This document shows positions 1 through 64,000 of a stretch of DNA of 64,000 bases, in pieces. Source of the stretch: Candidatus Iainarchaeum sp. (GTDB taxonomy: Archaea > Iainarchaeota > Iainarchaeia > Iainarchaeales > 1-14-0-10-31-34); the NCBI GenBank assembly GCA_017609625.1, contig JAFCDN010000001.1, forward strand, positions 3,230-67,229. Direction: 5' to 3'. The translations under genes were made by a program, and so were the position numbers. The notes under the pieces are model-generated. The model saw only the letters and a program-made list of their open reading frames with translations. It searched no databases and was not told where the DNA came from. Position 1 is the first letter of the stretch, and each line of letters starts with the position of its first letter.

Positions 1-63
1 CTCAGTCGGTAGAGCACCGGCCTTTTAAGCCGGGTGTCGAGGGTTCGAGTCCCTTCGGACTCG
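1..63 (+). tRNA. tRNA-Lys(UUU), 5' end truncated by window edge
   Basis: D arm (ctcagtcggtagagc), anticodon stem CCGGC/GCCGG with loop CTTTTAA, T arm GAGGG-TTCGAGT-CCCTT, 3' acceptor strand CGGACTC-G. Confidence 0.93.
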
Positions 64-97
64 TTTCGCGGTTTCGTCCGTGAATAACGAGAAATGT

Positions 98-122
98 CAA
101 GCCATTGCTTTGCAATGGCTTG
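98..122. terminator. Perfect hairpin downstream of tRNA-Lys(UUU), possible terminator or processing signal
   Basis: CAAGCCATTGC-TTT-GCAATGGCTTG inverted repeat followed by a T-rich tract. Confidence 0.45.
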
Positions 123-183
123 TTAATTTTCACTTCTTCTTTCTTAAAAGTTTTGCAGTTTAATTTTTAAAGCACAAATAAAT

Positions 184-256
184 GGGCCCGTAGCTCAGTC
201 GGTAGAGCACATGGCTCTTAACCATGGGGTCGGGGGTTCGAATCCCTTCGGGCTCG
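184..256 (+). tRNA. tRNA-Lys(CUU)
   Basis: Full cloverleaf: GGGCCCG/CGGGCTC acceptor stem (G2:U71), anticodon stem CATGG/CCATG with loop CTCTTAA, TTCGAAT T loop; CCA not encoded. Confidence 0.96.
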
Positions 257-284
257 TAAACTTTTAAGAAAAGTTTAAGCAAAA
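257..284 (+). repeat. REP-like palindrome plus CAAAA tail (dispersed family)
   Basis: TAAACTTTT-AAG-AAAAGTTTA-AG-CAAAA; related copies at about 25068, 25564, 25634, 40681, 44854 and 53625. Confidence 0.6.
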
Positions 285-382
285 TGCGCGGGACAAGCCC
301 GTGCTGTTTCGCTGTTTAAGCACGAGACACTATCTTTGCTTTGCTTGATAGGGCTTTTTTCAGAGGCAGTTAGGTTTGGTTT

Positions 383-1156
383 TTGTTTAAAAACAAAAAA
401 AAACAATGTTTGTTAATGCTGCCTTTAGTAACTTATTCTGATTTAGCTAAGACTTATCCAAAGAATAATAAGCTGAAATTTGATAACAGAGTGAACTCTT
501 GGTTACCTTTATTTCCTTCTCCTGTTTTAGCAGGAATTGTTGCGGATTTGATGGCAGATGGCAACCTTTAAGGCCCTCCCAAATGGAGGTTTGACTATTG
601 TTCAAAACACTCTAAAGAATTGAACAGATTTGGAAACACAGTTTTTTCTGTATTTGGTTTAAAAGGAACAATTCGCCCCGGCACAACTAATAAATACAAC
701 ACTAAAAATTATGGTGTAAACTGCAGGCCTCTTGCAAAAACTTTGTTTTTGATAGGTGTTCCTTATGGAAATAAAGTATTGAAAAAATATTTAATCCCTA
801 ATTGGATTTTAAATGATAAAGATTGTTTTAGATTTTTTATTAGAAGATATTTTGATTGTGAACGTTCTATTGATTTAAAGAAAAAGTCCCTATCAGTTGA
901 GGTTCACAAATCAACAGAACTAATTGAAAACTCATTTGTTTTTCTTAATCAGTTTAAGCAGGGACTTCTCAAGCATTTTGATATAAAAACTATTAATCCA
1001 TTTAAATTGTCTTTGAAAGTGAAAAGAAAGTCAGGAGCGACAGTACAAGCCACAAGAATAAAAATCACAAGAAGAGAAAACATGGAAAAATTTTGTGCCG
1101 AAATAGGTTTTAACAGCAAGCTTAAAATGGAAAAGCTAAAATCAACCATATCTTAA
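383..1156 (+). pseudogene. Free-standing LAGLIDADG homing-endonuclease-like gene with one in-frame TAA (569-571)
   Basis: ORFs 383-571 and 620-1156 are in the same frame and the 16 codons between them are open (GPPKWRFDYCSKHSKE). Motif 1 LAGIVADLMADGNL; motif 2 FIRRYFDCERSI preceded by IPNWI; C-terminal F.AEIGF.SKLK. Likely start is ATG 416. Confidence 0.8.
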
Positions 1157-1195
1157 AAAACTTTCTTCCACCTAATTTTATGAGGTTGAGTCCCT

Positions 1196-1314
1196 GGGAA
1201 TTCTTCTAAGATTATTATTCATTATTGTTTTGGTTGAACCAGTGCGGTAGCTCAGCCTGGGAGAGCACACGGTTGAAGACCGTGGTGTCGTGGGTCCAAA
1301 TCCCACCCGTCCCA
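1196..1314 (+). tRNA. tRNA-Phe(GAA) with a predicted intron at position 4/5
   Basis: Anticodon stem CACGG/CCGTG with loop TTGAAGA; D arm GCTC/GAGC; T stem GTGGG/CCCAC. Joining exon 1 GGGA (1196-1199) to exon 2 (1245-1314) gives acceptor stem GGGACGG/CCGTCCC and discriminator A. Confidence 0.88.
1200..1244 (+). other. 45-nt tRNA intron bounded by a bulge-helix-bulge motif
   Basis: Central helix CTGG (1194-1197)/CCAG (1239-1242); bulges GA^A (1198-1200) and TG^C (1243-1245); inner helix TTC/GAA; outer helix CC/GG. Confidence 0.82.
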
Positions 1315-1378
1315 TTTTTTTCTTTTTAAACATCCTTAGCGTTTTTTAAATTCTTCTCAACTTATTTTGAAAGGTTTT

Positions 1379-2665
1379 ATGAATTCAACCTTAATTATTG
1401 GCTCGCAGTTCGGCGACGAAGGAAAAGGAAAAATCGTTGACTGTTTGGCAGAGAAATCTGACTGTGTTGTAAGGTTCCAGGGAGCAAACAATGCAGGCCA
1501 CACTGTAGTGGTTGACGGAGAAAAATTCAAACTACACCTGCTTCCTTCAGGCGTAGTAAGAAAAAAACGTTCTTTGATTGGAACTGGGGTTTGTATTGAC
1601 CCAAGAGTATTAAAAAAAGAAATTGACGGGTTAAAAGAAAAAGGAATTGAAGTCAATCTTGGAATTGATCCAAGAAGCCAGATAATAATGCCCTGGCATA
1701 ATGTGATTGATGTAGGAAAAGAAGAAGCACTAAAAGAAAAAAACATTGGAACCACAAGAAGAGGAGTTGGCCCGTGCTATGCTGACAGAGCTTCAAGAAT
1801 TGGAATCCGTTTTGATGATTTAGTTGATGAAAACCGGTTCAAAGAAAAACTTGCATTCAATTATTCTTACTATAAAAACATCTGTGAAAACATTTTAGGA
1901 AAAACAATAGAATTTACAGAAGAAGAAGTTTTTCAAGAATACTTTGCTTTAGGAAAAGAATTCAAAAACATGCTTACAGATGTTTCAATTGAAGTAAATC
2001 AATTATTAGACAAAAAAAAGAAAGTATTGTTTGAAGGGGCACAGGGAACTTTATTAGACAATGATTTTGGCACTTATCCTTTTGTTACTTCTTCTCACCC
2101 GATTTCTGGTGCGGCAACAGTTGGGGTGGGGATGTCTCCAAAAAGACTGGAAAGAATTATTGGAATAGTTAAAGCTTATACTACTAGAGTTGGTTCAGGT
2201 CCTTTTCCCACAGAACTGCATGAAAAAGAAGCAGATTTTTTAAGGAATGCAGGCAATGAATTTGGAACAACAACCGGCAGAGCTAGAAGAGTAGGCTGGC
2301 TTGATTTGCCAATGCTTAGAATGGCCCAAAGATTAAATGGTTTTACTGAATTAGGGCTAACAAAATTAGATGTTTTAAGTGGAATAAAAGAATTAAAAAT
2401 AGCAGATTCTTACACTTTAGAAGGAAAAAAAGTTTTAGAATTTCCTTATGCAAACCATTTGGTTCAAAAATGCAAGCCAAACTACAAAGAATTTGATGGC
2501 TTTACTTTAGAAGACAAAGAGAGAGATGAACTCAGAAAAAATGGTTTTGGCGCATTAGACGAAAACGCAAAAAAATACATTTCTTTTATTGAAAAACAAC
2601 TAAAAGTTCCAATAAAAACAGTTTCTTTTGGCGCAGAAAGAAAAGACACTTTAACAAGAGATTAA
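1379..2665 (+). CDS. purA: Adenylosuccinate synthetase (long, bacterial-type)
   Basis: QFGDEGKGK, GANNAGHT, FEGAQG, GTYPFVTSS, EFGTTTGRARRVGWLD. Confidence 0.97.
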   Translation: MNSTLIIGSQFGDEGKGKIVDCLAEKSDCVVRFQGANNAGHTVVVDGEKFKLHLLPSGVVRKKRSLIGTGVCIDPRVLKKEIDGLKEKGIEVNLGIDPRSQIIMPWHNVIDVGKEEALKEKNIGTTRRGVGPCYADRASRIGIRFDDLVDENRFKEKLAFNYSYYKNICENILGKTIEFTEEEVFQEYFALGKEFKNMLTDVSIEVNQLLDKKKKVLFEGAQGTLLDNDFGTYPFVTSSHPISGAATVGVGMSPKRLERIIGIVKAYTTRVGSGPFPTELHEKEADFLRNAGNEFGTTTGRARRVGWLDLPMLRMAQRLNGFTELGLTKLDVLSGIKELKIADSYTLEGKKVLEFPYANHLVQKCKPNYKEFDGFTLEDKERDELRKNGFGALDENAKKYISFIEKQLKVPIKTVSFGAERKDTLTRD

Positions 2666-3999
2666 AATTTTGTTAATTCAACAGCCTTTCCTATATATGT
2701 TTCTGGCTTTAATTTTAAAAGCTTCTTTTTTTCTTTTTCACTCAAAGAACTTTTCTTAATAAATTCTCTCAGCATTTCCAGAGAAAGTTTTTTTCCTCTG
2801 GAAAAATCTTTCAATTTCTCATAAGCATTTTCATCTTTTTCTTTCCTCATCACAGTCTGAATTGCCTCAGTTAAAGTTTCAGGGTGTTTTTTTAAATCTT
2901 CAAGTATTTCTTTTCTGTCTGCATGGATTCTTTTCAGGCCTTTAATACACATTTTTATTCCTAAAATTGAATGAGCAAAAGCTGTTCCATAATTTCTCTT
3001 GACTGTTGAATCTGAAAGGTCGCGCTGCATTCTGGACTTTTGCAAACGAGAACTCAAAAAATACAACAGATTATTTGCTAGTAACAGATTCCCTTCGCTG
3101 TTTTCAAACTGTATTGGGTTGATTTTATGTGGCATTATAGAAGAACCGGTTTCTTTTCCGATCTTTTTCTGTAAAACATAATTTTTGCTTATATACATCC
3201 ACAAATCAGTATCTAAATCAATCACAATATTATTGAGCAAAGCCATTTCATTTAAAATTCTTGAAATATTTTCATGAACAACAATTTGGGTTGTTAAACT
3301 CTTGTGTTCAAATCCAAAGCTTTCGACAAACTCTTTGCTTAATTTTATCCAATTTTTTTCTGGAAAAGCAATCTGCATTGAGTTAAAATTTCCTGAAGCA
3401 GAATTCATTTTTCCAGGCAGTTTTAGTTTTTTCAGGTGCTCTAAACTTTCATTTATTCTAGAATAAAAAACTGCAATTTCTTTTCCAAAAGTTGTGGGAG
3501 AAGCAGGCTGTCCGTGTGTGTGAGCAAGCATTGCAGTTTTCTTTTCTTTAGAGGCAATTTTCTTCAAACTTTTGAGCAACCCAGAACTCTCAGTTATGTA
3601 TAAGTTAAGTCCTTTTTTTAGCTGAATTGAATTAGCTAAGTTATTTACATCTTCTGATGTCAGCCCAAAATGTACAAAACTTTCAGCATTTTTCAATGAA
3701 CTTTTTTCTATTTTTTTTCTTATAAAATATTCTACTGCTTTGACATCATGATTTGTTTTTCTTTCAATCTTTTTTATCTCTTCAAAGTCTTTTTCATTAA
3801 ATTTTTCATAGAGTTTTTCAAGCAGTTTTTTTTCTTTTGAGCTAAACTTTTTAATAACTCCTTTTTTTGATAAAAAAATCAGATACTTTGCTTCAACTTC
3901 TGTACGGAATTTTTGCATTGCATATTCAGAGAAAATTTCCTGCAGTTCAATCAGTTTATTTGAATATCTTCCGTCTATTGGGGAAACAGCTTTATTCAT
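2662..3999 (-). CDS. purB: Adenylosuccinate lyase
   Basis: SPIDGRY, TNHDVKAVEY, HFGLTSED, GSSIMPHKINP, RMQRDLSDSTV. Confidence 0.96.
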   Translation of the reverse strand: MNKAVSPIDGRYSNKLIELQEIFSEYAMQKFRTEVEAKYLIFLSKKGVIKKFSSKEKKLLEKLYEKFNEKDFEEIKKIERKTNHDVKAVEYFIRKKIEKSSLKNAESFVHFGLTSEDVNNLANSIQLKKGLNLYITESSGLLKSLKKIASKEKKTAMLAHTHGQPASPTTFGKEIAVFYSRINESLEHLKKLKLPGKMNSASGNFNSMQIAFPEKNWIKLSKEFVESFGFEHKSLTTQIVVHENISRILNEMALLNNIVIDLDTDLWMYISKNYVLQKKIGKETGSSIMPHKINPIQFENSEGNLLLANNLLYFLSSRLQKSRMQRDLSDSTVKRNYGTAFAHSILGIKMCIKGLKRIHADRKEILEDLKKHPETLTEAIQTVMRKEKDENAYEKLKDFSRGKKLSLEMLREFIKKSSLSEKEKKKLLKLKPETYIGKAVELTKF

Positions 4000-4114
4000 A
4001 AATAATTATGATTTGAATTGTTTTTATTGTTATTGTTTTTCCTTTTTCTAGGCGGATCAATTTAAATTCTTTAACTCCCTCAATTATATTATCTCTCTTA
4101 GAATGGTTTTTTTT

Positions 4115-5539
4115 ATGTGTGGGATAGTTGGAATAATTTCCAAGCAGGATGTTTTACCGGATGTTTTTGTCGGAATGCTTTCTTTACAGCATCGAGGACA
4201 GGATTCTGCAGGAATTATTTCTTACAACGAAAAAATGAACCTTATTAAAGATGAAGGACTTGTTTCTTCTGTTTTCACTGAAAAAGAACTGGAAAAACTT
4301 AAAGCAAATATTGCAATAGGCCATACAAGATATCCTACTGTTGGCTCTGATTTTACTATTGATGCCCAACCTTTTATGGTTTCAAAACCTTATGAAATTG
4401 GAATAGCACACAATGGAAATTTGGTGAACTACGTTGAATTAAGAAAAGAATTAAACCTAAAAAACAATTGTGTAGTTTCTTCTTGTGATGTAGAGGTAAT
4501 TCTTCATGTTTTTGCGCAGGCTCTTCCAGAAGAATTTTCTGTTGAAGCATTATTTGAGGCAGTAAAAAAAGTTTTTGAAAAAGCAAAAGGAGGTTATTCT
4601 GTTTTAATGATAATTAAAGACAAAGGCATGCTTGCTTTTCGTGATCCTCGTGCAATCCGCCCTTTGGTTGTGGCAGAAAAAACAGTTGATGGAGTAGAAT
4701 CAATAGCTTTTTCTTCTGAAAGCCTGCCTTTAACCACAACCGGCTTTAAACTAATTGGAAATATTGAAGCAGGAGAAGCAGTTTTTGTGAATCAAAACCT
4801 TGAAATCACTTCAAAAAAATTAGCAAAAGAAAATCCTGCTCATTGCATGTTTGAATGGGTTTATTTTTCTGCTGCAGAATCAATTTTAGAAAACTTGGAA
4901 GTTTATACTGCAAGAATTAATTTAGGAAGAGAACTGGCTGATGCATGGAAAAAAACAGGATTAAAAGCTGATGTGGTTGTTCCTGTTCCAGACACAAGCA
5001 GAACTGCTGGTTCCAGATTAGCAGAAGAAATAGACTTGCCTTATAGGGAAGGATTAATAAAAAACAGGTATATTGGAAGAACTTTTATTATGGCTTCGCA
5101 AGTTAAAAGGGAAAATTCAGTAAGGCTGAAGTTAAACCCTGTAGAAAGCGAAATAAAAGGAAAAAGAATTTTGTTAGTGGATGACAGCATTGTCCGCGGA
5201 ACCACTTCAAAAAAAATAGTGAAGTTATTAAAGGACCACGGAGCAGAAAAAGTTTATTTCCTTTCAACCTGCCCGCCAATAATTTCTCCTTGTTTTTATG
5301 GAATTGACATGCCTTCAAAAGCAGAATTAATTGCAGCAAGGCTTTCAGTAGAAGAAATAAGAAAAGAAATCGGTGCAGATTATTTATTGTATAATTCAGT
5401 TGATGCATTAAAAAGAGCTTTAGGAATAAAAGATTTATGTTTGGCCTGTCTTACAGGAAAATATCCTGTTTCTGTTCCAAAAGAAACAGAATCAGAATTT
5501 GAGAAAAAAAGAATTGAAGAAAGAAAAGAACACAAATAA
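4115..5539 (+). CDS. purF: Amidophosphoribosyltransferase
   Basis: MCGIVG N-terminus, LQHRGQDSAG, GHTRYPT, LVDDSIVRGTT, PCFYGIDMP, Fe-S cysteines CLAC. Confidence 0.97.
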   Translation: MCGIVGIISKQDVLPDVFVGMLSLQHRGQDSAGIISYNEKMNLIKDEGLVSSVFTEKELEKLKANIAIGHTRYPTVGSDFTIDAQPFMVSKPYEIGIAHNGNLVNYVELRKELNLKNNCVVSSCDVEVILHVFAQALPEEFSVEALFEAVKKVFEKAKGGYSVLMIIKDKGMLAFRDPRAIRPLVVAEKTVDGVESIAFSSESLPLTTTGFKLIGNIEAGEAVFVNQNLEITSKKLAKENPAHCMFEWVYFSAAESILENLEVYTARINLGRELADAWKKTGLKADVVVPVPDTSRTAGSRLAEEIDLPYREGLIKNRYIGRTFIMASQVKRENSVRLKLNPVESEIKGKRILLVDDSIVRGTTSKKIVKLLKDHGAEKVYFLSTCPPIISPCFYGIDMPSKAELIAARLSVEEIRKEIGADYLLYNSVDALKRALGIKDLCLACLTGKYPVSVPKETESEFEKKRIEERKEHK

Positions 5540-5570
5540 AAGAAAAGAAAAAAACAATAGAGGTTTTGAA

Positions 5571-6536
5571 ATGGGTTCAGTTAAAGATTTAGAAATAATA
5601 AAAAAAGCTTCAAAAGATTCTTTTGGTAAAGGAATTTTTTCTTTCACTGACGACTACAGTGTATTTGATTATGGAAAAATGCCTGAAAAAATCCCGTTTA
5701 AAGGAGAATCTCTCTGCAGAATGGCTTCATATAATTTTGAAAAAATTGAAGAACTTGGCCTTGCATCACATTTTGAAGAGTTTATTGAGCCAAATAAAAT
5801 GAAAGTTAAATTAGTTCAGGTAATCTATCCAGACAAACAAAAATTAACAGAAAATGATTCAAATTATTTAATCCCTTTAGAGGTTGTTTTCCGCAACATG
5901 CTTCCAGAAGGTTCTTCTTTGCTTTCCAGATTCAGAAAAGGAGAATCAACATCAGAACAATATGGTTTAGAAAAAATCCCTGAACCAAACCAATTCTTTG
6001 ACAAGCCAATTTTAGAGTTTTTTACTAAACTTGAACCAATTGACAGGCTTTTGACTGAATCTGAAGCACTTGAAATAAGTGCATTAAACCAAAACGAATT
6101 AACCCAAATAAATGATTTTGCATTAAAAGTAAATAATTTTTTGAACAAAAAAGCAGAATCATTAAATTTAGTTCATGCAGACGGAAAAATTGAATTAGCT
6201 TTTTCTCCTGAAAGAAAAATTATTTTGGTTGATGTTTTTGGCACTTTAGATGAAAACAGATTTTTGTTCAATAACATTCATGTAAGCAAGCAGGTTGCAA
6301 GAGATTATTATAATACAACTTCCTGGAAACAGGAATTAACAGATGCAATGAAACAAGGAAAACAAAAAGAAGAATGGCCTGCCCCGCCAGAACTCCCTGT
6401 AAAACTCTTAGAACTCATTTCAGAATTCTACCTCTCAACCGCACAGGAATGGACTGGAGAAAACTTTGCTTCTGCTCGTCCGCTGGAAAAAGTTGTTTTA
6501 GAATATAAAGAGTTAAAAGAGAAAAATAATTGGTAG
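5571..6536 (+). CDS. purC: SAICAR synthetase
   Basis: MGSVKDL start after GAGGT RBS; FTDDYSVFDYG, IPLEVVFRN, FTKLE, HADGKIE, DVFGTLDENR, SKQVARDYY. Confidence 0.92.
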   Translation: MGSVKDLEIIKKASKDSFGKGIFSFTDDYSVFDYGKMPEKIPFKGESLCRMASYNFEKIEELGLASHFEEFIEPNKMKVKLVQVIYPDKQKLTENDSNYLIPLEVVFRNMLPEGSSLLSRFRKGESTSEQYGLEKIPEPNQFFDKPILEFFTKLEPIDRLLTESEALEISALNQNELTQINDFALKVNNFLNKKAESLNLVHADGKIELAFSPERKIILVDVFGTLDENRFLFNNIHVSKQVARDYYNTTSWKQELTDAMKQGKQKEEWPAPPELPVKLLELISEFYLSTAQEWTGENFASARPLEKVVLEYKELKEKNNW

Positions 6537-6893
6537 TTATTTTTTATTTTTTTTTTCTTTAGTTTTGCGTTGTTCTGTTCGTGTTCTAACTCGGCCAGAG
6601 CCGTATTTGTGGATTTTTAGTCTTCGGTCTTTAATAAGAAAACCCTCTTTTCCACCAGGTGTTTCGTAAAGCCCTTCTACTTCTGCAAGATTTCTCTCAG
6701 TGCTAAGAGTCCCTTTCTGGCGCCTTCTGATTGCGCGATTCTTTGCAAGACCAAACAAACCAGCCCCAAAAACAGGCTTGCGTCGTATACGGCTGGCTAG
6801 ACTCCGTATTTTTCTAGCTTGGATATCTGGGGGGTGTCTTCTTCTTTCAGCAGGTTTTCCTTTTCTTGTAACAGGTCTTTTTGCTGTTGCCAT
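6537..6893 (-). CDS. Hypothetical Arg/Lys-rich protein
   Basis: 118-aa ORF with ATG and an upstream TATA-like box; its stop abuts the purC stop; no recognisable domain. Confidence 0.6.
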   Translation of the reverse strand: MATAKRPVTRKGKPAERRRHPPDIQARKIRSLASRIRRKPVFGAGLFGLAKNRAIRRRQKGTLSTERNLAEVEGLYETPGGKEGFLIKDRRLKIHKYGSGRVRTRTEQRKTKEKKNKK

Positions 6894-6964
6894 GTTTTAA
6901 TAATAAACTTAGATTTATTTAAACATTTGCATTCAGTTTATATATTACTTAAAAAAGTGGTTGA

Positions 6965-7345
6965 ATGAAAGTCGCAATTGTAATGGGTTCTGAATCTGAT
7001 AAAAAGATTGCAGAAAAAGCAGAAAAGGTTTTGAAAGAAAACAAGATTCCTTTTACAACTTTTGTTGCTTCTGCGCACAGAAACCCTAAAAAAGTAAAAG
7101 AAATTGCAGGAAAAGATTTTGATGTGTTTATTGCAATAGCAGGTTTAAGTGCTGCACTTCCAGGAGTAATTGCTTCTCATACAAAAAAGCCTGTAATTGG
7201 CGTTCCAGTTTCCTCTAAATTAGGAGGCTTAGATGCCTTGCTGGCTATTGCACAGATGCCTAAAGGAGTGCCGGTTGCCTGTGTAGGCATTGACAATGCA
7301 CAAAACGCTGCTTTTCTTGCAATCCGTATACTAAAATCAAAATGA
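6965..7345 (+). CDS. purE: N5-CAIR mutase / AIR carboxylase
   Basis: [37 protein letters not shown]. Confidence 0.95.
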
Positions 7346-7426
7346 TTTTAATTCCTTTACTCAATAATTATTTATGTTGCAAAGAATATTATCTAATTCT
7401 ATCCTTAATTTTATGGAGGCAGCTAA

Positions 7427-8956
7427 ATGATTGCAGTAATCAACTTTGGAGGCCAGTATTGCCATTTGATTGCAAGAAAAATACGGGAGCAGGGAGTTAA
7501 GGCAGAAATCTTTCCTCATACAATTTCTGCTTCAAAATTAAAGAAATCTTTTCCAGAAGGAGTAGTTCTTTCAGGAGGCCCTGCAAGTGTTAATGCAGAA
7601 AACACCCCAAAAATGGATTTAAAGATTTTAGATTTAGAAATCCCTGTTTTGGGAATCTGTTATGGAATGCAGTTGATTGCTCAAGGCTTAAACGGAACAG
7701 TGGGAAAAGGAAAATCAAAAGAATATGGAAAAAATATTATTTCAGTTAAAGGCAATGACCCTTTGTTTAAAGGACTAAAAAAAGAGCAGGTATGGCTTTC
7801 TCATTTTGATACGGTAAAAAAACTTCCAAAAGATTTTTCTGTTTCTTCTTCAACAAAAACCTGTAAAATTTGTTCAATGTATTCTTTAAAGAAAAAAATG
7901 TTTGGTTTGCAGTTTCATCCTGAAGTGCATCACACTCCAAAAGGAAAAAAAATTCTGGAAAACTTTTTGAAGATATGCAAAGCAAAAAAGAACTGGAAAA
8001 TTCCTTCTTTGATAAAATCAATTCAAAAGCAAATCAAGCAAACAATTGGAAAAGAAAAAATAATTATGGGTGTTTCTGGAGGAGTAGATTCTTTAGTTGC
8101 TTCAGCTTTAATTCATAAAACAATCCCAAACCAGTTATTTTGTGTTTTTATTAACAATGGTTTAATGAGAAAAAACGAAACAAAATACATTCAATCTTTA
8201 TATAAAAAAATGGGTTTTAAGCATTTTTTTGTTGTTGATGCAGCAGAAGAATTTGTTTTTGCTTTAGAAGGAGTTTCTGATCCAGAAGAAAAAAGAAAAA
8301 TTATTGGCCATACTTTTATTCATGTTTTTGAAGAAAAAGCAGCCAAGTTAGAGGAAAAATTCGGTAAAATCTCTTTTTTAGGACAAGGAACAATTTATCC
8401 AGACAGGATTGAATCAGCCGAGCCTTCAGCTGAAGCTTCAAAAATAAAATCTCACCACAATTTAACCCTCCCAGAACAGATGAACTTAAATTTAATTGAG
8501 CCTTTAAGAGACTTTTATAAAGATGAAATAAGAAAAATTGGTTTAAGCCTGAAAATTAAAAAAGAATTTTTATTCAGGCATCCTTTCCCTGGCCCTGGTT
8601 TGGCTGTTAGAATCTTAGGAGAAGTCTCTGCAGAAAAACTTTCTATTTTAAGAGAAGTTGATTCAATTTTTATTGAAGAATTAAAGAAAAACAAGTTTTA
8701 CGACAAAACTTGGCAGGCTTTTGCAGTTATATTTCCTGTAAAAGCTGTAGGAGTTAAAGGAGATGAAAGAAGCTATTCTTTTATTGTTGCATTGCGTGCA
8801 GTGAATTCTGTTGATGGAATGACTGCAGACTGGACCAGAATTCCAGAACTTTTGCTTGAAAAAATCTCTTCCCGAATCTTAAACGAAGTTCCTGAAGTCG
8901 GCAGGATTTTGTATGACATTTCACAAAAACCTCCTGCAACAATAGAATTTGAGTGA
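7427..8956 (+). CDS. guaA: GMP synthase, fused glutamine amidotransferase and synthetase domains
   Basis: GICYGMQ, QFHPEV, SGGVDS, IKSHHN, RHPFPGPGLAVR, KPPATIEFE. Confidence 0.97.
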   Translation: MIAVINFGGQYCHLIARKIREQGVKAEIFPHTISASKLKKSFPEGVVLSGGPASVNAENTPKMDLKILDLEIPVLGICYGMQLIAQGLNGTVGKGKSKEYGKNIISVKGNDPLFKGLKKEQVWLSHFDTVKKLPKDFSVSSSTKTCKICSMYSLKKKMFGLQFHPEVHHTPKGKKILENFLKICKAKKNWKIPSLIKSIQKQIKQTIGKEKIIMGVSGGVDSLVASALIHKTIPNQLFCVFINNGLMRKNETKYIQSLYKKMGFKHFFVVDAAEEFVFALEGVSDPEEKRKIIGHTFIHVFEEKAAKLEEKFGKISFLGQGTIYPDRIESAEPSAEASKIKSHHNLTLPEQMNLNLIEPLRDFYKDEIRKIGLSLKIKKEFLFRHPFPGPGLAVRILGEVSAEKLSILREVDSIFIEELKKNKFYDKTWQAFAVIFPVKAVGVKGDERSYSFIVALRAVNSVDGMTADWTRIPELLLEKISSRILNEVPEVGRILYDISQKPPATIEFE

Positions 8957-8989
8957 ATCTTTAAATACTAAAAACTGCTTTATTTGTTT

Positions 8990-9314
8990 ATGGTTAAACC
9001 AAAAATAACTAGAAGAAATGTTTCAAGATTTCTTAGGGGAAAAAAGTCAAAAGCATTGCCAGGCGGTTTATCAAAAAAAATTAGAACCAAATATAAACTT
9101 AAAAAAGCAATTAAGTTTTCTAAAAAAAGCAAACAAAAGCCAAAAGAATTGCGTTTGCCTAAATTGATGAAGAAATTGCGTAATCTCAGTGAGAAAGAAA
9201 GAGACTCTGGTTGCAGGAGTTGAAGATGAGCTTAGGGCTCCTAACAATGAATTTGCAAGAATTGAAAGAATCATGAACTGGCGCAGAGCTCAACGCTCTA
9301 AAAAAAAGAATTAG
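8990..9314 (+). pseudogene. Basic hypothetical protein, frameshifted near 9200
   Basis: The ORF ends at 9223, but a second frame continues ETLVAGVEDELRAPNNEFARIERIMNWRRAQRSKKKN to TAG 9312-9314, overlapping the lysS stop. The shift falls in a short AG repeat. Confidence 0.55.
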
Positions 9315-10918
9315 TTTTTCACGCTTTCTTCCAGTTTTTTTATTACTTTATCTTTTCCTATTGCAATGATTAATTGCCCTAATTTTGGCCCGAATTTTTT
9401 TTCAATTAAAGTCTGATAAAATTCTGTGAATAGTTTTTTTGAAGGAATGTTTTTTGTTTTTCCTATTTCAAAAATCTTCTGCTGAATTTCTTCAGTCTTG
9501 TCTGTTTTCTTTAAAACTTTAATTGCTTCTAAAAAAACTTCTTTCATTTCTTCTGAAACAGAACTTGTTTTTTCAGAAAAAACTATTCTGCTTTCTTCTG
9601 GCGCGTATTTTTCAAGCCACACTTTAGACAATTCAATTCTTTCATTTAATGCGTTTAATTCGTCTTTTGAATTTGAATCAATTTTATTTAATTCTTTTAA
9701 TTTGTTTATTATGGCTTCTTTTTTATAAAATCCGTTTAAAAAAGAACATAAAGCATAGTCTGCCTGCAAGGGAACAAGTTTTCTGTCTTTGACTTTAACA
9801 AATTCTGAATAAGTTTTGTTTTTTAACTGCTCTACGTCATTCCCTGTTTTTTTTTCTGCGTTTTCTATTACTCTGTCTAATTCCAGTTCCATTAATGGAA
9901 CATCTTTCCATTCAAAACTCCTTGTTTTCATCAATCTTTTCATATACAAGTATTTGAGTGTTTCCGGCCGGCTTACTTTTAGCCAGTCTGCTGGATAAAC
10001 TACATTGCCTAGTGAAGCACTCATTTTTGTTCCGCCGATAATTAAATGCTCGTAAAATATCGGCTCTGGATAAGGAAAATTCAAAACCTTTTCTGTAATT
10101 TCTGCATTAACCCAGAAAGCAGAGTTTCTGCTTTCGTATTCTTTTCCTGCTCCTTCTGAACAGACTTTCCATCTTTTCCATTGTGCTGCCCATTCACTTT
10201 TCCATATAAGTTTTCCGTTTGGTTTCTTTAAATCTGAAATTCCTTTATGCCCGCATCCTTTTGCAGTAAATTTTTCGAATTTATAATCCTGGCATTTATA
10301 GTGAATTTTTTTTCCTTCAACTTTTGTTATTGTTGTTGTCTGCAGGTTTCCACATTTTTCGCAGATTGGTTTCCATACGCTCCAGTTTTTTCCTACTTTG
10401 CTTTCTTGTGTTTTTTCTATTATTTCTTTTACTTTTTCCCTGTTTTTAACCAGATCAAGAATTTCCTGGTTAAAGTTTCCTTTTTTGTATTCTTTTCTCA
10501 TTGAATAAACTTTTGGTTTTATTGAAAGAAATTTTTCAAACACTTCCAGGAATTCTGAAGTAAAATGTTCTGCATAGCTTTTGTGGCATCCTTTTGGGTC
10601 AGGCACATCTGATACAGGAAATCCAATATATTGTTCAAATTCTTTTGGCACGCCGGCAGGAATTTTTCTTAGCGGATCCATGTCTTCTGTTACATAAATA
10701 AAGTCTGCATTAAACCCTGCTTTTTCTAATGCTCTTGCTTGTGCTTCTACTCTGATGATATCTGACAGTCTTCCAATATGCAGTACGCCTGATAAAGAAG
10801 AAGAGCTTTTTACTGTCCAGTTTTTTTCTTCTGGAATTTTTTGTTCTGTAAAGTGAAGTTTTTTTCTTTTAATTATTTTTTCTGCTATTTCTTCTGCCCA
10901 AAAAACCCATTTAGCCAA
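9311..10918 (-). CDS. lysS: Class I lysyl-tRNA synthetase
   Basis: FWAEEIA, LHIG, DMDPLRKIP, CEKC zinc ribbon, KLIWKSEW, KMSAS, GPKLG; likely TTG start after AGGTG RBS. Confidence 0.95.
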   Translation of the reverse strand: MAKWVFWAEEIAEKIIKRKKLHFTEQKIPEEKNWTVKSSSSLSGVLHIGRLSDIIRVEAQARALEKAGFNADFIYVTEDMDPLRKIPAGVPKEFEQYIGFPVSDVPDPKGCHKSYAEHFTSEFLEVFEKFLSIKPKVYSMRKEYKKGNFNQEILDLVKNREKVKEIIEKTQESKVGKNWSVWKPICEKCGNLQTTTITKVEGKKIHYKCQDYKFEKFTAKGCGHKGISDLKKPNGKLIWKSEWAAQWKRWKVCSEGAGKEYESRNSAFWVNAEITEKVLNFPYPEPIFYEHLIIGGTKMSASLGNVVYPADWLKVSRPETLKYLYMKRLMKTRSFEWKDVPLMELELDRVIENAEKKTGNDVEQLKNKTYSEFVKVKDRKLVPLQADYALCSFLNGFYKKEAIINKLKELNKIDSNSKDELNALNERIELSKVWLEKYAPEESRIVFSEKTSSVSEEMKEVFLEAIKVLKKTDKTEEIQQKIFEIGKTKNIPSKKLFTEFYQTLIEKKFGPKLGQLIIAIGKDKVIKKLEESVKN

Positions 10919-10973
10919 ATAAACACCTATACACAAAACCAGTTGTAAAAGATTATTTTAAGTTATTGAGTGC

Positions 10974-11717
10974 CTAGGATTCATCATATGCTTCTTCTAT
11001 TCCATGCACTTTTATTCCTGTTTTTCCTATTGTAACCGGATGCAGATCTTCTGAATGTTTTGTTGCCCTCATTTTTCTGATATGAATTGTTCTGTTTGTT
11101 CCTCCGCCTCCAATACCTGAATAATGCAATACTACTACTCCGTCTACAACATATTCTTCCACTTCATATCTTCCGAATTTTGCTGCGCCTTCTTGTATTT
11201 CTGAAGTCATTATTGAAGTTACTCCAATCCGCATCAGCATATAGCTTAATTTTAGTATTGCTTTTCTTGTTTCCTGTTCGTTTTCAAAGTTAAATCCTAA
11301 TGCAGGAATTGAATCTATAACTGCTCTTTTTGCGCCCATTCTTTTTGTTACCCGCATTATCTCTAGTAAAAGCTTGTCTAAATCAAATCCTGTCATAGGT
11401 AAAGAGAATTCTTCGTCTGATGGCATTCCTATTCTTGCAACGCTTCCGTCTATTATGGTTATTAATTTTTTTTCTTCTAATTTTCTTAAATCCCAGCCAA
11501 ACCTGGTTACATCTTCTCTTATCAGTTCTGGCCGTTCGTCTAAAGTAACATAGATTCCTGGTTCATTATATTTTACTGCTCCATTGTAAATGTACTGCAT
11601 TGAAAAAATTGTTTTTCCTGTTCCGCAGGCTCCTGAAACAAGGATTGCTCTTTTTTCTGGAAACCCTCCTTCCATTAATTCATCCAATCCAGTTATTCCT
11701 GTTTTAATTCTTTTCAT
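10974..11717 (-). CDS. Single-domain KaiC/RAD55-like ATPase
   Basis: RIKTGITGLDEL.EGGFP, Walker A GACGTGKT, VIDS, VEEYVVDGV, IRKMRATKH. Confidence 0.92.
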   Translation of the reverse strand: MKRIKTGITGLDELMEGGFPEKRAILVSGACGTGKTIFSMQYIYNGAVKYNEPGIYVTLDERPELIREDVTRFGWDLRKLEEKKLITIIDGSVARIGMPSDEEFSLPMTGFDLDKLLLEIMRVTKRMGAKRAVIDSIPALGFNFENEQETRKAILKLSYMLMRIGVTSIMTSEIQEGAAKFGRYEVEEYVVDGVVVLHYSGIGGGGTNRTIHIRKMRATKHSEDLHPVTIGKTGIKVHGIEEAYDES

Positions 11718-11783
11718 TTTTATCCCTCTGTTTCTATTATTCTTTTGTTTAATAAAAACTTTTCTTTTTCTCTTTTTTGGCTT

Positions 11784-13610
11784 TTAACCCCTGTTAACCT
11801 CTTTTACTCCGTCTATTTTTCTTATTTTTTCCACAATTTTCCTTATTTTTTCTGGTTTTTTTGTCTGAAGAACAAAATTGCATGAAATGTTTTCTTTTTC
11901 AACTTTCGCGTCAGTTGAAATAACTTTTCCTTTCATTGAAGCAATTACATCTAGAATCTCTGTTAATAAATTAATTCTTTCTTTTGCTTTTATTTTTATT
12001 TCTGCGCTTAATTCTCTTTTTCCGATCATTTCCCAGTTTATTGGAATGACTTTTTTTTGGTCTTCTCTTTTCAAGTTCTTACAATTTTCCATGTGAACAG
12101 TTAACTTCCTTTTTGTTGTTTTTATTGCATAAATTTTGTCTCCTGGAATCGGGTTGCAGCACCTTGATATTTTTATTGATTCAATTATTTTTTTTGATAT
12201 TTTTTTTGGTTCTTTTTTGGTTTTCTTTTCTTTTTTTATTTTTAAAAACTGCCTTATTCTTGTTTTTGCCTTGTTTGTTTTCACTATGGTTAGCCACTGG
12301 CTTTTTGGAACCTGTTTTTTTGAAGTTATTATTTCAACTACGTCTCCATTATCCAATTCATAATCCAAGGAAACAATTTTCCCGTTAACTAATGTTTTTT
12401 CACAAGTGTTCCCTATGTTTGGATGAATTGCATAAGCAAAATCTAAAGGAGTTGCTCCTGGAACTAGTTCTATTATATCTGAATTAGGGGTTAATACAAA
12501 AATCTTTTTTTCTTCAAACCTTAATTTCAGTGATTCAAGTATTTTTTTTGATTTACTTTTCCGGCTCCATTTAATCAGTTGCCTTGCCCAAGTAAGTTCT
12601 GAATCAAACTCTTTGTCTTTTTTAATGTCTTTGTACAGCCAGTGTGCAGGGGTTCCTTCTTCTGCTTCTGCATGCATTTTCCAGGTTCTTATTTGCGCTT
12701 CAAATACTCTTCCATCAGCAGTTTTCAGGTCTGTGTGAATTGACCTGTAATTGTTTTTTTTCGGGGTTGCAATATAATCATCAAAAGAATTAAGCAAAGA
12801 TTCATACATTGCATGCAGTATTCCAAGAATAATATAGCATTCTTTTACTGTATCGCAGATTATTCTTATTGCAATTAAATCATGCACCCCCTTTAGCTTG
12901 CATTTTTTTCTTTTCATTTTTTTGTGTATTCCATAAAGGTTTTTTACTCTCCCGATAACTTTTGCATTTATGTTTTCTTTTTTCAGGGTTTTTTTTATTT
13001 CATTTTCTATTTTTTTCAAATCATTTTCTCGGTCATTTCTGTTTCTTTTCAGAATGTTTTTCATTTTTTGGTAGTTTTCCTGCTCTAAAATTTTAAATGA
13101 AAGGTCTTCCAGTTCCCAGGCAACTTCTTCCAAACCAATTTTTTGGCTGATCGGAAGGAAAACAGCTTTAACTAGTTTTGCCAGTTCTTTGTCGTCTTTT
13201 TTTGATCTTCTCATTTTTGCAAGCTTTAATGCAAGAACCATTATTGTTGTCCTGACATCCTGTGTTGTTGCAAGAATTATTTTGCTTAAAGTTTCTGCAT
13301 CAAAGTTTTTTTTCTGGTTTTCTATTTTTCTTATTTTCCTTATTGATTCAACCAGATTTTTTGTTTCTTCTGTAAACTCTTTTTTTATTTCCTCCTGGTT
13401 CATTTTTGTTTCAAACAACAGCACTGCAGAAATGCTTGCGTCCTTTAACCCTAAAGAGTTCAAAAGATGAGCTGTATTAAGCAGGCAGGTAAAATTTTCT
13501 TTATTAAGCTCTTTTTCAGAAACCTTAACTGCTTTTTTTATCAATCCTATTTCAAAGCTTTTTTTAAGGCTTTTCAGAAATTCTTCCTGTGAAACATTTT
13601 TGTACTTCAT
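11784..13610 (-). CDS. relA: Long RelA/SpoT homologue (degenerate HD, synthetase, TGS, zinc finger, ACT)
   Basis: GRVKNLYGIHKKM, HDLIAIRII, DDYIATPKKNNYRSIHT, FEAQIRT, AHWLYK; TGS GATPLDFAYAIH; RCCNPIPGD; C-terminal ACT. Confidence 0.92.
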   Translation of the reverse strand: MKYKNVSQEEFLKSLKKSFEIGLIKKAVKVSEKELNKENFTCLLNTAHLLNSLGLKDASISAVLLFETKMNQEEIKKEFTEETKNLVESIRKIRKIENQKKNFDAETLSKIILATTQDVRTTIMVLALKLAKMRRSKKDDKELAKLVKAVFLPISQKIGLEEVAWELEDLSFKILEQENYQKMKNILKRNRNDRENDLKKIENEIKKTLKKENINAKVIGRVKNLYGIHKKMKRKKCKLKGVHDLIAIRIICDTVKECYIILGILHAMYESLLNSFDDYIATPKKNNYRSIHTDLKTADGRVFEAQIRTWKMHAEAEEGTPAHWLYKDIKKDKEFDSELTWARQLIKWSRKSKSKKILESLKLRFEEKKIFVLTPNSDIIELVPGATPLDFAYAIHPNIGNTCEKTLVNGKIVSLDYELDNGDVVEIITSKKQVPKSQWLTIVKTNKAKTRIRQFLKIKKEKKTKKEPKKISKKIIESIKISRCCNPIPGDKIYAIKTTKRKLTVHMENCKNLKREDQKKVIPINWEMIGKRELSAEIKIKAKERINLLTEILDVIASMKGKVISTDAKVEKENISCNFVLQTKKPEKIRKIVEKIRKIDGVKEVNRG

Positions 13611-13674
13611 TTCATAATATTCTTTTATAAAAAGGTTTTAATTCTCTTTTCTGCTAATTCATACAGTGTTTTTG

Positions 13675-14400
13675 ATGTTGATTGCAGGAAATTGGAAAAT
13701 GAACAAAAACCCAAAGGAAACAAAAGAGTTTTTTAAAGAATTCAATAAACTCTTAAAGACAAAAAACAAAGTTCTTTTGTGCCCTTCTTTTCCTTGTATT
13801 CCAATTGCAAGAGAAGCAGCTTCAAAAAACATTTCCATTGGTGCGCAAGATGTTTTTTTTGAAGAAAAAGGAGAATTTACTGGAGAAGTCTCTCTTTCCC
13901 AGATAAAAGATTCCTGTAATTTTGTTATTTTAGGCCATTCAGACAGAAGACACAAATTCTCTGAATCAAACCAAACAATAAACAAAAAAGTTCAAGTTTC
14001 ATTAAAAGCAGGCTTTAATGTAATCCTTTGCATTGGAGAAACTTTAGAGGAAAGAAACTCTGCAAAAACAAATTTTGTTTTGGAAAAACAATTAAAAGAA
14101 TCTCTTTTAGGAATTTCTTTTTCTTCAAAGCTTTTCATTGCTTATGAACCTGTCTGGGCAATAGGAACAGGAAAAAACGCGATTTCAAAAGACATCATTT
14201 CAGCCCATTCTTTTATTAAAGAAAAATTAATAGAAATATTGGGAAAAAAAGCAAATCAAATTAAAATCCTTTATGGTGGAAGCGTTAAACCAGAAAACGC
14301 AAAAGAAATTCTTTTACTTAAAGAAGTTGGCGGAGTTTTAGTTGGCGGGGCTTCTTTAGATCCACAGAAGTTTGCCTTTATAGCTAACTATAAAAAATAA
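13675..14400 (+). CDS. tpiA: Triosephosphate isomerase, bacterial-type
   Basis: IAGNWKMN, GEFTGEVS, LGHSDRR, AYEPVWAIGTG, LYGGSVKP, LVGGASL. Confidence 0.96.
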   Translation: MLIAGNWKMNKNPKETKEFFKEFNKLLKTKNKVLLCPSFPCIPIAREAASKNISIGAQDVFFEEKGEFTGEVSLSQIKDSCNFVILGHSDRRHKFSESNQTINKKVQVSLKAGFNVILCIGETLEERNSAKTNFVLEKQLKESLLGISFSSKLFIAYEPVWAIGTGKNAISKDIISAHSFIKEKLIEILGKKANQIKILYGGSVKPENAKEILLLKEVGGVLVGGASLDPQKFAFIANYKK

Positions 14401-14435
14401 GTAAATAAAATAAAAAAAGAAGTAAAAAATGCACT

Positions 14436-14894
14436 TTATGTGCATTTTCCAATTAATGATTTGTCTCCAATTTGGACTAATCCAGTTATTTTTCTTGAGT
14501 CATAAGTCATTGAAACATTATAGTCAAATCCGACTCCTGCTACTCCGCAGGTTGGAGCACTTGTAACTGAAACTGATTTTCTTTCTCCTGCATTGAATTC
14601 AACATCTGCTGCTAATGCGCCTTCTCCGTCAAATTCTACATCAGTTAAAGTCAGTTTGTTTGCTGAAACATTCTGTACTTCTAGTGTTACTGTTGTTGCT
14701 TCTGCGTCAAACTTGTATTCCATTATCCCAAAAGGAGAAGTGCTCTGCCAGTATGCTCTTGACTGCTGTTCTGTTATTCCTCCGGAAAGCCCTGGAACCC
14801 AGCCCATTACTCCAACTACAACTAATGCAATTACAATAATTACTGCCAGGATAATCAAATACTCTGTTGTTCCTTGTCCTTTTCTTCCAAACAT
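14436..14894 (-). CDS. Archaeal type IV pilin (class III signal peptide), probable major pilin
   Basis: RKG|QGTTEY followed by a hydrophobic helix; paired Cys in the C-terminal part. Confidence 0.85.
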   Translation of the reverse strand: MFGRKGQGTTEYLIILAVIIVIALVVVGVMGWVPGLSGGITEQQSRAYWQSTSPFGIMEYKFDAEATTVTLEVQNVSANKLTLTDVEFDGEGALAADVEFNAGERKSVSVTSAPTCGVAGVGFDYNVSMTYDSRKITGLVQIGDKSLIGKCT

Positions 14895-14966
14895 TTTTTT
14901 TGCCTCCTTTAAAATAAAAACAATATGCTATTTATTTAGTCGCTTTTCATTTATATTTCTTTCTGC

Positions 14967-15971
14967 TTATAAAACCGAAAGAACTCCTGAAACAAGGGTT
15001 TTGAATACAAAAAACAATACTACTGAAGCAATAAAAATTACTGGAGCATATTTTATTCCTAATCTTGCTTTTCTTTCAGTCAGCACTCCAATAAAAATAC
15101 TTGAAAGGATTGCGTTCCCAAAAAACAAAATCAAAGCCGTGTTCTGCATGAAATCAGGAGTTATTGTAATTTCCCCGCTTAAAAACCCTATTTCTAATGT
15201 TCCGCCTGAAATATTTGTTTCAGCATGAATTGAAGAAAGCATTACCAAAAACTGCACTGAAATTGACATCAATAAAGGAGTTGCAATAACAATTACAAAC
15301 AACACAAACAAAACATACATTTTTGTTCCTGAAAGCATTTCTTTTTTCAGTTCCATTGTGTCAGAAATGTCTTCTGCACTTGCTTCAAGCAGTTCAGCAA
15401 GTTTTCCTCCTGATTTAAGGCTTTGTGAAAAGAAAGAAACACTTTCTTTTAAGATTCTTGAATCAATTTTTGTTGACAATTCTTTAAGTGAATCTCTGAA
15501 AGATTCTATTCCCATACTTCTTGCTGTTATTACTCTCATTTCTTCATCTAATGGCCCGAATTCTTCTCTGCAGCTGTTCTTGCATGCATTAAACGGAGTC
15601 ATTCCAGACCTTAAATTTGAAGCAACCAAAAGCAAAAAATCAGGCAAAACAGCTTCAACTCTTTTTCTCCTGTCGTCAATCTGGTATTCCAAATGCAGGT
15701 AATATAAAAACAAAGTCAAAAAGAAAAAAAAACTTCCCAAAACCAACCCAAAAATTATTTGAAGAACTGTTTCATTTAATTCAAAATACTGGCCTAAGCT
15801 TAAAGGAATCAACAATCCAACCAAAAAAAACAGCAGTGCAAGCAGTATTCTTTTTCCAGTCCATTCGTCTATGTCTTCTTTTATTCCTCCGAACTCCATT
15901 TTAACTGTGATTTTTTTTCTTTGTTCTTCGGGAACAAGTTCTGACAGCCTTTTTTGAATTAATTTTTTTAT
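14967..15971 (-). CDS. Type IV pilus membrane platform protein (TadC/T2SS F family)
   Basis: LPDFLLLVASNLRSGM, FGPLDEE, SGGKLAELL, several TM helices. The frame is open upstream of ATG 15899 to ATA 15971. Confidence 0.88.
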   Translation of the reverse strand: MKKLIQKRLSELVPEEQRKKITVKMEFGGIKEDIDEWTGKRILLALLFFLVGLLIPLSLGQYFELNETVLQIIFGLVLGSFFFFLTLFLYYLHLEYQIDDRRKRVEAVLPDFLLLVASNLRSGMTPFNACKNSCREEFGPLDEEMRVITARSMGIESFRDSLKELSTKIDSRILKESVSFFSQSLKSGGKLAELLEASAEDISDTMELKKEMLSGTKMYVLFVLFVIVIATPLLMSISVQFLVMLSSIHAETNISGGTLEIGFLSGEITITPDFMQNTALILFFGNAILSSIFIGVLTERKARLGIKYAPVIFIASVVLFFVFKTLVSGVLSVL

Positions 15972-16852
15972 GCTACCACCTTTGGTTTTCTGTTTTTAAC
16001 AAATCCAATTAATACAACCTGAATCACAAAAGCAAAAGCTATTGTAAAAATCACATGAGTTTCTTCTATTCCTGTTCCCCCCATTGAAGAAAGGATTATA
16101 AGAAAAGTTATTCCCAGAGTAGGAATTGCTGCAGCCAAAAGCAGATACATTAAAATCCACAGATTCAATTCTGCTGCATAATTTTTTATTGCTCTCATCT
16201 GGTTTGCATTTAAAGTATGAATTGTTGTTTCTAATGCTCCTGCAACGCTTGCCCCGCTTTTAATTGAACTTACAATCTGCCATGCAGCTTTTTTTAAGTA
16301 TTCTGATTTTGTTCTTAAAGCCATTTTTTCTATTGCTTTTGCTTCTCCTGTGCCTGTTTCTATTTCTCTTACAACACTTCCAAATTCTTTTGATACAACC
16401 CCGTAATCTGATTTTGCAGTGTTTTTTATTGCACTAAATAAAGGCACGCTGGATTTAACCTGAATAAGCATTCCTTTTAATGCAAAAATCAAATTCTGGT
16501 CTATCCCAAAAGCAATTCTTTTAGAGATAATTCCCGGATAAACAATGTGCAGGAAAAAAAACAAAATAAAAAAAACCATTCCAATAACAATATTCAAAGG
16601 AAATGTACTTTCAATTACTCCGTCTCTTAAAAAAATCAGCAGAGTTCCAAGCAAAAAGAAAATTATTCCATAAAACAATGCAGAAAGAAATGCTGCAGTC
16701 AAATACTCTTTTGCTTCAAGCTCTAATTCTGCTTTTTTTAAATCATATTTTATTCCGACAAAAATTTTTTTTAAAAAATCTCCAATAAAAAAAATCCTGT
16801 TGTTTAAGTTTTTTGCCTGCTCTATTGAAAGCAGCATGAATTTTACTCTCAT
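15968..16852 (-). CDS. Type IV pilus membrane platform protein (TadB/C, T2SS F family)
   Basis: NLIFAL, YGVVSKEF, TKSEYLKKAAWQI; TM pattern; follows the secretion ATPase. Confidence 0.88.
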   Translation of the reverse strand: MRVKFMLLSIEQAKNLNNRIFFIGDFLKKIFVGIKYDLKKAELELEAKEYLTAAFLSALFYGIIFFLLGTLLIFLRDGVIESTFPLNIVIGMVFFILFFFLHIVYPGIISKRIAFGIDQNLIFALKGMLIQVKSSVPLFSAIKNTAKSDYGVVSKEFGSVVREIETGTGEAKAIEKMALRTKSEYLKKAAWQIVSSIKSGASVAGALETTIHTLNANQMRAIKNYAAELNLWILMYLLLAAAIPTLGITFLIILSSMGGTGIEETHVIFTIAFAFVIQVVLIGFVKNRKPKVVA

Positions 16853-16857
16853 TTAAA

Positions 16858-18585
16858 TCACAATTTATCTAAATTCAGTTTTTTTTCTGCAGCTCTGAAA
16901 ACATTATCCGGATTGCTGTAATAATGTTTCATTACTTCTCCTACTTTATTCACTTCATTTATTTTCTTTTCAACCATCCATTCCAGAATCTTTTTTCTTT
17001 GATCTAAATCTTCGTATATTTCCTGTTCAGTCAAGCCGGTATGCAGATTTAATTCCCCAAAAAACTTTGTTGGTTCATCTATTTTGTCCCAGGAATCTGT
17101 TCTTGGCGACCATCTGTAAATAGTGTTTGTTGCTACAGTGCCTTCATGCATTCCAATGTCTATTTCGCTTAATTCCATTGTTCTTCTTTTGTTTGTTTTC
17201 CTGTCTCTGTATTGCACTAATACAAGATGTAATGCTTCCACTTCTAATGAAGGAATTTCTATTGGAGGTTCAGTTAATCTCCTGATTAACTGCCTTCCTG
17301 AATCAGCATGCATTGTAGAATAAACTGAATGCCCTGTGTGCATTGCCTCAAACAACACTTCAGCTTCTTTTTTTCTTCTCATTTCTCCTAAAATTATCCT
17401 GTCTGGCCTCATTCTCAAAGAAGACATCATTAAATCAAACATACTTACTTCTCCTAAACCTTCAGGGTTAGGATTTCTTGTGGTTAATGGAATCCAGTTC
17501 CATTTCAGATATTCCGGCAAAGTCAGTTCCCTTACATCTTCTATTGTAATTATTCTGTGATAGCTTGGAATCATTGCGCATAAGGTATTCAAAGCAGAAG
17601 TTTTTCCTGAAGCAGTTGAACCTGCAATCATTAAGTTCATTTCATATTGTATTGCCATCCACAAAAAAGCAGCCATCTCTGAATTCATTGTATGTTTTTC
17701 CGGGGAAATAAAATCTGTTATAGTCCATGGTTTTCTTGCAAATTTTCTTATAGTAATTGTATTCCCTGAAGAAGATATAGGATAAAGCGTTGCATTAACC
17801 CTGTCTCCTGTAAGCAATTGTGCATCCAAAATTGGATTTAAGTTTGTTATTTCTCTTCCCATTTTTCTTGCAATCTGCCCTGCATAATTTTCAATCAGCT
17901 GTTCTGATTCCAGAGTCAAGTTTGTTTTTAACCAGCCAAATTCTCTGTGGTAAACTGCAATATTTGTTTTTGCAGAATTTATTGCAATCTCTTCAAGCAG
18001 GTTGTCTTTCATTAATAATTCCAGTTCTCCCATTCCATACATTTCGTGCAGTAAAATCCCTGCAAGTTTTTCAGTAACTTTTTTTTCTGTTTCAGGGAAA
18101 TATTTCAGCAGAGTTTTGTTTACTGTTTGAACAAATTTTTCTCTTAATTTTTCGTTTGTTGAATCTCCTTCAATTGAAACTTCTTTTGCTATTTCTTCTT
18201 TTATTTCATCCAGAAAAGCTTCTGTTGCCTTGTCTACTTTGTCAAAATCCAATAAATAAAAAGGTCTTTTGCTGTCTTTTGGCTGCATTATTTTTGCTTT
18301 TGCTTTGTTTGTATCAGCAATTAATTCGTATTCCTGTAAAACTTTTTCTGCTTTTCTTGGAATATCTGGCTCTAATTTAACTTCTTTTTCTATTTTAATA
18401 AAAGGCTTTGATAAAACATTTGCCGGATACACTACATTTATTATTCCTGTTTTTTCCATTACTTTTGCAGTTAACTCCACTTTATTTTTATCCCACCATA
18501 ATTCTCTTGATATCTCTTCAATTGAAGCTTTTTTATTTTTTTGCAGAAATTTTACTAACTCAAAAATCTTTGTTTTTAGAATCAT
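16858..18585 (-). CDS. Type II/IV secretion ATPase (archaeal pilus assembly ATPase) with N-terminal winged-helix-like extension
   Basis: TITIRKF, Walker A GSTASGKT, ITIEDVREL, LRMRPDRIILGEMR, MHTGHSVYSTMHA. Confidence 0.94.
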   Translation of the reverse strand: MILKTKIFELVKFLQKNKKASIEEISRELWWDKNKVELTAKVMEKTGIINVVYPANVLSKPFIKIEKEVKLEPDIPRKAEKVLQEYELIADTNKAKAKIMQPKDSKRPFYLLDFDKVDKATEAFLDEIKEEIAKEVSIEGDSTNEKLREKFVQTVNKTLLKYFPETEKKVTEKLAGILLHEMYGMGELELLMKDNLLEEIAINSAKTNIAVYHREFGWLKTNLTLESEQLIENYAGQIARKMGREITNLNPILDAQLLTGDRVNATLYPISSSGNTITIRKFARKPWTITDFISPEKHTMNSEMAAFLWMAIQYEMNLMIAGSTASGKTSALNTLCAMIPSYHRIITIEDVRELTLPEYLKWNWIPLTTRNPNPEGLGEVSMFDLMMSSLRMRPDRIILGEMRRKKEAEVLFEAMHTGHSVYSTMHADSGRQLIRRLTEPPIEIPSLEVEALHLVLVQYRDRKTNKRRTMELSEIDIGMHEGTVATNTIYRWSPRTDSWDKIDEPTKFFGELNLHTGLTEQEIYEDLDQRKKILEWMVEKKINEVNKVGEVMKHYYSNPDNVFRAAEKKLNLDKL

Positions 18586-18703
18586 TTTTTTCTCCTTTCA
18601 CCAATAATACTGTATTTTTATTAATAAACCTAACTTGCCTGTGCTGACTAATAGAATAGCTTAAAAAACATTATTCTAAGGGTAATATTTTCAAGGTGAT
18701 TAT

Positions 18704-19057
18704 ATGAAAGGATTTTTTAATAAAAAATTTGCTTTGCTGATTGTTTTTGCAGGATTAATTTTAATGGGAACAAATTTTCTTCCGACAGAAACAACAAATG
18801 TTAAAGCAGTTTTAGAAAAAGATTTACAAGCAATTGAAGGGCCTACTTCGTTTTTAGCAGCAGAACCCTCCTGCAAGGTTTTTACTAATAATGGTTGTTA
18901 TTGTAAAGGCACTTCATGTACCAAAAGTAATGGCGGTGGTTATATAGCTTGTGACGATGGCGATGCTAGTACAGATCCAATGACTTGTGGAGATTCCTTA
19001 AAAGCAGGCGATAACTCTTGCTCTTGTGAACAGATGGCAATTCCTCCTGCTAATTAA
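18704..19057 (+). CDS. Small secreted cysteine-rich protein
   Basis: AGGTG RBS, signal-peptide-like N-terminus, 8 Cys in the last about 60 aa. Confidence 0.75.
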   Translation: MKGFFNKKFALLIVFAGLILMGTNFLPTETTNVKAVLEKDLQAIEGPTSFLAAEPSCKVFTNNGCYCKGTSCTKSNGGGYIACDDGDASTDPMTCGDSLKAGDNSCSCEQMAIPPAN

Positions 19058-19188
19058 TTGTTTTTCCATTCAAATTTTATTTGGTTTTCTAACCATTTCC
19101 TTTTTTATTTTTTTTCTTTTTATTATTCAACAGAAGCTTTTGGATTCAAAAACTTTTTTCAAAAAATACTTTGATGTTGCAGTGGTAA

Positions 19189-19229
19189 TAATCCTTGCAA
19201 TAGTAATCCTTGCAATAGTAATCCTTGCA
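19189..19229 (+). repeat. 15-bp tandem repeat, about 2.7 copies
   Basis: TAATCCTTGCAATAG units encoding VILAI repeats in a small hydrophobic ORF that ends at 19253. Confidence 0.8.
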
Positions 19230-19249
19230 GCGGTAATAATGACTAATTC

Positions 19250-20125
19250 TTAGTTTTTTTCAAATCCTTTTAACTCAAGAAGCGAATTTGAATTCAGGTC
19301 TGTTTGGTTATAATTTAACTCTGCATCCAAAAACGCTTTGAAAGAAACATCTGCATTTAAGGGATTCATTTCTCCTTTAAAAGAAAAATCAATTTCTTGC
19401 TGAGAAGAAGTTTTGTTTAAAACTCTTAATGCATTAACTTTGTTGCTGAAAGTTCCAATATGAATCTCTATAATATCCTTTGGATTTTCAGAAAATCTTG
19501 CAGTAATTACATTATCAAATCCAGAGTTAATCTGCAATGTTTCGTGTTTTTCATTTAATATATTTTCATCAACATAATTAAAGTTTACAGTTAAATCAGG
19601 GTTTGAAGTATCAAGGGTTTCTGTAACTTCGACAGAGCTTCCCTGAACAGTTAAATTCAAATCCATTGAACTCAAATTAGTGTCTTTATTTCCTGCGTGA
19701 AAAAAAACTGATGTTTCTTCTGCATCAAACTCATACTCATAATTCAAGCCATTGCTGAAAACAATCGGAATAATTCCTTGTGTTGAATCAAAATCTAATT
19801 CAATTACTGCATTGTTTATTGAAGAATAGCTTGTTTCAATAAAGTCTTTGAATTTATCCATTCTTTGTGCTTTATCAAAGCCTGCAGGAATTTTTTCCCT
19901 AAAAACCACTTCTAAATTGCTGTTTCTGTTTACTGAAATTTCTGTTCCAAGAATTTTGTTTACATCAAAACCCAAGTCATCTTTTACAAACTCTAGTTTA
20001 GAATACTTCTGAATTTCTTTTACAGAAAAATTCCTTGAATTTACATTATCAAAATAAAACATTGAAAAAAACAGCATTGAAGAAAGCAAAAGTATTGCAC
20101 TAAAGCTCATTACATATCCTTTCAT
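19250..20125 (-). CDS. Pilin-like protein (class III signal peptide)
   Basis: MKG|YVMS plus hydrophobic helix; coupled to the upstream pilin genes. Confidence 0.75.
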   Translation of the reverse strand: MKGYVMSFSAILLLSSMLFFSMFYFDNVNSRNFSVKEIQKYSKLEFVKDDLGFDVNKILGTEISVNRNSNLEVVFREKIPAGFDKAQRMDKFKDFIETSYSSINNAVIELDFDSTQGIIPIVFSNGLNYEYEFDAEETSVFFHAGNKDTNLSSMDLNLTVQGSSVEVTETLDTSNPDLTVNFNYVDENILNEKHETLQINSGFDNVITARFSENPKDIIEIHIGTFSNKVNALRVLNKTSSQQEIDFSFKGEMNPLNADVSFKAFLDAELNYNQTDLNSNSLLELKGFEKN

Positions 20126-20547
20126 TTTGCCACCTTAACCCAAGACTTTAGTTCAGCCCAATAAAATTTTTCATTTTTTGGGACAAAAAAACTTCTTTTA
20201 GTTGAAAGCACTGAACCAGTATTTTTTTTACACCCTTTTTTTGTCGCACTGCTGAATGCGCTTGAATCATCATCAAAATCAAACACGCTTAACTCAAAAC
20301 ACAAATTTTTTGATGTTTTGTTCAGATACTTTCCCAGCTCTTTATTTTTGTTTTCCATTACTGCTTCTTCTAGTTTTCCGCTTTTCTCTAATACAGTTAA
20401 AACATCTTTTGATACTGCGCTTAATTTTTCATCAGCCAGAAAACCGTGTTTGCTTGCAGAAAAATGAGTTGAAATAGAAACAAGCATTGCAAAAGCAATA
20501 AGCAATGCAATCACTGCATCAATTGAAATAATAAACCCTTTTTTCAT
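20122..20547 (-). CDS. Minor pilin-like protein
   Basis: KKG|FIISIDA plus hydrophobic helix. Confidence 0.8.
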   Translation of the reverse strand: MKKGFIISIDAVIALLIAFAMLVSISTHFSASKHGFLADEKLSAVSKDVLTVLEKSGKLEEAVMENKNKELGKYLNKTSKNLCFELSVFDFDDDSSAFSSATKKGCKKNTGSVLSTKRSFFVPKNEKFYWAELKSWVKVAK

Positions 20548-21044
20548 TTAAACACTCCTAAAATCAATTTTCTTTCAGCCCCATTTAGCAAAACATATCT
20601 TTCAACTATAACAGTATTTTCTGTTGAAGGAAAAGTCCCAAACTCTTTTACCGAACTTCCGTTTATTTCTGTTACTTTAAAATAAAATTCATATTTTGAC
20701 AGCCCTAAAATTTCTTTTATTGTTTCATATTCTGTTGCATTTAAATCAACCAGTCTGTCAATTTTTTCTTCATCTAAAACATTTCTTTCTTTTGCTATTC
20801 CAAGTGAATTCACATTCAAATCTGAAAGCAGTTCCCATGAATTTGGATCCCCTGAAGTTGAAACCAAGACTTCGCTTGCATTCAATGCTTTTTCCTGCAT
20901 TTCAGAATAAAATTCCTCTTCATTTAATGAATTCTGAATCAAACCAAAACTCGTGCTTGAAACTACTAAAATAAAAAGCAATACAGTAACTGCAACAATC
21001 AAGTCTGTAGTAAAAATCTGCCCTTTAGAGTTCTTCAACTTCAA
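20544..21044 (-). CDS. Minor pilin-like protein
   Basis: SKG|QIFTTD plus hydrophobic helix; GDPNSWE motif. Confidence 0.8.
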   Translation of the reverse strand: MKLKNSKGQIFTTDLIVAVTVLLFILVVSSTSFGLIQNSLNEEEFYSEMQEKALNASEVLVSTSGDPNSWELLSDLNVNSLGIAKERNVLDEEKIDRLVDLNATEYETIKEILGLSKYEFYFKVTEINGSSVKEFGTFPSTENTVIVERYVLLNGAERKLILGVFK

Positions 21045-21408
21045 TCACTCCTTGATTATTCCGTATTTCTATTGTACTTGCATTTGCTTTTGAAGTAAAA
21101 TCAATGTTGTTTGTCAAAACACTTGAAGAAACAAACTGCCCTTGTGCATAATTTACTTTTAGATAATTTTCTTCAAACTCTAATTCAAAATCAAACTCTT
21201 TTGTTATTATTGTTTCACTTCCGTCTCCTGCAATATAAATTCCATTAACTCCTATTGCAACTTTTTGCATCAGAGTTTTTGCCTTTATTTTTTCTGAGTT
21301 AAAATTAATGTTTTCCTGCTGCTGGATTGAAACAAAAACAACCAGAGAAAACAAAGAAAAAAGAATAACCAGTGTAATTACAAATTCTGCTGTAACCTGT
21401 CCTTTCAT
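21025..21408 (-). CDS. Minor pilin-like protein
   Basis: MKG|QVTAEF plus hydrophobic helix. Confidence 0.82.
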   Translation of the reverse strand: MKGQVTAEFVITLVILFSLFSLVVFVSIQQQENINFNSEKIKAKTLMQKVAIGVNGIYIAGDGSETIITKEFDFELEFEENYLKVNYAQGQFVSSSVLTNNIDFTSKANASTIEIRNNQGVIEVEEL

Positions 21409-21419
21409 TTAAAATCACT

Positions 21420-23927
21420 TTAAGGTATTACCACTGCCCCGCCTTGGACTACATTTATATCATCAATGTAAAAATAATCTCTGCGGTTATTCATTCCTGC
21501 ATCAAATGCAATCCAGAATTCGCCTGAAGGATTATAGCCGCTTAAATTAAATGAATAGAAATGATATTGGTTATCTGAGTCAGCAAAAGTGAATGTTTTA
21601 ATTGTAGTCCAGTTTGTATGGTCAGATGAAACTCTTACATAAGCTCTGTCAAGGACTTCAAAGCCATTTATTTTAGCCCAAAACTCTAATCTTGCATTTG
21701 GATAACTGCTTAAATCAACTGATCTTTCAGCATATCCTGTGTCTCTTCTTAACCTTAAATGATTTGGAGAACTATGTGGTGTTTCTCTGTTTGTAATTGA
21801 AGTGTCGCCTAAATAATTCCATGGAGCAAGCCATCCAGTTCCAGAACTCCAGCTTGTGTCAGGGAAAGTGTGCTCTGCAATTACTACTGTCTCTAAAGAC
21901 AATATTCTAATGCTTCTGTTTTCCCCGCTTGTGCCTGTATTAGAATTTTCAGAGTCATCTGTGCAAGTTACATCCCAAGTGTAATTTCCATTGCTTTCAA
22001 ATGTTTTGCTGAAAGTCTGTGTAACTCCTTCTGCTATTGTATTATCTGTCTGGTCTACTGCTCCGTCAATTATCAGTTCACAGAAAGCAATTCCTGATTC
22101 TGCATCAGTTACATTATATTCAAAGTCTATATCATAAGTTCCTGAAGTGTAGTTGTCAATTGGAGATTCTAATGCAACAACAGGTGCAGTAATATTTGTT
22201 GAAATATTAATTGTCCTGCTCTCGCTTGCCCCGGTATTTGGAATAACATAATCGTCAGTGCATCTTACAGCCCAAACATAACTTCCATTTGAGCTGAATG
22301 TTTTGCTAAAGCTCTGAGTAACTCCTTCTGTAATTGATGTATCAGTCTGGTCTACTCCTCCATCAATCAATAATTCACAGTTTGCTATTCCAGAGATTGC
22401 ATCATTTACATTATACTCAAAAGTGACATCATAGCTTGTTGAACTATAACTATTTGCCGGGCTTTCCAAAGCAATAATCGGAGGATCTGAATCTGGAGTT
22501 CCAGCAGAATAATAAACTGGAGTAGTATAAGTGCTTCCATCTAAAAACTCAAATGTAATTCTGAAATATTCTCCATCGTCATTTACAACTGCATTAAATC
22601 TTAATCTGTTTCCTGAAGTATAATTTGTTGAAGTAGGAATACTAAAGTCTGTATTATCCATCCATTCTCCTGCGCCTGCATTTCCACTCCATTCTTCTGG
22701 GTTTCCATTAAATCTTACTCCTCTTAAAGTTGCATTATCTTGATCTGATTCATTCCAATCCCAAACAATAATTCTTGAGATTACAATTGTTGCGCTTGAA
22801 CTGGCATTTCCCATTGTCCAGTTTCTTAATCTTGTTCCAGCAATATTAAATGTTACAGTACTCCAGTCAAAGTAGAAATTGTCTGCCATTTCTGCAATGC
22901 TTACATCAAGTGAAATAAAATCTGAGTTTGTTCCGTCTGATGCAGTAACTGTTCCAGTGTCACTTGTCCCCCCAATTGGAACATTAATTGTTACAGTAAT
23001 TTCTTGACAAGTGTTTCCTTCTAAAGAATCAATTGATGCAATCGGATCAACCCATTCTCCTGCATCTCCGCTTGAAGAAGTAAAAACAATGTTTGTCAGT
23101 TTTGAATCAGTTGTATTGCACACCTGAAAAGTGTTTGAATCACTTGTGCCAGCATCTATTGTCAGATTCCAAGAATCAGGAAAAATCATTAAAGGTTCTC
23201 CCCCGCCGCTTATAATAACTTCTACAGTTAATGGAACAACAATTCTTTTGCTTCCGTCAACTGTATCAATATCAAAAACCAGTTCCCCAACATAATTTCC
23301 CACTGCAGTTGAACCAGAACTAAAATTCAAATTTATCCCATAACTTGAGCCAGTTCCAACAACAAAAGAATTCTCACTTAAAGACAAAGAAACCTCTGAA
23401 GAACTCCAAGTACTTGTAACAGTTACTGTTGCATTTCCGCTTGTATTATTTATTATTTTAATGTTTTCTATTGCTGTTGCATCCTGTGCTATAGTCGAAT
23501 AAACACTTCCTTTGTCTGTTTCAATTTGAACATCTCCCACCAAAACATATCCTTCATAGGCAGTAATCCAGATCCAATGCCCGCCTTGTTCTGTTGGAAT
23601 ACTTCCAGTTAATTCAACTTTTGCTTCAGAAATAATGTCTGTTCCATTTATGTTAAGCCTTACAGTATTATTTGTTATTCCTGTTTTTGTTTTATCTATT
23701 CCTGAAGGGATTGAAACAAAAATCTGTTTTTTTGTTCCTGTTCCTGCAGAAAAAACTTCTTCTGCAGTTTTTGCAATTTTGTCTGCAGTATATTGTGCAT
23801 CATAATTTGCTTTAGTCAAGTTCACTGTGTTGATTTCTTCATTTGATACAACAAGAATTATTCCAATTAAAACCATTGAAACTGCAAGAATTACAAGCAG
23901 TTCAACTGACGCCTGTGCTTTATTCAT
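21420..23927 (-). CDS. Large pilin-like adhesin with Ig-like repeats
   Basis: KA|QASVE class III signal; Ser/Thr-rich beta domains; two near-duplicate about 100-aa units (ALESP...FEYNV...SGIA.CEL.IDG.VDQTD...CTDD); aromatic-rich C-terminal domain. Confidence 0.82.
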   Translation of the reverse strand: MNKAQASVELLVILAVSMVLIGIILVVSNEEINTVNLTKANYDAQYTADKIAKTAEEVFSAGTGTKKQIFVSIPSGIDKTKTGITNNTVRLNINGTDIISEAKVELTGSIPTEQGGHWIWITAYEGYVLVGDVQIETDKGSVYSTIAQDATAIENIKIINNTSGNATVTVTSTWSSSEVSLSLSENSFVVGTGSSYGINLNFSSGSTAVGNYVGELVFDIDTVDGSKRIVVPLTVEVIISGGGEPLMIFPDSWNLTIDAGTSDSNTFQVCNTTDSKLTNIVFTSSSGDAGEWVDPIASIDSLEGNTCQEITVTINVPIGGTSDTGTVTASDGTNSDFISLDVSIAEMADNFYFDWSTVTFNIAGTRLRNWTMGNASSSATIVISRIIVWDWNESDQDNATLRGVRFNGNPEEWSGNAGAGEWMDNTDFSIPTSTNYTSGNRLRFNAVVNDDGEYFRITFEFLDGSTYTTPVYYSAGTPDSDPPIIALESPANSYSSTSYDVTFEYNVNDAISGIANCELLIDGGVDQTDTSITEGVTQSFSKTFSSNGSYVWAVRCTDDYVIPNTGASESRTINISTNITAPVVALESPIDNYTSGTYDIDFEYNVTDAESGIAFCELIIDGAVDQTDNTIAEGVTQTFSKTFESNGNYTWDVTCTDDSENSNTGTSGENRSIRILSLETVVIAEHTFPDTSWSSGTGWLAPWNYLGDTSITNRETPHSSPNHLRLRRDTGYAERSVDLSSYPNARLEFWAKINGFEVLDRAYVRVSSDHTNWTTIKTFTFADSDNQYHFYSFNLSGYNPSGEFWIAFDAGMNNRRDYFYIDDINVVQGGAVVIP

Positions 23928-23978
23928 TTAACTCCTAATTTAATAATGAAAAGCCTTTATTATACTTTTTCTTTGAAA

Positions 23979-24203
23979 TCAGTAAAGCGTGCTCAAAGTT
24001 CTTTTTGCTTCCACATAAGTCCAAATTGTTGCGCCAAAAGAACACATTGAAATAAAATAGAAAACTAAAGCAGTCAAACTATAAGCTCTTGTTTGAGCCA
24101 GGATTCCTTCAATTAAAGTCACAAGCCCAAAGCTTATCAGTATAGCTCCGCTTAAAATAAAAAAAGCAGCTTTTAATCCCTGCTTTAACTCGTCTTTTTG
24201 CAT
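23979..24203 (-). CDS. Small two-TM membrane protein
   Basis: 74 aa with two hydrophobic helices; lies between the KaiC-like gene and the pilin genes. Confidence 0.65.
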   Translation of the reverse strand: MQKDELKQGLKAAFFILSGAILISFGLVTLIEGILAQTRAYSLTALVFYFISMCSFGATIWTYVEAKRTLSTLY

Positions 24204-24212
24204 TCTACCAAC

Positions 24213-25061
24213 TCAAAATATTTCTATGTCTGCATAGATTTTTATTCCTTCCTTTTCAAAATTCAAAGCACAAACTTTGTTTGTATGCCTTGTGCCGCGC
24301 ATTTTTAATATCTCCAATGAATGAACTCTAACGTCTTTTTCTTCTTTTTTTTCATAATACAATGAAATCACTGCATCAACCAAAAACCCTACAGAGCCTT
24401 TTGTTGTTTCAGCTTCTTTTGGGCTCATTTCACTTACAATAATTGAAGTGCAGTCCCATTTTTTTATTAATTCAAAAAACCTCAAAATGCTTTCTCTTTG
24501 CTGGTATTCATCTTTAAACAGCAGGCCATATGAAGTGATTGAATCAATCACTATTCTTTTTGCTTTCATTTGCTGTATTGCATCTTTTATTGGTCCGCCT
24601 CCTTGTTCTAATAATCTTCCAACCTGATGAGGTTTATATTCTAAAACTCTGAATAAACCTTTTTTTTCCAGTTCTTCAAAGTTCCATCCATATTCTGCAC
24701 TGTGTTTGTAGTATGATTCCTTGCTTTCTTCAAAGCTGATTAAAATTCCTGGTTCATTGTATTTTACTGCCCCATAATACAAAAACTGCAGTCCAAAAGT
24801 TGTTTTTCCTGTTCCAGCGCTTCCTGCAACAAGAATAGTTGAATTTTTTTCAAACCCGCCTTCAATCAGTTCATCAAAACCAAGAATCCCTGAAGGCACT
24901 CTCTTTAATTTTTTGAATCTGCTTTCATCTAATTTTGGTTCTGCTGTTTTTTCTTCTGTTTTTAATTCTTGAATTTCTTTTTTTTGTGAAGTTTTTTCTG
25001 GTTTTTTTGGTTCTTCTTTTATTCCTAGATCTTCTTTGATTTCAATTTTCTTTTCTGCCAT
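24213..25061 (-). CDS. KaiC/RAD55-like ATPase with charged N-terminal extension
   Basis: RVPSGILGFDELIEGG, GSAGTGKT, ISFEE, VIDSIT, LKMRGTRH; likely start MAEKK after AGGTG RBS. Confidence 0.9.
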   Translation of the reverse strand: MAEKKIEIKEDLGIKEEPKKPEKTSQKKEIQELKTEEKTAEPKLDESRFKKLKRVPSGILGFDELIEGGFEKNSTILVAGSAGTGKTTFGLQFLYYGAVKYNEPGILISFEESKESYYKHSAEYGWNFEELEKKGLFRVLEYKPHQVGRLLEQGGGPIKDAIQQMKAKRIVIDSITSYGLLFKDEYQQRESILRFFELIKKWDCTSIIVSEMSPKEAETTKGSVGFLVDAVISLYYEKKEEKDVRVHSLEILKMRGTRHTNKVCALNFEKEGIKIYADIEIF

Positions 25062-25188
25062 TAAACACACCTTTTTGGAAAAAAGCTGTACCAAAAAACT
25101 TTTCTTTAATAAAAAGCATTTTGTTCTTTAAATACTTATTTTTTTATAAAAAAAAAAGAAAAAGAAAAAAAGCGTTTAAACGCTTTTT

Positions 25189-25551
25189 TTATGATTTCAT
25201 TGCAAGGTTTTTGATTGCAACTAATGCAACTATTACTGCTGCTGGAGCAACAAAGACTGCAATGTATTCAAAGATGCTTGACAAAATTGTTCCTAATAAA
25301 GGAATTGCCTTGTCTATCGCTGAAAATGTTCCAATAGCTCCTGTTGCAAGCAATGCAATTGATGCAATCAAGAAAGGAGTTGTCTCTTTGTCTTTAATGT
25401 TTAGCAATCCAACTAGAATTCCTAAGATTACCAAAACAAGAGGCGCCCATCCAATAAAGTCTGTTGGAATGTATTCGCTGAAAACACCAAGCAAGAATGC
25501 AATTATTACACCTATTACAAATGCCCATTCTCCGATTTTTTCTAATTCCAT
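25189..25551 (-). CDS. Hypothetical four-TM membrane protein
   Basis: GGAGG RBS then MELEKIGEWAF; GILVGLLNIKDKETTPFLIA; FVAPAA. Confidence 0.75.
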   Translation of the reverse strand: MELEKIGEWAFVIGVIIAFLLGVFSEYIPTDFIGWAPLVLVILGILVGLLNIKDKETTPFLIASIALLATGAIGTFSAIDKAIPLLGTILSSIFEYIAVFVAPAAVIVALVAIKNLAMKS

Positions 25552-25563
25552 TTTTCTTCCTCC

Positions 25564-25664
25564 TTTAACCTTTTCAAAGGTTAAACAAAAGCACAACCTA
25601 AAGTTGAGCTTGTTTTTCGCAAAACGAAAAACCTTTTTGTTCAACCTTTTTTCAAAAAAGGTTG
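25564..25664. repeat. Two oppositely oriented REP-like palindromes
   Basis: TTTAACCTTTT-C-AAAGGTTAAA-CAAAA (25564-25590) and TTTTG-TT-CAACCTTTTTT-C-AAAAAAGGTTG (25635-25664). Confidence 0.55.
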
Positions 25665-25785
25665 TTTAATAAAACAATTTATTGTAAGGATTTAGTATTT
25701 CTTATTTAAATTCTTTTGCTTTTAGAATTCCTTTCTTTTTCTTATAAAAAAGTGCTAAAAACACGCAGAATCAGCAAATAAAGAG

Positions 25786-26060
25786 TGTGGGCATGCTTTA
25801 AAGTCGAGTTAAAACAAAAAACAGAATTAGCCCTTAATTGCTCTCCCTTCCGTTGATCCCAAAAGCATTAAGCAGTAAAATTTCCGTTGCTTCCTTCCAG
25901 ATCTGGCGGGTTGGTTTTAAAACTTAATCTTAGGGGACAGAAGTTCATAGAAACAAACAAGGATTCTATTCTTTGGATTAAACCCTTCCCCAAAGCTTCG
26001 ACTCCTGCTAAAGCAGATTTCAGGTAACAGAGAACTGCTGACTCTCCAGCCTAGCCCACT
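25786..26060 (-). ncRNA. ffs: Archaeal SRP RNA (7S)
   Basis: Helix 8 SRP54-binding motif CCGCCAGATCT-GGAA-GGAAGCAACGG; helix 1 termini GTGGGC/GCCCAC; Alu-like 5' region; TTTAAA box about 25 nt upstream. Confidence 0.9.
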
Positions 26061-26126
26061 ATGAATTATTAAAAAAAAAGGTTTAAAAAGGTAAAAAACC
26101 TAATAAATAGTATTGAGGAGATTCTT

Positions 26127-26543
26127 ATGAAAAAGTTAACCAAAGAATTATTGAGAATAATAGGCGTTTGGGTTTTAGCTAATGCAGGGATTACAACATT
26201 AAAAGTTTCAACAGATGAGGCTATAAAATGGGGTAAATTTTCTTCAGCATGGGTGGAAATTAATAACAGAAATCAACCTCAATTTAAAAGAGATGCTAAT
26301 AAAAGAGAATTTAACAGAGAGTTGAGAAAAAAGATTCGACAAGTAGGAGGACATGCTTTTAATCCAGGAACCGTTGCAATCGCAAGTGCATTAGCATTTG
26401 GATCATATGGGATAGGTAATACTAGGAAGGAAAAAAAAAGACACGAAACATCTAAAGGAAAGTCTAGAGGAACTCCTGGAAGAGGAACCTATTCCCGCAA
26501 AAACCCTCCAAAAAAGCCTCGCAGGCAAAACTATAGAAGATAA
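26127..26543 (+). CDS. Hypothetical protein with Arg/Lys-rich C-terminus
   Basis: GAGGAG RBS, 138 aa, two weakly hydrophobic segments. Confidence 0.6.
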   Translation: MKKLTKELLRIIGVWVLANAGITTLKVSTDEAIKWGKFSSAWVEINNRNQPQFKRDANKREFNRELRKKIRQVGGHAFNPGTVAIASALAFGSYGIGNTRKEKKRHETSKGKSRGTPGRGTYSRKNPPKKPRRQNYRR

Positions 26544-26604
26544 CAATCTTTTAAGCAAAGAAAAACTTCAAATGTTTTTTAATAACATAAAATCAAAACT
26601 CTAT

Positions 26605-27228
26605 ATGCTCAACGAATTTTTAAATTCTGTTTCAGAAAAAATCTTTTCAAACAAAAAACTCTTGTACTTTCTGATTTTAGCAAATTTCATCGGAGCCTTG
26701 TATGGATTCATTTTTTATTATGGAGCAAGGCTTTTGTCAACTCCGTTGCATTTGTGGATTTTTGTTCCAGACTGCCCTTTGTTTTCTTTATTCATGTCTC
26801 TGACTTTTCTTTTAATTCTTTTAAAAAAAGAATCTTCTCTTTTGTTTTTTTTCTCTTTAGTTGGAGCACTAAAATACGGTTTTTGGACAGTTTTTGTTCT
26901 AACCTTTTTCAATGATTTTTATTTCACTCCGGAAAAAACTTTTATGTATGCAGTGTTATTAATTGCACATATTTTCCTTTTTGCAGAATCTTTTCTTTTA
27001 GTAAAAAAAATAAAATTCAAATTCTATTATTTGCTTCCGACTTTGCTTTTCTTTTTGGCAAATGATTTCTCTGATTACTTTTTAGGCACACATCCGCCTA
27101 TTCCTTTGGATGAACTGAATTTTATGTTTTATTTGACTTTAATTTCGTCACTGTTTTTTATTTTATTAGCTTTTATTTTAGTCAATTTTAAAGGAAAGAA
27201 ATTCTCATCACATCAGCATTTATTTTAG
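26605..27228 (+). CDS. DUF1405-like membrane protein
   Basis: N.IG..YGF..Y, FVPDCP, KYGFW, NDFSDY..GTHP. Confidence 0.75.
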   Translation: MLNEFLNSVSEKIFSNKKLLYFLILANFIGALYGFIFYYGARLLSTPLHLWIFVPDCPLFSLFMSLTFLLILLKKESSLLFFFSLVGALKYGFWTVFVLTFFNDFYFTPEKTFMYAVLLIAHIFLFAESFLLVKKIKFKFYYLLPTLLFFLANDFSDYFLGTHPPIPLDELNFMFYLTLISSLFFILLAFILVNFKGKKFSSHQHLF

Positions 27229-27259
27229 TTAAATTTAAAGAAAAAGAAATAGAAAAGAA

Positions 27260-27451
27260 TTATTCTTTGTTTATGTGAATGCAGTTAACCGGACAGCTTG
27301 ATTCTGCTTCTTTATTGCATCCAACTTCTGTTAAATCAGTGTTTTTTGGGCTGGACTTGTCGCCTTTCATTTCCCAGTTATCAGGACAAACTGCTGCACA
27401 GGCTCCGCAACCAATACATTTTTCAACTTCGTGAACAATTTTTACTGCCAT
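27260..27451 (-). CDS. Single-cluster ferredoxin
   Basis: CIGCGACAAVCP...CPVNCI. Confidence 0.92.
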   Translation of the reverse strand: MAVKIVHEVEKCIGCGACAAVCPDNWEMKGDKSSPKNTDLTEVGCNKEAESSCPVNCIHINKE

Positions 27452-27599
27452 TTTTACACCTCAAAAACTCTTGGTTCCTTAAACTATATGGACTGACTTT
27501 CTTTTATATTTAATGGCTTTTATGCAGGAAAAAGGCATTTAAATCTTTCCTTAAATTAATTTTTCTATAGAGCCTATCCCCTTCTTTAAGGATTAAAAG

Positions 27600-27935
27600 G
27601 TGAATAAATTGTCTAAAGATGAAACTCTCTCTAGAATAAAAAAAGCAGAAGAAAATGCAAAAAAACAGCTTGAACAAGCCGAAAAAAAGAAATTAAATAT
27701 AATGGAAGAAGCAAAAACAAAGGCTATTTCCCTGATTTCTGAAGCAGATTCCAAAGACAACCAATACAGGGAAGCAGAAATAAAAAAAACAAAAGAAAAA
27801 ATAAACAAACAAAAAGAAAAACTGCTTCAGGAAGCAGAAAAAGAAACTGCGGCAATCAAAAAAAATGCAGAAAAAAAGCTGAAATCAGAGGCAAATTTTG
27901 CAGTAAAAAAATTTTCAGAAGAAGTTTTTTCTTAG
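27600..27935 (+). CDS. atpH: A/V-type ATP synthase subunit H (G)
   Basis: L.RIKKAEE.A charged coiled coil; first gene of the operon. Confidence 0.8.
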   Translation: MNKLSKDETLSRIKKAEENAKKQLEQAEKKKLNIMEEAKTKAISLISEADSKDNQYREAEIKKTKEKINKQKEKLLQEAEKETAAIKKNAEKKLKSEANFAVKKFSEEVFS

Positions 27936-27950
27936 CGCCTGGGTTATTTT

Positions 27951-29753
27951 ATGATTCGAACAAAGAAAATGGTAAAAACCAGACTCTCTGGCCCAAAACA
28001 CTCGCTCAAAAAACTGATTAATGAACTGCATGCAATGAAATTAATTCATTTAATTGACTACAGAGGAGAAGAATTTGAAACAGGAAACTCTTTTTCTGAA
28101 GCAGAAGAAATATCAGAAAAACTGATAAAACTCCGCGCAATGATTTCGCGTTTTAAATTAAATTTAAATCCAAGAATAATAAAGGATTTGAAAGTATGTG
28201 AACAGAGATTCAGCCAGATTTTTTCTTCTTATCATTCTCTAACAGCGGAAATTTCTTCTTTGAATGAAAGAAAAAAAGAGCTTGAAGCAAAAAAAGGCTC
28301 AATTGAACCAATAACTTCTCTTCAATTATCTCCAGAATATTTTTCTGGTTATGAATCCTTAACTGTATTCAAAGGAACAGTAAAAAAACAAATTCCAGAA
28401 CAAAAGATTTCTGAAACAACAAAAGACTTTGAATTATTTTCTTCAAATTTTGAAGGAAAAAATGTTATTGCATTATTTGTCCCGACGGAACAAAAAGAAA
28501 AAATTCAATCCTTAATTTCAGAATATGGTTTTTCTGAACTGCATTTTGAAGAAGAAACAAATCTGAAAGAACTTGATTCAGAATTATTTTCAATCGAAAA
28601 ACAACTCTCTTCTTTGAACTCAAAACTAGATTCTTTAAAGGAAAAAGAAGGTCAGTTTTTGATTGACTATGAATTCAATTTAGAAAAAGAAACAGAAAAA
28701 CTGGAAGCTCCGTTAAAGTTTGCTGTAACAGAAAACGCGTTTATTATTGAAGGATGGATTCCGAAAAAAGAAGCAAAAGAAATGCAGGAAAAACTGAATA
28801 AATTAACTGAAGACAAAATTTTTATTGAAACATTTGAAGAAAAAGGAGCCCCAACTGCATTAGAAAACCCTTCAATGGTAAAACCCTTTGAATTTTTTAT
28901 GAACCTTTACTCTTTGCCAAAATATGCTGAAATAGACCCGACATTTCTTGTATTCATTACATTTCCTTTGTTTTTTGGTTTTATGTTGGGAGACGTAGGT
29001 TATGGAATAGTAACCTTGATTGCATTCCTTGTTTTGAGAAAAAAAATCAAAGGAGAAGCAAAACTTTTAATCAATTCTTTGATTGTTGCTTCTCTTGCAA
29101 CAATTCTTTTTGGCTTTATTTTTGGGGAAGCTTTTGGATTTGAATTTGTAGAGCATCCGATTTTGAACAGGGTGCATGATTTGGATTTAATGCTTTTAAT
29201 TTCAATTGTTGTTGGCTTAATCCACATTACTTTAGGTTTTTTGGTAGGATTTTATAATGTAATGATTCAGCATGACTTCAAAGAAGCAGTTTTTGAAAAA
29301 GGAAGCTGGCTTGTAATTGAAGCAGGAGGGTTGTTGGTTATTTCTGAAATGCTTTTATCAATGACTTCTTTTGGAAACATTTTAGGGGGAATATTAATTC
29401 TTGCAGGAATTGTAATGCTCTTTAAAGGAGAAGGTGTGCAGGGTTTAGTTGAATTACCTTCACTTTTAAGCAACACTTTATCTTATGCAAGGCTTTTTGC
29501 AGTAGGCCTTGCTTCAGTGCAGTTAGCATTAATAATTAATGCTTTTGCAACAGACTTTTTTCAGCAAGGAGGAATAATGATTGGAGCAGCAGTTTTAATT
29601 CTGCTTTTAGGGCATTTTGTTAATATTTTATTAGGCTTGTTAGGGCCGTTTTTACATTCCTTAAGGCTTCATTATGTGGAATTTTTTGGTAAATTCTATA
29701 AAGGCGGAGGAAAAAGATTCATTCCATTTGGAACTGAAAAAAATAATGCTTAA
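27951..29753 (+). CDS. atpI: A/V-type ATP synthase subunit I
   Basis: LPKYAEIDPT, FFGFMLGDVGYG, SYARLFA, HSLRLHYVEFF. Confidence 0.96.
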   Translation: MIRTKKMVKTRLSGPKHSLKKLINELHAMKLIHLIDYRGEEFETGNSFSEAEEISEKLIKLRAMISRFKLNLNPRIIKDLKVCEQRFSQIFSSYHSLTAEISSLNERKKELEAKKGSIEPITSLQLSPEYFSGYESLTVFKGTVKKQIPEQKISETTKDFELFSSNFEGKNVIALFVPTEQKEKIQSLISEYGFSELHFEEETNLKELDSELFSIEKQLSSLNSKLDSLKEKEGQFLIDYEFNLEKETEKLEAPLKFAVTENAFIIEGWIPKKEAKEMQEKLNKLTEDKIFIETFEEKGAPTALENPSMVKPFEFFMNLYSLPKYAEIDPTFLVFITFPLFFGFMLGDVGYGIVTLIAFLVLRKKIKGEAKLLINSLIVASLATILFGFIFGEAFGFEFVEHPILNRVHDLDLMLLISIVVGLIHITLGFLVGFYNVMIQHDFKEAVFEKGSWLVIEAGGLLVISEMLLSMTSFGNILGGILILAGIVMLFKGEGVQGLVELPSLLSNTLSYARLFAVGLASVQLALIINAFATDFFQQGGIMIGAAVLILLLGHFVNILLGLLGPFLHSLRLHYVEFFGKFYKGGGKRFIPFGTEKNNA

Positions 29754-29773
29754 TTTAAAAGGAGGAAAAGAAT

Positions 29774-30019
29774 ATGGTTGAATTAGAATTAGGATTGATT
29801 GCAATCGGAGCAGGAATTGCTTTAGCCGGAAGTGCTTATGCTGCAGCAATCGCAGAAAAAGAAATCGGAACAGCAGCAGTAGGTGCAATGGCAGAAAAAG
29901 AAGAATTATTCGGAAAAGGATTAATTCTTACAGTAATTCCAGAAACAATCGTTATCTTTGGATTGGTTGTTGCAATTATGATTCTGGGTTTAGCTGACAA
30001 AATACCTGTAACAGGATGA
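29774..30019 (+). CDS. atpK: A/V-type ATP synthase proteolipid subunit K (c)
   Basis: Single helical hairpin with IPETIVIFG. Confidence 0.94.
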   Translation: MVELELGLIAIGAGIALAGSAYAAAIAEKEIGTAAVGAMAEKEELFGKGLILTVIPETIVIFGLVVAIMILGLADKIPVTG

Positions 30020-30036
30020 TCTTTAAGGTTTTTTAA

Positions 30037-30597
30037 ATGTCTTTAGAAAATGTAATTAAAGAAATAAATCTAGAAGCAGGAAAAAAAGCAAACACAATAA
30101 TCCAGGAAGGAAAAAAAGAAGCAAACTCAATAATACAGAAGACGCAGGAAAAAGTAGATATCTCCAGAGAAAAAACAGTCAAAAAAACAGGGGAAATAGT
30201 TTCTTCAATGCAGAGAACAGAAATTGCTTCTTTGAAACTGTTCTTAAAAAAACAAAAGCTAAATGCAAAAAAAGAAGTGATTGACTCTTTGTTTAAGGAA
30301 GCAGAAAAAAATCTGAAAAAACTTCCTGAAAAACAAAAAGAAAAAATCCTGAAAAAACTTTTGCATAAAGGAAAAGAAGAAGTAAATGCAGAATATTTTT
30401 ACTGTAATTCAGCAGACAAAAAAACAATCCAAAAACTTTCAAAGCTGAAATTCAAATCAAATATTGACTGTATTGGCGGTTTTGTTTTGGAAAACAAAGA
30501 AGAAACAATCCGTTCAGACCAGACTTTTGACTTAATCCTGGAAAAAGTAAGAGAAAAATGCATTAGTGAAATTTCTTTAAGGGTGTTTAAGGAATGA
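30037..30597 (+). CDS. atpE: A/V-type ATP synthase subunit E
   Basis: MSLENVIKEI, IGGFVLEN...DQTF; operon position. Confidence 0.9.
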   Translation: MSLENVIKEINLEAGKKANTIIQEGKKEANSIIQKTQEKVDISREKTVKKTGEIVSSMQRTEIASLKLFLKKQKLNAKKEVIDSLFKEAEKNLKKLPEKQKEKILKKLLHKGKEEVNAEYFYCNSADKKTIQKLSKLKFKSNIDCIGGFVLENKEETIRSDQTFDLILEKVREKCISEISLRVFKE

Positions 30598-31496
30598 CTG
30601 AAAAAGGTTTTGGTTTTGCATACACTAACACTCGAGTCAGGGTAATGAAATCAAAATTAATTGATTCAACTGAATACCCTAAGCTCTTGAAAATGGGTTT
30701 AGACCAGATTGCTCGTTACTTGCAGGAAACAGACTACAAAAAAGAAATTGATTCTCTTGGAACAACTTATGAAGGAGCAGATTTAATTGAGTATGCAATA
30801 AACCTTAATCTAGCAAACAGTTTCAAAAAAGTCCTTAATTTTTCTCTGAAAGATTCCAGAATAACAATCAACTTTTTCCTGAAAAAATACGATGTATGGA
30901 ATATTAAAACAATTTTAAGGGGAAAACAATCAGGAGAAACAACAGAAGAAATAATTTTGGATTTAATTCCTGCAGGAGAACTCTCAGAAGAATTTCTTGT
31001 CGAAGTTATAAAAAAATCCTCTTCAGTTAAAGAAGCAATCGAATTATTCAAAAAAACAGAATTTTATGAAACACTAAAACTGCATTCAGAAAATTTATCT
31101 GAATTAGAAGACGAACTTGACCTAAAATATTACAGAGAACTAATTGAATCAACTGAAGGAAAAGTCCAGAAACTGATAAAACAAAAAGCACTTTATCTGG
31201 ATGCATTAAATGAAGCCCGCGCAAAAGAAACAAAAATTGAAATGAAAAGAATTCTTCCTATAACAAAAAGAGGAAAAAAAGTTGTTGTAGAAGATTTGAA
31301 AAAAGACAGAATTGAATTCAGAAAAGACATTGCAGTTAAAGGAAAAAAAATGGTGCATGAATTCAAAAGAAACACTTCTCCTGTAATAGGATATTTTGTT
31401 GCAAAAGAAAACGAAATAGACAATTTAAGAATTATTGCAAGAGGCAAACACTCTGGATTGCCTCAGGAGTTAATTGAAAAACAACTGGTGTTTTGA
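30594..31496 (+). CDS. atpC: A/V-type ATP synthase subunit C
   Basis: YTNTRVRVMKSKL, DVWNIKTILRGK, KENEIDNLRIIARGK. Confidence 0.93.
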   Translation: MTEKGFGFAYTNTRVRVMKSKLIDSTEYPKLLKMGLDQIARYLQETDYKKEIDSLGTTYEGADLIEYAINLNLANSFKKVLNFSLKDSRITINFFLKKYDVWNIKTILRGKQSGETTEEIILDLIPAGELSEEFLVEVIKKSSSVKEAIELFKKTEFYETLKLHSENLSELEDELDLKYYRELIESTEGKVQKLIKQKALYLDALNEARAKETKIEMKRILPITKRGKKVVVEDLKKDRIEFRKDIAVKGKKMVHEFKRNTSPVIGYFVAKENEIDNLRIIARGKHSGLPQELIEKQLVF

Positions 31497-31792
31497 TGGA
31501 AATAGCAATAATAGGTTCAGATGATTTTGTAACAGGTTTTCGTTTAGCCGGAGTCAGAAACATTTTCCCGGTAAAAAATGATTTTGATTTACAAATAAAC
31601 AGCGCTATAGAAAAAGAACAAATTGGTGTTATAGTGGTTGAACAAGAAGAATTAGACAAAACTTCTCATAAAACAAAAAGAATGTTAGAAAAGCTTATTA
31701 CTCCGGTTCTGATAACCCTTTCCTCTAAGGGAAAAGAAACGGATTTAAGAGAATTAATCAAAAGGACGGTTGGTGTAGATTTATGGAAATAG
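31496..31792 (+). CDS. atpF: A/V-type ATP synthase subunit F
   Basis: [27 protein letters not shown]. Confidence 0.94.
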
Positions 31793-34700
31793 CAAAAATA
31801 TACAGAATCTCAGGTCCTGTTGTAACCGCAAAAGGACTTAAAGCAAAAATGTATGACTTAGTTAAAGCAGGAAAAGAAGAATTAATGGGAGAAGTAATTC
31901 AAATCGATGGAGACAAAACAACAATCCAGGTTTATGAAGACACTTCTGGAGTAAAACCAGGAGAGCCGGTAAAAAACACAGGTGCTCCGCTTTCAATTGA
32001 ATTAGGACCTGGCTTATTAACAACAATTTATGACGGAATCCAAAGGCCTCTTCCAACTTTAGTAGAACAGATGGGAAACTTTATTGAAAGAGGAATTTCT
32101 GTTCCAGGATTAGACAGAAAAAAGAAATGGAACTTTAAACCAACCGTAAAAAAAGGAGAAAAAGTTTCTGGAGGAGATGTAATTGGAACAGTTCAAGAAA
32201 CAAAAAACATCACACACAAAATTTTGGTTCCTCCAACAATTTCAGGAAAAATAAAAGAAATAAAATCAGGTTCTTTTACTGTAACAGCAATAGTTGCAGT
32301 TTTAGATAACGGAAAAAAACTTTCTTTAATGCATGAATGGCCTGTAAGAAAACCAAGACCTTATGCAGAAAAATTAATGCCAACTGTTCCTTTAATCACC
32401 GGACAAAGAATTCTTGATTCTTTATTTCCAATAGCAAAAGGAGGAGCAGGAAGTATTCCAGGGCCATTTGGAAGCGGAAAATGCATAAGCGCAGACACAA
32501 CAATTCTAGCAAACAACCAACTCATTCCAATAAAAGAAGCTTTTGAAAAAGAATTTTCCAACAAAGAAAACCAGATTCAAGAAACTGAAGAAGAAACAAT
32601 AATTGAACTAAAAGAACCAGTTGAAGTTTTTTCTTTCGATGGAAAGGAAATAAAAGAATCCCTTGCAACACACTTTTACAGAGGCAAAACAGAAAAATTA
32701 ATTGAAATAAAAACCAGAAGCGGAAAAACAGTTAAACTAACTCCGATCCATAAACTATTCAAATTGAACCAAAGGCTGGAGATAGAAGAAACTCTTGCAA
32801 TGAATTTGCAGGAAGGAGATTATCTAATCTCTCCAAGAAAAATTCCTTTCCAGACAGCTTTACAGGAAATAACAATAAATTTCAACTGCAGAATTTCAGA
32901 TGAAAAAGCAATCCAGAAAATGAAATCCATTATAGAGCAGGAATGCAAAAGCAAAGCAATTACAAAAAAACAATTAGCTTCAGAATTGAATGTTTCCTAT
33001 GATTCAATTATAGCATTTTACACTGGAAAAAACAAACCAACCTTTGATTTTATAAAAAAACTAGAAGCATTTTCAGACAAAAAAATCCCCTTCACTGAAA
33101 TCAAAACTGAAAGGCAATCAAAATCAATCAAAATACCAGAATATTTTAATGAAGAATTCTCTGAATTGCTTGGCTTATTAATGGCTGATGGTTCAATTAA
33201 AGGAAAAGGAGTAATTGAATTCTACAACAAAAATCCTGTTTTAAGAAACAGGGCAAAATTTTTGTTAAAAAAACTATTCAATTTAGATTCAAAAGAAATT
33301 TATGCAAGAACAGTTGAAGCCATAACAGTTCCAAGTGTGCCATTGGCAAAACTTTTGAATTCTTTTGGTTTTCCTTTAAAGAAAAAATCAAGAAACTTAG
33401 TTCTTCCAAAACAATTACTTTCTTCTCCAGAAAATGTTTGCAATGAATTCCTAAAAGCTTACATCGCCTGTGATGGCCATGTTTCAAAGACAGATATAGA
33501 AATTGCAACTGCTTCAGAAAAAATGCAGTCAGGCTTATCATACTTGCTGACAAAAATAGGAATTTTGCACACTACAAAACACAAGCTTGTAGATTCCACT
33601 AAGTATTTTAGAATTTTTATTGCCCCAAAAGAAGCAAACAAAATTAATTCGTATTACTCCAAAAAATATTATTACACTTCCAAAGACATTGTTCCGATGA
33701 CTCCTTCTTTATTCAAGGAAATGCTTCAAGAAACAAAACCTTGGCAACTGCAAAAGACAAGTATTTCAACAACTGCTTTTTACAAGCAGGCCAATCAGAC
33801 AGCAACAACCTTTCAGGAAGTAATAAAACAATTAGGAATTCAAGGTCATTTATATGAATTTGCCCAAGCATTAGAACATGTTTTTTGTGATGAAGTCCTA
33901 GAAGTAAAAGAAATAAATTCAGAAGAGTTTGTTTTTGATTTGACTGTTCCTTTAACCCATAATTTTGTTTCAGGAAATTCTCCAATGATATTGCACAATA
34001 CAGTAACCCAACAGCAGTTAGCAAAATGGAGTGACGCAGAAATTGTAGTTTACATTGGATGCGGAGAAAGAGGAAATGAAATGACTGAAGTATTGCATGA
34101 GTTTCCTGAATTATTAGATGTAAAAACCGGCAGGCCGTTAATGGAAAGAACAGTCTTAATTGCAAACACTTCAAATATGCCTGTTGCAGCAAGAGAAGCT
34201 TCAGTTTACACTGGAATGACTATGGCAGAATATTTTAGAGACCAAGGATTTGATGTAAGCTTAATGGCAGATTCTACTTCTCGTTGGGCTGAAGCAATGA
34301 GAGAAATTTCTTCTAGATTAGAAGAAATGCCAGGAGAAGAAGGATATCCTGCATATTTAGCAGCAAGACTTTCAGAATTTTATGAAAGAGCCGGAAGAAT
34401 AAATGTTTTAGGTTCAAGAAAAGAAACAGGTTCAGTTACAGCAATCGGAGCTGTCTCACCACCAGGAGGAGACTTTTCTGAACCAGTAACACAAAACACA
34501 TTAAAGATCACTAAAGTGTTTTGGGCTTTAGATGCAAAGCTTGCTCAAAGAAGGCACTTTCCTTCAATCAACTGGCTTGACAGTTATAGCCTTTACTCTA
34601 CATTATTAGAAAACTGGTTTGTAGAAAATGTTGCAAAAGACTGGGTTAAAATCAGAACTCAAGTAATGAAAATTTTGCAGAAAGAATCTTCTTTGCAGGA

Positions 34701-35043
34701 AATTGTTCAGTTAATTGGTTCAGATGCTTTGCCTGAAAAAGAACAATTAACAATGGAAGTTGCAAGACTGATTCGAGAAGGATTTTTGCAGCAAAACGCA
34801 TTCCATGAAGTTGATGCTTACTGCAGTATGAAAAAACAATATGGAATTTTAAAAGGAATTATTTCTTTTTCTGAACAGGCACAAACAGCAATTGAAGTCG
34901 GTGCTCCAATAGAAAACATAATTAAAATGAAATCAAAAGCAAGATTGACAAAAATCTGTTTAGTAAAAGAAGAAAACTTTGAAAAAGAAATGAATAAAAT
35001 AATGGGTGAAGTAAAAGAGGAATTCAAAAATATAAACAAATAA
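31783..35043 (+). CDS. atpA: A/V-type ATP synthase subunit A, intein-containing
   Basis: ISGPVV, GPFGSGK|intein|[30 protein letters not shown]. Confidence 0.97.
32482..33999 (+). mobile_element. Intein in AtpA P-loop (506 aa, LAGLIDADG plus HTH insert)
   Basis: Starts CISADT; TPIHKLF block B; LLGLLMADG and [10 protein letters not shown]; ends ILHN|T. Confidence 0.95.
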
Positions 35044-35081
35044 ACGTTGCGCCGTTTAAGCACGCGCATGAGGTGTAAAAA

Positions 35082-37694
35082 ATGAAAGAATATAAAACAA
35101 TTGAAAAAATCGCAGGACCATTAATTTTTGTAAAAAAAACAGGCCCAATTGGATATGGGGAATTAGTTAAAATAAAATTAGGGGACGGCACAATAAAAAA
35201 CGGCCAAGTATTAGACACTTCAGATGATGTGGTTGTTGTTCAGGTTTTTGAAGGAACCTCTGCAATAGACAGAGGCTCTATAGTAAAATTCACCGGAGAT
35301 ACAATAAAACTAAAAGTCTCTAAAGATTTGCTTGGAAGAGTTCTTTCTGGTTTAGGAGAACCAATTGACAATGGTCCAAGAATAATTCCAGATAAAGAAT
35401 TAGATATTATTGGTTCTGCAATAAACCCTTATGCAAGAAGCTCTCCAAAAGATTTTGTCCAGACAGGTTTATCAACTATTGATGGAATGAACACTCTGGT
35501 AAAAGGACAAAAATTGCCAATTTTTTCTGGTTCAGGTTTGCCTCATAATGACATTGCATTGCAAATCGCAAGACAGGCAAAAGTTGAAGGAAACTTTGCA
35601 GTTGTTTTTGCTGCAATGGGAATCACAAACGAAGAAGCCCAGCAATTCCAGCGCGACTTTGAACAAACAGGCGCATTAGAAAGAACAATAATGTTTTTGA
35701 ATTTAGCAAATGACCCTGCAATTGAAAGATTGATTGCTCCAAGGATGGCTTTAACTGCAGCAGAATATTTAGCTTACACTCATGATATGCACGTACTAGT
35801 AATTTTAACAGATATGACAAACTATTGTGAAGCTTTAAGAGAAATCGGCGCAGCAAGAGAAGAAGTTCCAGGAAGAAGAGGTTATCCAGGTTATATGTAC
35901 AGCGTAGACGGAAGCAGAAATATTGTTGTTCAAAACCCCGAAGGGGAAATAAAAATTTTGCCCATAAACGAGTTTTTCAAAAAAACGAGTGAAAAAAACC
36001 AAGCGGTCAAAAGCAAAGATGAATATGAGGAAAGAATTAACATTAGTGAATGGAAAGCATTAAGCTCTCTTAAAGACGGAACATCAGTATTCAGGCCGAT
36101 AAAACAAGTAATAAGACACAAATACAAGGGAAAAATGTGTAAGCTTACAACCCAAACAGGAGAAACAATTGTTACTCCAAACCACAGTGTTTTTACAATA
36201 AATGAAAACAAGGAAATAGTTCCAGTTATTGCAGAAAATCTTTCTGTTGGTGATTTGCTTGCACACGCTCACAATCTTCCTGCAACAGCAACAAGCACTA
36301 ACAATAAATTAAGTGTAGAATTAGCAAGGCTTGCTGGCTATTATGTTGCAGAAGGCCATGCAATAAAATATTTAGACAAAGTGAAAAATTGCTGGTGTCA
36401 TTATGTAAGAATTGACAACAATTCGCAAGAAATGATTGACGATATGGTAGGTTGTTATGAAAAAGAGTTTGCCCACAAACCCTCAGTTTTTGTTTCAGAT
36501 AAGCGTTCAGGCACTATAAGAACTTCTATTGGAGGGAAAAAATACTATGATGCATTTGTAAATGATCTTGATTGTGGCCATAGTTCTTATGCTAAAGGAA
36601 TTCCATCACAAGTATTTTCTGCAGAACCAGAAGTTCAACAAGCCTTTTTTGATTCATATTATTTAGGCGATGGCAAAGCAACAGATTCTCGTTATAACAT
36701 AATACAGTATGATATGGTTACAATAAGCCCTAAATTAAGAGACGGACTGATGCTGCTTTCAAGAAAATTGTATCCAGAAAGAGTTCCAACTTTATACAAG
36801 TGGAAAGGCAGAGACGCTTGGAAGGTTTATCTTTCAACTTACCTCAAAGGAAAACATGAATTTGTAAATGATGTTCTTGCAGCAGAAATAAAAAAAATTG
36901 AATTTGTGGAACCAACAGAAGAATTTGTCTATGATCTTAGCGTTGAAGAAACTCAAAATTTTGTTGATGCATGCGGGAATGTCTTATTGCATAATACAGA
37001 CCTTGCTTCAATTTATGAAAGAGCAGGATTAATTAAAGGAAAAAAAGGTTCTGTAACCCAAATTCCAATCTTAACAATGCCTGGAGATGATATAACCCAT
37101 CCAATACCTGATTTAACAGGCTATATTACTGAAGGACAGATTGTTTTAGGAAGAGATTTGCATATGAAAGGAATTTACCCCCCAATTGATGTTCTTCCCT
37201 GCCTTTCAAGATTAATGAATGCAGGAATTGGCAAAAAGAATACAAGAGATGACCATAAAGCTGTTTCAAATCAATTATATGCAGGCTATGCTGAAGGACG
37301 TTCTTTGCGTGGATTAGTTGCAATTGTTGGAGAAGAAGCTTTAAGTGAAAGAGACAGAGGTTTTTTGAAGTTTGCAGAACAATTTGAAGAGCAATTTATT
37401 ACTCAAGGAAAATATGAAGACAGGACAATTTTTGACACTCTAAACTTAGGCTGGGATTTATTGTCTGCTTTACCAACATCTGAACTCACAAGAATCGATG
37501 ATGAATTAATCGAAAAATACTTAGACAAAAACAAGCGGCCAAAAGAAAAACCTGTTGAAACAAAAGAGGTAAAGAAAGAAGAATCAAAGAAACCAGAACC
37601 AATCCAAACAAATAATAAAAATTTAGATAAAAAAAATTCTAAACCTTCAAACAAGAAAAAAAATTCAAAGAAAAATAAGAAAAAGAAAAAGTGA
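35082..37694 (+). CDS. atpB: A/V-type ATP synthase subunit B, intein-containing, with Lys-rich C-terminal tail
   Basis: [31 protein letters not shown]|intein|[26 protein letters not shown]. Confidence 0.97.
35901..36995 (+). mobile_element. Intein in AtpB (365 aa, Ser1, LAGLIDADG)
   Basis: Starts SVDG; VTPNHSVF; LAGYYVAEG and [10 protein letters not shown]; VYDLSVE...LLHN|T. Confidence 0.93.
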
Positions 37695-37699
37695 TTTAA

Positions 37700-38356
37700 T
37701 TGCCTGAAATTAAACCTACACGTTCAGAACTGATAAAACTCAATAAAGGAATCAAATTAGCAACTTCAGGCCATGCACTTCTTAAAAGAAAAAGAGACGG
37801 CCTGATTCAGGAATTTTTCACTGTGCTTGAGGAAGCAAAAAAATCTAAATCTGCTATGACAGAAAAATACACTAAAGCAGTTGAAGATATTACTTTAGCA
37901 AGAGCAGTTGAAGGAACTATTTCAGTTAAATCTGCTTCTCTTGCATTAAAACACAAAGCAGAAATTGATGTGACCACCCGTAATGTTATGGGTGTTGTGG
38001 TGCCTTCAGTGAAATCAGAATATGCTACAAAATCTTTTGGAGAAAGAGGCTATGGTTTGATTGGAACTTCTTCTTATATTGATGATGCAGCAGAAAGCTA
38101 TGAAGAATTATTAAAAAACATTATTGTTGCAACAGAAATCGAAAACACTCTAAGAAAACTTTTAACAGAAATTGATAAAACTAAAAGAAGAGTTAATGCA
38201 TTAGAATTCAAAGTTATTCCAAAAATGAAATCAGATGCATCATTTATTCGAATGCGCTTAGAAGAAATGGAAAGAGACGACCTCTTTCGTTTGAAAAAAA
38301 TCAAAAGCAAATCCCAGAAAAGAGAAGCAGCAAAACAAGTCGCACAGGCAAGCTGA
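37700..38356 (+). CDS. atpD: A/V-type ATP synthase subunit D
   Basis: KPTRSEL, GHALLKRKRD, KTKRRVNALE, LEEMERDDLFRLK. Confidence 0.96.
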   Translation: MPEIKPTRSELIKLNKGIKLATSGHALLKRKRDGLIQEFFTVLEEAKKSKSAMTEKYTKAVEDITLARAVEGTISVKSASLALKHKAEIDVTTRNVMGVVVPSVKSEYATKSFGERGYGLIGTSSYIDDAAESYEELLKNIIVATEIENTLRKLLTEIDKTKRRVNALEFKVIPKMKSDASFIRMRLEEMERDDLFRLKKIKSKSQKREAAKQVAQAS

Positions 38357-38399
38357 TTTTCAGTTAAATTTAAATTTTCTAAAATCGTTCTATTAGTTT

Positions 38400-39083
38400 A
38401 TGTGGGTAGCAAAATTTACAGTAACACATAAAGGCTCTCTTACAAGCCCTTTAACTACAAAGCATAACGTAACAATGCTTGTTTTTCCTTTAAACTCTTA
38501 CAAAGAAAAAAACAAAATCTACATCAGTGCAGCACACCTTATTCTGGGGAAAGAAGAAAACAAAAAAGAATACTTTAAGGACACAATAAAAAATCCAAGA
38601 ATAATAGAATATGATTTATGCGGAGATTTATTAATTTACAGTTTCTGGGCTCCGTTAAAAAATACTCATTTACAGCAATGGATTACTCCCAACATAATGT
38701 TCCTAAAGCCGACAGTTATCGGCCCAGATGGGATACAACATTTTACCATTGGTTCATGGAAAAAAGAAAACCTTTCAAAAGTAATGAATAAAATGAAACC
38801 AAACTGCAAAACATTTGAATTAGAATCACTAAAACAAGAAAAGGTTTCAGATTTATTTATTCCACATATTGCTCCTCCGTTAAGTAAAAAACAAAAAGAG
38901 ATTTTCAATATAGCCTATACTCACGGCTTTTACGATTACCCAAAAAAAACAAATATAGAAAAAATGTCAAAAAAAGCAAAACTTTCTCCTTCAACTTTTC
39001 AAGAGCATTTGAGAAGAGCAGAAGCAAAAATGATTCCATTTATAATGGAAAACTTAATGCAGAACCCCGCTATAGACCGGTAA
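38400..39083 (+). CDS. Transcription regulator with C-terminal HTH_10 (Bat-like) domain
   Basis: LSKKQKE...AYTHGFYDYPKK...STFQEHLRRAEAK. Confidence 0.88.
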   Translation: MWVAKFTVTHKGSLTSPLTTKHNVTMLVFPLNSYKEKNKIYISAAHLILGKEENKKEYFKDTIKNPRIIEYDLCGDLLIYSFWAPLKNTHLQQWITPNIMFLKPTVIGPDGIQHFTIGSWKKENLSKVMNKMKPNCKTFELESLKQEKVSDLFIPHIAPPLSKKQKEIFNIAYTHGFYDYPKKTNIEKMSKKAKLSPSTFQEHLRRAEAKMIPFIMENLMQNPAIDR

Positions 39084-39110
39084 AAGCAATAATAATTATG
39101 TAGAACATAT

Positions 39111-40652
39111 ATGTTTATGGTTTCAAAAACAGACGTATTTACTAAAGACAAGTGGATTATGGGAGAAGATATCCCTAACCTTACTTTTGATTTCTCCCAG
39201 TTATGGGCTTCTTCTTTCTCAAATGAAATGGAAAACTCTGTTGGAATAAATTACGGCGCAGTAGTTTTAATCCATAAAGGCCATGCCATGTCTTTTCATT
39301 TCCGAAACAAAGACAGCAATAATTTTGGTCAGCATGTTTTGGATTTAATTGTAAAAAAACCTGATTTTGGAAAAAAAATTAACAACAAAATAATTGAACT
39401 TTCTGACAGATTAGAAAAAAACGCAGAAAAAAATTTCACTAAAGATTTAAGCAAAATTTCAAACAAACAATTAGCAGAAATTTATTCTCATCACGATAAA
39501 ATCCACACTGAATTATATGAATATGGCTGGCTTCCAAACGCAATTGATATGTTTCACGCAAATTTTACAGAATTACTCTTAAAATACTTAAAAGATATTG
39601 GAGTTCCAGAAGAAAAAAGAAATGACTATTTAATTTTACTCACAACCCCTTCCAAAAAAAGCATTATAAACCAGGAAGAAGAAAGCCTTTACAAAATTGC
39701 AGCAGAAATAGAAAAAAATTCAAAAACAAAAAAGCTGTTTAAAAACCCTGCAAGCAAAATCAAAGAACTGCTTCCTTCAAAAATCAAAAAGAAAGTTTTA
39801 TTTCATTGGAAAAAATACCATCACTTAAAATTCATGTGGTTAGGCTTGCATGGGGTTTATTCTGTTGAATATTATATTTCAGAAATAAAAAAAATTTTAA
39901 GGAAAAAGAAATCCCCAAAACAGTTTTTATTGGAAGAAAAAAAGCATTTCCAGAAAATAAGAAAACAAAAAACTGTTTTAGAGAAAAAACTTAAAGTAGA
40001 CAAATTACACAGACAACTATTTGATTTATGGGCAGATTATATGCTTTCAAAACTTTACAGAAGAAATGTTCAGATTAAAAACTATTATTTGTTCACTCCA
40101 GTGCAGAAAGAAATAGCAAAAAGACTTTCTCTTCCATTAAAATCAGTTCATTTTTTTCTTCCGCAAGAAGTTTATCCTGCTTTAGTTAAAGGAAAATCTT
40201 TTGAAAAAGAATTGCTAGAGAGAAGCAAATTTTGTCTTTATTTTACTTCAAAAGGAAAAGACAAATTTTTTACTGGAGAAAAAGCAAAAAAGATGGCTGA
40301 AAAAGTAAAGCAAATAAAGCTTCAGAAATTAAATGAATTAAAAGGCCAGTGCGGGGCTTCTGGAAAAGCAAAAGGAAAAGTGAAAATAATAAATTCTCAG
40401 CATGAAATGAAAAAAATGAAAAAAGGAGATGTTTTAGTTGCAATTGCAACAAACCCTGATATTGTTCCTGCAATGAAAAAAGCTTCTGCAATAGTTACAG
40501 ACCAAGGAGGAGTAACTTCTCATGCGGCAATTGTTGCAAGAGAAATGAGAACCCCTTGTGTAATTGGAACAAAAATTGCAACTAATGTATTCAAAGACAA
40601 CGATTTAGTTGAAGTTGATGCTTCAAGAGGAATAGTAAAAAAAATATTGTGA
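39111..40652 (+). CDS. Protein with C-terminal PEP-utilising mobile (phospho-His swivel) domain
   Basis: GDVLVA..TNPD, AIVTDQGGVTSHAAIVAREM..PCVIGT, VEVDA..G.V; unrecognised helical N-terminal region. Confidence 0.85.
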   Translation: MFMVSKTDVFTKDKWIMGEDIPNLTFDFSQLWASSFSNEMENSVGINYGAVVLIHKGHAMSFHFRNKDSNNFGQHVLDLIVKKPDFGKKINNKIIELSDRLEKNAEKNFTKDLSKISNKQLAEIYSHHDKIHTELYEYGWLPNAIDMFHANFTELLLKYLKDIGVPEEKRNDYLILLTTPSKKSIINQEEESLYKIAAEIEKNSKTKKLFKNPASKIKELLPSKIKKKVLFHWKKYHHLKFMWLGLHGVYSVEYYISEIKKILRKKKSPKQFLLEEKKHFQKIRKQKTVLEKKLKVDKLHRQLFDLWADYMLSKLYRRNVQIKNYYLFTPVQKEIAKRLSLPLKSVHFFLPQEVYPALVKGKSFEKELLERSKFCLYFTSKGKDKFFTGEKAKKMAEKVKQIKLQKLNELKGQCGASGKAKGKVKIINSQHEMKKMKKGDVLVAIATNPDIVPAMKKASAIVTDQGGVTSHAAIVAREMRTPCVIGTKIATNVFKDNDLVEVDASRGIVKKIL

Positions 40653-40680
40653 GAAGAAACCAGATAAACGGTTTCTTTTC

Positions 40681-40727
40681 TTTGGGCAACTTACACTTTC
40701 TTTTCTTGCGAAGAAAAGAAAGGGTAG
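40681..40727 (-). repeat. REP-like hairpin between convergent genes, possibly a bidirectional terminator
   Basis: TTTGGGCAAC...CTTTCTTTTCTT-GCG-AAGAAAAGAAAG. Confidence 0.55.
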
Positions 40728-43700
40728 TTAGTCTTCTATTCCATTTTCTGTTACTTTGTAAACGGCTTCTCCGTCAGGTAAAGAAGGTGAATCTACAAGC
40801 TTTGCAACTCTTTTTTCTCCTTTTGCTTTTCTTAGGTACAATCTCGTTTTGCTGTTGTGCACTAAAAAACCGTTTGCAATATAGTTTTCTGTTTCTGGAA
40901 CGCTTATGTCATACAAAGGCAAGTTGTTCTTTTGCTTTTTAATGCTTGTAACTTTTCCAAAAGAAATTTCTCTGTTTTGAATAGCTTCCAGCAACTTTAT
41001 TTTTTCTTTGTGCTTTAAAGCAATTTCCTTCTCTTTTGTTTTTTCAAGAATTTCATTTAGTTCTTTCAAAGTAATATACTTGGAGTTTCTGGATTGAATT
41101 ACTCTGCTTGGGTATTTAACTATTTCTTTCAGAAAGCCCCAAATAACTTTTCTTTTAATAGGTACAATAACTTTCGCTTTATTTGCATTGAATTCTTTTA
41201 CCCATTTATCTAGTTTTTTTCTTTTATCCGGAGCACTGACACCGATTTCTTTGCCATACTTTACAACATCTTCACTAAATATTTCTAGGGACTGAAATTG
41301 TTTTGTTCCATATTTTAGTATTCTGGATTTTATTCCAAACCTTAGTAACAGCATTTGAATTATTTGCAGTATTTCTTTATCTTTTTGCCCAATGCTGATC
41401 CTTCTGATGTTTTTGTCAATGTGTCCTTCTGCATCCACAAATCCTTTAATAAATGCTTTAACAACAGGTTTTGGCGACTGCGTTATTAGGGCAATGTAGT
41501 TTCTTTTAATATAGGAAAACAGTTCTCTTATTTCTTTACTGTTCACGCTTAACTGCCAGCAATTTTTGTCTTTGATTTTTGAATATTTTCCTTCTATACT
41601 AAAGATGTCTTTGAACAGTTCTCCATAGGTTTCCAAAATTTCTATTCTTTCGTCTCTAAACCTTAAACTTCTTTGGTCAAGATTTCCGTCACCTAAAAAA
41701 TAACCAGTTGTTTGTGAAAGTTCTTTAGAGAATGTTTCTGGAACAGTTAATGGTCTGTGCCTGTAATTTAAAGCAGGTTGTGTTTCTTCAATTATTTCTT
41801 CCGCAATCCCTTCATCAAATCCAAAACCAAAAATACTGTTTATGTTTTCCATTGAAATTGGCTTGCTTTCATTCAATGATCTTCTTAATGATCTTTTATC
41901 AAAAGGCATTTCTTCACAGAACTGCTCTCTAGTAAAACCCATATTTTTAATAGTGTTTTTTATTAGTTCAGCGCCTTTTTTGTTGACAATCAAAAATTCT
42001 TTTAATTGCATTTTTGGGATTTCCTGTTCATTATCTTTAACTTCTATTTTTCCTGCTTGTAACAGATAGTCATTTTTTGAGATATCTTTTGCTTTCACTT
42101 CCTTGATTTCAAACCCCTCTAATTTAAAGAATCTATGATTTGATGAAGCATTTATCTGATATCCTGTATCAATCAAATAACTTTCTTTTATGTCTTCCCT
42201 TTTTGATTTAAATGTAACTGCTGAAACTTTTCCTTTTAATTCTTTTAAGTCAGTTGAACAAACACTGTTATCTTTGAACTCTTTTATTTTAGTGATCTGT
42301 CCATTGCCTGTTTGAATCAAGGTATTTGGATCAAGACAAGCGTGGGCAACAATATTTCCCCCGATTGGGGCAGTAGGATCCCCAAATAATATATCTGGTC
42401 TTGCCATAACTTGGTTTGTAACTAATACAACTATATTATTCATTTCTGCCAGCTTCATTAAAACATGCATATGTTTGTTTAATTTTTGCTGCCTTCCAGA
42501 TAAAGTGCCTCTTCCAATGAATTCTGCTCTGAATTGGGAAGTTAAGGAATCAACTATAACTAATTTAATGTTTTTTTCTTTTATCATTTCTTCGGCTTTT
42601 TCTGCTAAAACCATTTGATGATCTGAGTTAAATGCTCTTGCAATAAAAATATTTTTTAGGACTTTATCTGGATCTAATTTAAGGTGTTTTGCAATGCTTA
42701 TAATTCTTTCAGGCCTAAAGGAATTTTCTGAGTCAATGTATAATACATTTCCTTCTAATCCTCCTTTTTCTTTTGGAAGTTGTGTTGTAACGCACAACTG
42801 AAAACACCATTGGGTGTTATGCAGAAATACCGGTTTGTTTCCTCCAATAAAGCTGTGAATTTCTGGCACAACTAAATCATAAACCCAGTCATTGTATTCA
42901 ATTGTTTTTATTGAAGAGATTTTTTCCCATTTGACTTGTGATTCAAGAATTAATTTTAGTTTTCCTAAATCTTTTTTAATTTCCTTGTCTTCCAGCAATT
43001 CATTAGTCATTTTTGTTAGTGTTTCATTTATTTCAATCACTTTTTGTTTATTCATTTTTCTTGTAATGTAATTCTGAAAAGTTCCTTTTTTCAAATTCAT
43101 TTCTTCTCTTATCTGAACCGTTGAGAATGGAAGGACTGCAAGTGCTTTGAAAACATTATTTTCTGTTGGTTCATCCAGCAATTTTCTTGTTTCTTTGATT
43201 TCTTTTATTCTTACTGAGAAGAAGCGTAGCATTTGTTTTATGGTTCTGTCTGTAACCCTGTCCATTACCGGTTCTTCTCTTGCAAAGAAATTTCTAAACA
43301 ATGTTCTGTGTTCACTTTCTGTTATTTCTTTTTTATTCCATTTGTTAAACCTTCTTCTGGAACCAGTTAATTTAGTGTAAATTCTGGTGTACAAAGGCTT
43401 AATTGCTTCTAAAGGAATTCCGTATTTGATTGAAATATTTTTGTTGCTTGTCAAGATATTGTCTTTTTTTAATAAACTGTATTCTTTCATTAATTTTTCT
43501 ATTTTAATTTTTGCTTTTGGTTCTGTAACATAATTTTTATAGAATGGCTCTGTTTTTATTGTCTGAATTCTTGAAGTTACATTAACTCCAATTCTTGCAA
43601 ACAAATAAGTTAATTCTTCACTTAATTTTTTTGACCTTGTTCCAGTTACAACTGTTTTATTAACTTCTCCGTCGCCGTCAAGATAACCTGCTAAAAAAGC

Positions 43701-44837
43701 TTTGACTGCTTCTTCTTTTCCTGTAATGATTTCTTCTGGCACAAATTTTGTTCTGGATTTTGTTTTTCCTAATTCTTTTAGGAATTCTTTTGTTGGTTTC
43801 TGTAAAATAATTAATTGTTTTTTTTCACTAAATGAAGGTTTATACTCAAATTTTTTTTCTATGTAGTTTATCAGCCAGTTTTGAGCTTTTTTTTCAAATA
43901 TTGTTATACTGCAAGGATTTGCACAGCCTTCAGCTGCATATAAACCCAAAAAGTATGCGTCTTCTATTGGCATTTCTTTTCCGTTAAATTCAATTTTTTT
44001 TGGAACTCCAACAAAATCTCCTTCTTTTAGTAAGCCCATAGATTTCCATTGAATTCCTTTTTCATTTAAAGTCAGTAGTGGATGTCTTTCAGTTAATTTT
44101 ATTTTAGCTCCTCTTTCTGTTTCAACTAATTTTAGTGTTCTACAGTATTCTTTAAACAAATTTGATGCATTTGCTTTCTTTGCTTTTCCAAATTTGTCTA
44201 TTCCCATTACCTGCACAGGTTTTTTTATTTCTGCTAAAAAACCTCCGTCAAATGACTGTTCATTTACAGAATAATTTTCATATAATTCTTCTATTGAACG
44301 CAAATGTGCTTTATCAGGATTAAAATACATAATTTTAGTGTCTTTTGAAACACATTTTCCGCTTGCAAATTTACCATAAATCTCGGTAATGCTTTGTGTT
44401 TCTAATCCCCCTCCAACTAATTCATCTAATTCTTTTGAGCCTGTTGTAACCCTTCCAATTGTTTTTCTTCTTTCCTGAATCTTGTCTGCTGTTTCATAAC
44501 CCATTTCCAGTGATTCTCTTGCAGCAGTAATTGCTTTTGTTGCGGTAATTTCTCCTAATCCTGCAGCTTCCATCAATTCTGCAGGGGATGCAACTGCAAT
44601 GTTTTCCATTGTTTTGTATCCTGCTCCAATCAGTTTTTCTGCTGAAGTTGTTCCAACTCCGGGCAAATCTGAAATGGTTTTTATTTTCTTTTCCGGTTTA
44701 ATTATTTTTGCATCTTCAGAATCAGAACTTGTTTTTTCTTTTTTTTCTGATGTAATTTTTGCATCTTTAGATTCAAAAACTTCTTTTTTTTCTGTTTCTG
44801 TATTTTCAGAACTAGTTTTAACTTTTTTTTCCGCCAT
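40728..44837 (-). CDS. radA: Recombinase RadA with two inteins
   Basis: DLPGVG HhH, GKFASGK|intein|TQWCFQL, YIDSENSFRPER, VDSLT..FRAEF.GRG.L..RQ, GGNIVAHA|intein|SKTRLYL; spliced length about 361 aa. Confidence 0.96.
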   Translation of the reverse strand: MAEKKVKTSSENTETEKKEVFESKDAKITSEKKEKTSSDSEDAKIIKPEKKIKTISDLPGVGTTSAEKLIGAGYKTMENIAVASPAELMEAAGLGEITATKAITAARESLEMGYETADKIQERRKTIGRVTTGSKELDELVGGGLETQSITEIYGKFASGKCVSKDTKIMYFNPDKAHLRSIEELYENYSVNEQSFDGGFLAEIKKPVQVMGIDKFGKAKKANASNLFKEYCRTLKLVETERGAKIKLTERHPLLTLNEKGIQWKSMGLLKEGDFVGVPKKIEFNGKEMPIEDAYFLGLYAAEGCANPCSITIFEKKAQNWLINYIEKKFEYKPSFSEKKQLIILQKPTKEFLKELGKTKSRTKFVPEEIITGKEEAVKAFLAGYLDGDGEVNKTVVTGTRSKKLSEELTYLFARIGVNVTSRIQTIKTEPFYKNYVTEPKAKIKIEKLMKEYSLLKKDNILTSNKNISIKYGIPLEAIKPLYTRIYTKLTGSRRRFNKWNKKEITESEHRTLFRNFFAREEPVMDRVTDRTIKQMLRFFSVRIKEIKETRKLLDEPTENNVFKALAVLPFSTVQIREEMNLKKGTFQNYITRKMNKQKVIEINETLTKMTNELLEDKEIKKDLGKLKLILESQVKWEKISSIKTIEYNDWVYDLVVPEIHSFIGGNKPVFLHNTQWCFQLCVTTQLPKEKGGLEGNVLYIDSENSFRPERIISIAKHLKLDPDKVLKNIFIARAFNSDHQMVLAEKAEEMIKEKNIKLVIVDSLTSQFRAEFIGRGTLSGRQQKLNKHMHVLMKLAEMNNIVVLVTNQVMARPDILFGDPTAPIGGNIVAHACLDPNTLIQTGNGQITKIKEFKDNSVCSTDLKELKGKVSAVTFKSKREDIKESYLIDTGYQINASSNHRFFKLEGFEIKEVKAKDISKNDYLLQAGKIEVKDNEQEIPKMQLKEFLIVNKKGAELIKNTIKNMGFTREQFCEEMPFDKRSLRRSLNESKPISMENINSIFGFGFDEGIAEEIIEETQPALNYRHRPLTVPETFSKELSQTTGYFLGDGNLDQRSLRFRDERIEILETYGELFKDIFSIEGKYSKIKDKNCWQLSVNSKEIRELFSYIKRNYIALITQSPKPVVKAFIKGFVDAEGHIDKNIRRISIGQKDKEILQIIQMLLLRFGIKSRILKYGTKQFQSLEIFSEDVVKYGKEIGVSAPDKRKKLDKWVKEFNANKAKVIVPIKRKVIWGFLKEIVKYPSRVIQSRNSKYITLKELNEILEKTKEKEIALKHKEKIKLLEAIQNREISFGKVTSIKKQKNNLPLYDISVPETENYIANGFLVHNSKTRLYLRKAKGEKRVAKLVDSPSLPDGEAVYKVTENGIED
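40854..42338 (-). mobile_element. RadA intein 2 (495 aa)
   Basis: Starts CLDPNT; SSNHRFF; GYFLGDG and FIKGFVDAEG; ends LVHN|S. Confidence 0.94.
42816..44354 (-). mobile_element. RadA intein 1 in P-loop (513 aa)
   Basis: Starts CVSKDT; TERHPLL; FLGLYAAEG and FLAGYLDGDG; ends FLHN|T. Confidence 0.94.
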
Positions 44838-44853
44838 TGTTTCACCTCAACAC

Positions 44854-44883
44854 TAAACCTTTTAGGAAAAGGTTTATCAAAAA
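44854..44883 (+). repeat. REP-like palindrome plus CAAAA tail upstream of radA
   Basis: TAAACCTTTT-AGG-AAAAGGTTTA-T-CAAAAA followed by hairpin GAGGGAT-AA-ATCCCTC. Confidence 0.6.
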
Positions 44884-45058
44884 CGAGGGATAAATCCCTC
44901 TGAACCTTTTCAGGAATCGCTTTTGGCTGAGCTATCCTATTGATTTGTGCTATTAAAACTTAAAGTCTAGTTCTTTTTAAATAGTTTTCAGGGCTCACTG
45001 CCGTTGATTTTAATGAAAACAAAAAGTTTAACTAGAAAAGACGACTTAAAGTCTTGAA

Positions 45059-46159
45059 ATGGTTAAAGAATTTCTATTGAATTGGCTTTTTGTATTAATC
45101 AAACCAAGAAGCACTTTTGCTAAAGAAAAACCCAAAGCTTCAATGAAAAAAGCTTTGATAAATTACGCAATATTTTTTGGTTTTTTGGGAGTAAATCTGG
45201 GTTTTTCTCACTTATATTCTTCAGTTGTTGGTTTTTTAGTGAGATTTACTAACCCTCAATTGTCTTCTAATATGTTCCCTATTGAAATGGTTCTTTTGAG
45301 AACAGATCTTTTTAAAAGCATAGAAACTATAGTCCTTTTCCTAATTATAGGGTTTTTTTTAATATTTCTAATTCAAGGAGTATTATTTTTTATAGCAAGA
45401 AGATTGAAAGGCAAAGGTAATTTTGTAGAACAATTTTATTTAACATCTTTATTTATTGTCCCTTGGGGGATAATATTTATCCCGCTTGCATTACTGGCAA
45501 TGGTCACAATTGCTTTGTTTATTGTACCTTATTTAGGATATGTTTTGGGCCCATTAATCCCCTTACTTATTATGATTTTTATCTTTTTATTAGTCCTCTT
45601 AATTTATTTTTTTATTCTTGTAGTTTTGACATTAAAAGAAGCTCACAACTTTAGTTTTTTTAGAACAATTTTGACATTGTTTGGTTCAATAGCCCTATTT
45701 TTTATAATTGTTTTTTTGTTGATAGTTATTGTTGCTTTTCTAAATAGGCCTGATGTAAACCCAACAAACAACGCAGTTATTATCCTAGCTAATAGTTATA
45801 ATAGTGAACCTCCTGCCGACGATGGAAGCATGATAGTTGAGTTTTACTCTGGCCAAAAGATAACCAATAAAGAAATATCAGACAAATCAGGTTTAATTTC
45901 ACCTGGTGAATTATGCATGGTTAAAAGAGAATCCACTAAGACTCAAGAAACAGACTGGGAAATAACAAACGAATACATAATGTATAAAGCCAGCGGAAAA
46001 AAAGAGGCAAATCTTATAGCTTATTGTGATAAAGAGGGAAAAATAGAAGAAAATATTAAACAGTATGATTTATTTATAAAACATTTTGATTTATCAGATT
46101 GCCATTGTTTGGAAAAACAAATTTGTTGTGTTATAGGAATACAAAATGAATTGGCTTAA
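45059..46159 (+). CDS. Yip1-like membrane protein with Cys-containing C-terminal domain
   Basis: VLIKP..TF..EK, ARRLKGKG.F, LKEAHNFS pattern; several TMs. Confidence 0.7.
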   Translation: MVKEFLLNWLFVLIKPRSTFAKEKPKASMKKALINYAIFFGFLGVNLGFSHLYSSVVGFLVRFTNPQLSSNMFPIEMVLLRTDLFKSIETIVLFLIIGFFLIFLIQGVLFFIARRLKGKGNFVEQFYLTSLFIVPWGIIFIPLALLAMVTIALFIVPYLGYVLGPLIPLLIMIFIFLLVLLIYFFILVVLTLKEAHNFSFFRTILTLFGSIALFFIIVFLLIVIVAFLNRPDVNPTNNAVIILANSYNSEPPADDGSMIVEFYSGQKITNKEISDKSGLISPGELCMVKRESTKTQETDWEITNEYIMYKASGKKEANLIAYCDKEGKIEENIKQYDLFIKHFDLSDCHCLEKQICCVIGIQNELA

Positions 46160-46260
46160 TAATTAAATGCAAATATATTGGCTCTAAAAATATTTGGAGT
46201 TTTTATTACCGTTGATTTTTTAATGGTTTTTTCACAGGAGTTTTTTCTTCAGGTGTTTTA

Positions 46261-47400
46261 ATGATTGCAGACAAATTCCAGAAATTAACTCCATCAGCCA
46301 CTTTGACAATTAATGCCAAAGCAAATGAATTAAAAGAAAAAGGAGTAAATATAGTAAATTTTTCAGCTGGAGAGCCGGATTTTAATGCACCGGAAAATGT
46401 TAAACAAGCTGCAATTCAGGCAGTAAAAGAAAATTTTTCCCGTTACACTGCAGTTCCAGGAATACTTTCCTTAAAAGAAAAAATCCAGCAAAAATTGAAA
46501 GAAGATAACAATTTAAGTTATTCAGTTGATGAAATAGTAATAGCAAACGGGGCAAAACAATCTCTTTACAATGCAGTAATGGTTTTGTGCAATAAAGGAG
46601 ATGAAGTAATAATTCCTTGTCCGTATTGGGTTAGCTATGAGGCAATGGTTTTATTGGCAGAAGCAAAACCGATTTACACTTCAAACTCTTCATTAAAAAT
46701 CACTCCGGAAGAATTTGAAAACTCTGTTACAGAAAAAACCAAAGCAGTTTTTTTGAATTCTCCAAGCAATCCAACAGGCTTAACTTATACAAAAAAAGAA
46801 CTGCAGGAACTAGCAGAGATTGCAGTTAAAAAAAATGTTTTTGTAATTTCAGATGAAATCTATGAAAAAATCTTGTTTGAAGGAGAACATTATTCTATTG
46901 CATCTTACAACGATGAAATCAAAAACCGTACAATCACTATAAACGGAGTGTCCAAATCCCACTCAATGACCGGTTATAGAATAGGTTATTCTGCTTCAAA
47001 TAAAGAAATTGCCGGTGCAATGAAAAAAATCCAAGGGCATTCCACAAGCAATGCCTGTTCGATTTCCCAGAAAGCTGCTTTAGCTTCTTTTGACACTTCA
47101 AAAGAAGAACTAAAAATGCAGGTAGAAGAATTCAGGAAAAGAAGGGATTTTATCTCAAAAGAATTAAAAGAAACCAAAATCAAATTTTTTCTTCCGCAGG
47201 GAGGCTTTTATTTCTTTTTGGATATCAGCGAAATAGAAAAAGATTCAGTTAAATTCTGTTCAGAATTGTTAGAAAAAAAGCATGTTGCTTTGGTTCCAGG
47301 AAAAGCTTTTGGAATGGAATCCTATGCAAGATTAAGCTATCCAAACACAATGGAAAACATTAAAGAAGGCCTAAAACGATTAAAAGAATTCATTGAATAA
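46261..47400 (+). CDS. Class I/II PLP aminotransferase (aspartate aminotransferase-like)
   Basis: AGEPDF, NGAKQ, NSPSNPTG, SDEIYE, SKSHSMTGYRIG. Confidence 0.93.
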   Translation: MIADKFQKLTPSATLTINAKANELKEKGVNIVNFSAGEPDFNAPENVKQAAIQAVKENFSRYTAVPGILSLKEKIQQKLKEDNNLSYSVDEIVIANGAKQSLYNAVMVLCNKGDEVIIPCPYWVSYEAMVLLAEAKPIYTSNSSLKITPEEFENSVTEKTKAVFLNSPSNPTGLTYTKKELQELAEIAVKKNVFVISDEIYEKILFEGEHYSIASYNDEIKNRTITINGVSKSHSMTGYRIGYSASNKEIAGAMKKIQGHSTSNACSISQKAALASFDTSKEELKMQVEEFRKRRDFISKELKETKIKFFLPQGGFYFFLDISEIEKDSVKFCSELLEKKHVALVPGKAFGMESYARLSYPNTMENIKEGLKRLKEFIE

Positions 47401-47401
47401 A

Positions 47402-48055
47402 CTATTTATTCAATTCGTCTAAAATAGCCTGTCTTAATTCTGAAGCAGAAACTTTTTTTCCGTTAACAAAAAAGCTTGGAGTTCCTCCAACGCCTAATTC
47501 TCTTCCTTGCTGTGAGTCAGCAATAATTAATTCGTCTTTTTCATTGCTTTCTAATACAGCCTTAAATTTTTCCATATCCAAATCAAGTTCTTCCGCATAT
47601 CTGATTAAATCTTCTTTTAGCAGATGCTCTTGGTTTTCATATAATTTATTATGGTATTCCCAAAACTTACCTTGATCGCCTGCAGCTTCAGCTGCAACTG
47701 CTGCTTTGAAAGCAAAAATATGATAGCTTAAAGGAAAATGCCTGTATTCAAACCTTATTTCATCCTGAAATTCGTTTACAATATTTTTTACCGGGCTGTA
47801 TGCTGCACCACATGCAGGACACTGAAAATCTGAATATTCCACTACAAGAATTTTTGCATCAGGATTTCCTTTATATGGTCTTCCGTCATCTCCTGCGGGG
47901 GCATCAGGCAATCCAAACAAATAAAATCCTGTTACAGGCCCGCCAAAAATAAAAATTAATACAACTATAACTGCAATTCCCCAGCCAATAACCTTTACTT
48001 TAGAATTGCTTTTTTCTTCTTTTCTTTCAACCTGAATTTTTTTTAAGTTACTCAA
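47402..48055 (-). CDS. Membrane-anchored DsbA-family thiol-disulfide oxidoreductase
   Basis: EYSDFQCPAC, RHFPL, QGKFWEYH, GTPSFFVNG. Confidence 0.92.
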   Translation of the reverse strand: MSNLKKIQVERKEEKSNSKVKVIGWGIAVIVVLIFIFGGPVTGFYLFGLPDAPAGDDGRPYKGNPDAKILVVEYSDFQCPACGAAYSPVKNIVNEFQDEIRFEYRHFPLSYHIFAFKAAVAAEAAGDQGKFWEYHNKLYENQEHLLKEDLIRYAEELDLDMEKFKAVLESNEKDELIIADSQQGRELGVGGTPSFFVNGKKVSASELRQAILDELNK

Positions 48056-48172
48056 AAAACCGCCTTTTTATGTATAAATTCATCATTATTTATGCAAGAA
48101 AAGCTTTAAATTTCCTTGTTTTTTATTTGCTTTTTGCATTGCTTTTTATTTCTTTTACTCTTTACTTTTTTA

Positions 48173-49312
48173 ATGCCAGAAGAAAAAATGCTTATACCAA
48201 AAAAACAAATGGCTGTTGCAGTCTTAATTCTTGTTATTTTGATTGTTATTTCAGCTTATTGGGTTATAGAATCAACAAAAGATTCTAATGGAGATTTCAA
48301 TGGAGACAAAAATGGAGATGGAAACGGAAACATAATTCCTCCTGATGACAGACTTCCTTTTATTAAAATAACTATTCTAGAAAAAACAGACTGTACTGAA
48401 TGCCTTCCAATAGATGTTTTGGTTGATTCAATAAAAGAAAACTTTGATGTAAATATTCTGGAAGTAAAAAGAGTAGATTCTGACTCAAAAGAGGGACAGG
48501 ATTTAATTAAAATGCATGGAATAGAAAAACTGCCTACACTAATAATCAACGGAGAATTTAAGGGAACTGAATTAGAAGCTCAATGGCCTTTAATTGGAGA
48601 AGAAAAAAACGGCGTATTAATTTTAACTGAAGTCCAGCCGCCTTATTATTCTCTTACAGAAGAAAGACTGGTTGGCGGAGTAACTTTTTTATTAATTGAA
48701 AATTCTTCCTGTTCTGACTGCGTTGACTTAAATTTTTTCTCTGAAGTTTTGGAAAACTATGGAATTCTAATAGAAGAAAAAATTGTTTTGGATTACAATT
48801 CCAAAGAAGCAGAAGACTTTTTTTATTTTTATTTAATTGACCGTGTTCCTGTGTTGATTTTGATAGGAGATGCAGAAGCATATCCTCTTTTTTCTTCTGA
48901 CTGGACTCAATGGGGGGGCAATGTAGAAGACGACGGAGCATTTATTTACAGGGATGCAGTTCCATATTATGACCTTCTTTCAGAAGAAGTTAAGGGGCTG
49001 GTTGAATTAACAAAACTGGTTGATGAAAACTGTTTAGACTGCGTTGATATAAGTTATCTTGTTGAACCACTGCTTCAGATGGGTTTGGTTATAGTAAAAG
49101 AAGAAACTTTTGACATTTCTTCAGAAAAAGGAATAGAATTAATAGAAAAATATGAAATAAAAAAAGCGCCTACAATAATCGTCTCAAAAGAAGCAGAAGA
49201 ATACCTTGATTTTTTTGTTGTATGGCCTGAAGTTGGAACACAAGAATCTGACGGAGTTTTTATTTTCAGAAATCTTGAAATATTTGACCAAAATTTTACA
49301 ACATTAGAATAA
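48173..49312 (+). CDS. Membrane-anchored acidic protein with three thioredoxin-like CxxC repeats
   Basis: CTEC, CSDC and CLDC, each followed by an S..G..LI..Y.I...P-type motif. Confidence 0.75.
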   Translation: MPEEKMLIPKKQMAVAVLILVILIVISAYWVIESTKDSNGDFNGDKNGDGNGNIIPPDDRLPFIKITILEKTDCTECLPIDVLVDSIKENFDVNILEVKRVDSDSKEGQDLIKMHGIEKLPTLIINGEFKGTELEAQWPLIGEEKNGVLILTEVQPPYYSLTEERLVGGVTFLLIENSSCSDCVDLNFFSEVLENYGILIEEKIVLDYNSKEAEDFFYFYLIDRVPVLILIGDAEAYPLFSSDWTQWGGNVEDDGAFIYRDAVPYYDLLSEEVKGLVELTKLVDENCLDCVDISYLVEPLLQMGLVIVKEETFDISSEKGIELIEKYEIKKAPTIIVSKEAEEYLDFFVVWPEVGTQESDGVFIFRNLEIFDQNFTTLE

Positions 49313-50539
49313 CTTTTCCAGAACAAGTTCAGTTTCTCCTGAAAAAGAATTGTCTTTTCCAGATGCAATAAAGCAAACTTCTTTTCCTTTAATTTTTTCA
49401 TTCAATTCTTCAATCAATTCTTCTACAATAACTTCTTCCAGCCTTTCTTCAATTTCTTCACTTCTTTTGCCTAAAATTTCTTCACCTTTTTTCCCGTAAA
49501 CTATTGTGTTCATTCTTCCGGATTCATCTTCTAATTCAAAAGAAACAACAAGCTTTTTATCTGGCTTTAAAATCTGTCCGCAGGAATCACAAAAAAATTT
49601 GTTTTCTTCTTCCTGAATTTTTTTTCCGCATTCAGAACAGACATTAAACAAAAGCTTTGTTTTATTCAAGTGATTTATTTTTCCTTTTACTAAAAACCTT
49701 TTTCCTTCAACAACCTGATTTAATTCTTTTTTTCCAAAAACCTTTTCACATAATTCTTTCAGTTCAGCAATTCCGGCAATTTCGTTTATTTCAGTATTTG
49801 AATTTGAATGCAGTTCAATTTTATCAAACCCTTTTCTTGCATTAACCATTTGCAATTCAATTCCTTTTCCCTCTTCAACTTTCTCTTTTGCTTTTTCATT
49901 CCATAAAACTACTCTAACTACCCCGCTTTCGTCAATAAGTTCTATTCTCTGTAATAGCCCTTTTTTGCCTTCTTTTGTTTCAAACTCTTTTAACGGAAAC
50001 TTTCTCAAAACCCTTGCTTTAACTGAAAAATTCCTGTCAGATTCTTGTACTTCAGAAATTTTTTTAATTTCAATTCCTTTGCCTTCTTTTAATTCAAAAT
50101 TTCCGTTAAACCCTTTTTTTAATTGAATTTTTCCGTTAAATTCTTCAACAGAAAACTCTTCTAAAACAATTTTTTTTCCAGTATCTTTTTCTGAAATTTC
50201 TTCTGTTTCTTTATTCCATAAAACCAGAAAAGCAGTTCCGCTTTTGTCTTTAATCTGTACATTCCTTAATTTTCCCGTTTTCCCGTTTTTTTCAAATTCC
50301 CTTGCAGGGTAAACTGAAACAACCTCTGCCTCTAAATTAACAGTTTTTCCTTTTTTTAATTCTGAAATCAAAGTGTTTTCTTCCCCAAAATTAATTTTTT
50401 GTTCTCTTGCAACCAAAAACAATGCAGCTTCTGTATTCAGCATTCCGGAAAACTTTTCCACTTTTTCTTTTACTTTTGCTTCCAGTTCTTTTTCGCTTAA
50501 ATTCCCTTTTTCAAGGATTTGTTCTCTTAATCTATCCAT
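49304..50539 (-). CDS. rpa: Replication protein A (multiple OB folds, zinc finger)
   Basis: Repeated D.SG...LVLWN OB motifs; CSEC...CDSC. Confidence 0.85.
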   Translation of the reverse strand: MDRLREQILEKGNLSEKELEAKVKEKVEKFSGMLNTEAALFLVAREQKINFGEENTLISELKKGKTVNLEAEVVSVYPAREFEKNGKTGKLRNVQIKDKSGTAFLVLWNKETEEISEKDTGKKIVLEEFSVEEFNGKIQLKKGFNGNFELKEGKGIEIKKISEVQESDRNFSVKARVLRKFPLKEFETKEGKKGLLQRIELIDESGVVRVVLWNEKAKEKVEEGKGIELQMVNARKGFDKIELHSNSNTEINEIAGIAELKELCEKVFGKKELNQVVEGKRFLVKGKINHLNKTKLLFNVCSECGKKIQEEENKFFCDSCGQILKPDKKLVVSFELEDESGRMNTIVYGKKGEEILGKRSEEIEERLEEVIVEELIEELNEKIKGKEVCFIASGKDNSFSGETELVLEKLF

Positions 50540-50592
50540 AAAAAAACAGATTCACAAAAAAGTTTAAGTTGCTTTACCTTGTCAATTACTTA

Positions 50593-51243
50593 ATGCCTTT
50601 ATTAAATCCAGCACAAAATGTTTTTTTGATTTCAACTTCAGACCTTTCCTGCAATTCTTTTTTACTAAAAGCAAAACAAAACCTTCTGATTGATTCTGGT
50701 TCAAGCACTGCAACAGAAGAGCACATTTCAACCCTAAAAAAACTAAATTTAGAACTGTCAGATATCTCTGTGATTCTTCACACTCACGGCCATTACGACC
50801 ATTTTCAGGCAGACAAAATCTATTCTAAAGCAGAAACTTTTATGAGCGAGTTTGACTCAAAACACTTAATAGAAGAAAACCCTGAATTCACTCGAATAAG
50901 AGAAGATTCTTTTCATCCAAAAATCCATTCCTTTCTGAAAGAAAACCAAGTTCTTGAATTTCTGCCATTCAAACTCAAAGTTATTTCCACTCCAGGCCAT
51001 ACAAAAGGCAGTCTTTGCTTTTACGAGCCAGACAAAAAAATGCTTTTCTCTGGCGACACAATTTTTTTCCACACTATTGGCAGAACAGATTTAATGTCTG
51101 GTTCTTTTTCTGACCTGAAAAATTCAGTGCAAAAACTCTCTGAATTGGATGTAGAACATCTTTTCCCTGGTCATGGAAAAATCGTTTCAGGAAAAAAAGA
51201 AAACAGAGAAAACTTTGAATATATTAAAAAGCATTTTTTTTGA
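50593..51243 (+). CDS. MBL-fold metallo-hydrolase
   Basis: THGHYDH, TPGHTKG, SGDTIF, PGHG. Confidence 0.92.
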   Translation: MPLLNPAQNVFLISTSDLSCNSFLLKAKQNLLIDSGSSTATEEHISTLKKLNLELSDISVILHTHGHYDHFQADKIYSKAETFMSEFDSKHLIEENPEFTRIREDSFHPKIHSFLKENQVLEFLPFKLKVISTPGHTKGSLCFYEPDKKMLFSGDTIFFHTIGRTDLMSGSFSDLKNSVQKLSELDVEHLFPGHGKIVSGKKENRENFEYIKKHFF

Positions 51244-51297
51244 ACACTGGCAGTGTACTCTCCAAACCAATAAAAGCACAAAAAGCAGAACTCTTTA

Positions 51298-51728
51298 ATG
51301 GCCAGAAGAATTTATTTGGATTCAAATGTTTTTATTTCTTTTGTCAGGGAAGAAATTGATTCTGCTTTAAATATGAGGCATTTAGATTGCAGAGATTTTT
51401 TTGCATTATGCAGAAAAGAAAACATGTTTTGTTGCTTTCTGATTTGTTTTTTTCTGAGGTTTACAAACAAATTTCGCTAACTAGAGAAAGCGTAATTGAA
51501 GAATTCAACAGAATGAATGCAAAAGTTTTGTTGGCCAACAAAATGCCAGATGAAAAATTAATTTTAAAGATAAATCGCGAATGTAAACTGCATTTCTCTG
51601 ATTCAACACATGTTGCGTATGCTTATGAAAATAAAGCAGATTTTATTGTATCTTGGGACAAAGATTTTCTAAAATCTAAGGCATTTGTTAAATGCAGGTC
51701 TCCTAAAGATTTTTTAAATGTTCTCTAG
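51298..51728 (+). pseudogene. PIN-domain (VapC-like) nuclease, frameshifted near 51420
   Basis: IYLDSNVFI in the first frame; SEV, HFSDSTHVA and IVSWDKDF in the second. One extra A in GAAAAC would fuse the frames. Confidence 0.8.
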
Positions 51729-51969
51729 CCAATTCATCTCTTTCTTTTTGAGAAAGCATTTTGTTAAAGCGTGCTTTTTTTTGGAGCCTTTTCTTTGAGG
51801 CTTCAACAGCTTTTAGATGAGGTTCTAATTCTAAAATTTTATACAGTTTTTCTCTTGCAGCATCTCTTAAAAATTCGCTTTTAGACTGATAAAGACCTGT
51901 CCTAGAAATTAATTCATCTATTTTTTTTGAGAAAGGTTTTTCTATTGTAAAGCTCACAGTAGTGCTCAT
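51703..51969 (-). CDS. Ribbon-helix-helix (CopG/Arc/MetJ) antitoxin-like regulator
   Basis: TVSFTI...IDELI..GLYQSKSEFLRDAARE. Confidence 0.85.
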   Translation of the reverse strand: MSTTVSFTIEKPFSKKIDELISRTGLYQSKSEFLRDAAREKLYKILELEPHLKAVEASKKRLQKKARFNKMLSQKERDELAREHLKNL

Positions 51970-52103
51970 ATCCTAACCTTAAACAAAACATTACTTAATA
52001 GTATGCTATTAGAATGCTATTAAAAAGTAAAGGAGGGCTTTTATTCTGAGCCAGCAAAAAACCCTTTTAAATAACTTTTCTACTCAATTTTTGAGTGAAA
52101 TTT

Positions 52104-52889
52104 ATGTTTGAAAACCATTTTGGAAAGACCTATAAAAAAATTCTGAAAGAAATTGAAGAAAAAAAAGGATTAGTTTTTTTGGTTATTGACCCTCCAGACC
52201 AGTCTCCAGAAGAAGCAGGAATTATTGCAAAACTAGCAGAAAAAGCTGGAATTGCAGCTTTTGCTGTTGGAGGTTCAATTGGAGCACAAGGCTCTACTTT
52301 AGATAAAACAATTAAACAAATCAAATCAAACTCTTCTCTTCCAGTAGTTTTGTTTCCTGGAAATATTGCTACTTTAAGCCCTAAAGCTGATGCAGCTTAT
52401 TTTATGTCAATGCTTAATTCCAGAGACCCGTATTTTATCAGCGGGGCACAGACTGTTTCTTCTATTCCAATAAAAAAAATGAATTTAGAAACAATTCCAA
52501 CTTCTTATCTTGTTTTTGAGCCAGGAAGAGCGGTTGGATGGGTTGGCCAAGCTAATTTAATTCCAAGAGATGTTCCTTATGTTGGAGCAGCAGCAGCTTT
52601 AGCAGGCCAGTATAATGGTTCTCATTTAGTAATCTTAGAATCTGGTTCTGGCGCTTCTTCTCCTGTTCCTCCAGAAAACATTAAAGTAATTGCTTCAACT
52701 ATTGATATTCCGATTATTGTTGCTGGCGGAGTAAAGACGCCGAAAATGGCTTTTGATTCAATCCAAGCAGGTGCTTCTATTGTTCATGTTGGAACTGCAG
52801 TGGATAATGTACACAAAAACAAAGAGAAAGCTTTCAAGCTGATGAAAGAGTTTGTTGTTTCTGCACGCGAAGGCGGAAAAAAACGCTGA
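52104..52889 (+). CDS. Geranylgeranylglyceryl phosphate synthase family protein
   Basis: VIDP, VGGS, VLFPG, MSMLNSRDPYFI, LESGSGA, VAGGV, VHVGT. Confidence 0.9.
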   Translation: MFENHFGKTYKKILKEIEEKKGLVFLVIDPPDQSPEEAGIIAKLAEKAGIAAFAVGGSIGAQGSTLDKTIKQIKSNSSLPVVLFPGNIATLSPKADAAYFMSMLNSRDPYFISGAQTVSSIPIKKMNLETIPTSYLVFEPGRAVGWVGQANLIPRDVPYVGAAAALAGQYNGSHLVILESGSGASSPVPPENIKVIASTIDIPIIVAGGVKTPKMAFDSIQAGASIVHVGTAVDNVHKNKEKAFKLMKEFVVSAREGGKKR

Positions 52890-52958
52890 TTTTAAAGAAA
52901 ACCTTAAAAACCAGAACATCTAAATAATGACTATTATTACTTTTTGGAGAGTGGTTTA

Positions 52959-53462
52959 ATGAAAAAATTATTATTGCTGGCAGTGATTTTAATTGTCTTA
53001 ATCAGTTTTGCTTCTGCATTAATGCTTATAGGCGGAAGAAGTCCATATCCTAACCGCCAAGTTGAAGCAGATGATATTACTGATCCTATCCCGCAGCCTT
53101 TAGCTAAAAGCACTACAGAAGACATAATCTGGAGTGCAAAAGCAGATGACATTCCCAATGGCGGTGCAAAAGTTTTGTCTTTTGGAATGCAGATTGGAAC
53201 TCTTGCTTATGGCGGAGGCTCTGATGGTTCAGTCAAACTCTATCCAGGGAATGGCACAGCAAAAGTTTTGTCTTTTGGTCTAAGAATTACTGGCAATAAA
53301 ACTTTGTCTTTTGCTGCAGGCGTGCAGGATGAAACAGCCAAAACAGACATTATTAATGGCGGAGGAGTAAAGCTGGGAAAAATAATTTTTGCTGGTGGAG
53401 TTCCTGATGGAAATTTAAAACTGAAAACACCCGGAATTACTGAAGAACACTTAGGGATTTAA
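52959..53462 (+). CDS. Secreted hypothetical protein built of short repeated motifs
   Basis: Signal peptide MKKLLL...FASA; AKVLSFG twice (20-nt perfect DNA repeat at 53166 and 53259); DI(I/P)NGG twice. Confidence 0.75.
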   Translation: MKKLLLLAVILIVLISFASALMLIGGRSPYPNRQVEADDITDPIPQPLAKSTTEDIIWSAKADDIPNGGAKVLSFGMQIGTLAYGGGSDGSVKLYPGNGTAKVLSFGLRITGNKTLSFAAGVQDETAKTDIINGGGVKLGKIIFAGGVPDGNLKLKTPGITEEHLGI

Positions 53463-53475
53463 AAAATATTTTTTT

Positions 53476-53495
53476 GAATGGATTTAAATCCATTC
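53476..53495. terminator. Perfect 20-bp palindrome followed by long T tracts
   Basis: GAATGGATTTAAATCCATTC downstream of the ORF, then a T-rich region. Confidence 0.5.
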
Positions 53496-53624
53496 TTTTC
53501 TATTTATTTTAATTAATTAGTTTTGTTTTTTTTATTTCTTTTTTATTTTTAATTATTTCTTTTTTCATTTTTTTCTTTTATTTTTTCAATTAGTTTTTCA
53601 TTTATTTTTCTGCTTTTTTTCTGG

Positions 53625-53655
53625 TTTTGGCAACCTGCCTTTTTTCAAAAGGCGG
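53625..53655 (-). repeat. REP-like palindrome plus CAAAA tail
   Basis: Minus strand reads CCGCCTTTT-GAA-AAAAGGCAG-GTTGC-CAAAA. Confidence 0.5.
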
Positions 53656-53659
53656 TTTT

Positions 53660-54550
53660 TCAGCCTTGCTCTTGTGCCTGCAGTTCTTTCACTGTTTCTT
53701 TTATTCCTTTTTCTGTAGTATAAATTGGCTTCCAGCCGAGTTTTCTGATTTTTTCTGTTGAATAATTTCTTTCTCTTATCAATCTCAAAATATGTTCTTT
53801 TCTTACAATAGAATCTCTTTTAAAGAAAGCATAAAGTCTTGCAACAAAAACCGGAACTAATTTTATTTTTTTCTTTACTTTTAATTCTCTTTGAATCAAA
53901 AAATAAACATCAATCAATTTCTTTCCTTTTTCTTCTGCTATAATAAAAGTTTCATTTTCTGTTTCTTTGCTTTTCAGACAAAAAATTATTGCTGAAACCA
54001 AATCCTTGTAATAAACCATCTGAAAAGAATTTTTTCCTGTGCCGATTAAAGGAAACCCTTCTTTTGCTAGTTTAACTATTTCTTTCCAGTATTTATTCGG
54101 CCCTAAAACCAAAGCGCTTCTGATTATTGTAACCGGAAGCAGTTCCTGAAATTCATTTACTTTTTTTTCTGCTTCTGCTTTGGATTTTTCATATTTTGTT
54201 TTTGGATTAAAAGGAGTTAATTCTGTTGCCTGTGTTGTAATTTCTCCCATTACCCCTGCAGTGCTTAAATAAATAAATTTTTTCACTTTAAATTCAACGC
54301 ATTTTTCTAATAACTTTTCTGTTCCTTTTACATTCACTTTATTTAACTCCTCTAAGGATTTCTTTTCATTTAATGAAGCAGCCAAATGAATCACAACTTC
54401 CGCTCCTTTAACCAATTCCAAGTCTTTTTTGTTTAACAGATTCTGTCCTCTAGTCAAATCAAACTCCACTACCTGATTCCTTTGCTTTCTCAGCTCTTTT
54501 ACTAGTTCTTTTCCAATAAACCCTTCAGAGCCTGTTACTAAGATTTTCAT
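53660..54550 (-). CDS. NAD-dependent epimerase/dehydratase
   Basis: VTGSEGFIG, HLAA, VNVKGT, YEKSK. Confidence 0.92.
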   Translation of the reverse strand: MKILVTGSEGFIGKELVKELRKQRNQVVEFDLTRGQNLLNKKDLELVKGAEVVIHLAASLNEKKSLEELNKVNVKGTEKLLEKCVEFKVKKFIYLSTAGVMGEITTQATELTPFNPKTKYEKSKAEAEKKVNEFQELLPVTIIRSALVLGPNKYWKEIVKLAKEGFPLIGTGKNSFQMVYYKDLVSAIIFCLKSKETENETFIIAEEKGKKLIDVYFLIQRELKVKKKIKLVPVFVARLYAFFKRDSIVRKEHILRLIRERNYSTEKIRKLGWKPIYTTEKGIKETVKELQAQEQG

Positions 54551-54609
54551 TTTCTTTCCCTTTTAATTAAACGAAAACCTTATTATTAATTTTACCTCAT
54601 GGTTTCTTA

Positions 54610-55653
54610 ATGGAAAAAGATTTAATTGAAATAGACGGCAGGGCAGGAGGGCAGTGTCTGCGTACTTCTCTTGCATTATCTTCTGTGCTGAAAAAACCTG
54701 TTTTGGTTTTTAATATCAGAAACAACAGGCCAAAACCCGGCTTGGCAAAACAGCATTTAACTGGCTTAAACACTTTAGCAAAAATTTCCAAGACAAAAGT
54801 AAAAGGAAATTTTCTTGGTTCAAAAAAAGTTGTTTTTTATCCAAAAACAATAAAAGAAGGAAACTATTCTGTTAACATCGGGACAGCAGGTTCAATCACT
54901 TTGCTTCTTCAGGTTTTAACTCTTCCATTGATTTTTTCTGAAACCAAAAGTTCTTTTAGAATTGTCGGCGGAACTGATGTTCCTTTTTCTCCTTCTTTTA
55001 ATTACGCTAAAGAAGTTTTTTTCCCTTTCCTCTCATCCTTAGGAGCAAAATTTTCTTTGGATTTAAAAAGAAGAGGATATTATCCCAAAGGAAATGGTTT
55101 TGTTTCTTTTTCCAAAATTTCTTCCAAATTACCATTAAAACCTTTTTATAAAACAGAACAAGATGAACTAAATTATATTAAAATCATTGCACATTCAACC
55201 GGCTATCCAAAAGAAGCTTCTTCTAATTTATGCGCTTCAGCTAAAAGCATTTTATCAGAAAAGTTTTCTGCTTTAGAAGAAGTAATTGAATTCAATGAAG
55301 CAATAGATGAAAAAGGAGCAGGCATTTCTTTGATTGCTTTTTTTAAGGACAGAACAAGAATTGGTGCAAGTACAGTGCAGGAAAAAAACCCTGCAAAAGC
55401 AGGAAAAAAAACAGCAGAATTTCTTTTGAAAGAAATAGATTCAAAAAAACCAGTTGACTCTCATCTTTCTGATCAGTTAATTCCTTTTATGGCTTTAGCT
55501 AAAGGACACTCAACTTTTGAAACCTCTTCTCTTACACAGCACACTTTAAACAACATCTCTGTTACAGAAAAATTTCTTGAAGTAAAATTTGAAGTTAAAG
55601 GAAAATTAAATGAACCTGCAGAGATTTCTGTTAAAGGAATTGGCTTTAAATAA
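54610..55653 (+). CDS. rtcA: RNA 3'-terminal phosphate cyclase
   Basis: GGQCLRT, IRNNRPKPGL..QHL, GTAGSITL, GGTDVP.SP, RRGYYPKG, DSHLSDQL. Confidence 0.94.
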   Translation: MEKDLIEIDGRAGGQCLRTSLALSSVLKKPVLVFNIRNNRPKPGLAKQHLTGLNTLAKISKTKVKGNFLGSKKVVFYPKTIKEGNYSVNIGTAGSITLLLQVLTLPLIFSETKSSFRIVGGTDVPFSPSFNYAKEVFFPFLSSLGAKFSLDLKRRGYYPKGNGFVSFSKISSKLPLKPFYKTEQDELNYIKIIAHSTGYPKEASSNLCASAKSILSEKFSALEEVIEFNEAIDEKGAGISLIAFFKDRTRIGASTVQEKNPAKAGKKTAEFLLKEIDSKKPVDSHLSDQLIPFMALAKGHSTFETSSLTQHTLNNISVTEKFLEVKFEVKGKLNEPAEISVKGIGFK

Positions 55654-55706
55654 GCAATAGATTAATATACTTATTTTTTTATATTGTCTATAAAAGTGTT
55701 AATCTT

Positions 55707-56423
55707 ATGAGTATAAGAGTAATTGGATCCAGGCCGTCTGTTTCACGTAAAAGTAGTAGGATTTCAATGGCAGATGGAAATAGGAAGTCTAGAAATACAA
55801 ATAGACAAAGGGGTTCCCCAAAAAGAAGGCAAAACTCATCTAGAACCAATAAACCGCCAAGAAGGCCAAAAAAAGAGGGAAGTACTCTTAGTTATGTTCC
55901 CCCTAAAACTCTTATTGAATTTATTAGGGCAGGAGATACTTCTAACTGGAATGCATTTAAAAAATTCTCTAAAATTTCTTTTGATAAAACAAAGCAATTA
56001 TGGGCGCTTCAGAGTCCATCAAATCGCATAGTAAGACATAAATTAAACCCTTTTTTGGTATTATTCTGTTTTAATATAGTATTAGTAGAAGGATCAACAT
56101 TTGCAGATGCTGCAAAAAAAGTTAATTCTTTTCTTAGAGAAAATGGGGTTGAAGTTACTTTAATTCCAAACAGCGTATCTCAAATAAACAGAGACTTAAA
56201 AATTGTTGAGATAAAAACAAGAGTAACAGGGCGCAAAACAGGGGGCCCAAGAAAACCTGTTTCAGATGCAATAAAAAGACAAGTAGCTAATCTGCTTAGA
56301 CAAATGCCAGCTGATACAACCAGAAGATTAAATTTTGGAAGTATTGCAGCAAAAGTTGGGCTTTCAGAAAGCATTGTCAAAAAAATGAATACTGATCCTG
56401 ATTTTTGGAGAGAATATGGTTAA
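55707..56423 (+). CDS. Hypothetical protein with Arg/Ser-rich N-terminus and probable C-terminal HTH
   Basis: Basic low-complexity N-terminus; NFGSIAAKVGLSESIVKKM HTH-like motif. Confidence 0.65.
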   Translation: MSIRVIGSRPSVSRKSSRISMADGNRKSRNTNRQRGSPKRRQNSSRTNKPPRRPKKEGSTLSYVPPKTLIEFIRAGDTSNWNAFKKFSKISFDKTKQLWALQSPSNRIVRHKLNPFLVLFCFNIVLVEGSTFADAAKKVNSFLRENGVEVTLIPNSVSQINRDLKIVEIKTRVTGRKTGGPRKPVSDAIKRQVANLLRQMPADTTRRLNFGSIAAKVGLSESIVKKMNTDPDFWREYG

Positions 56424-56457
56424 TGTTGTTTATATTGGATTGGATTTAAGGGATTAG

Positions 56458-56649
56458 ATGAATAAAAAAACTCTGAAAATTTTTGTAATAGTGCTTTCTT
56501 TAATGCTTTTGATTATTTTTAATCTTGCAGTTTTAGGTTATACTGATCCAATAAATTTTTGGATTGCAGCAATTTTAGTTGCAGTTTTTGCTTTTATTGC
56601 TCTGCCAAAACTAAATAAACAACGCAACCAGCAGCTGGGGAAAAACTAA
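56458..56649 (+). CDS. Small two-TM membrane protein
   Basis: 63 aa with two hydrophobic helices. Confidence 0.6.
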   Translation: MNKKTLKIFVIVLSLMLLIIFNLAVLGYTDPINFWIAAILVAVFAFIALPKLNKQRNQQLGKN

Positions 56650-57450
56650 ATTAATCAGCACTCCAACAAAAATAAACGGCCCAAATTTAGGCAAATCCCG
56701 GTAAACAAGCAGTTCTTTTACTCCTGCTTTTTGCAGTTCTTTTTTTTCTTTTTCTCCTAACACTCCCTTCAAACCAAGATTTAACTTTTCCAGTGTTTCT
56801 TTTTTTTCAAATTCAACTGCAATCAGTTCATCTTCTTCCATTTTTTCTATTGAAATTTTTTTAAGGAAAAAATTCTTTTTAATTCCTTTTTCTAATGCAA
56901 TAAAAATCAATGCAACAGCCATTGGAATCAATAAAACCAAAATCAGTTTTTCCATGCCAGCATAATAGACCATTAAAAAATAAAATAAAATCAAAACTCC
57001 CAATCCAACAGCTTTTTTCATTCCTTCTATATTTTCTTTCCATATAATTCCTTTTCTTGCATATTTCAAAACAAAATACACTCCGTAAAATAGCAGGGAA
57101 GTTATTCCTGCCCAAATTAATGAATTTAACACAAAAATATTCAAAGGAAAAATTCCTGTTTCAAAAGGCAAAAGCAATGCTATTGCAGTGAATAATTTTA
57201 TATCTCCTCCGCCTATTTTCCCTAAAAAATACATTGCATAGCCTAAAGCAAAAACTATTATTCCAACAGAAAACAGTTCCAGAAACTTTTCCAGAGAAAC
57301 TTCTATCCCAAGTTCAAATAAATTTAATAAAATCCCAACAGCAATCATTGGATAAGTGATTTTATCAAAAATATAGCCAGTTTTATAGTCTGTATAAGCT
57401 GCAATCAAGCTTCCAATTAAAATCACTGCATATCTTAAAAGCAAAATCAT
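56611..57450 (-). CDS. Prepilin peptidase (A24 family)
   Basis: AYTDYKT, IGGGDIKL, PKFGPFI; multi-TM. Confidence 0.9.
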   Translation of the reverse strand: MILLLRYAVILIGSLIAAYTDYKTGYIFDKITYPMIAVGILLNLFELGIEVSLEKFLELFSVGIIVFALGYAMYFLGKIGGGDIKLFTAIALLLPFETGIFPLNIFVLNSLIWAGITSLLFYGVYFVLKYARKGIIWKENIEGMKKAVGLGVLILFYFLMVYYAGMEKLILVLLIPMAVALIFIALEKGIKKNFFLKKISIEKMEEDELIAVEFEKKETLEKLNLGLKGVLGEKEKKELQKAGVKELLVYRDLPKFGPFIFVGVLINLVFPQLLVALFI

Positions 57451-57502
57451 AATAAAGTTACTAAAGAAATGTTTTTTAACTCTTTAAAGTATTCTTTTCT
57501 TT

Positions 57503-57811
57503 ATGAAGAATCCTTTAAGAAAAGCCAGAAACACGGTTAGAGAATTTTTTCTTGTAGCAAAAATGAAGAAAAGAAGAAATGCAAGAAAACGAATAACTCA
57601 AACCGAAAATCCTTTATTAGCACTTCGTAGCACTAATACTGGTGTGCGAAAACAGGCGGAGATTAACTCTTTAATCTCTTGTTTAGGAGCTACAATAAAC
57701 AACAGAACTCAATTTGTTAGTTCAGCAGAAGCATTGCACTTGGCCAAGAGCGAAATACAGGAAATCTGGCCTTATTTTAAAAGTGCTTTGAAGATAAGAA
57801 ATAAACAATAA
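57503..57811 (+). CDS. Hypothetical basic protein
   Basis: 102 aa with Arg/Lys-rich N-terminal third. Confidence 0.55.
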   Translation: MKNPLRKARNTVREFFLVAKMKKRRNARKRITQTENPLLALRSTNTGVRKQAEINSLISCLGATINNRTQFVSSAEALHLAKSEIQEIWPYFKSALKIRNKQ

Positions 57812-57827
57812 AAGTTAAGAAGCATTT

Positions 57828-58355
57828 TTACTTTGCATAAAATTCTTTGCTTACAATTTTCATTAAAGCCATAACAACAGCTAACTCAGTAAATTCTGTT
57901 CTGTTAATTTTTCCTTTTGTGAGTTCTCCTACTGCCCCCTTTTTTTTTCCCATATCTTTTTCTTTTCCAAACAATTTAGCAAAAGCAGTGTTAATATCAT
58001 CTTCTCCTTTCAAAAGCAACTGAACTGCTTTCTCTGGATATTCAAACAAAGGGCTTGTTCCAAAGAAAAAATCTTTTCCGTCAAAAATTACTGCCATTGT
58101 AATCTCCATATAGCCGGAGTTTGAAGGAAAACTCATTATTCCAGATTCAATCCCAACAGAGTAGTTACAATTAGAAAAACTTTTCATTGCTCTGTTTTGA
58201 GCACCTTTTAAAATATCCTGTAAATTCAAAGGCTGTTCTTTTACTTCAGAATCAGTTTCAATTCCTTTAACTTCTATTTCTTCAAAATATTTCCCAAAAG
58301 CGTTTTTTACTGCTTTAACTTTTATTGGATTTTCTGAACCAACATTAATCAGCAT
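57828..58355 (-). CDS. yjjX: Inosine/xanthosine triphosphatase
   Basis: GSENPIKV.AV, EQP, GAQNRA, VGIESG, GAVGELT.G...R. Confidence 0.9.
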   Translation of the reverse strand: MLINVGSENPIKVKAVKNAFGKYFEEIEVKGIETDSEVKEQPLNLQDILKGAQNRAMKSFSNCNYSVGIESGIMSFPSNSGYMEITMAVIFDGKDFFFGTSPLFEYPEKAVQLLLKGEDDINTAFAKLFGKEKDMGKKKGAVGELTKGKINRTEFTELAVVMALMKIVSKEFYAK

Positions 58356-58387
58356 CTTATTACCTTATTTTCGTCTCTTATTTTTTT

Positions 58388-59743
58388 TTACCTTATTTTC
58401 ATTTTCTTCTGTTTACCAAACTTTTTCATTAATTTATCCAAAGCGCCTTTTTTCTGCAATTGTTTTGGATCAGAAAACTTTTTCATCTGTTTAACCATTT
58501 TTTTCATTCTTTTATAGTGTTTTATTAATTCCCTTACATCTTCTTCTTTTTTCCCTGAACCTTTTGCTATCCTTAAAATCCTTGGATGATTTAATAACTC
58601 TGGATCTAATTTTTCTTTTTTTGTCATTGAATCCATTATCACTTTAAATGAATCCAGTTTTTCTTCTCCTACTTCTAATTGTTCTTTTGGGATTTGGCTT
58701 CCCATTCCCATCATGTCCATTACTTTATTTAATGGCCCCATTTTTCTTGCAGCTTTTAATTGTTTATAAAAAATATCCAGATTAAATTCTTTTTTCATTA
58801 ATTCTTCTAAATCAACTTCTTCGTTTTCTGTTGCGTCTTTTACTTTTTCCAGCAACCCCTGCAAATCTCCGTAACCCATTATTCTGCTTAAATATCTTGT
58901 AGCATCAAATTCTTCCAAGTCATTCATTTTTTCTCCTGTTCCAATAAAATAAACAGGAGCTTTTGTAAGCGCACATGCAATTAAAGAGCCTCCTCCTTTT
59001 GCAGAACCATCCATTTTTGTAATAACTACTCCATTTATCCCTACACTTTCATGAAAAGCTTTAGCTTGTTTGCCTGCAATCTGGCCAATATCTGCTCCTA
59101 AAACAAGCAGACTCAAATCAGGCTTTAATGATTCATTTACTTCTTTTATTTCTTTTACTAGTTCTTTATCTAAAGCACTTCTTCCGGCAGAATCAACTAT
59201 AATCAAATCAAAATCTTTGAATTTCTTTAATCCTTCTTTTACTACTTTTTCTGCTTTTTTTTCTTTTTTAATTCCAAAAAACTCTATATCAACTTTTCCT
59301 GCAACCTGCTGCAGCTGCTCAAACGCAGCTGGACGAAAAGTGTCTGCACAAATTAACCCGACTTTTTTTCCTCTTTTAGAATAATATTTTGCCAGTTTAC
59401 CTGAACTAGTGGTTTTTCCTGAACCAAACAAACCTAACATCAAAATCTTTCTAGGCTCTTTCTCTAATTTAGGTTTTTCTCCGCCTAAAGCTTTAGCTAA
59501 AATATCATAAGTGTTTTTTGTAATAAACTCTCTTCTGTTAATTCCTTCAGGCAAATCTTTAAATGCTTGTTCTTCAATTTTTTTTGTTAATTTCAATACA
59601 AGCTCTACTTGTACATCTGAAGCAATCAATGCTCTTTGAATCTCTTTAACCACTTCTTTTACTGTATCTTTATCTAAAGAACTTGAGTTGCGGATTTTTT
59701 CCATTGCATTTCTTAGTGTTTCTCCTAAACCCATTTTTACCAC
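58388..59743 (-). CDS. srp54: Signal recognition particle protein SRP54
   Basis: GLFGSGKTT, DTFRPAA, DSAGR, TKMDGSAKGGG, Met-rich M domain with RIAKGSG. Confidence 0.96.
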   Translation of the reverse strand: MVKMGLGETLRNAMEKIRNSSSLDKDTVKEVVKEIQRALIASDVQVELVLKLTKKIEEQAFKDLPEGINRREFITKNTYDILAKALGGEKPKLEKEPRKILMLGLFGSGKTTSSGKLAKYYSKRGKKVGLICADTFRPAAFEQLQQVAGKVDIEFFGIKKEKKAEKVVKEGLKKFKDFDLIIVDSAGRSALDKELVKEIKEVNESLKPDLSLLVLGADIGQIAGKQAKAFHESVGINGVVITKMDGSAKGGGSLIACALTKAPVYFIGTGEKMNDLEEFDATRYLSRIMGYGDLQGLLEKVKDATENEEVDLEELMKKEFNLDIFYKQLKAARKMGPLNKVMDMMGMGSQIPKEQLEVGEEKLDSFKVIMDSMTKKEKLDPELLNHPRILRIAKGSGKKEEDVRELIKHYKRMKKMVKQMKKFSDPKQLQKKGALDKLMKKFGKQKKMKIR

Positions 59744-59786
59744 TTTTAAAATAGAATTCTGTTGGGAAAAGAATAATAGTTTTTCA

Positions 59787-61226
59787 CTATTTAATAATCC
59801 TTTCAGTTAAAAACTTTGGAGTGAATTCAATTAAATCCTCATATCCTTGTCCTGTGCCGACAAAAACAACAGGTTTCTTTAAAGCAGAAATCAAAGAAAT
59901 CGCGGTTCCGCCTTTTGCATCAGTGTCAATTTTAGTTAAAACAAAACCATCAAACCCAATCTTTTCACTGAATTCTTTTGCCTGTTCAAATAAGGAATTG
60001 CCTGACATTGCTTCTCCGACAAACAGTTTCAAATCAGGTTTAACTACTCTGTCAATTTTTTTCAGTTCATTCATTAAATTTATATTTGTTTCCTGCCTTC
60101 CGGCAGAATCAATTAACACTAAATCAATATCTTTTGCTTCTGCTGCCCTTACTGCATCAAATGCTACAGCAGCAGGGTCACTGCCATACTGGTGCTTTAC
60201 TAATCTTAAATTTAGTCTGTCTGCATGAACCTGAATCTGTTCAATTGAAGCAGCACGAAAAGTGTCTGCTGCAGCCAAAATAACTTTTTTTCCTTGCTTT
60301 TGAAATCTGAAAGCAATTTTTGCAATTGAAGTGGTTTTCCCTGCTCCGTTTGGCCCTAAAAAAAGTATTACAAAAGGCTTTTTGTTTTGAATTTTTTCTT
60401 CCAAAGGAATCTTTGGAACATCCATTAATCTTTCCAGAATCAAAGCAATTTCTTTTTTCAATCCTTCACTGACATTTTTTCCGTCAATTTCTTTTCCAAC
60501 AAGCTCTTTTTTGATTTCTTGCACGATTTTTGAGGCAGTTTGCTGTTCTACATCTGATTCCAGTAAAGCAAGTTCAAAGTCTTCCAGAAAATCGTTTACA
60601 TCTTTTTCTTCTATTTTAACTCTTCCGGTAAAAAACTTTTTTATTCCTGTTTTCAAAGAAACTTTTGCTTTTAGTTCTCTTTCTTTTAATAAATCCGAAT
60701 CAATTTTCTTTGAAACATCTTCTTCCAAATCTTTTTCTAATTCTTTTTCAAAAACTTCTTCGTGTTTTTCCTTTAAAACTTGTTTTTCTGCTTTTTCTTC
60801 AATTTTTATTTCAGCTTCTTTTTCAAACTCTTCTATTACTTCTTTTTTCTCTTTTTCTAATTCTTTTATTATTTTTTCATCTTTTTGGTCAAGCTTTTTC
60901 TCTGAAAAAACTTGTTTTTCTGCATTTTCTTCTAATTCAATTTTTTTTTCAAGCTCTTCTTTTTTTTCTGTTTCTTTTATTTCTGCTAAAACTTCTTTTT
61001 CTTCTTCAGTTAAATCTTCTGTTAATTCTCTTTCTTCTTCTGTTTTTTGTTCAACCTTTTTTTCTAAAAAAGGTTGTTTTTCTGCTTCAATTCTTTCCAG
61101 AACTTCTTCTTTTGGTTCTTCAATTGCTTTTTCTTCTTCTCTTAGAATTTGTTCTTCTTTTTTTTCCAGTTTGCCTTTAACTTTTTCAGTGAAAGAATCA
61201 ATTTTTTTCTTTAAGAAATTGAACAT
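59787..61226 (-). CDS. ftsY: SRP receptor FtsY with long acidic N-terminal domain
   Basis: GPNGAGKTT, DTFRAA, DSAGRQ, TKIDTDAKGG, GTGQGY. Confidence 0.96.
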   Translation of the reverse strand: MFNFLKKKIDSFTEKVKGKLEKKEEQILREEEKAIEEPKEEVLERIEAEKQPFLEKKVEQKTEEERELTEDLTEEEKEVLAEIKETEKKEELEKKIELEENAEKQVFSEKKLDQKDEKIIKELEKEKKEVIEEFEKEAEIKIEEKAEKQVLKEKHEEVFEKELEKDLEEDVSKKIDSDLLKERELKAKVSLKTGIKKFFTGRVKIEEKDVNDFLEDFELALLESDVEQQTASKIVQEIKKELVGKEIDGKNVSEGLKKEIALILERLMDVPKIPLEEKIQNKKPFVILFLGPNGAGKTTSIAKIAFRFQKQGKKVILAAADTFRAASIEQIQVHADRLNLRLVKHQYGSDPAAVAFDAVRAAEAKDIDLVLIDSAGRQETNINLMNELKKIDRVVKPDLKLFVGEAMSGNSLFEQAKEFSEKIGFDGFVLTKIDTDAKGGTAISLISALKKPVVFVGTGQGYEDLIEFTPKFLTERIIK

Positions 61227-61235
61227 GAAAATCAG

Positions 61236-61670
61236 TTACTGCTCTTTCCTTGCTTCCTGTGCTTTCTGCACTATCTGGCTTAAAGCATTCATATTTGCAT
61301 AAATTGCTTGCTGTTGTTTGCTTAATTCTTCCAGTTTTCCCTGTGCTTCTTTTTCTTTTTCTTCTAATTGTGCTATTGAATCATCTATTTTTGATTCAAC
61401 TATTATATTTCCCGGAAGACTTGTTTTTACTTTTGTTTTTTCATCTATTTTTATTTGCAAAAAAATTCCTACTCCTAAAGAAACCATTGCCTGGTCTCCT
61501 TTCTTGGTTTTTTTCACTTCTTTTAGGGCTTCTCTTGCAAAAAATATTTCTTCCATTAATCCTTGCACTGAAGCAATGCTTCTCTGAATTGATTCTAATT
61601 TTGCTTTTTCTCCTGTTAAAGCATTAACTATCTGCTGTCCGTTTAAGGTAACAGTTTTTTGTTCAGCCAT
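61236..61670 (-). CDS. pfdA: Prefoldin alpha subunit
   Basis: Coiled coil-beta hairpin-coiled coil with VSLGVGIF; conserved operon position. Confidence 0.88.
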   Translation of the reverse strand: MAEQKTVTLNGQQIVNALTGEKAKLESIQRSIASVQGLMEEIFFAREALKEVKKTKKGDQAMVSLGVGIFLQIKIDEKTKVKTSLPGNIIVESKIDDSIAQLEEKEKEAQGKLEELSKQQQAIYANMNALSQIVQKAQEARKEQ

Positions 61671-61849
61671 TATTTCACCTCTTTTACTTCATTTATTTCA
61701 ATATGCCTTCTTTTAACCTTGTTTTTTGAACCAAATAAATTCATAACCTTTTCCATTGCAGTGTTTTGATTCAAAGAAAAAACCTCTTTTTTGAAGTTTT
61801 TTTCCATTTTTCCGTTTTTTATTTTTCCGTTTACTTCAAATTTTTTCAT
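61670..61849 (-). CDS. rpl18a: 50S ribosomal protein LX (L18Ae/L20e)
   Basis: 59-aa ORF absent from the track, translated by hand: MKKFEVNG...FKKEV...AMEKVMNLFGSKNKVKRRHIEINEVKEVK. Confidence 0.9.
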   Translation of the reverse strand: MKKFEVNGKIKNGKMEKNFKKEVFSLNQNTAMEKVMNLFGSKNKVKRRHIEINEVKEVK

Positions 61850-62511
61850 TATTCTCCCCTCAAACCTTCATCTATTACAAGAATTTCTGCGTTAGAAGTG
61901 TATTCTCCAATCAAAACCCCTTTAGAGTTTGCAAGAATATCGTTTGCAACAAACGGGTCTCCGTAATTTGCAGTTGAAGGAATTCCGCTTACCTTAAGTA
62001 TTGATTCGATTTCCTTTAATTCTTTTTCTTTTATTTCTGGATGCACTATAAACCCTTTATTTGTAGCTGTAATGCAAGAACCAACTACTTCGCTGTTTGC
62101 AATATTCATTTGTTTAATTGGAACTCCAAAAAACTTTTTTATTTCTTCAAAAATTTTTTTTTCAATCAAAGAGCTTGCAATCCCTCCAAAATCATTTACT
62201 GCAATTAAATTCCCTAAAGCAGTTAAACCTTTTATTCTTTTCACTTTAATTCCCTGTTCTTCTATTGCTTTTAGTTCTCTTTCTTCTACAGTTTCTGCTG
62301 CAATAAATCCTTTGCTGTTTCCTTTTACAAGGCTTCCTACAAGAGAACTGTTTGAAATAGTTGTCTGAATAACTTCAACTTCAAAAAACTCTTCAAGTTT
62401 TTTTGCTTCTTTTTTTTCAATCTCTAAAGGAAGCAGACATGTTTTTTCTGTTACTGAAGCAAAAATTCCAATAAAAGGGCTTCCTCGTAGAGTTTTTTTT
62501 TCAATTTTCAT
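61849..62511 (-). CDS. eif6: Translation initiation factor 6 (aIF6)
   Basis: GSPFIGIF, ALGNLIAVND, VVGSC, TANYGDPFV. Confidence 0.94.
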   Translation of the reverse strand: MKIEKKTLRGSPFIGIFASVTEKTCLLPLEIEKKEAKKLEEFFEVEVIQTTISNSSLVGSLVKGNSKGFIAAETVEERELKAIEEQGIKVKRIKGLTALGNLIAVNDFGGIASSLIEKKIFEEIKKFFGVPIKQMNIANSEVVGSCITATNKGFIVHPEIKEKELKEIESILKVSGIPSTANYGDPFVANDILANSKGVLIGEYTSNAEILVIDEGLRGE

Positions 62512-62516
62512 TTGAA

Positions 62517-62960
62517 TTACTCTTTTTGTCTTCTTTTGAATTCAGCTTTTTCTGCATCTCTTTCTTTCTGCCTTTTTTCTTCAAGCTTTCTCTGCTTTTC
62601 TTTTTCTGCTTCAATTTCTTCTTTTGTTTTTTTCCCTTCTTTTTCTTTTCTCTTCTTTTTCTCTTCTTTTTTCTTTTCTTTCAGTTCTTTTTCCATTTCT
62701 TTTAGTTCAGTTCCTTCTTTTAAAAAAACAAAAGTTTTGTCTTCAATTTCTTTTATCTGGACTTCAACTTTCCTCGGAATACCAAACATTCCTCTTTCCC
62801 AAATCTTTTGGTTTAATTCTTTTGAAATTGCAATCTGCTCATCTTTAAGTCTTTTATGTTTTTTCATAAAATCTTTTATTGCTCTGATGGCTTTTTTTGC
62901 CCTTCCTCTTTTTGGTTTGTCAAAAACTTTTACTAAAGGAATTGTATAAACACCAACCAT
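62517..62960 (-). CDS. rpl31e: 50S ribosomal protein L31e with charged C-terminal tail
   Basis: YTIPL, RAKKAIRAIKDF..KH, ELNQKIWERG..IPRK. Confidence 0.93.
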   Translation of the reverse strand: MVGVYTIPLVKVFDKPKRGRAKKAIRAIKDFMKKHKRLKDEQIAISKELNQKIWERGMFGIPRKVEVQIKEIEDKTFVFLKEGTELKEMEKELKEKKKEEKKKRKEKEGKKTKEEIEAEKEKQRKLEEKRQKERDAEKAEFKRRQKE

Positions 62961-62969
62961 TTTTTCACC

Positions 62970-63161
62970 TTACTCTTTTTTGTTTTTTTCGTATAATTTT
63001 CCTAAATCAACATTTTTCCAGTGCCTTTTCTGTTTTGTGTTCCAGATTCTTTCCCCTTTTTTTTGCACAATCCACACTGGAGCATTGCTTAATCCTGGGC
63101 CAATTTTTTTTCTTGCTGAAATCAAAAAATCTTTTTTTCCTTTTTCTTTATGTTTTGCCAT
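62970..63161 (-). CDS. rpl39e: 50S ribosomal protein L39e
   Basis: APVWIVQK, KRHW; operon position. Confidence 0.82.
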   Translation of the reverse strand: MAKHKEKGKKDFLISARKKIGPGLSNAPVWIVQKKGERIWNTKQKRHWKNVDLGKLYEKNKKE

Positions 63162-63177
63162 TTTTTCACCTTACATT

Positions 63178-63495
63178 TTATTTTCTTTTAATCGTAATTT
63201 CTCTTTTTGCTGATAATTGTTCTAATAATCTTTTCAGTTCTTCTTCCCCTATTTTTTCCTGAATTTTTCCGCTTTTATACAAAAAAATCAAACTTTGGGC
63301 GGTTTTCAAATAAAGATCCCGATTCACTAACCTTACATTTGCCAGCCTTGATTTTGCCTCTTCTGTTAAAACAATTTTTAATGCAGAATCAATCTGATTC
63401 TCCAATTCAATCTGTTGCTGCTGTTGTTCATACTGTTTAGAGTATTTTTCTCTTAATTCATTTATTCTTTTTTCCTTTATCTCTTCTTGGTTCAT
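63178..63495 (-). CDS. PDCD5-family DNA-binding protein
   Basis: LTEEAKSRLANVRLV, EEELKRLL, REITIKRK. Confidence 0.9.
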   Translation of the reverse strand: MNQEEIKEKRINELREKYSKQYEQQQQQIELENQIDSALKIVLTEEAKSRLANVRLVNRDLYLKTAQSLIFLYKSGKIQEKIGEEELKRLLEQLSAKREITIKRK

Positions 63496-64000
63496 TTTTC
63501 TCTTTCCTTTTCGCTTTTTTCTTTCCTGCATCAGGGCTTGCTGTTTTTTCTTTTGCTAAAGTTAATACTCTTTTCTTTTGCTTTGGATGTTCTTTAAGGT
63601 CTTCTAATGCTTTTTTTGCGTTCTTGTTCAGTAAAGCAATTCCTTTTGAAGTAACAACTCTGCCTTTTTTGTCTTTTTTTACTAAACCTTCTTTTTCTAA
63701 TGCCTGCAAGCAGTCTCTGATAATTTTTCCGCTTGCTTTAACATGCCTGTGTGGTTTTCTTCCCCTGTTTTTTCTTCCGCCATAATAAGTCCTTAATGAT
63801 TCTGTTCCTACAGGGCCGTCCAAAAAAATCCTTCTTAAAATTGAAGCCATTCTGTTGTAATACCAGCCTTCCTGCTGTGGAGCTCTTTCTCTATGTGCTC
63901 CTGTTTTAACATAATTTATATATCCTGGCTCTTGAATACTCTTGTTTTCTTTCAGCTCTTTTGCTGTCTCTTTAATTAATTCTGTTCCTGGCACGTCATA
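63458..64000 (-). CDS. rps19e: 30S ribosomal protein S19e, start beyond window edge
   Basis: YDVP, VKTGAHRERAP, WYYNRMASILR, YGGRKNRG, SGKIIR. Confidence 0.95.
   Translation of the reverse strand, partial: YDVPGTELIKETAKELKENKSIQEPGYINYVKTGAHRERAPQQEGWYYNRMASILRRIFLDGPVGTESLRTYYGGRKNRGRKPHRHVKASGKIIRDCLQALEKEGLVKKDKKGRVVTSKGIALLNKNAKKALEDLKEHPKQKKRVLTLAKEKTASPDAGKKKAKRKEKNEPRRDKGKKNK

Follow-up and report, generated by a model that had tools for sequence, protein, structure and literature searches.

Introduction

Collaborative or trans homing has been described in phages, where a free-standing endonuclease gene stands beside a group I intron that has no endonuclease of its own, as for MobE and the T4 nrdB intron (PMC2790892). 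In the current study, we examine an archaeal locus with a comparable arrangement, located in a window of 64,000 nucleotides from Candidatus Iainarchaeum sp. (assembly GCA_017609625.1, contig JAFCDN010000001.1, positions 3,230 to 67,229). All coordinates below are those of this window, and the features described lie on its forward strand. Additional cases of collaborative homing reportedly include mobE and nrdA of Aeh1 and the cyanophage pair F-CphI and psbA. As in the phage systems, our locus has a free-standing nuclease gene within recombination distance of a short, endonuclease-less intron, nuclease and intron are inherited together, and the cut that we propose would fall, in intron-less alleles, where the intron inserts or close by. 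Unlike the phage systems, the intron is a 45-nt bulge-helix-bulge element that is predicted to be removed by a host protein enzyme rather than a self-splicing ribozyme, the interrupted gene is a chromosomal archaeal tRNA gene rather than a phage protein gene, the nuclease is of the LAGLIDADG rather than the HNH or Endo VII-like type, and an exon 1 of only 4 nt appears to travel with the nuclease.

I-DmoI and I-Tsp061I share with the nuclease at this locus a monomeric LAGLIDADG fold with two motifs (E 2.6e-7 and 6.5e-7 by Foldseek for the predicted structure), an archaeal host and an association with a bulge-helix-bulge intron. However, their genes reside inside long rRNA introns, whereas the gene studied here precedes a tRNA gene and lies outside the intron, which has no room for a coding sequence; sequence identity is 13-16%. 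The best structural (E 1.3e-10) and profile matches are to the endonuclease domains of archaeal inteins (TliVMA, 7qss; PI-PfuI, 1dq3; the RtcB, IF2 and RFC inteins), but here there are neither Hint splicing domains nor a host protein. Phage T4 SegB is said to be a free-standing GIY-YIG endonuclease encoded in a tRNA gene cluster. It is similar as a free-standing homing endonuclease, with preferential inheritance that likewise involves a region of tRNA genes, and different in its GIY-YIG family, its phage host and the lack of any intron. Mobile endonuclease reading frames of fungal mitochondria reportedly bring a substitute gene end with them, as at atp6 of Allomyces and Glomus. There, too, an essential gene is directly adjoined by an endonuclease cassette from which it seems to receive a new end, but in those elements it is the 3' end of a protein gene that is exchanged in frame, whereas at our locus a 5' leader and four nucleotides of a tRNA would be supplied and joined by RNA splicing.

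A disrupted LAGLIDADG gene between tRNA-Lys and tRNA-Phe

The left edge of the variable slot that holds the nuclease gene is formed by tRNA-Lys(CTT) at 183-257 (ARAGORN; Rfam tRNA, 69.7 bits), which is kept at the syntenic locus in all five relatives from the genus. On the right, ARAGORN calls tRNA-Phe(GAA) at 1241-1314, and the position between these two tRNA genes is as the original prediction had it. The open frame runs from 383 to 1156 and extends back to a TTG at 383, as had been proposed for the gene, but the likely start is the ATG at 416 (246 codons), which aligns with the starts of homologues. The gene's own stop is the TAA at 1154-1156, where homologues also end, and nucleotides 1157-1195 separate it from the tRNA, reproducing the 39 nt noted beforehand between gene end and exon 1. 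We therefore annotate 416-1156, on the basis of its translation, Pfam, NCBIfam and homologues, as a pseudogene of an unnamed family that, judged by sequence similarity, is found across DPANN archaea and that we call family A. The 27 homologues are about 246 aa long and match at E 6e-122 to 6e-42, so the nuclease frame is not a chance one.

Pfam gives LAGLIDADG_3 as the sole match, just above its cut-off (E 8.6e-5; 23.2 bits against 22.5), and the NCBIfam matches are to the endonuclease parts of archaeal inteins, the best being NF038162 (E 8.5e-12). An intein was considered and rejected, since Hint blocks are absent and the frame is bounded by stop codons and by intergenic DNA on both sides; the earlier description of a free-standing two-motif gene that is not part of an intein is borne out. 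Motif 1, LAGIVADLMADG, occupies 527-562 and motif 2, FFIRRYFDCER, occupies 833-865, both placed by translation and family alignment. Among 28 aligned family A sequences, Asp59-Gly60 of motif 1 is invariant, and Cys159 and Glu160 of motif 2 are conserved in at least 90%. The DCER ending of motif 2 had been read correctly, but it is no departure from the norm of this family, whose consensus is D-C-E followed by a variable residue (here Arg). The window copy thus keeps both Asp59 and Glu160, the acids at the catalytic positions that end each motif helix.

Homologue P0001 (74% identical) was modelled with AlphaFold2 in place of the window copy (pLDDT 94.9, pTM 0.92), and Foldseek matched this model with probability 1.00 to TliVMA, PI-PfuI, I-Tsp061I, I-DmoI and I-SceI. 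By way of P0001, the protein is predicted to adopt the pseudo-symmetric alpha-beta-beta-alpha-beta-beta-alpha double-domain fold. With two motifs in one chain and an acidic residue closing each motif helix, we regard 416-1156 as confirmed, at the level of sequence, as a free-standing single-chain two-motif LAGLIDADG homing-endonuclease gene, now a pseudogene, whose ancestral product would presumably have cleaved DNA.

The disruption is a single in-frame TAA at 569-571, just downstream of motif 1 as first noted, at a codon that specifies Gln in 27 of 27 homologues. The same-genus copy (genome G012, locus L009) has CAA at this codon and carries a 1-nt frameshift elsewhere, so both copies in the genus are broken, independently and at different sites. 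Among the 30 family A loci that we fetched, two have interrupted frames (L009 and L032). Decay after fixation, as originally proposed, fits these two separate lesions. It is quite unlikely that the gene is in fact intact, with the TAA being an assembly or sequencing error or being read as Gln. A single transition does part this codon from the CAA of family A, which is what such an error might look like, but the independent breakage of the same-genus copy makes decay in this lineage plausible. Recoding is also unlikely because TAA ends the same gene where homologues end and is the commonest stop in the window, closing 22 of the 36 open reading frames of at least 200 aa; for the same reasons, an alternative genetic code in which TAA specifies Gln was rejected.

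A tRNA-Phe gene with a predicted intron after position 4

When taken as called by ARAGORN and Rfam (1241-1314), tRNA-Phe has mismatches at pairs 1-72 and 3-70. Joining GGGA at 1196-1199 to the CGG that begins at 1245 instead gives a perfect acceptor stem, GGGACGG/CCGTCCC. Exon 1 is accordingly placed at 1196-1199 (tRNA positions 1-4) by its complementarity to CCGTCCC and by bulge-helix-bulge geometry, the intron of 45 nt at 1200-1244 between positions 4 and 5, and exon 2, as recognized by ARAGORN and Rfam, at 1245-1314 (positions 5-73). A minimum-free-energy fold and a motif check give a canonical bulge-helix-bulge, with a central helix CUGG/CCAG paired at four of four positions and 3-nt bulges GA|A and UG|C. 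The inner helix pairs at three of three positions and the outer helix at two of three, followed by a 2-nt bulge and a 9-bp helix. In the same fold, the 5' leader (1183-1195) contributes 1183-1193 to pairing with the D-arm region of exon 2 (1246-1258), which forms the outer helix of the splicing motif, while 1194-1195 starts the 4-bp central helix (1194-1197). This pairing of leader and D-arm recurs in homologous loci.

These features indicate that 1200-1244 is a protein-spliced archaeal bulge-helix-bulge intron, predicted to be removable by host EndA, for which the genome (G000) has one PF01974 match above the cut-off (94.3 bits; a 183-aa frame, G000:C38:49618-49878). The intron begins 43 nt after the end of the nuclease gene and has no endonuclease gene of its own. 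It is not a self-splicing group I intron: it is 45 nt long with a bulge-helix-bulge motif, and an Rfam scan of 1-3000 returned only tRNA matches and one chance snoRNA-like match. The split gene is one among 45 ARAGORN calls, has one match in G000 and is the sole tRNA-Phe gene found in this genome, which is 91.7% complete.

A TATA-like box, TTAAAAAACTTTCTT, at 1153-1167 overlaps the nuclease stop codon and is probably the tRNA-Phe promoter. Carrier loci have similar TTAAAAAGCTTT(T/C) words some 30-40 nt ahead of tRNA-Phe, and so do many nuclease-free loci from another family of the order.

Presence and absence of nuclease and intron among relatives

Within the genus, the syntenic locus reads tRNA-Lys, tRNA-Lys, slot, tRNA-Phe, purA, and occurs in three states among six genomes. 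Two genomes (G000 and G012) hold family A and the intron between positions 4 and 5, two (G011 and G014) hold a different LAGLIDADG family in the same slot together with a D-loop intron, and two (G013 and G015) hold no nuclease in the slot and no intron in tRNA-Phe. Family A is thus present in two of six genomes and the slot empty in two of six at otherwise identical loci, as is expected of a mobile element. When carrier and empty alleles are aligned, homology starts at 1244 and 1247, which corresponds to the border of intron and exon 2, and the insertion or deletion that separates them spans the leader, exon 1 and the intron. The intron looks like a part of the same insertion unit as the nuclease rather than an independent partner.

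At about 286-360, the spacer upstream of the nuclease gene (258-415) contains GC-rich hairpins, which related genomes also have at other places; by BLAST, pieces of 255-356 match many contigs of the genus relatives. The empty alleles have spacers of 92 nt and 38 nt, to which the window spacer shows no similarity. Window positions 361-380 bear a possible likeness to the tRNA start of the empty alleles that is too weak to use.

One reading of the genus alignment, which we consider unlikely, is that the element inserted as a cassette bearing its own promoter, leader and first four nucleotides of tRNA-Phe. The 'intron' would then be a seam with the resident gene, kept spliceable by selection, rather than an immunity device, and the target of the enzyme might lie elsewhere. 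Such an element would be akin to the mobile endonuclease reading frames of fungal mitochondria described above. The extent of the insertion suits this reading, as do the first four nucleotides of the tRNA, which are GGGA in the carriers and GAGA or GAGG in the empty alleles of the genus, and the word TTAAAAA(A/G)CTTTCTT, which lies beside the nuclease stop codon in G000 and G012 and is absent from the empty alleles. Nevertheless, in 260 nt upstream of the nuclease gene at 21 co-oriented loci we recognized no leftover tRNA-Phe 5' end, although a remnant of four nucleotides would be undetectable. A cassette alone also fails to explain why two nuclease families each have their own fixed intron site. 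The idea largely overlaps with, and does not exclude, a homing unit that includes the intron.

At the level of the order, family A is patchy (12 of 196 genomes), and eight of the 12 carriers have an intron in the 5' acceptor region; the four that do not (G124, G125, G133 and G148) all belong to one taxonomic family. At tRNA-Phe loci without an adjacent family A gene, the acceptor strand is unsplit in 67 of 68 cases (28 of 29 in a first control batch and 39 of 39 further evaluable loci), where the first batch comprised the best full-length matches to exon 2 and was biased against internal introns but not against the 4/5 site. The sole split locus among these 68 (L108) holds a 126-aa remnant of family A. 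Over all the carrier loci that we evaluated, an acceptor-region intron is present at 21 of 29, against one of 68 non-carrier loci, although such counts are not independent events because the genomes are related. Co-occurrence of endonuclease and intron, the test that the original prediction had set for itself, is therefore strongly positive both in the genus and in the order.

The same distribution bears on the notion that the protein is a domesticated, vertically inherited LAGLIDADG protein, either a WhiA-like DNA-binding regulator of tRNA-Phe transcription or a maturase for the intron. Tight synteny with tRNA-Phe across phyla, the intactness of most copies (27 of 29 frames) and the appearance of WhiA among the lower-ranked fold matches of the P0001 model could all be expected of such a protein. 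We nonetheless judge domestication highly improbable, given the patchy occurrence of the gene in the order and in the genus, the conserved Asp and Glu at the catalytic positions and the empty alleles that exist at the same locus. An intact protein passed on vertically, which the original prediction had set against homing, is not what we find among these genomes. The maturase role was rejected outright: both copies in the genus are broken, yet there is no tRNA-Phe gene besides the split one, and so splicing cannot depend on the nuclease protein. Compared with the other families of the order, the nuclease (56-61% identity) and purA (55-56%) are about equally conserved, whereas within the genus the nuclease is only 64% identical against 82% for purA; these ratios are only suggestive of horizontal transfer of the nuclease.

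Family A and family B at tRNA-Phe genes

Across DPANN archaea, we fetched 30 family A loci from species-level genomes, 29 of which could be evaluated (L025 ends at a contig edge). A tRNA-Phe gene adjoins the nuclease gene at all 29, with the nuclease upstream and co-oriented at 20, divergent at eight and convergent at one. The 21 introns of the 5' acceptor region fall between positions 4 and 5 (14 loci), 3 and 4 (three) or 9 and 10 (four). Six of the 29 loci have a completely intron-less tRNA-Phe (L023, L027, L028, L030, L033 and L034) and two (L013 and L014) have introns elsewhere only, so carrier alleles do not need an intron.

Bulge-helix-bulge structure was resolved at 17 of the 21 intron loci and in the window, giving 18 loci in total, and L012, L015, L016 and L017 were classified by eye. 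Spliced alignment mis-set the 3' acceptor strand at loci with T-arm introns or several introns (L012-L017 and L067). Among the 18 loci, six of ten helix positions are paired in every case, a degree of pairing that is somewhat inflated because candidates were picked by motif score; five of these six positions show two to five pair types, and the sixth, c4, is an invariant G-C. The 4/5 introns measure 31-32 nt at eight of 12 scored loci, and distant lineages have similar intron ends. At L012 and L024, the nuclease frame runs through exon 1 and stops within the intron. The uniform lengths and ends and these two overlapping frames would also be at home in the cassette reading given above. The flanks upstream of the family A unit differ between lineages. 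Family A members were not found on viral contigs, where the only matches, three in number, were weak and partial (39% identity over 48 residues).

At 10 of 11 loci of the alternative nuclease of the genus, which we call family B, the gene lies ahead of a tRNA-Phe whose D-loop intron occupies one fixed site. In two genomes (G062 and G076), all that remains of the family B gene beside the D-loop intron is its last 40-70 nt, and two others (G012 and G068) have both introns and a nuclease of family A only. Judged from these sequences, family B appears to be an independent replicate of the pairing of nuclease and intron at tRNA-Phe.

Such pairing bears on the view that tRNA genes are merely landing places or safe harbours for selfish genes, that DPANN tRNA introns were gained for unrelated reasons, and that the two are linked by proximity only. 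This would sit comfortably with the six intron-less carrier loci, with other LAGLIDADG genes of this genome (contigs C52 and C3) that abut tRNA genes whose introns occupy other positions, and with a weak LAGLIDADG-like frame upstream of an intron-less tRNA-Phe in G120 and G112. However, mere proximity is a very unlikely account of nuclease-free loci in the order that lack the acceptor intron almost without exception (the exception having a nuclease remnant), of empty and intron-less alleles at the same locus in the genus, and of two nuclease families that each pair with one intron site. When Rfam was applied to the other loci of this genome where a nuclease adjoins a tRNA gene (L002, L003 and L006), it returned only a chance tmRNA-like match and missed the tRNAs owing to their introns. 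Pairs with tRNA-Gln and with tRNA-Ser are among the other nuclease-tRNA pairs of this genome.

A proposed homing unit

We consider it probable that the nuclease gene, the tRNA leader, exon 1 and the intron constitute one homing unit that has since decayed. The window copy is best explained as a recently inactivated, tRNA-Phe-specific, free-standing LAGLIDADG homing endonuclease gene, for which nuclease activity is presumed from motifs and fold. Collaborative homing by nuclease and intron is supported by their co-occurrence, and from this we infer the cleavage, cut site, immunity and homing pathway that follow. The nuclease gene, the promoter and leader of tRNA-Phe, the 4-nt exon 1 and the short intron would be gained or lost as one unit at the 5' end of tRNA-Phe. 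The active enzyme would cut intron-less tRNA-Phe genes near acceptor-stem positions 3-5, and repair templated by a carrier chromosome would transfer the entire unit to the broken gene. On the carrier chromosome, the target would be interrupted by the intron, or in some lineages altered by substitution instead. tRNA-Phe would remain functional, since leader, exon 1 and intron are predicted to fold into a canonical bulge-helix-bulge from which the host EndA could remove the intron. After fixation in a lineage, the nuclease gene would lose selection and, as here, might gain a stop codon. The intron would persist, because the only tRNA-Phe gene would now depend on it for linking exon 1 to the remainder.

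More broadly, and with less than even confidence, we suggest that the non-canonical and multiple tRNA introns of DPANN archaea are largely what serial invasions by free-standing, tRNA-specific homing endonucleases have left behind. Each nuclease family would bring or leave an intron of the bulge-helix-bulge type at the position that it targets, and that intron would outlive the nuclease gene. This suggestion fits the association of family A with introns at 3/4, 4/5 and 9/10 and of family B with the D-loop, as well as the two genomes with both introns and family A only and the two in which the D-loop intron is accompanied by the tail of family B.

Significance

It is an open question how tRNA introns that occupy non-canonical positions arise and spread in archaea. 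For the tRNA introns of Asgard archaea, a 2026 preprint (10.64898/2026.10.13.758758) describes tests of copying, mobile elements and reverse transcription and states that intron arrival 'remains open'; a term search of its main text gives no occurrence of 'homing' or 'LAGLIDADG'. In our full-text literature searches, no report connected LAGLIDADG genes with the tRNA introns of archaea. The locus described here offers a concrete and testable route, namely homing by an endonuclease that has a protein-spliced intron within its mobile unit. If this proposal is true, collaborative homing would extend from the self-splicing introns of phages to the bulge-helix-bulge introns of archaea, and if the suggestion of serial invasions is general, it would provide a route of arrival for archaeal tRNA introns at the DNA level.

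There are also practical consequences. A single genus with matched carrier, alternative-carrier and empty alleles provides ready-made substrates for cleavage assays, and family A could supply new nucleases with long targets directed against a conserved tRNA sequence. The proposal, if true, would moreover account for the many DPANN tRNA genes that escape standard tRNA finders; among the 30 family A loci, plain ARAGORN makes a clean tRNA-Phe call at only nine.

The nuclease gene and its split neighbour

A nuclease gene stands directly beside an intron-split tRNA-Phe, and comparative evidence supports the interpretation put forward in the original prediction: a form of collaborative homing in which the endonuclease would have targeted the intron-less tRNA-Phe, with the intron providing immunity and the gene decaying after fixation. 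The reading frame (383-1156, + strand) lies between tRNA-Lys(CTT) at 183-257 and tRNA-Phe(GAA), placed by ARAGORN at 1241-1314, and translation, Pfam, NCBIfam and ARAGORN together confirm that it is a two-motif, non-intein LAGLIDADG gene. Its protein matches LAGLIDADG_3 in Pfam marginally over the cut-off (E 8.6e-5) and aligns in NCBIfam with archaeal RtcB, IF2 and RFC inteins over their endonuclease parts. Because no Hint domain was found in the frame, and because intergenic DNA bounds it, the gene is free-standing. The predicted distance of 39 nt between its stop codon and exon 1 of the tRNA is correct, as is the single interruption, a TAA at 569-571 directly preceded by the motif LAGIVADLMADG, with FFIRRYFDCER further downstream. 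Recoding of this TAA is unlikely, since the gene itself terminates with TAA, and TAA closes more of the window's ORFs of at least 200 aa (22 of 36) than any other stop. ATG 416 matches the start of the homologues and yields 246 codons, the usual length for the family to which this gene belongs (family A). GC-rich hairpins lie next to tRNA-Lys within 258-360, and the genus relatives have pieces of this stretch on many of their contigs, often behind tRNA genes.

A protein search returned 28 proteins at E <=0.001 among 414 candidates, one being the 178-aa fragment from the window itself. The remaining 27 come from DPANN metagenome bins, are mostly ~246 aa long and share 41-74% identity with the window protein, and every one has Gln at the codon of the window's TAA. 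Asp59-Gly60 is invariant in the family and Cys159-Glu160 is kept in 90% or more of its sequences. The second motif does read DCER; however, the suggestion that this departs from a fixed motif does not hold, since the position after Glu160, Arg in the window, is variable in family A. A confident AlphaFold2 model (pLDDT 94.9) of P0001, the closest intact homologue, matches the TliVMA and PI-PfuI intein endonucleases, I-Tsp061I, I-DmoI and I-SceI in structure comparison.

As modelled by ARAGORN and Rfam, the tRNA-Phe has mismatched acceptor pairs 1-72 and 3-70, and joining GGGA 1196-1199 to CGG from 1245 lets all seven acceptor positions pair perfectly with CCGTCCC. Over 1170-1325, the minimum-free-energy fold displays the elements of an archaeal bulge-helix-bulge: an outer pairing of the leader (1183-1193) with 1246-1258, a 3-nt bulge UG↓C (1243-1245), a 4-bp central helix (CUGG 1194-1197 with CCAG 1239-1242), a second 3-nt bulge GA↓A (1198-1200) and an inner helix that begins UUC/GAA. 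Such motifs are cut between the second and third nucleotides of each bulge, and by this rule the predicted intron is 1200-1244, 45 nt, between tRNA positions 4 and 5. The split gene is the one tRNA-Phe gene found in the genome (91.7% complete), which also encodes one EndA catalytic domain.

Linkage of family A to tRNA-Phe and its introns

Scanning one genome per species produced 30 family-A loci (L numbers below), with 27 intact reading frames among the 29 complete ones (L009 and L032 are interrupted; L025 ends with its contig). Plain ARAGORN gave a clean tRNA-Phe call at just nine of the 30, most of these genes being missed because they carry introns. With an exon 2 profile of the window and sequence reading, tRNA-Phe was found to adjoin the nuclease gene in all 29 evaluable loci, co-oriented and just downstream in 20, divergent in eight and convergent in one. 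Introns were classed by spliced alignment, a bulge-helix-bulge check and reading by eye. They interrupt the 5' acceptor region in 21 of the 29 loci, at 4/5 in 14 (L007, L009-L011, L015-L019, L021, L022, L031, L035, L036), at 3/4 in three (L020, L026, L029) and at 9/10 in four (L008, L012, L024, L032); two loci have introns elsewhere only (L013, L014), and six have no intron in tRNA-Phe (L023, L027, L028, L030, L033, L034). A script resolved 17 of the 21 acceptor-region introns plus the window; L012, L015, L016 and L017 were classed by eye, as further introns misled the alignment. All 18 scored loci form base pairs at six of the ten helix positions, five of these with 2-5 pair types and one, c4, as an invariant G-C, although these counts are somewhat inflated because candidates were chosen by motif score. 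The 4/5 intron is 31-32 nt long in eight of 12 scored loci, compared with 45 nt in the window.

In L012 (~3260-3300) and L024 (~3280-3320) the nuclease frame crosses the tRNA leader and exon 1 (GGGACAGTA) and stops inside the 9/10 intron. In Woesearchaeota/Nanoarchaeota-type loci, a kept word, ATGTCCAGTG or its reverse complement, occurs 60-120 nt upstream of the nuclease start (upstream of it in L011, L021 and L022; between divergent nuclease and tRNA genes in L013-L015, L018 and L019), and promoter, operator or cassette edge are possible roles.

Alleles in the genus and controls across the order

The syntenic tRNA-Phe locus was recovered in all five other species of the genus. Between tRNA-Lys and tRNA-Phe, the window's genome (G000) has family A with one TAA and a 4/5 intron, and G012 has family A with 4/5, D-loop and two further introns. 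In G011 and G014 the slot holds a different LAGLIDADG family, B (motifs LAYFVGYFLGDGGL and FIRGVFDADGDT), and the tRNA-Phe has a contiguous acceptor stem and a ~43-nt D-loop intron; in G013 and G015 it is empty (spacers of 92 nt and 38 nt) and the tRNA-Phe is intron-less. Because G012 has CAA at the window's stop codon and a separate 1-nt insertion upstream, the two family-A copies in the genus were inactivated in separate events. Aligned by BLAST to the empty alleles, the window shows homology starting at 1247 and 1244, the intron/exon-2 border, so that the nuclease gene, leader, exon 1 and intron behave as one indel.

Of the order's 196 genomes, 12 carry family A proper (E <1e-60). Eight carriers have an acceptor-region intron (G000, G012, G071, G167, G080, G046, G092, G068) and four, all of one taxonomic family, do not (G124, G125, G133, G148); these and the following counts come from related genomes and are not independent events. 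An exon 2 search supplied nuclease-free control loci in two batches; exon 2 begins beyond the 4/5 site. Among the 29 best-matching loci besides the window, a batch biased against internal introns and unbiased for the 4/5 site, the acceptor strand is unsplit in 28; the exception, L108, is also the sole locus with a family-A match, a 126-aa remnant (E 6.5e-21, among 171 frames). None of the 125 longer frames in this batch matched LAGLIDADG Pfam families. The second batch, the next 40 genomes by rank with known carriers of either family (G133, G125, G068, G080, G014) and contig-start matches omitted, has an unsplit acceptor strand in all 39 evaluable loci (L130 is cut), and weak LAGLIDADG-like frames lie directly upstream of the intron-less tRNA-Phe in two of its genomes, G120 and G112. 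The endonuclease and the acceptor-region intron co-occur across relatives as the original prediction would have it, the genus alleles and order controls agreeing apart from the exceptions given here. In L150 (G087), also of the second batch, a weak LAGLIDADG-like frame at 865-1548 (- strand) is followed by another tRNA, starting GGGCCCGTAGCTCAG, with a long insertion, a further instance of a nuclease paired with a tRNA.

All four intron-less carriers (L043-L046) have an acceptor stem that starts GGAG (A3-U70), and GGG is the start in all 16 genomes of that taxonomic family that lack the nuclease (L087-L095, L104, L136, L139, L154, L162, L164, L167). G148 has a D-stem intron, though none in the acceptor region. 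A target covering positions 3-5, disabled by either intron or substitution, would fit this pattern, substitution then being a possible second way to immunity; equally, the GGAG start could have arrived with the tRNA's 5' end in a co-transfer with the nuclease gene.

A second nuclease family with its own intron site

Family B was found in 12 of the 196 genomes at E <=1e-25, and 11 are true members, four with internal stops in the gene. In the genus, it fills the slot upstream of tRNA-Phe at L067 (G011; 2887-3858, - strand, 323 aa) and L073 (G014; ~1855-2790, + strand). Behind ten of the 11 genes (the exception is G162) stands a tRNA-Phe whose D-loop is interrupted by an intron at one fixed site (...CAGCCTG, intron, GGAGAGC). 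Two unrelated nuclease families are thus each associated with their own intron position in tRNA-Phe. G062 and G076 have the family-B-type D-loop intron without the gene (L124, ~1640-1830; L125, ~220-432), and their alignment to the G060 carrier is confined to the final 40-70 nt of the nuclease gene, the tRNA and an upstream repeat, which looks like the leftover expected from deletion of the nuclease gene and illustrates one way for a relative without the nuclease to carry such an intron. Both 4/5 and family-B-type D-loop introns, but only a family-A gene, are present in G012 (L009/L071, ~1790-1990; four introns in total) and G068 (L060), which suggests successive invasions. G046 seems to hold two tRNA-Phe loci, L041 (contig C101; family A, 9/10 intron) and L115 (C92; family B, D-loop intron), which could be a real duplication or a mixed bin.

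Transfer and relation to known systems

Within the genus, G012 is 82% identical to the window in purA and 64% in the nuclease (over its C-terminal 178 aa, as for the three genomes below), and the nuclease-free G013 is 75% identical in purA. For G071, G080 and G167, from other families of the order, purA identities are 56%, 56% and 55% and nuclease identities 61%, 56% and 59%; P0001, a protein from an unplaced contig, is 74% identical to the window's nuclease in the protein search. These values are suggestive, not decisive, of horizontal movement. A scan of viral contigs found no family-A carrier among them.

To our knowledge, archaeal LAGLIDADG enzymes have been known within rRNA bulge-helix-bulge introns and inteins, not beside tRNA genes, and full-text literature searches turned up no description of such a gene paired with an intron-split tRNA. 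In its working, the arrangement resembles collaborative or trans homing as described for phages (PMC2790892). It differs in that the window's intron belongs to the archaeal, protein-spliced type and sits in a chromosomal tRNA gene; exon 1, too, appears to move together with the nuclease gene. For Asgard tRNA introns, a 2026 preprint leaves the route of arrival open, and the terms 'homing' and 'LAGLIDADG' are absent from its main text (10.64898/2026.10.13.758758).

Two further LAGLIDADG genes adjoin tRNA genes in the window's genome. On contig C52, a free-standing gene (L003 1336-2148, 270 aa, motifs LIGLLLGDGS and IRGLFDSDGT) stops ~10 nt short of a tRNA at ~C52:29929-30038 that resembles tRNA-Gln(CTG) with a ~36-nt D-loop intron, and that the ARAGORN intron option miscalls as 'tRNA-Stop (tta)'. 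On contig C3, a third gene (L006 1177-1872, 231 aa, second motif FFDCES) runs into tRNA-Ser(CGA) at C3:2419-2516, where a 14-nt intron occupies the canonical position.

Follow-up and report, generated by a model that had tools for sequence, protein, structure and literature searches.

A predicted strict BHB intron at position 4/5 of the only tRNA-Phe gene found in a Micrarchaeota-like archaeon

Introduction

[quoted passage not shown] 2008) are presented in a review as an extreme case of intron placement (PMC4090602), and introns can, according to a paper from 2025, occur in several tRNA regions including the acceptor stem (PMC12397907). In Candidatus Micrarchaeum (ARMAN-2), a three-unit epsilon2 EndA of 387 aa has broad specificity, the motifs are relaxed, and some tRNA introns occupy the non-canonical sites 53/54 and 59/60; the accessible part of that article reports no acceptor-stem intron in ARMAN-2 (PMC3239211). 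A plain single-unit EndA is reported to require a strict motif (PMC3239211, PMC5829648). In the DPANN archaea, incomplete tRNA sets were taken by Kaneta et al. as a hint of undetected disrupted genes (PMC5829648). In Asgard archaea, a 2026 preprint describes up to five introns per tRNA gene, with strict BHB motifs and often missed by standard annotation; a few of these introns are said to be in the acceptor stem, and they are summarised in its supplement. Among tRNA finders, tRNAscan-SE 2.0 adds 60-nt flanks in order to catch introns near tRNA ends (PMC8450103). The order of processing steps has been measured in M. kandleri, in which end trimming comes before intron removal (PMC3695527).

Here we analyse a tRNA-Phe(GAA) gene located in a 64,000-nucleotide stretch of archaeal DNA (the window; unprefixed coordinates refer to it, and the features of the gene are on its forward strand). 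Based on the sequence and on modelled folds, we assign a probability of roughly 0.85 to the reading that this single tRNA-Phe(GAA) gene carries a functional, cis-spliced archaeal BHB intron at position 4/5. The kind of intron is already known; what is rare is the position. As with the Thermoproteales introns at 3/4, the intron would lie in the 5' strand of the acceptor stem behind a very short first exon, and by geometry the motif there must also use the leader, so that splicing would precede 5' maturation. Here the intron is one base further in (4/5), in a tRNA-Phe and in a Micrarchaeota-like (DPANN) lineage, and the genome encodes a single homotetramer-type EndA, in contrast to the heterotetramer of Crenarchaeota. 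With ARMAN-2 this organism shares the broad lineage, many intron-bearing tRNA genes and the use of non-canonical sites, whereas its genus has a 171-aa single-unit EndA and the introns resolved here have strict motifs. Split and circularly permuted tRNA genes (PMC3218864, PMC4033280) likewise build the BHB from non-tRNA sequence and are spliced before end maturation, but the candidate described here is a simple cis intron that involves neither trans-splicing nor permutation. Compared to the Asgard genes, the phylum is different and the four introns found below in the tRNA-Phe gene of a sister species are no record, five being described there. The order of processing proposed here, splicing and then trimming, is the reverse of the M. 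kandleri order. Word searches, in which the string '4/5' is not searchable and whose scope excludes supplements, returned no report of a 4/5 intron or of an intron in a Micrarchaeota tRNA-Phe.

Results

The genome harboring the locus is archaeal, comprises 1.35 Mb in 70 contigs with 32.7% G+C and is rated 91.7% complete. ARAGORN reported 45 tRNA genes, among which it predicted introns in 22 and assigned a single gene to tRNA-Phe, and the Rfam tRNA model yielded 37 matches. The presence of further tRNA-Phe genes was assessed with ARAGORN, with Rfam and via BLAST using the locus as query, and no second one was found in this 91.7%-complete genome. BLAST also detected no second copy of positions 1180-1250 in the genome, the longest off-target match being 15 nt. 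The original prediction held that standard finders could easily miss the gene, and this was not the case: on the unspliced locus ARAGORN and the Rfam tRNA model both give a tRNA at 1241-1314, with what would be the wrong 5' end and with a low Rfam score (48.8 bits).

When the gene is read contiguously from position 1241, the 5' strand AGTGCGG (1241-1247) opposes CCGTCCC (1307-1313) with two mismatches (A1:C72 and U3:C70) and a wobble (G4:U69), which is, base for base, the defective acceptor stem that had been described from the sequence. Excision of positions 1200-1244 joins GGGA (1196-1199) to CGG (1245-1247) and results in seven Watson-Crick acceptor pairs out of seven, the perfect stem that had been anticipated from this join, and ARAGORN identifies the spliced form as tRNA-Phe(GAA). 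Exon 1 therefore would consist of the four nucleotides GGGA at 1196-1199 (tRNA positions 1-4), as delimited by the sequence, a boundary scan and ARAGORN; the intron, of 45 nt, would span 1200-1244, based on the sequence, the boundary scan and the folds; and exon 2 (tRNA positions 5-73) would extend from 1245 to 1314, with the anticodon GAA at 1275-1277 and A1314 as discriminator. The CCA end is not encoded, and the discriminator is directly followed by a run of seven T (1315-1321), a likely transcription stop, since oligo-T acts as an archaeal terminator. On the 5' side, a TATA-like box (TTAAAAAA, 1153-1160), read from the sequence and presenting 7 of 8 bases in common with the sister species, is the putative promoter of the pre-tRNA, and its position suggests a transcription start at about 1183 and hence a predicted leader spanning 1183-1195, which the folds also delineate. 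This box is located 43 nt upstream of exon 1 and 88 nt upstream of position 1241; in relatives with an intact gene, similar TTTAAA-type boxes lie, as read by eye, approximately 33-35 nt upstream of the tRNA. The upstream regions of the 45 tRNA genes gave no firm promoter spacing rule from this genome alone, because they are too varied and many of them present hairpin modules and not a clear box.

The leader, exon 1, the intron and the start of exon 2 can be arranged into a strict hBHBh' motif in which every base of the originally proposed helices and bulges was recovered. The outer helix h is formed by the pairs C1192-G1247 and C1193-G1246 (2 bp, the shortest length that still qualifies as strict), the central helix H by CUGG at 1194-1197 and CCAG at 1239-1242 (4/4 pairs, all Watson-Crick), and the inner helix h' by UUC at 1201-1203 and GAA at 1236-1238 (3 bp), so that h and h' both contain at least two contiguous pairs; the two bulges, GAA at 1198-1200 and UGC at 1243-1245, are of 3 nt each. 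As had been proposed, the four-nucleotide exon 1 relies on leader positions 1192-1195 for part of this structure: 1192-1193 are the 5' strand of h, and 1194-1195 are the first half of the 5' strand of H, with U1195 being the base that precedes the predicted RNase P site. Within exon 1, G1196 and G1197 supply the second half of that strand, and G1198 and A1199 are bases 1-2 of the 5' bulge, which is completed by A1200 of the intron. Besides the 3' strand of H (1239-1242), the intron contributes U1243 and G1244 as bases 1-2 of the 3' bulge and has an inner hairpin of its own, in which 1206-1210 pair with 1229-1233. In exon 2, C1245 is base 3 of the 3' bulge and is followed by G1246 and G1247, which serve as the 3' strand of h. 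In addition, pairing between leader positions 1183-1191 and 1250-1258 is predicted to prolong the outer helix by 9 bp, past a 2-nt bulge, as far as the D-arm region. The involvement of the leader is not a new principle, because any intron so near the 5' end needs it.

The T-loop of the gene (1295-1301) reads TCCAAAT, which places a C at 1296, corresponding to position 55. Position 55 is nearly always U (pseudouridine 55). The tRNA-Phe genes of 7 of 22 relatives, as well as those of the sister species and of one further member of the genus (G002), also have C55, and the other tRNAs of this genome that were inspected have TTC where the tRNA-Phe T-loop has this C.

Intron boundaries were evaluated by scanning all pairs of a first intron base within 1100-1240 and a last intron base within 1240-1247. 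Two pairs restore a fully paired acceptor stem, and only one of them, 1200/1244, also presents a BHB motif; the other, 1199/1243, restores the stem but has 0/4 central pairs and was discarded. In mononucleotide shuffles of the 141 upstream bases, a stem-restoring boundary with a strict BHB arose in 53 of 100,000 cases, a control in which G-U pairs were allowed, the real motif being Watson-Crick only. Applying the same rule to the whole genome, 271,374 strict-BHB candidates were obtained, 29 of which yield an ARAGORN tRNA across the junction. The junction lies at most 8 nt from the tRNA 5' end in 12 of these, distributed over 9 genes, and among the 12 acceptor pairs are gained only in tRNA-Phe (from 5 to 7 of 7), with one candidate staying at 7 and ten losing pairs. 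As an internal control, the classifier placed the introns of Gly-CCC, Asp-GTC, Leu-CAA, Leu-TAA and Pro-TGG at the canonical 37/38 site, three bases after the anticodon start.

Three other classes of explanation for the disrupted gene were considered and rejected. A self-splicing group I or group II intron does not fit the 45-nt length, given ribozyme cores of at least about 200 nt, and Rfam matches only the tRNA here. A split or permuted tRNA gene does not fit two exons (1196-1199 and 1245-1314) that follow each other in collinear order on the same strand, with 45 nt between them. A tRNA pseudogene is at odds with the lack of a second tRNA-Phe among the matches of the searches described above, with the conservation of leader and motif in the sister species and with a compensatory change in the T-stem, both of which are presented below.

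The minimum free energy (MFE) structure obtained with RNAfold contains the motif in the absence of any constraint (-42.9 kcal/mol, z = -2.4), with 4 of 200 shuffles folding as well. For the precursor 1183-1314, the MFE structure is the BHB conformer (-46.8 kcal/mol), and forcing the acceptor stem raises the energy to -34.2 kcal/mol. The conformers carrying the motif and the acceptor stem are mutually exclusive because G1196-G1197 and G1246-G1247 pair in one or the other, and the gap of 12.6 kcal/mol favours the former. The spliced 74-mer has the cloverleaf as its MFE structure (-35.2 kcal/mol), whereas the contiguous 74-mer folds without an acceptor stem (-25.1 kcal/mol).

These results suggest a pathway that would begin with a precursor of about 130 nt, transcribed from about 1183 to the T-run after 1314. 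Pairing of the leader with the last part of the intron and the first bases of exon 2 would give the strict hBHBh' motif, keeping the acceptor stem blocked. A homotetramer-type EndA would then cut after the second base of each bulge, at 1199|1200 and 1244|1245, and RtcB would ligate GGGA to CGG, the 45-nt intron being probably circularised. Only then could the acceptor stem, with its seven pairs, and the cloverleaf be established, after which RNase P would remove the leader at U1195|G1196. An earlier cut by RNase P would cost the motif its outer helix and two of its four central pairs, which leads to an order with splicing first and trimming second. That splicing precedes RNase P cleavage, as the original prediction had also reasoned, is thus a sound inference from the geometry and the modelled folding energies.

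The machinery for such a pathway can be recognised in the genome. A single EndA was found, a protein of 171 aa encoded on contig C38 (locus L031, 1273-1788) that matches PF02778 and PF01974, and its residues 4-171 align without gaps to the homotetrameric M. jannaschii enzyme (1a79). In the five genomes of the genus that were searched, each has a single EndA match (5/5), with open frames of 137-183 aa, the 137-aa frame running into the end of its retrieved locus. RtcB (594 bits) and an archaeal RNase P RNA (116 bits) are also present. Comparison with four solved EndAs (5x89, 1a79, 1r0v/2gjw and 4fz2) aligns Thr148, within residues 145-150 (NIKTKL), with the Lys of the SVRK/NVRK stretch, which we take to be the catalytic lysine. 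This Thr is flanked by Lys147 and Lys149 and occupies the same column in all five EndAs of the genus. The lysine may have moved by one residue, or the alignment may create this impression; the EndA of this organism may be unusual.

A variant of the pathway in which the intron is real and the order is not fixed, so that RNase P could act first and EndA could work on a truncated or relaxed motif, is improbable. It would have a precedent in M. kandleri, where trimming was measured to come first (PMC3695527); the precursor could adopt the acceptor-stem conformer, at -34.2 kcal/mol; and in DPANN archaea, greater disruption of tRNA genes accompanies homotetramer-type EndAs that have an extra loop (PMC5829648). 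The EndA found here, in contrast, shows no inserted residues when compared to the strict enzyme of M. jannaschii, the cut at 1195|1196 would remove the outer helix together with half of the central pairs from a precursor in which the BHB conformer is the more stable by the gap given above, and the entire leader part 1180-1195 is conserved in the sister species (16/16 identical).

Conservation of the predicted intron was next analysed across relatives; within the order, the succession of genes Lys-TTT, Lys-CTT, Phe is widespread. ARAGORN detected tRNA-Phe in 22 of 29 loci from relatives, and the acceptor stem, as read by eye, is uninterrupted in all 22; six of these needed a one-base shift of the ARAGORN ends, and one has a single C:A mismatch. 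Among the five relatives from the same genus, one, the sister species (G004), has a 4/5 intron too, of 32 nt. Positions 1180-1203 are identical between both species in 24 of 24 bases and positions 1236-1244 in 9 of 9 (33/33 for leader and motif), with the motif parts of the intron being identical in 13/13 positions and its interior in 12/32 (7 mismatches and 13 gaps). Identity amounts to 13/19 in the adjacent segment 1161-1179, to 73% in the upstream region and to 81% in the DNA of a neighbouring protein gene. Since the two species are relatives, part of the motif identity is shared ancestry. Of what had been expected from an alignment of orthologous loci, the pairing of the motif is thus retained in the sister species, but covariation within the 4/5 motif was not found in the two carriers, which are identical there. 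When both precursors are folded to a consensus, the motif is retained, as is the 9-bp helix 1183-1191/1250-1258, an extension that in the sister species is predicted to compete with the motif of its 18/19 intron. In the inner hairpin of the intron there is one compensatory change between the two species (C-G to U-A), and the T-stem also differs by a compensatory change, which indicates that tRNA-Phe has been kept under selection in both species. Searches of genome contigs with the exact 5'- and 3'-junction strings matched only the record of the sister-species type, and the 3'-junction string was also found in one metagenome contig, whose aligned part shows no difference from that record. A gapped pattern with the inner helix left free returned the same record and three bacterial loci devoid of a tRNA, which were taken as chance matches and discarded.

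These comparisons bear on the reading of the gene as a decaying tRNA-Phe that starts contiguously at 1241 and whose pairing with upstream sequence is coincidental, which we consider quite unlikely. ARAGORN and Rfam do both report 1241-1314 as a tRNA, and the motif is without covariation. A second copy could moreover be hidden in a genome rated 91.7% complete. ARAGORN missed the four-intron gene of the sister species outright. Conversely, the contiguous form has two acceptor mismatches and no cloverleaf fold, none of the three search methods returned another tRNA-Phe, and the chance rate in shuffled sequences is low (53/100,000). The identity of leader and motif (33/33, versus 73-81% for the flanks) and the T-stem change are likewise unexpected under decay, and the TATA-like box would lie 88 nt before the start of the tRNA. 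A last reading, in which the 45 nt are a recent insertion scar or an assembly artefact and no working tRNA-Phe arises from the locus in either species, would draw on the mobile-DNA history that a degenerate LAGLIDADG-like gene directly upstream in both species lends to the region, and is highly improbable given that the same arrangement occurs in two separate assemblies and in the metagenome contig, that no similar intron copy exists elsewhere in the genome (best off-target BLAST match, 15 nt), that the boundaries fit the cutting rule exactly and that phenylalanine codons would be unreadable without this tRNA. The strict BHB intron at 4/5 hence is the preferred reading.

Under this reading, the tRNA-Phe genes of the genus differ markedly in their introns. 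No intron was found in the tRNA-Phe gene of two members (G003 and G005); two others, G001 (locus L023) and G002 (locus L019), have one 44-nt intron at 18/19, with a strict motif and compensatory changes in its inner helix; the genome analysed here has the 45-nt intron at 4/5; and the sister species has four introns, located in locus L015 at 1550-1581 (4/5, 32 nt), 1597-1641 (18/19, 45 nt), 1654-1700 (30/31, 47 nt) and 1708-1723 (37/38, 16 nt). All four present a 4/4 central helix and 3-nt bulges, and the outer helix of the 37/38 motif has only 1 bp until the 30/31 intron is excised. ARAGORN misses the unspliced gene of the sister species and identifies its spliced form as tRNA-Phe.

Other tRNA genes of the genus also have introns at these sites. 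The tRNA-Lys(CTT) gene of the sister species presents two, at 30/31 and 37/38 (L015 550-579 and 587-607), and a 42-nt intron with a strict BHB is located at 30/31 of tRNA-Met(CAT) in the genome analysed here (C6:20079-20120). Two genes called by ARAGORN as tRNA-Ser(AGA) and tRNA-Ser(GGA) become tRNA-Asp(GTC) and tRNA-Pro(TGG), respectively, after BHB splicing of canonical introns (contig C5, minus strand, reverse-complement coordinates 61113-61241; and C2:11266-11303). Among the 22 introns called by ARAGORN in this genome, only 9 have a strict hBHBh' near the ARAGORN boundaries. A two-level strict-BHB search over 7,256 spliced variants, derived from these 22 genes and from two partial Rfam matches, resolved some genes only, and most of its solutions excise hairpins inside the ARAGORN intron. 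Long predicted introns of 87-172 nt for which no strict-BHB solution was obtained occur in the genes for Trp, Thr-TGT, Gly-GCC, Ser-GCT, Tyr, Asn, Arg-TCT and Arg-CCT, and may hide several introns or relaxed motifs. No gene at all was detected in this 91.7%-complete genome for Glu-TTC, Gln-CTG, Ala-GGC, Arg-GCG or Arg-CCG.

Discussion

The interest of the tRNA-Phe gene resides in the rare position of its predicted intron, in the processing order that this position would force, in the plain single-unit EndA that would perform the splicing and in the turnover of introns within one genus. [quoted passage not shown] (PMC5829648). With only four exon bases before the intron, the predicted splicing signal would be gone once the leader is removed, so that the usual maturation order would have to be reversed, and this reversal would concern one essential tRNA. 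The case would also support the idea that a plain single-unit EndA requires nothing beyond a strict motif, irrespective of where in the tRNA the motif lies.

The presence of zero, one or four introns in the same gene among six close relatives makes the gene usable for the study of intron gain and loss. Taken at its broadest, the proposal is that a genus whose only EndA is of the homotetramer type, lacks the extra specificity loop and has a Thr between two Lys at the column of the presumed catalytic lysine nevertheless splices strict BHB introns at four or more sites of one tRNA (4/5, 18/19, 30/31 and 37/38), that the 4/5 intron forces an order opposite to that of M. kandleri and that the genus is a natural system for intron gain and loss; we see even odds that this holds as a whole. 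If true, the genus would test whether the strictness of the motif alone, and not position or enzyme type, decides what an archaeal EndA is able to cut.

The surroundings of the gene present several additional features. A LAGLIDADG-like frame at 383-1156 (plus strand) lies between the tRNA-Lys(CTT) and tRNA-Phe genes and ends 40 nt before exon 1. It scores 22.3 bits against Pfam LAGLIDADG_3, just below the cut-off of 22.5, and contains an in-frame TAA at 569-571, where the sister species has Gln; the frame of the sister species starts only at what we take to be its first LAGLIDADG-like motif. Judging by its sequence, the region 383-1156 has the appearance of a homing-endonuclease gene in decay.

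Short hairpin modules in this genome cluster strongly around tRNA genes, where they occur immediately before or after the gene or within its long intron. They belong to three types: GCACGnn...nnCGTGC, AACTTTT...AAAAGTT, and AAACGGCGAAACGTTT preceded by GTGCTC. Matches at most 80 nt from, or inside, ARAGORN tRNAs make up 32/90, 60/284 and 10/34 of the total for the three types in turn, in counts that include palindromes twice and against tRNA zones that represent about 1% of the genome by a rough estimate. No module was found within the 4/5 intron of tRNA-Phe. Examples are located at 258-305 in the window, at C13:6237-6305, at C40:14900-14966, in the tRNA-Trp intron on the minus strand of contig C2 and at C58:10100-10172. 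The third type also precedes the apparent start of the 23S rRNA, as read by eye, and some apparent coding sequence. Further along the window, an archaeal SRP RNA matches Rfam RF01857 at 25785-26061 on the minus strand (122.3 bits) and is an ordinary feature.
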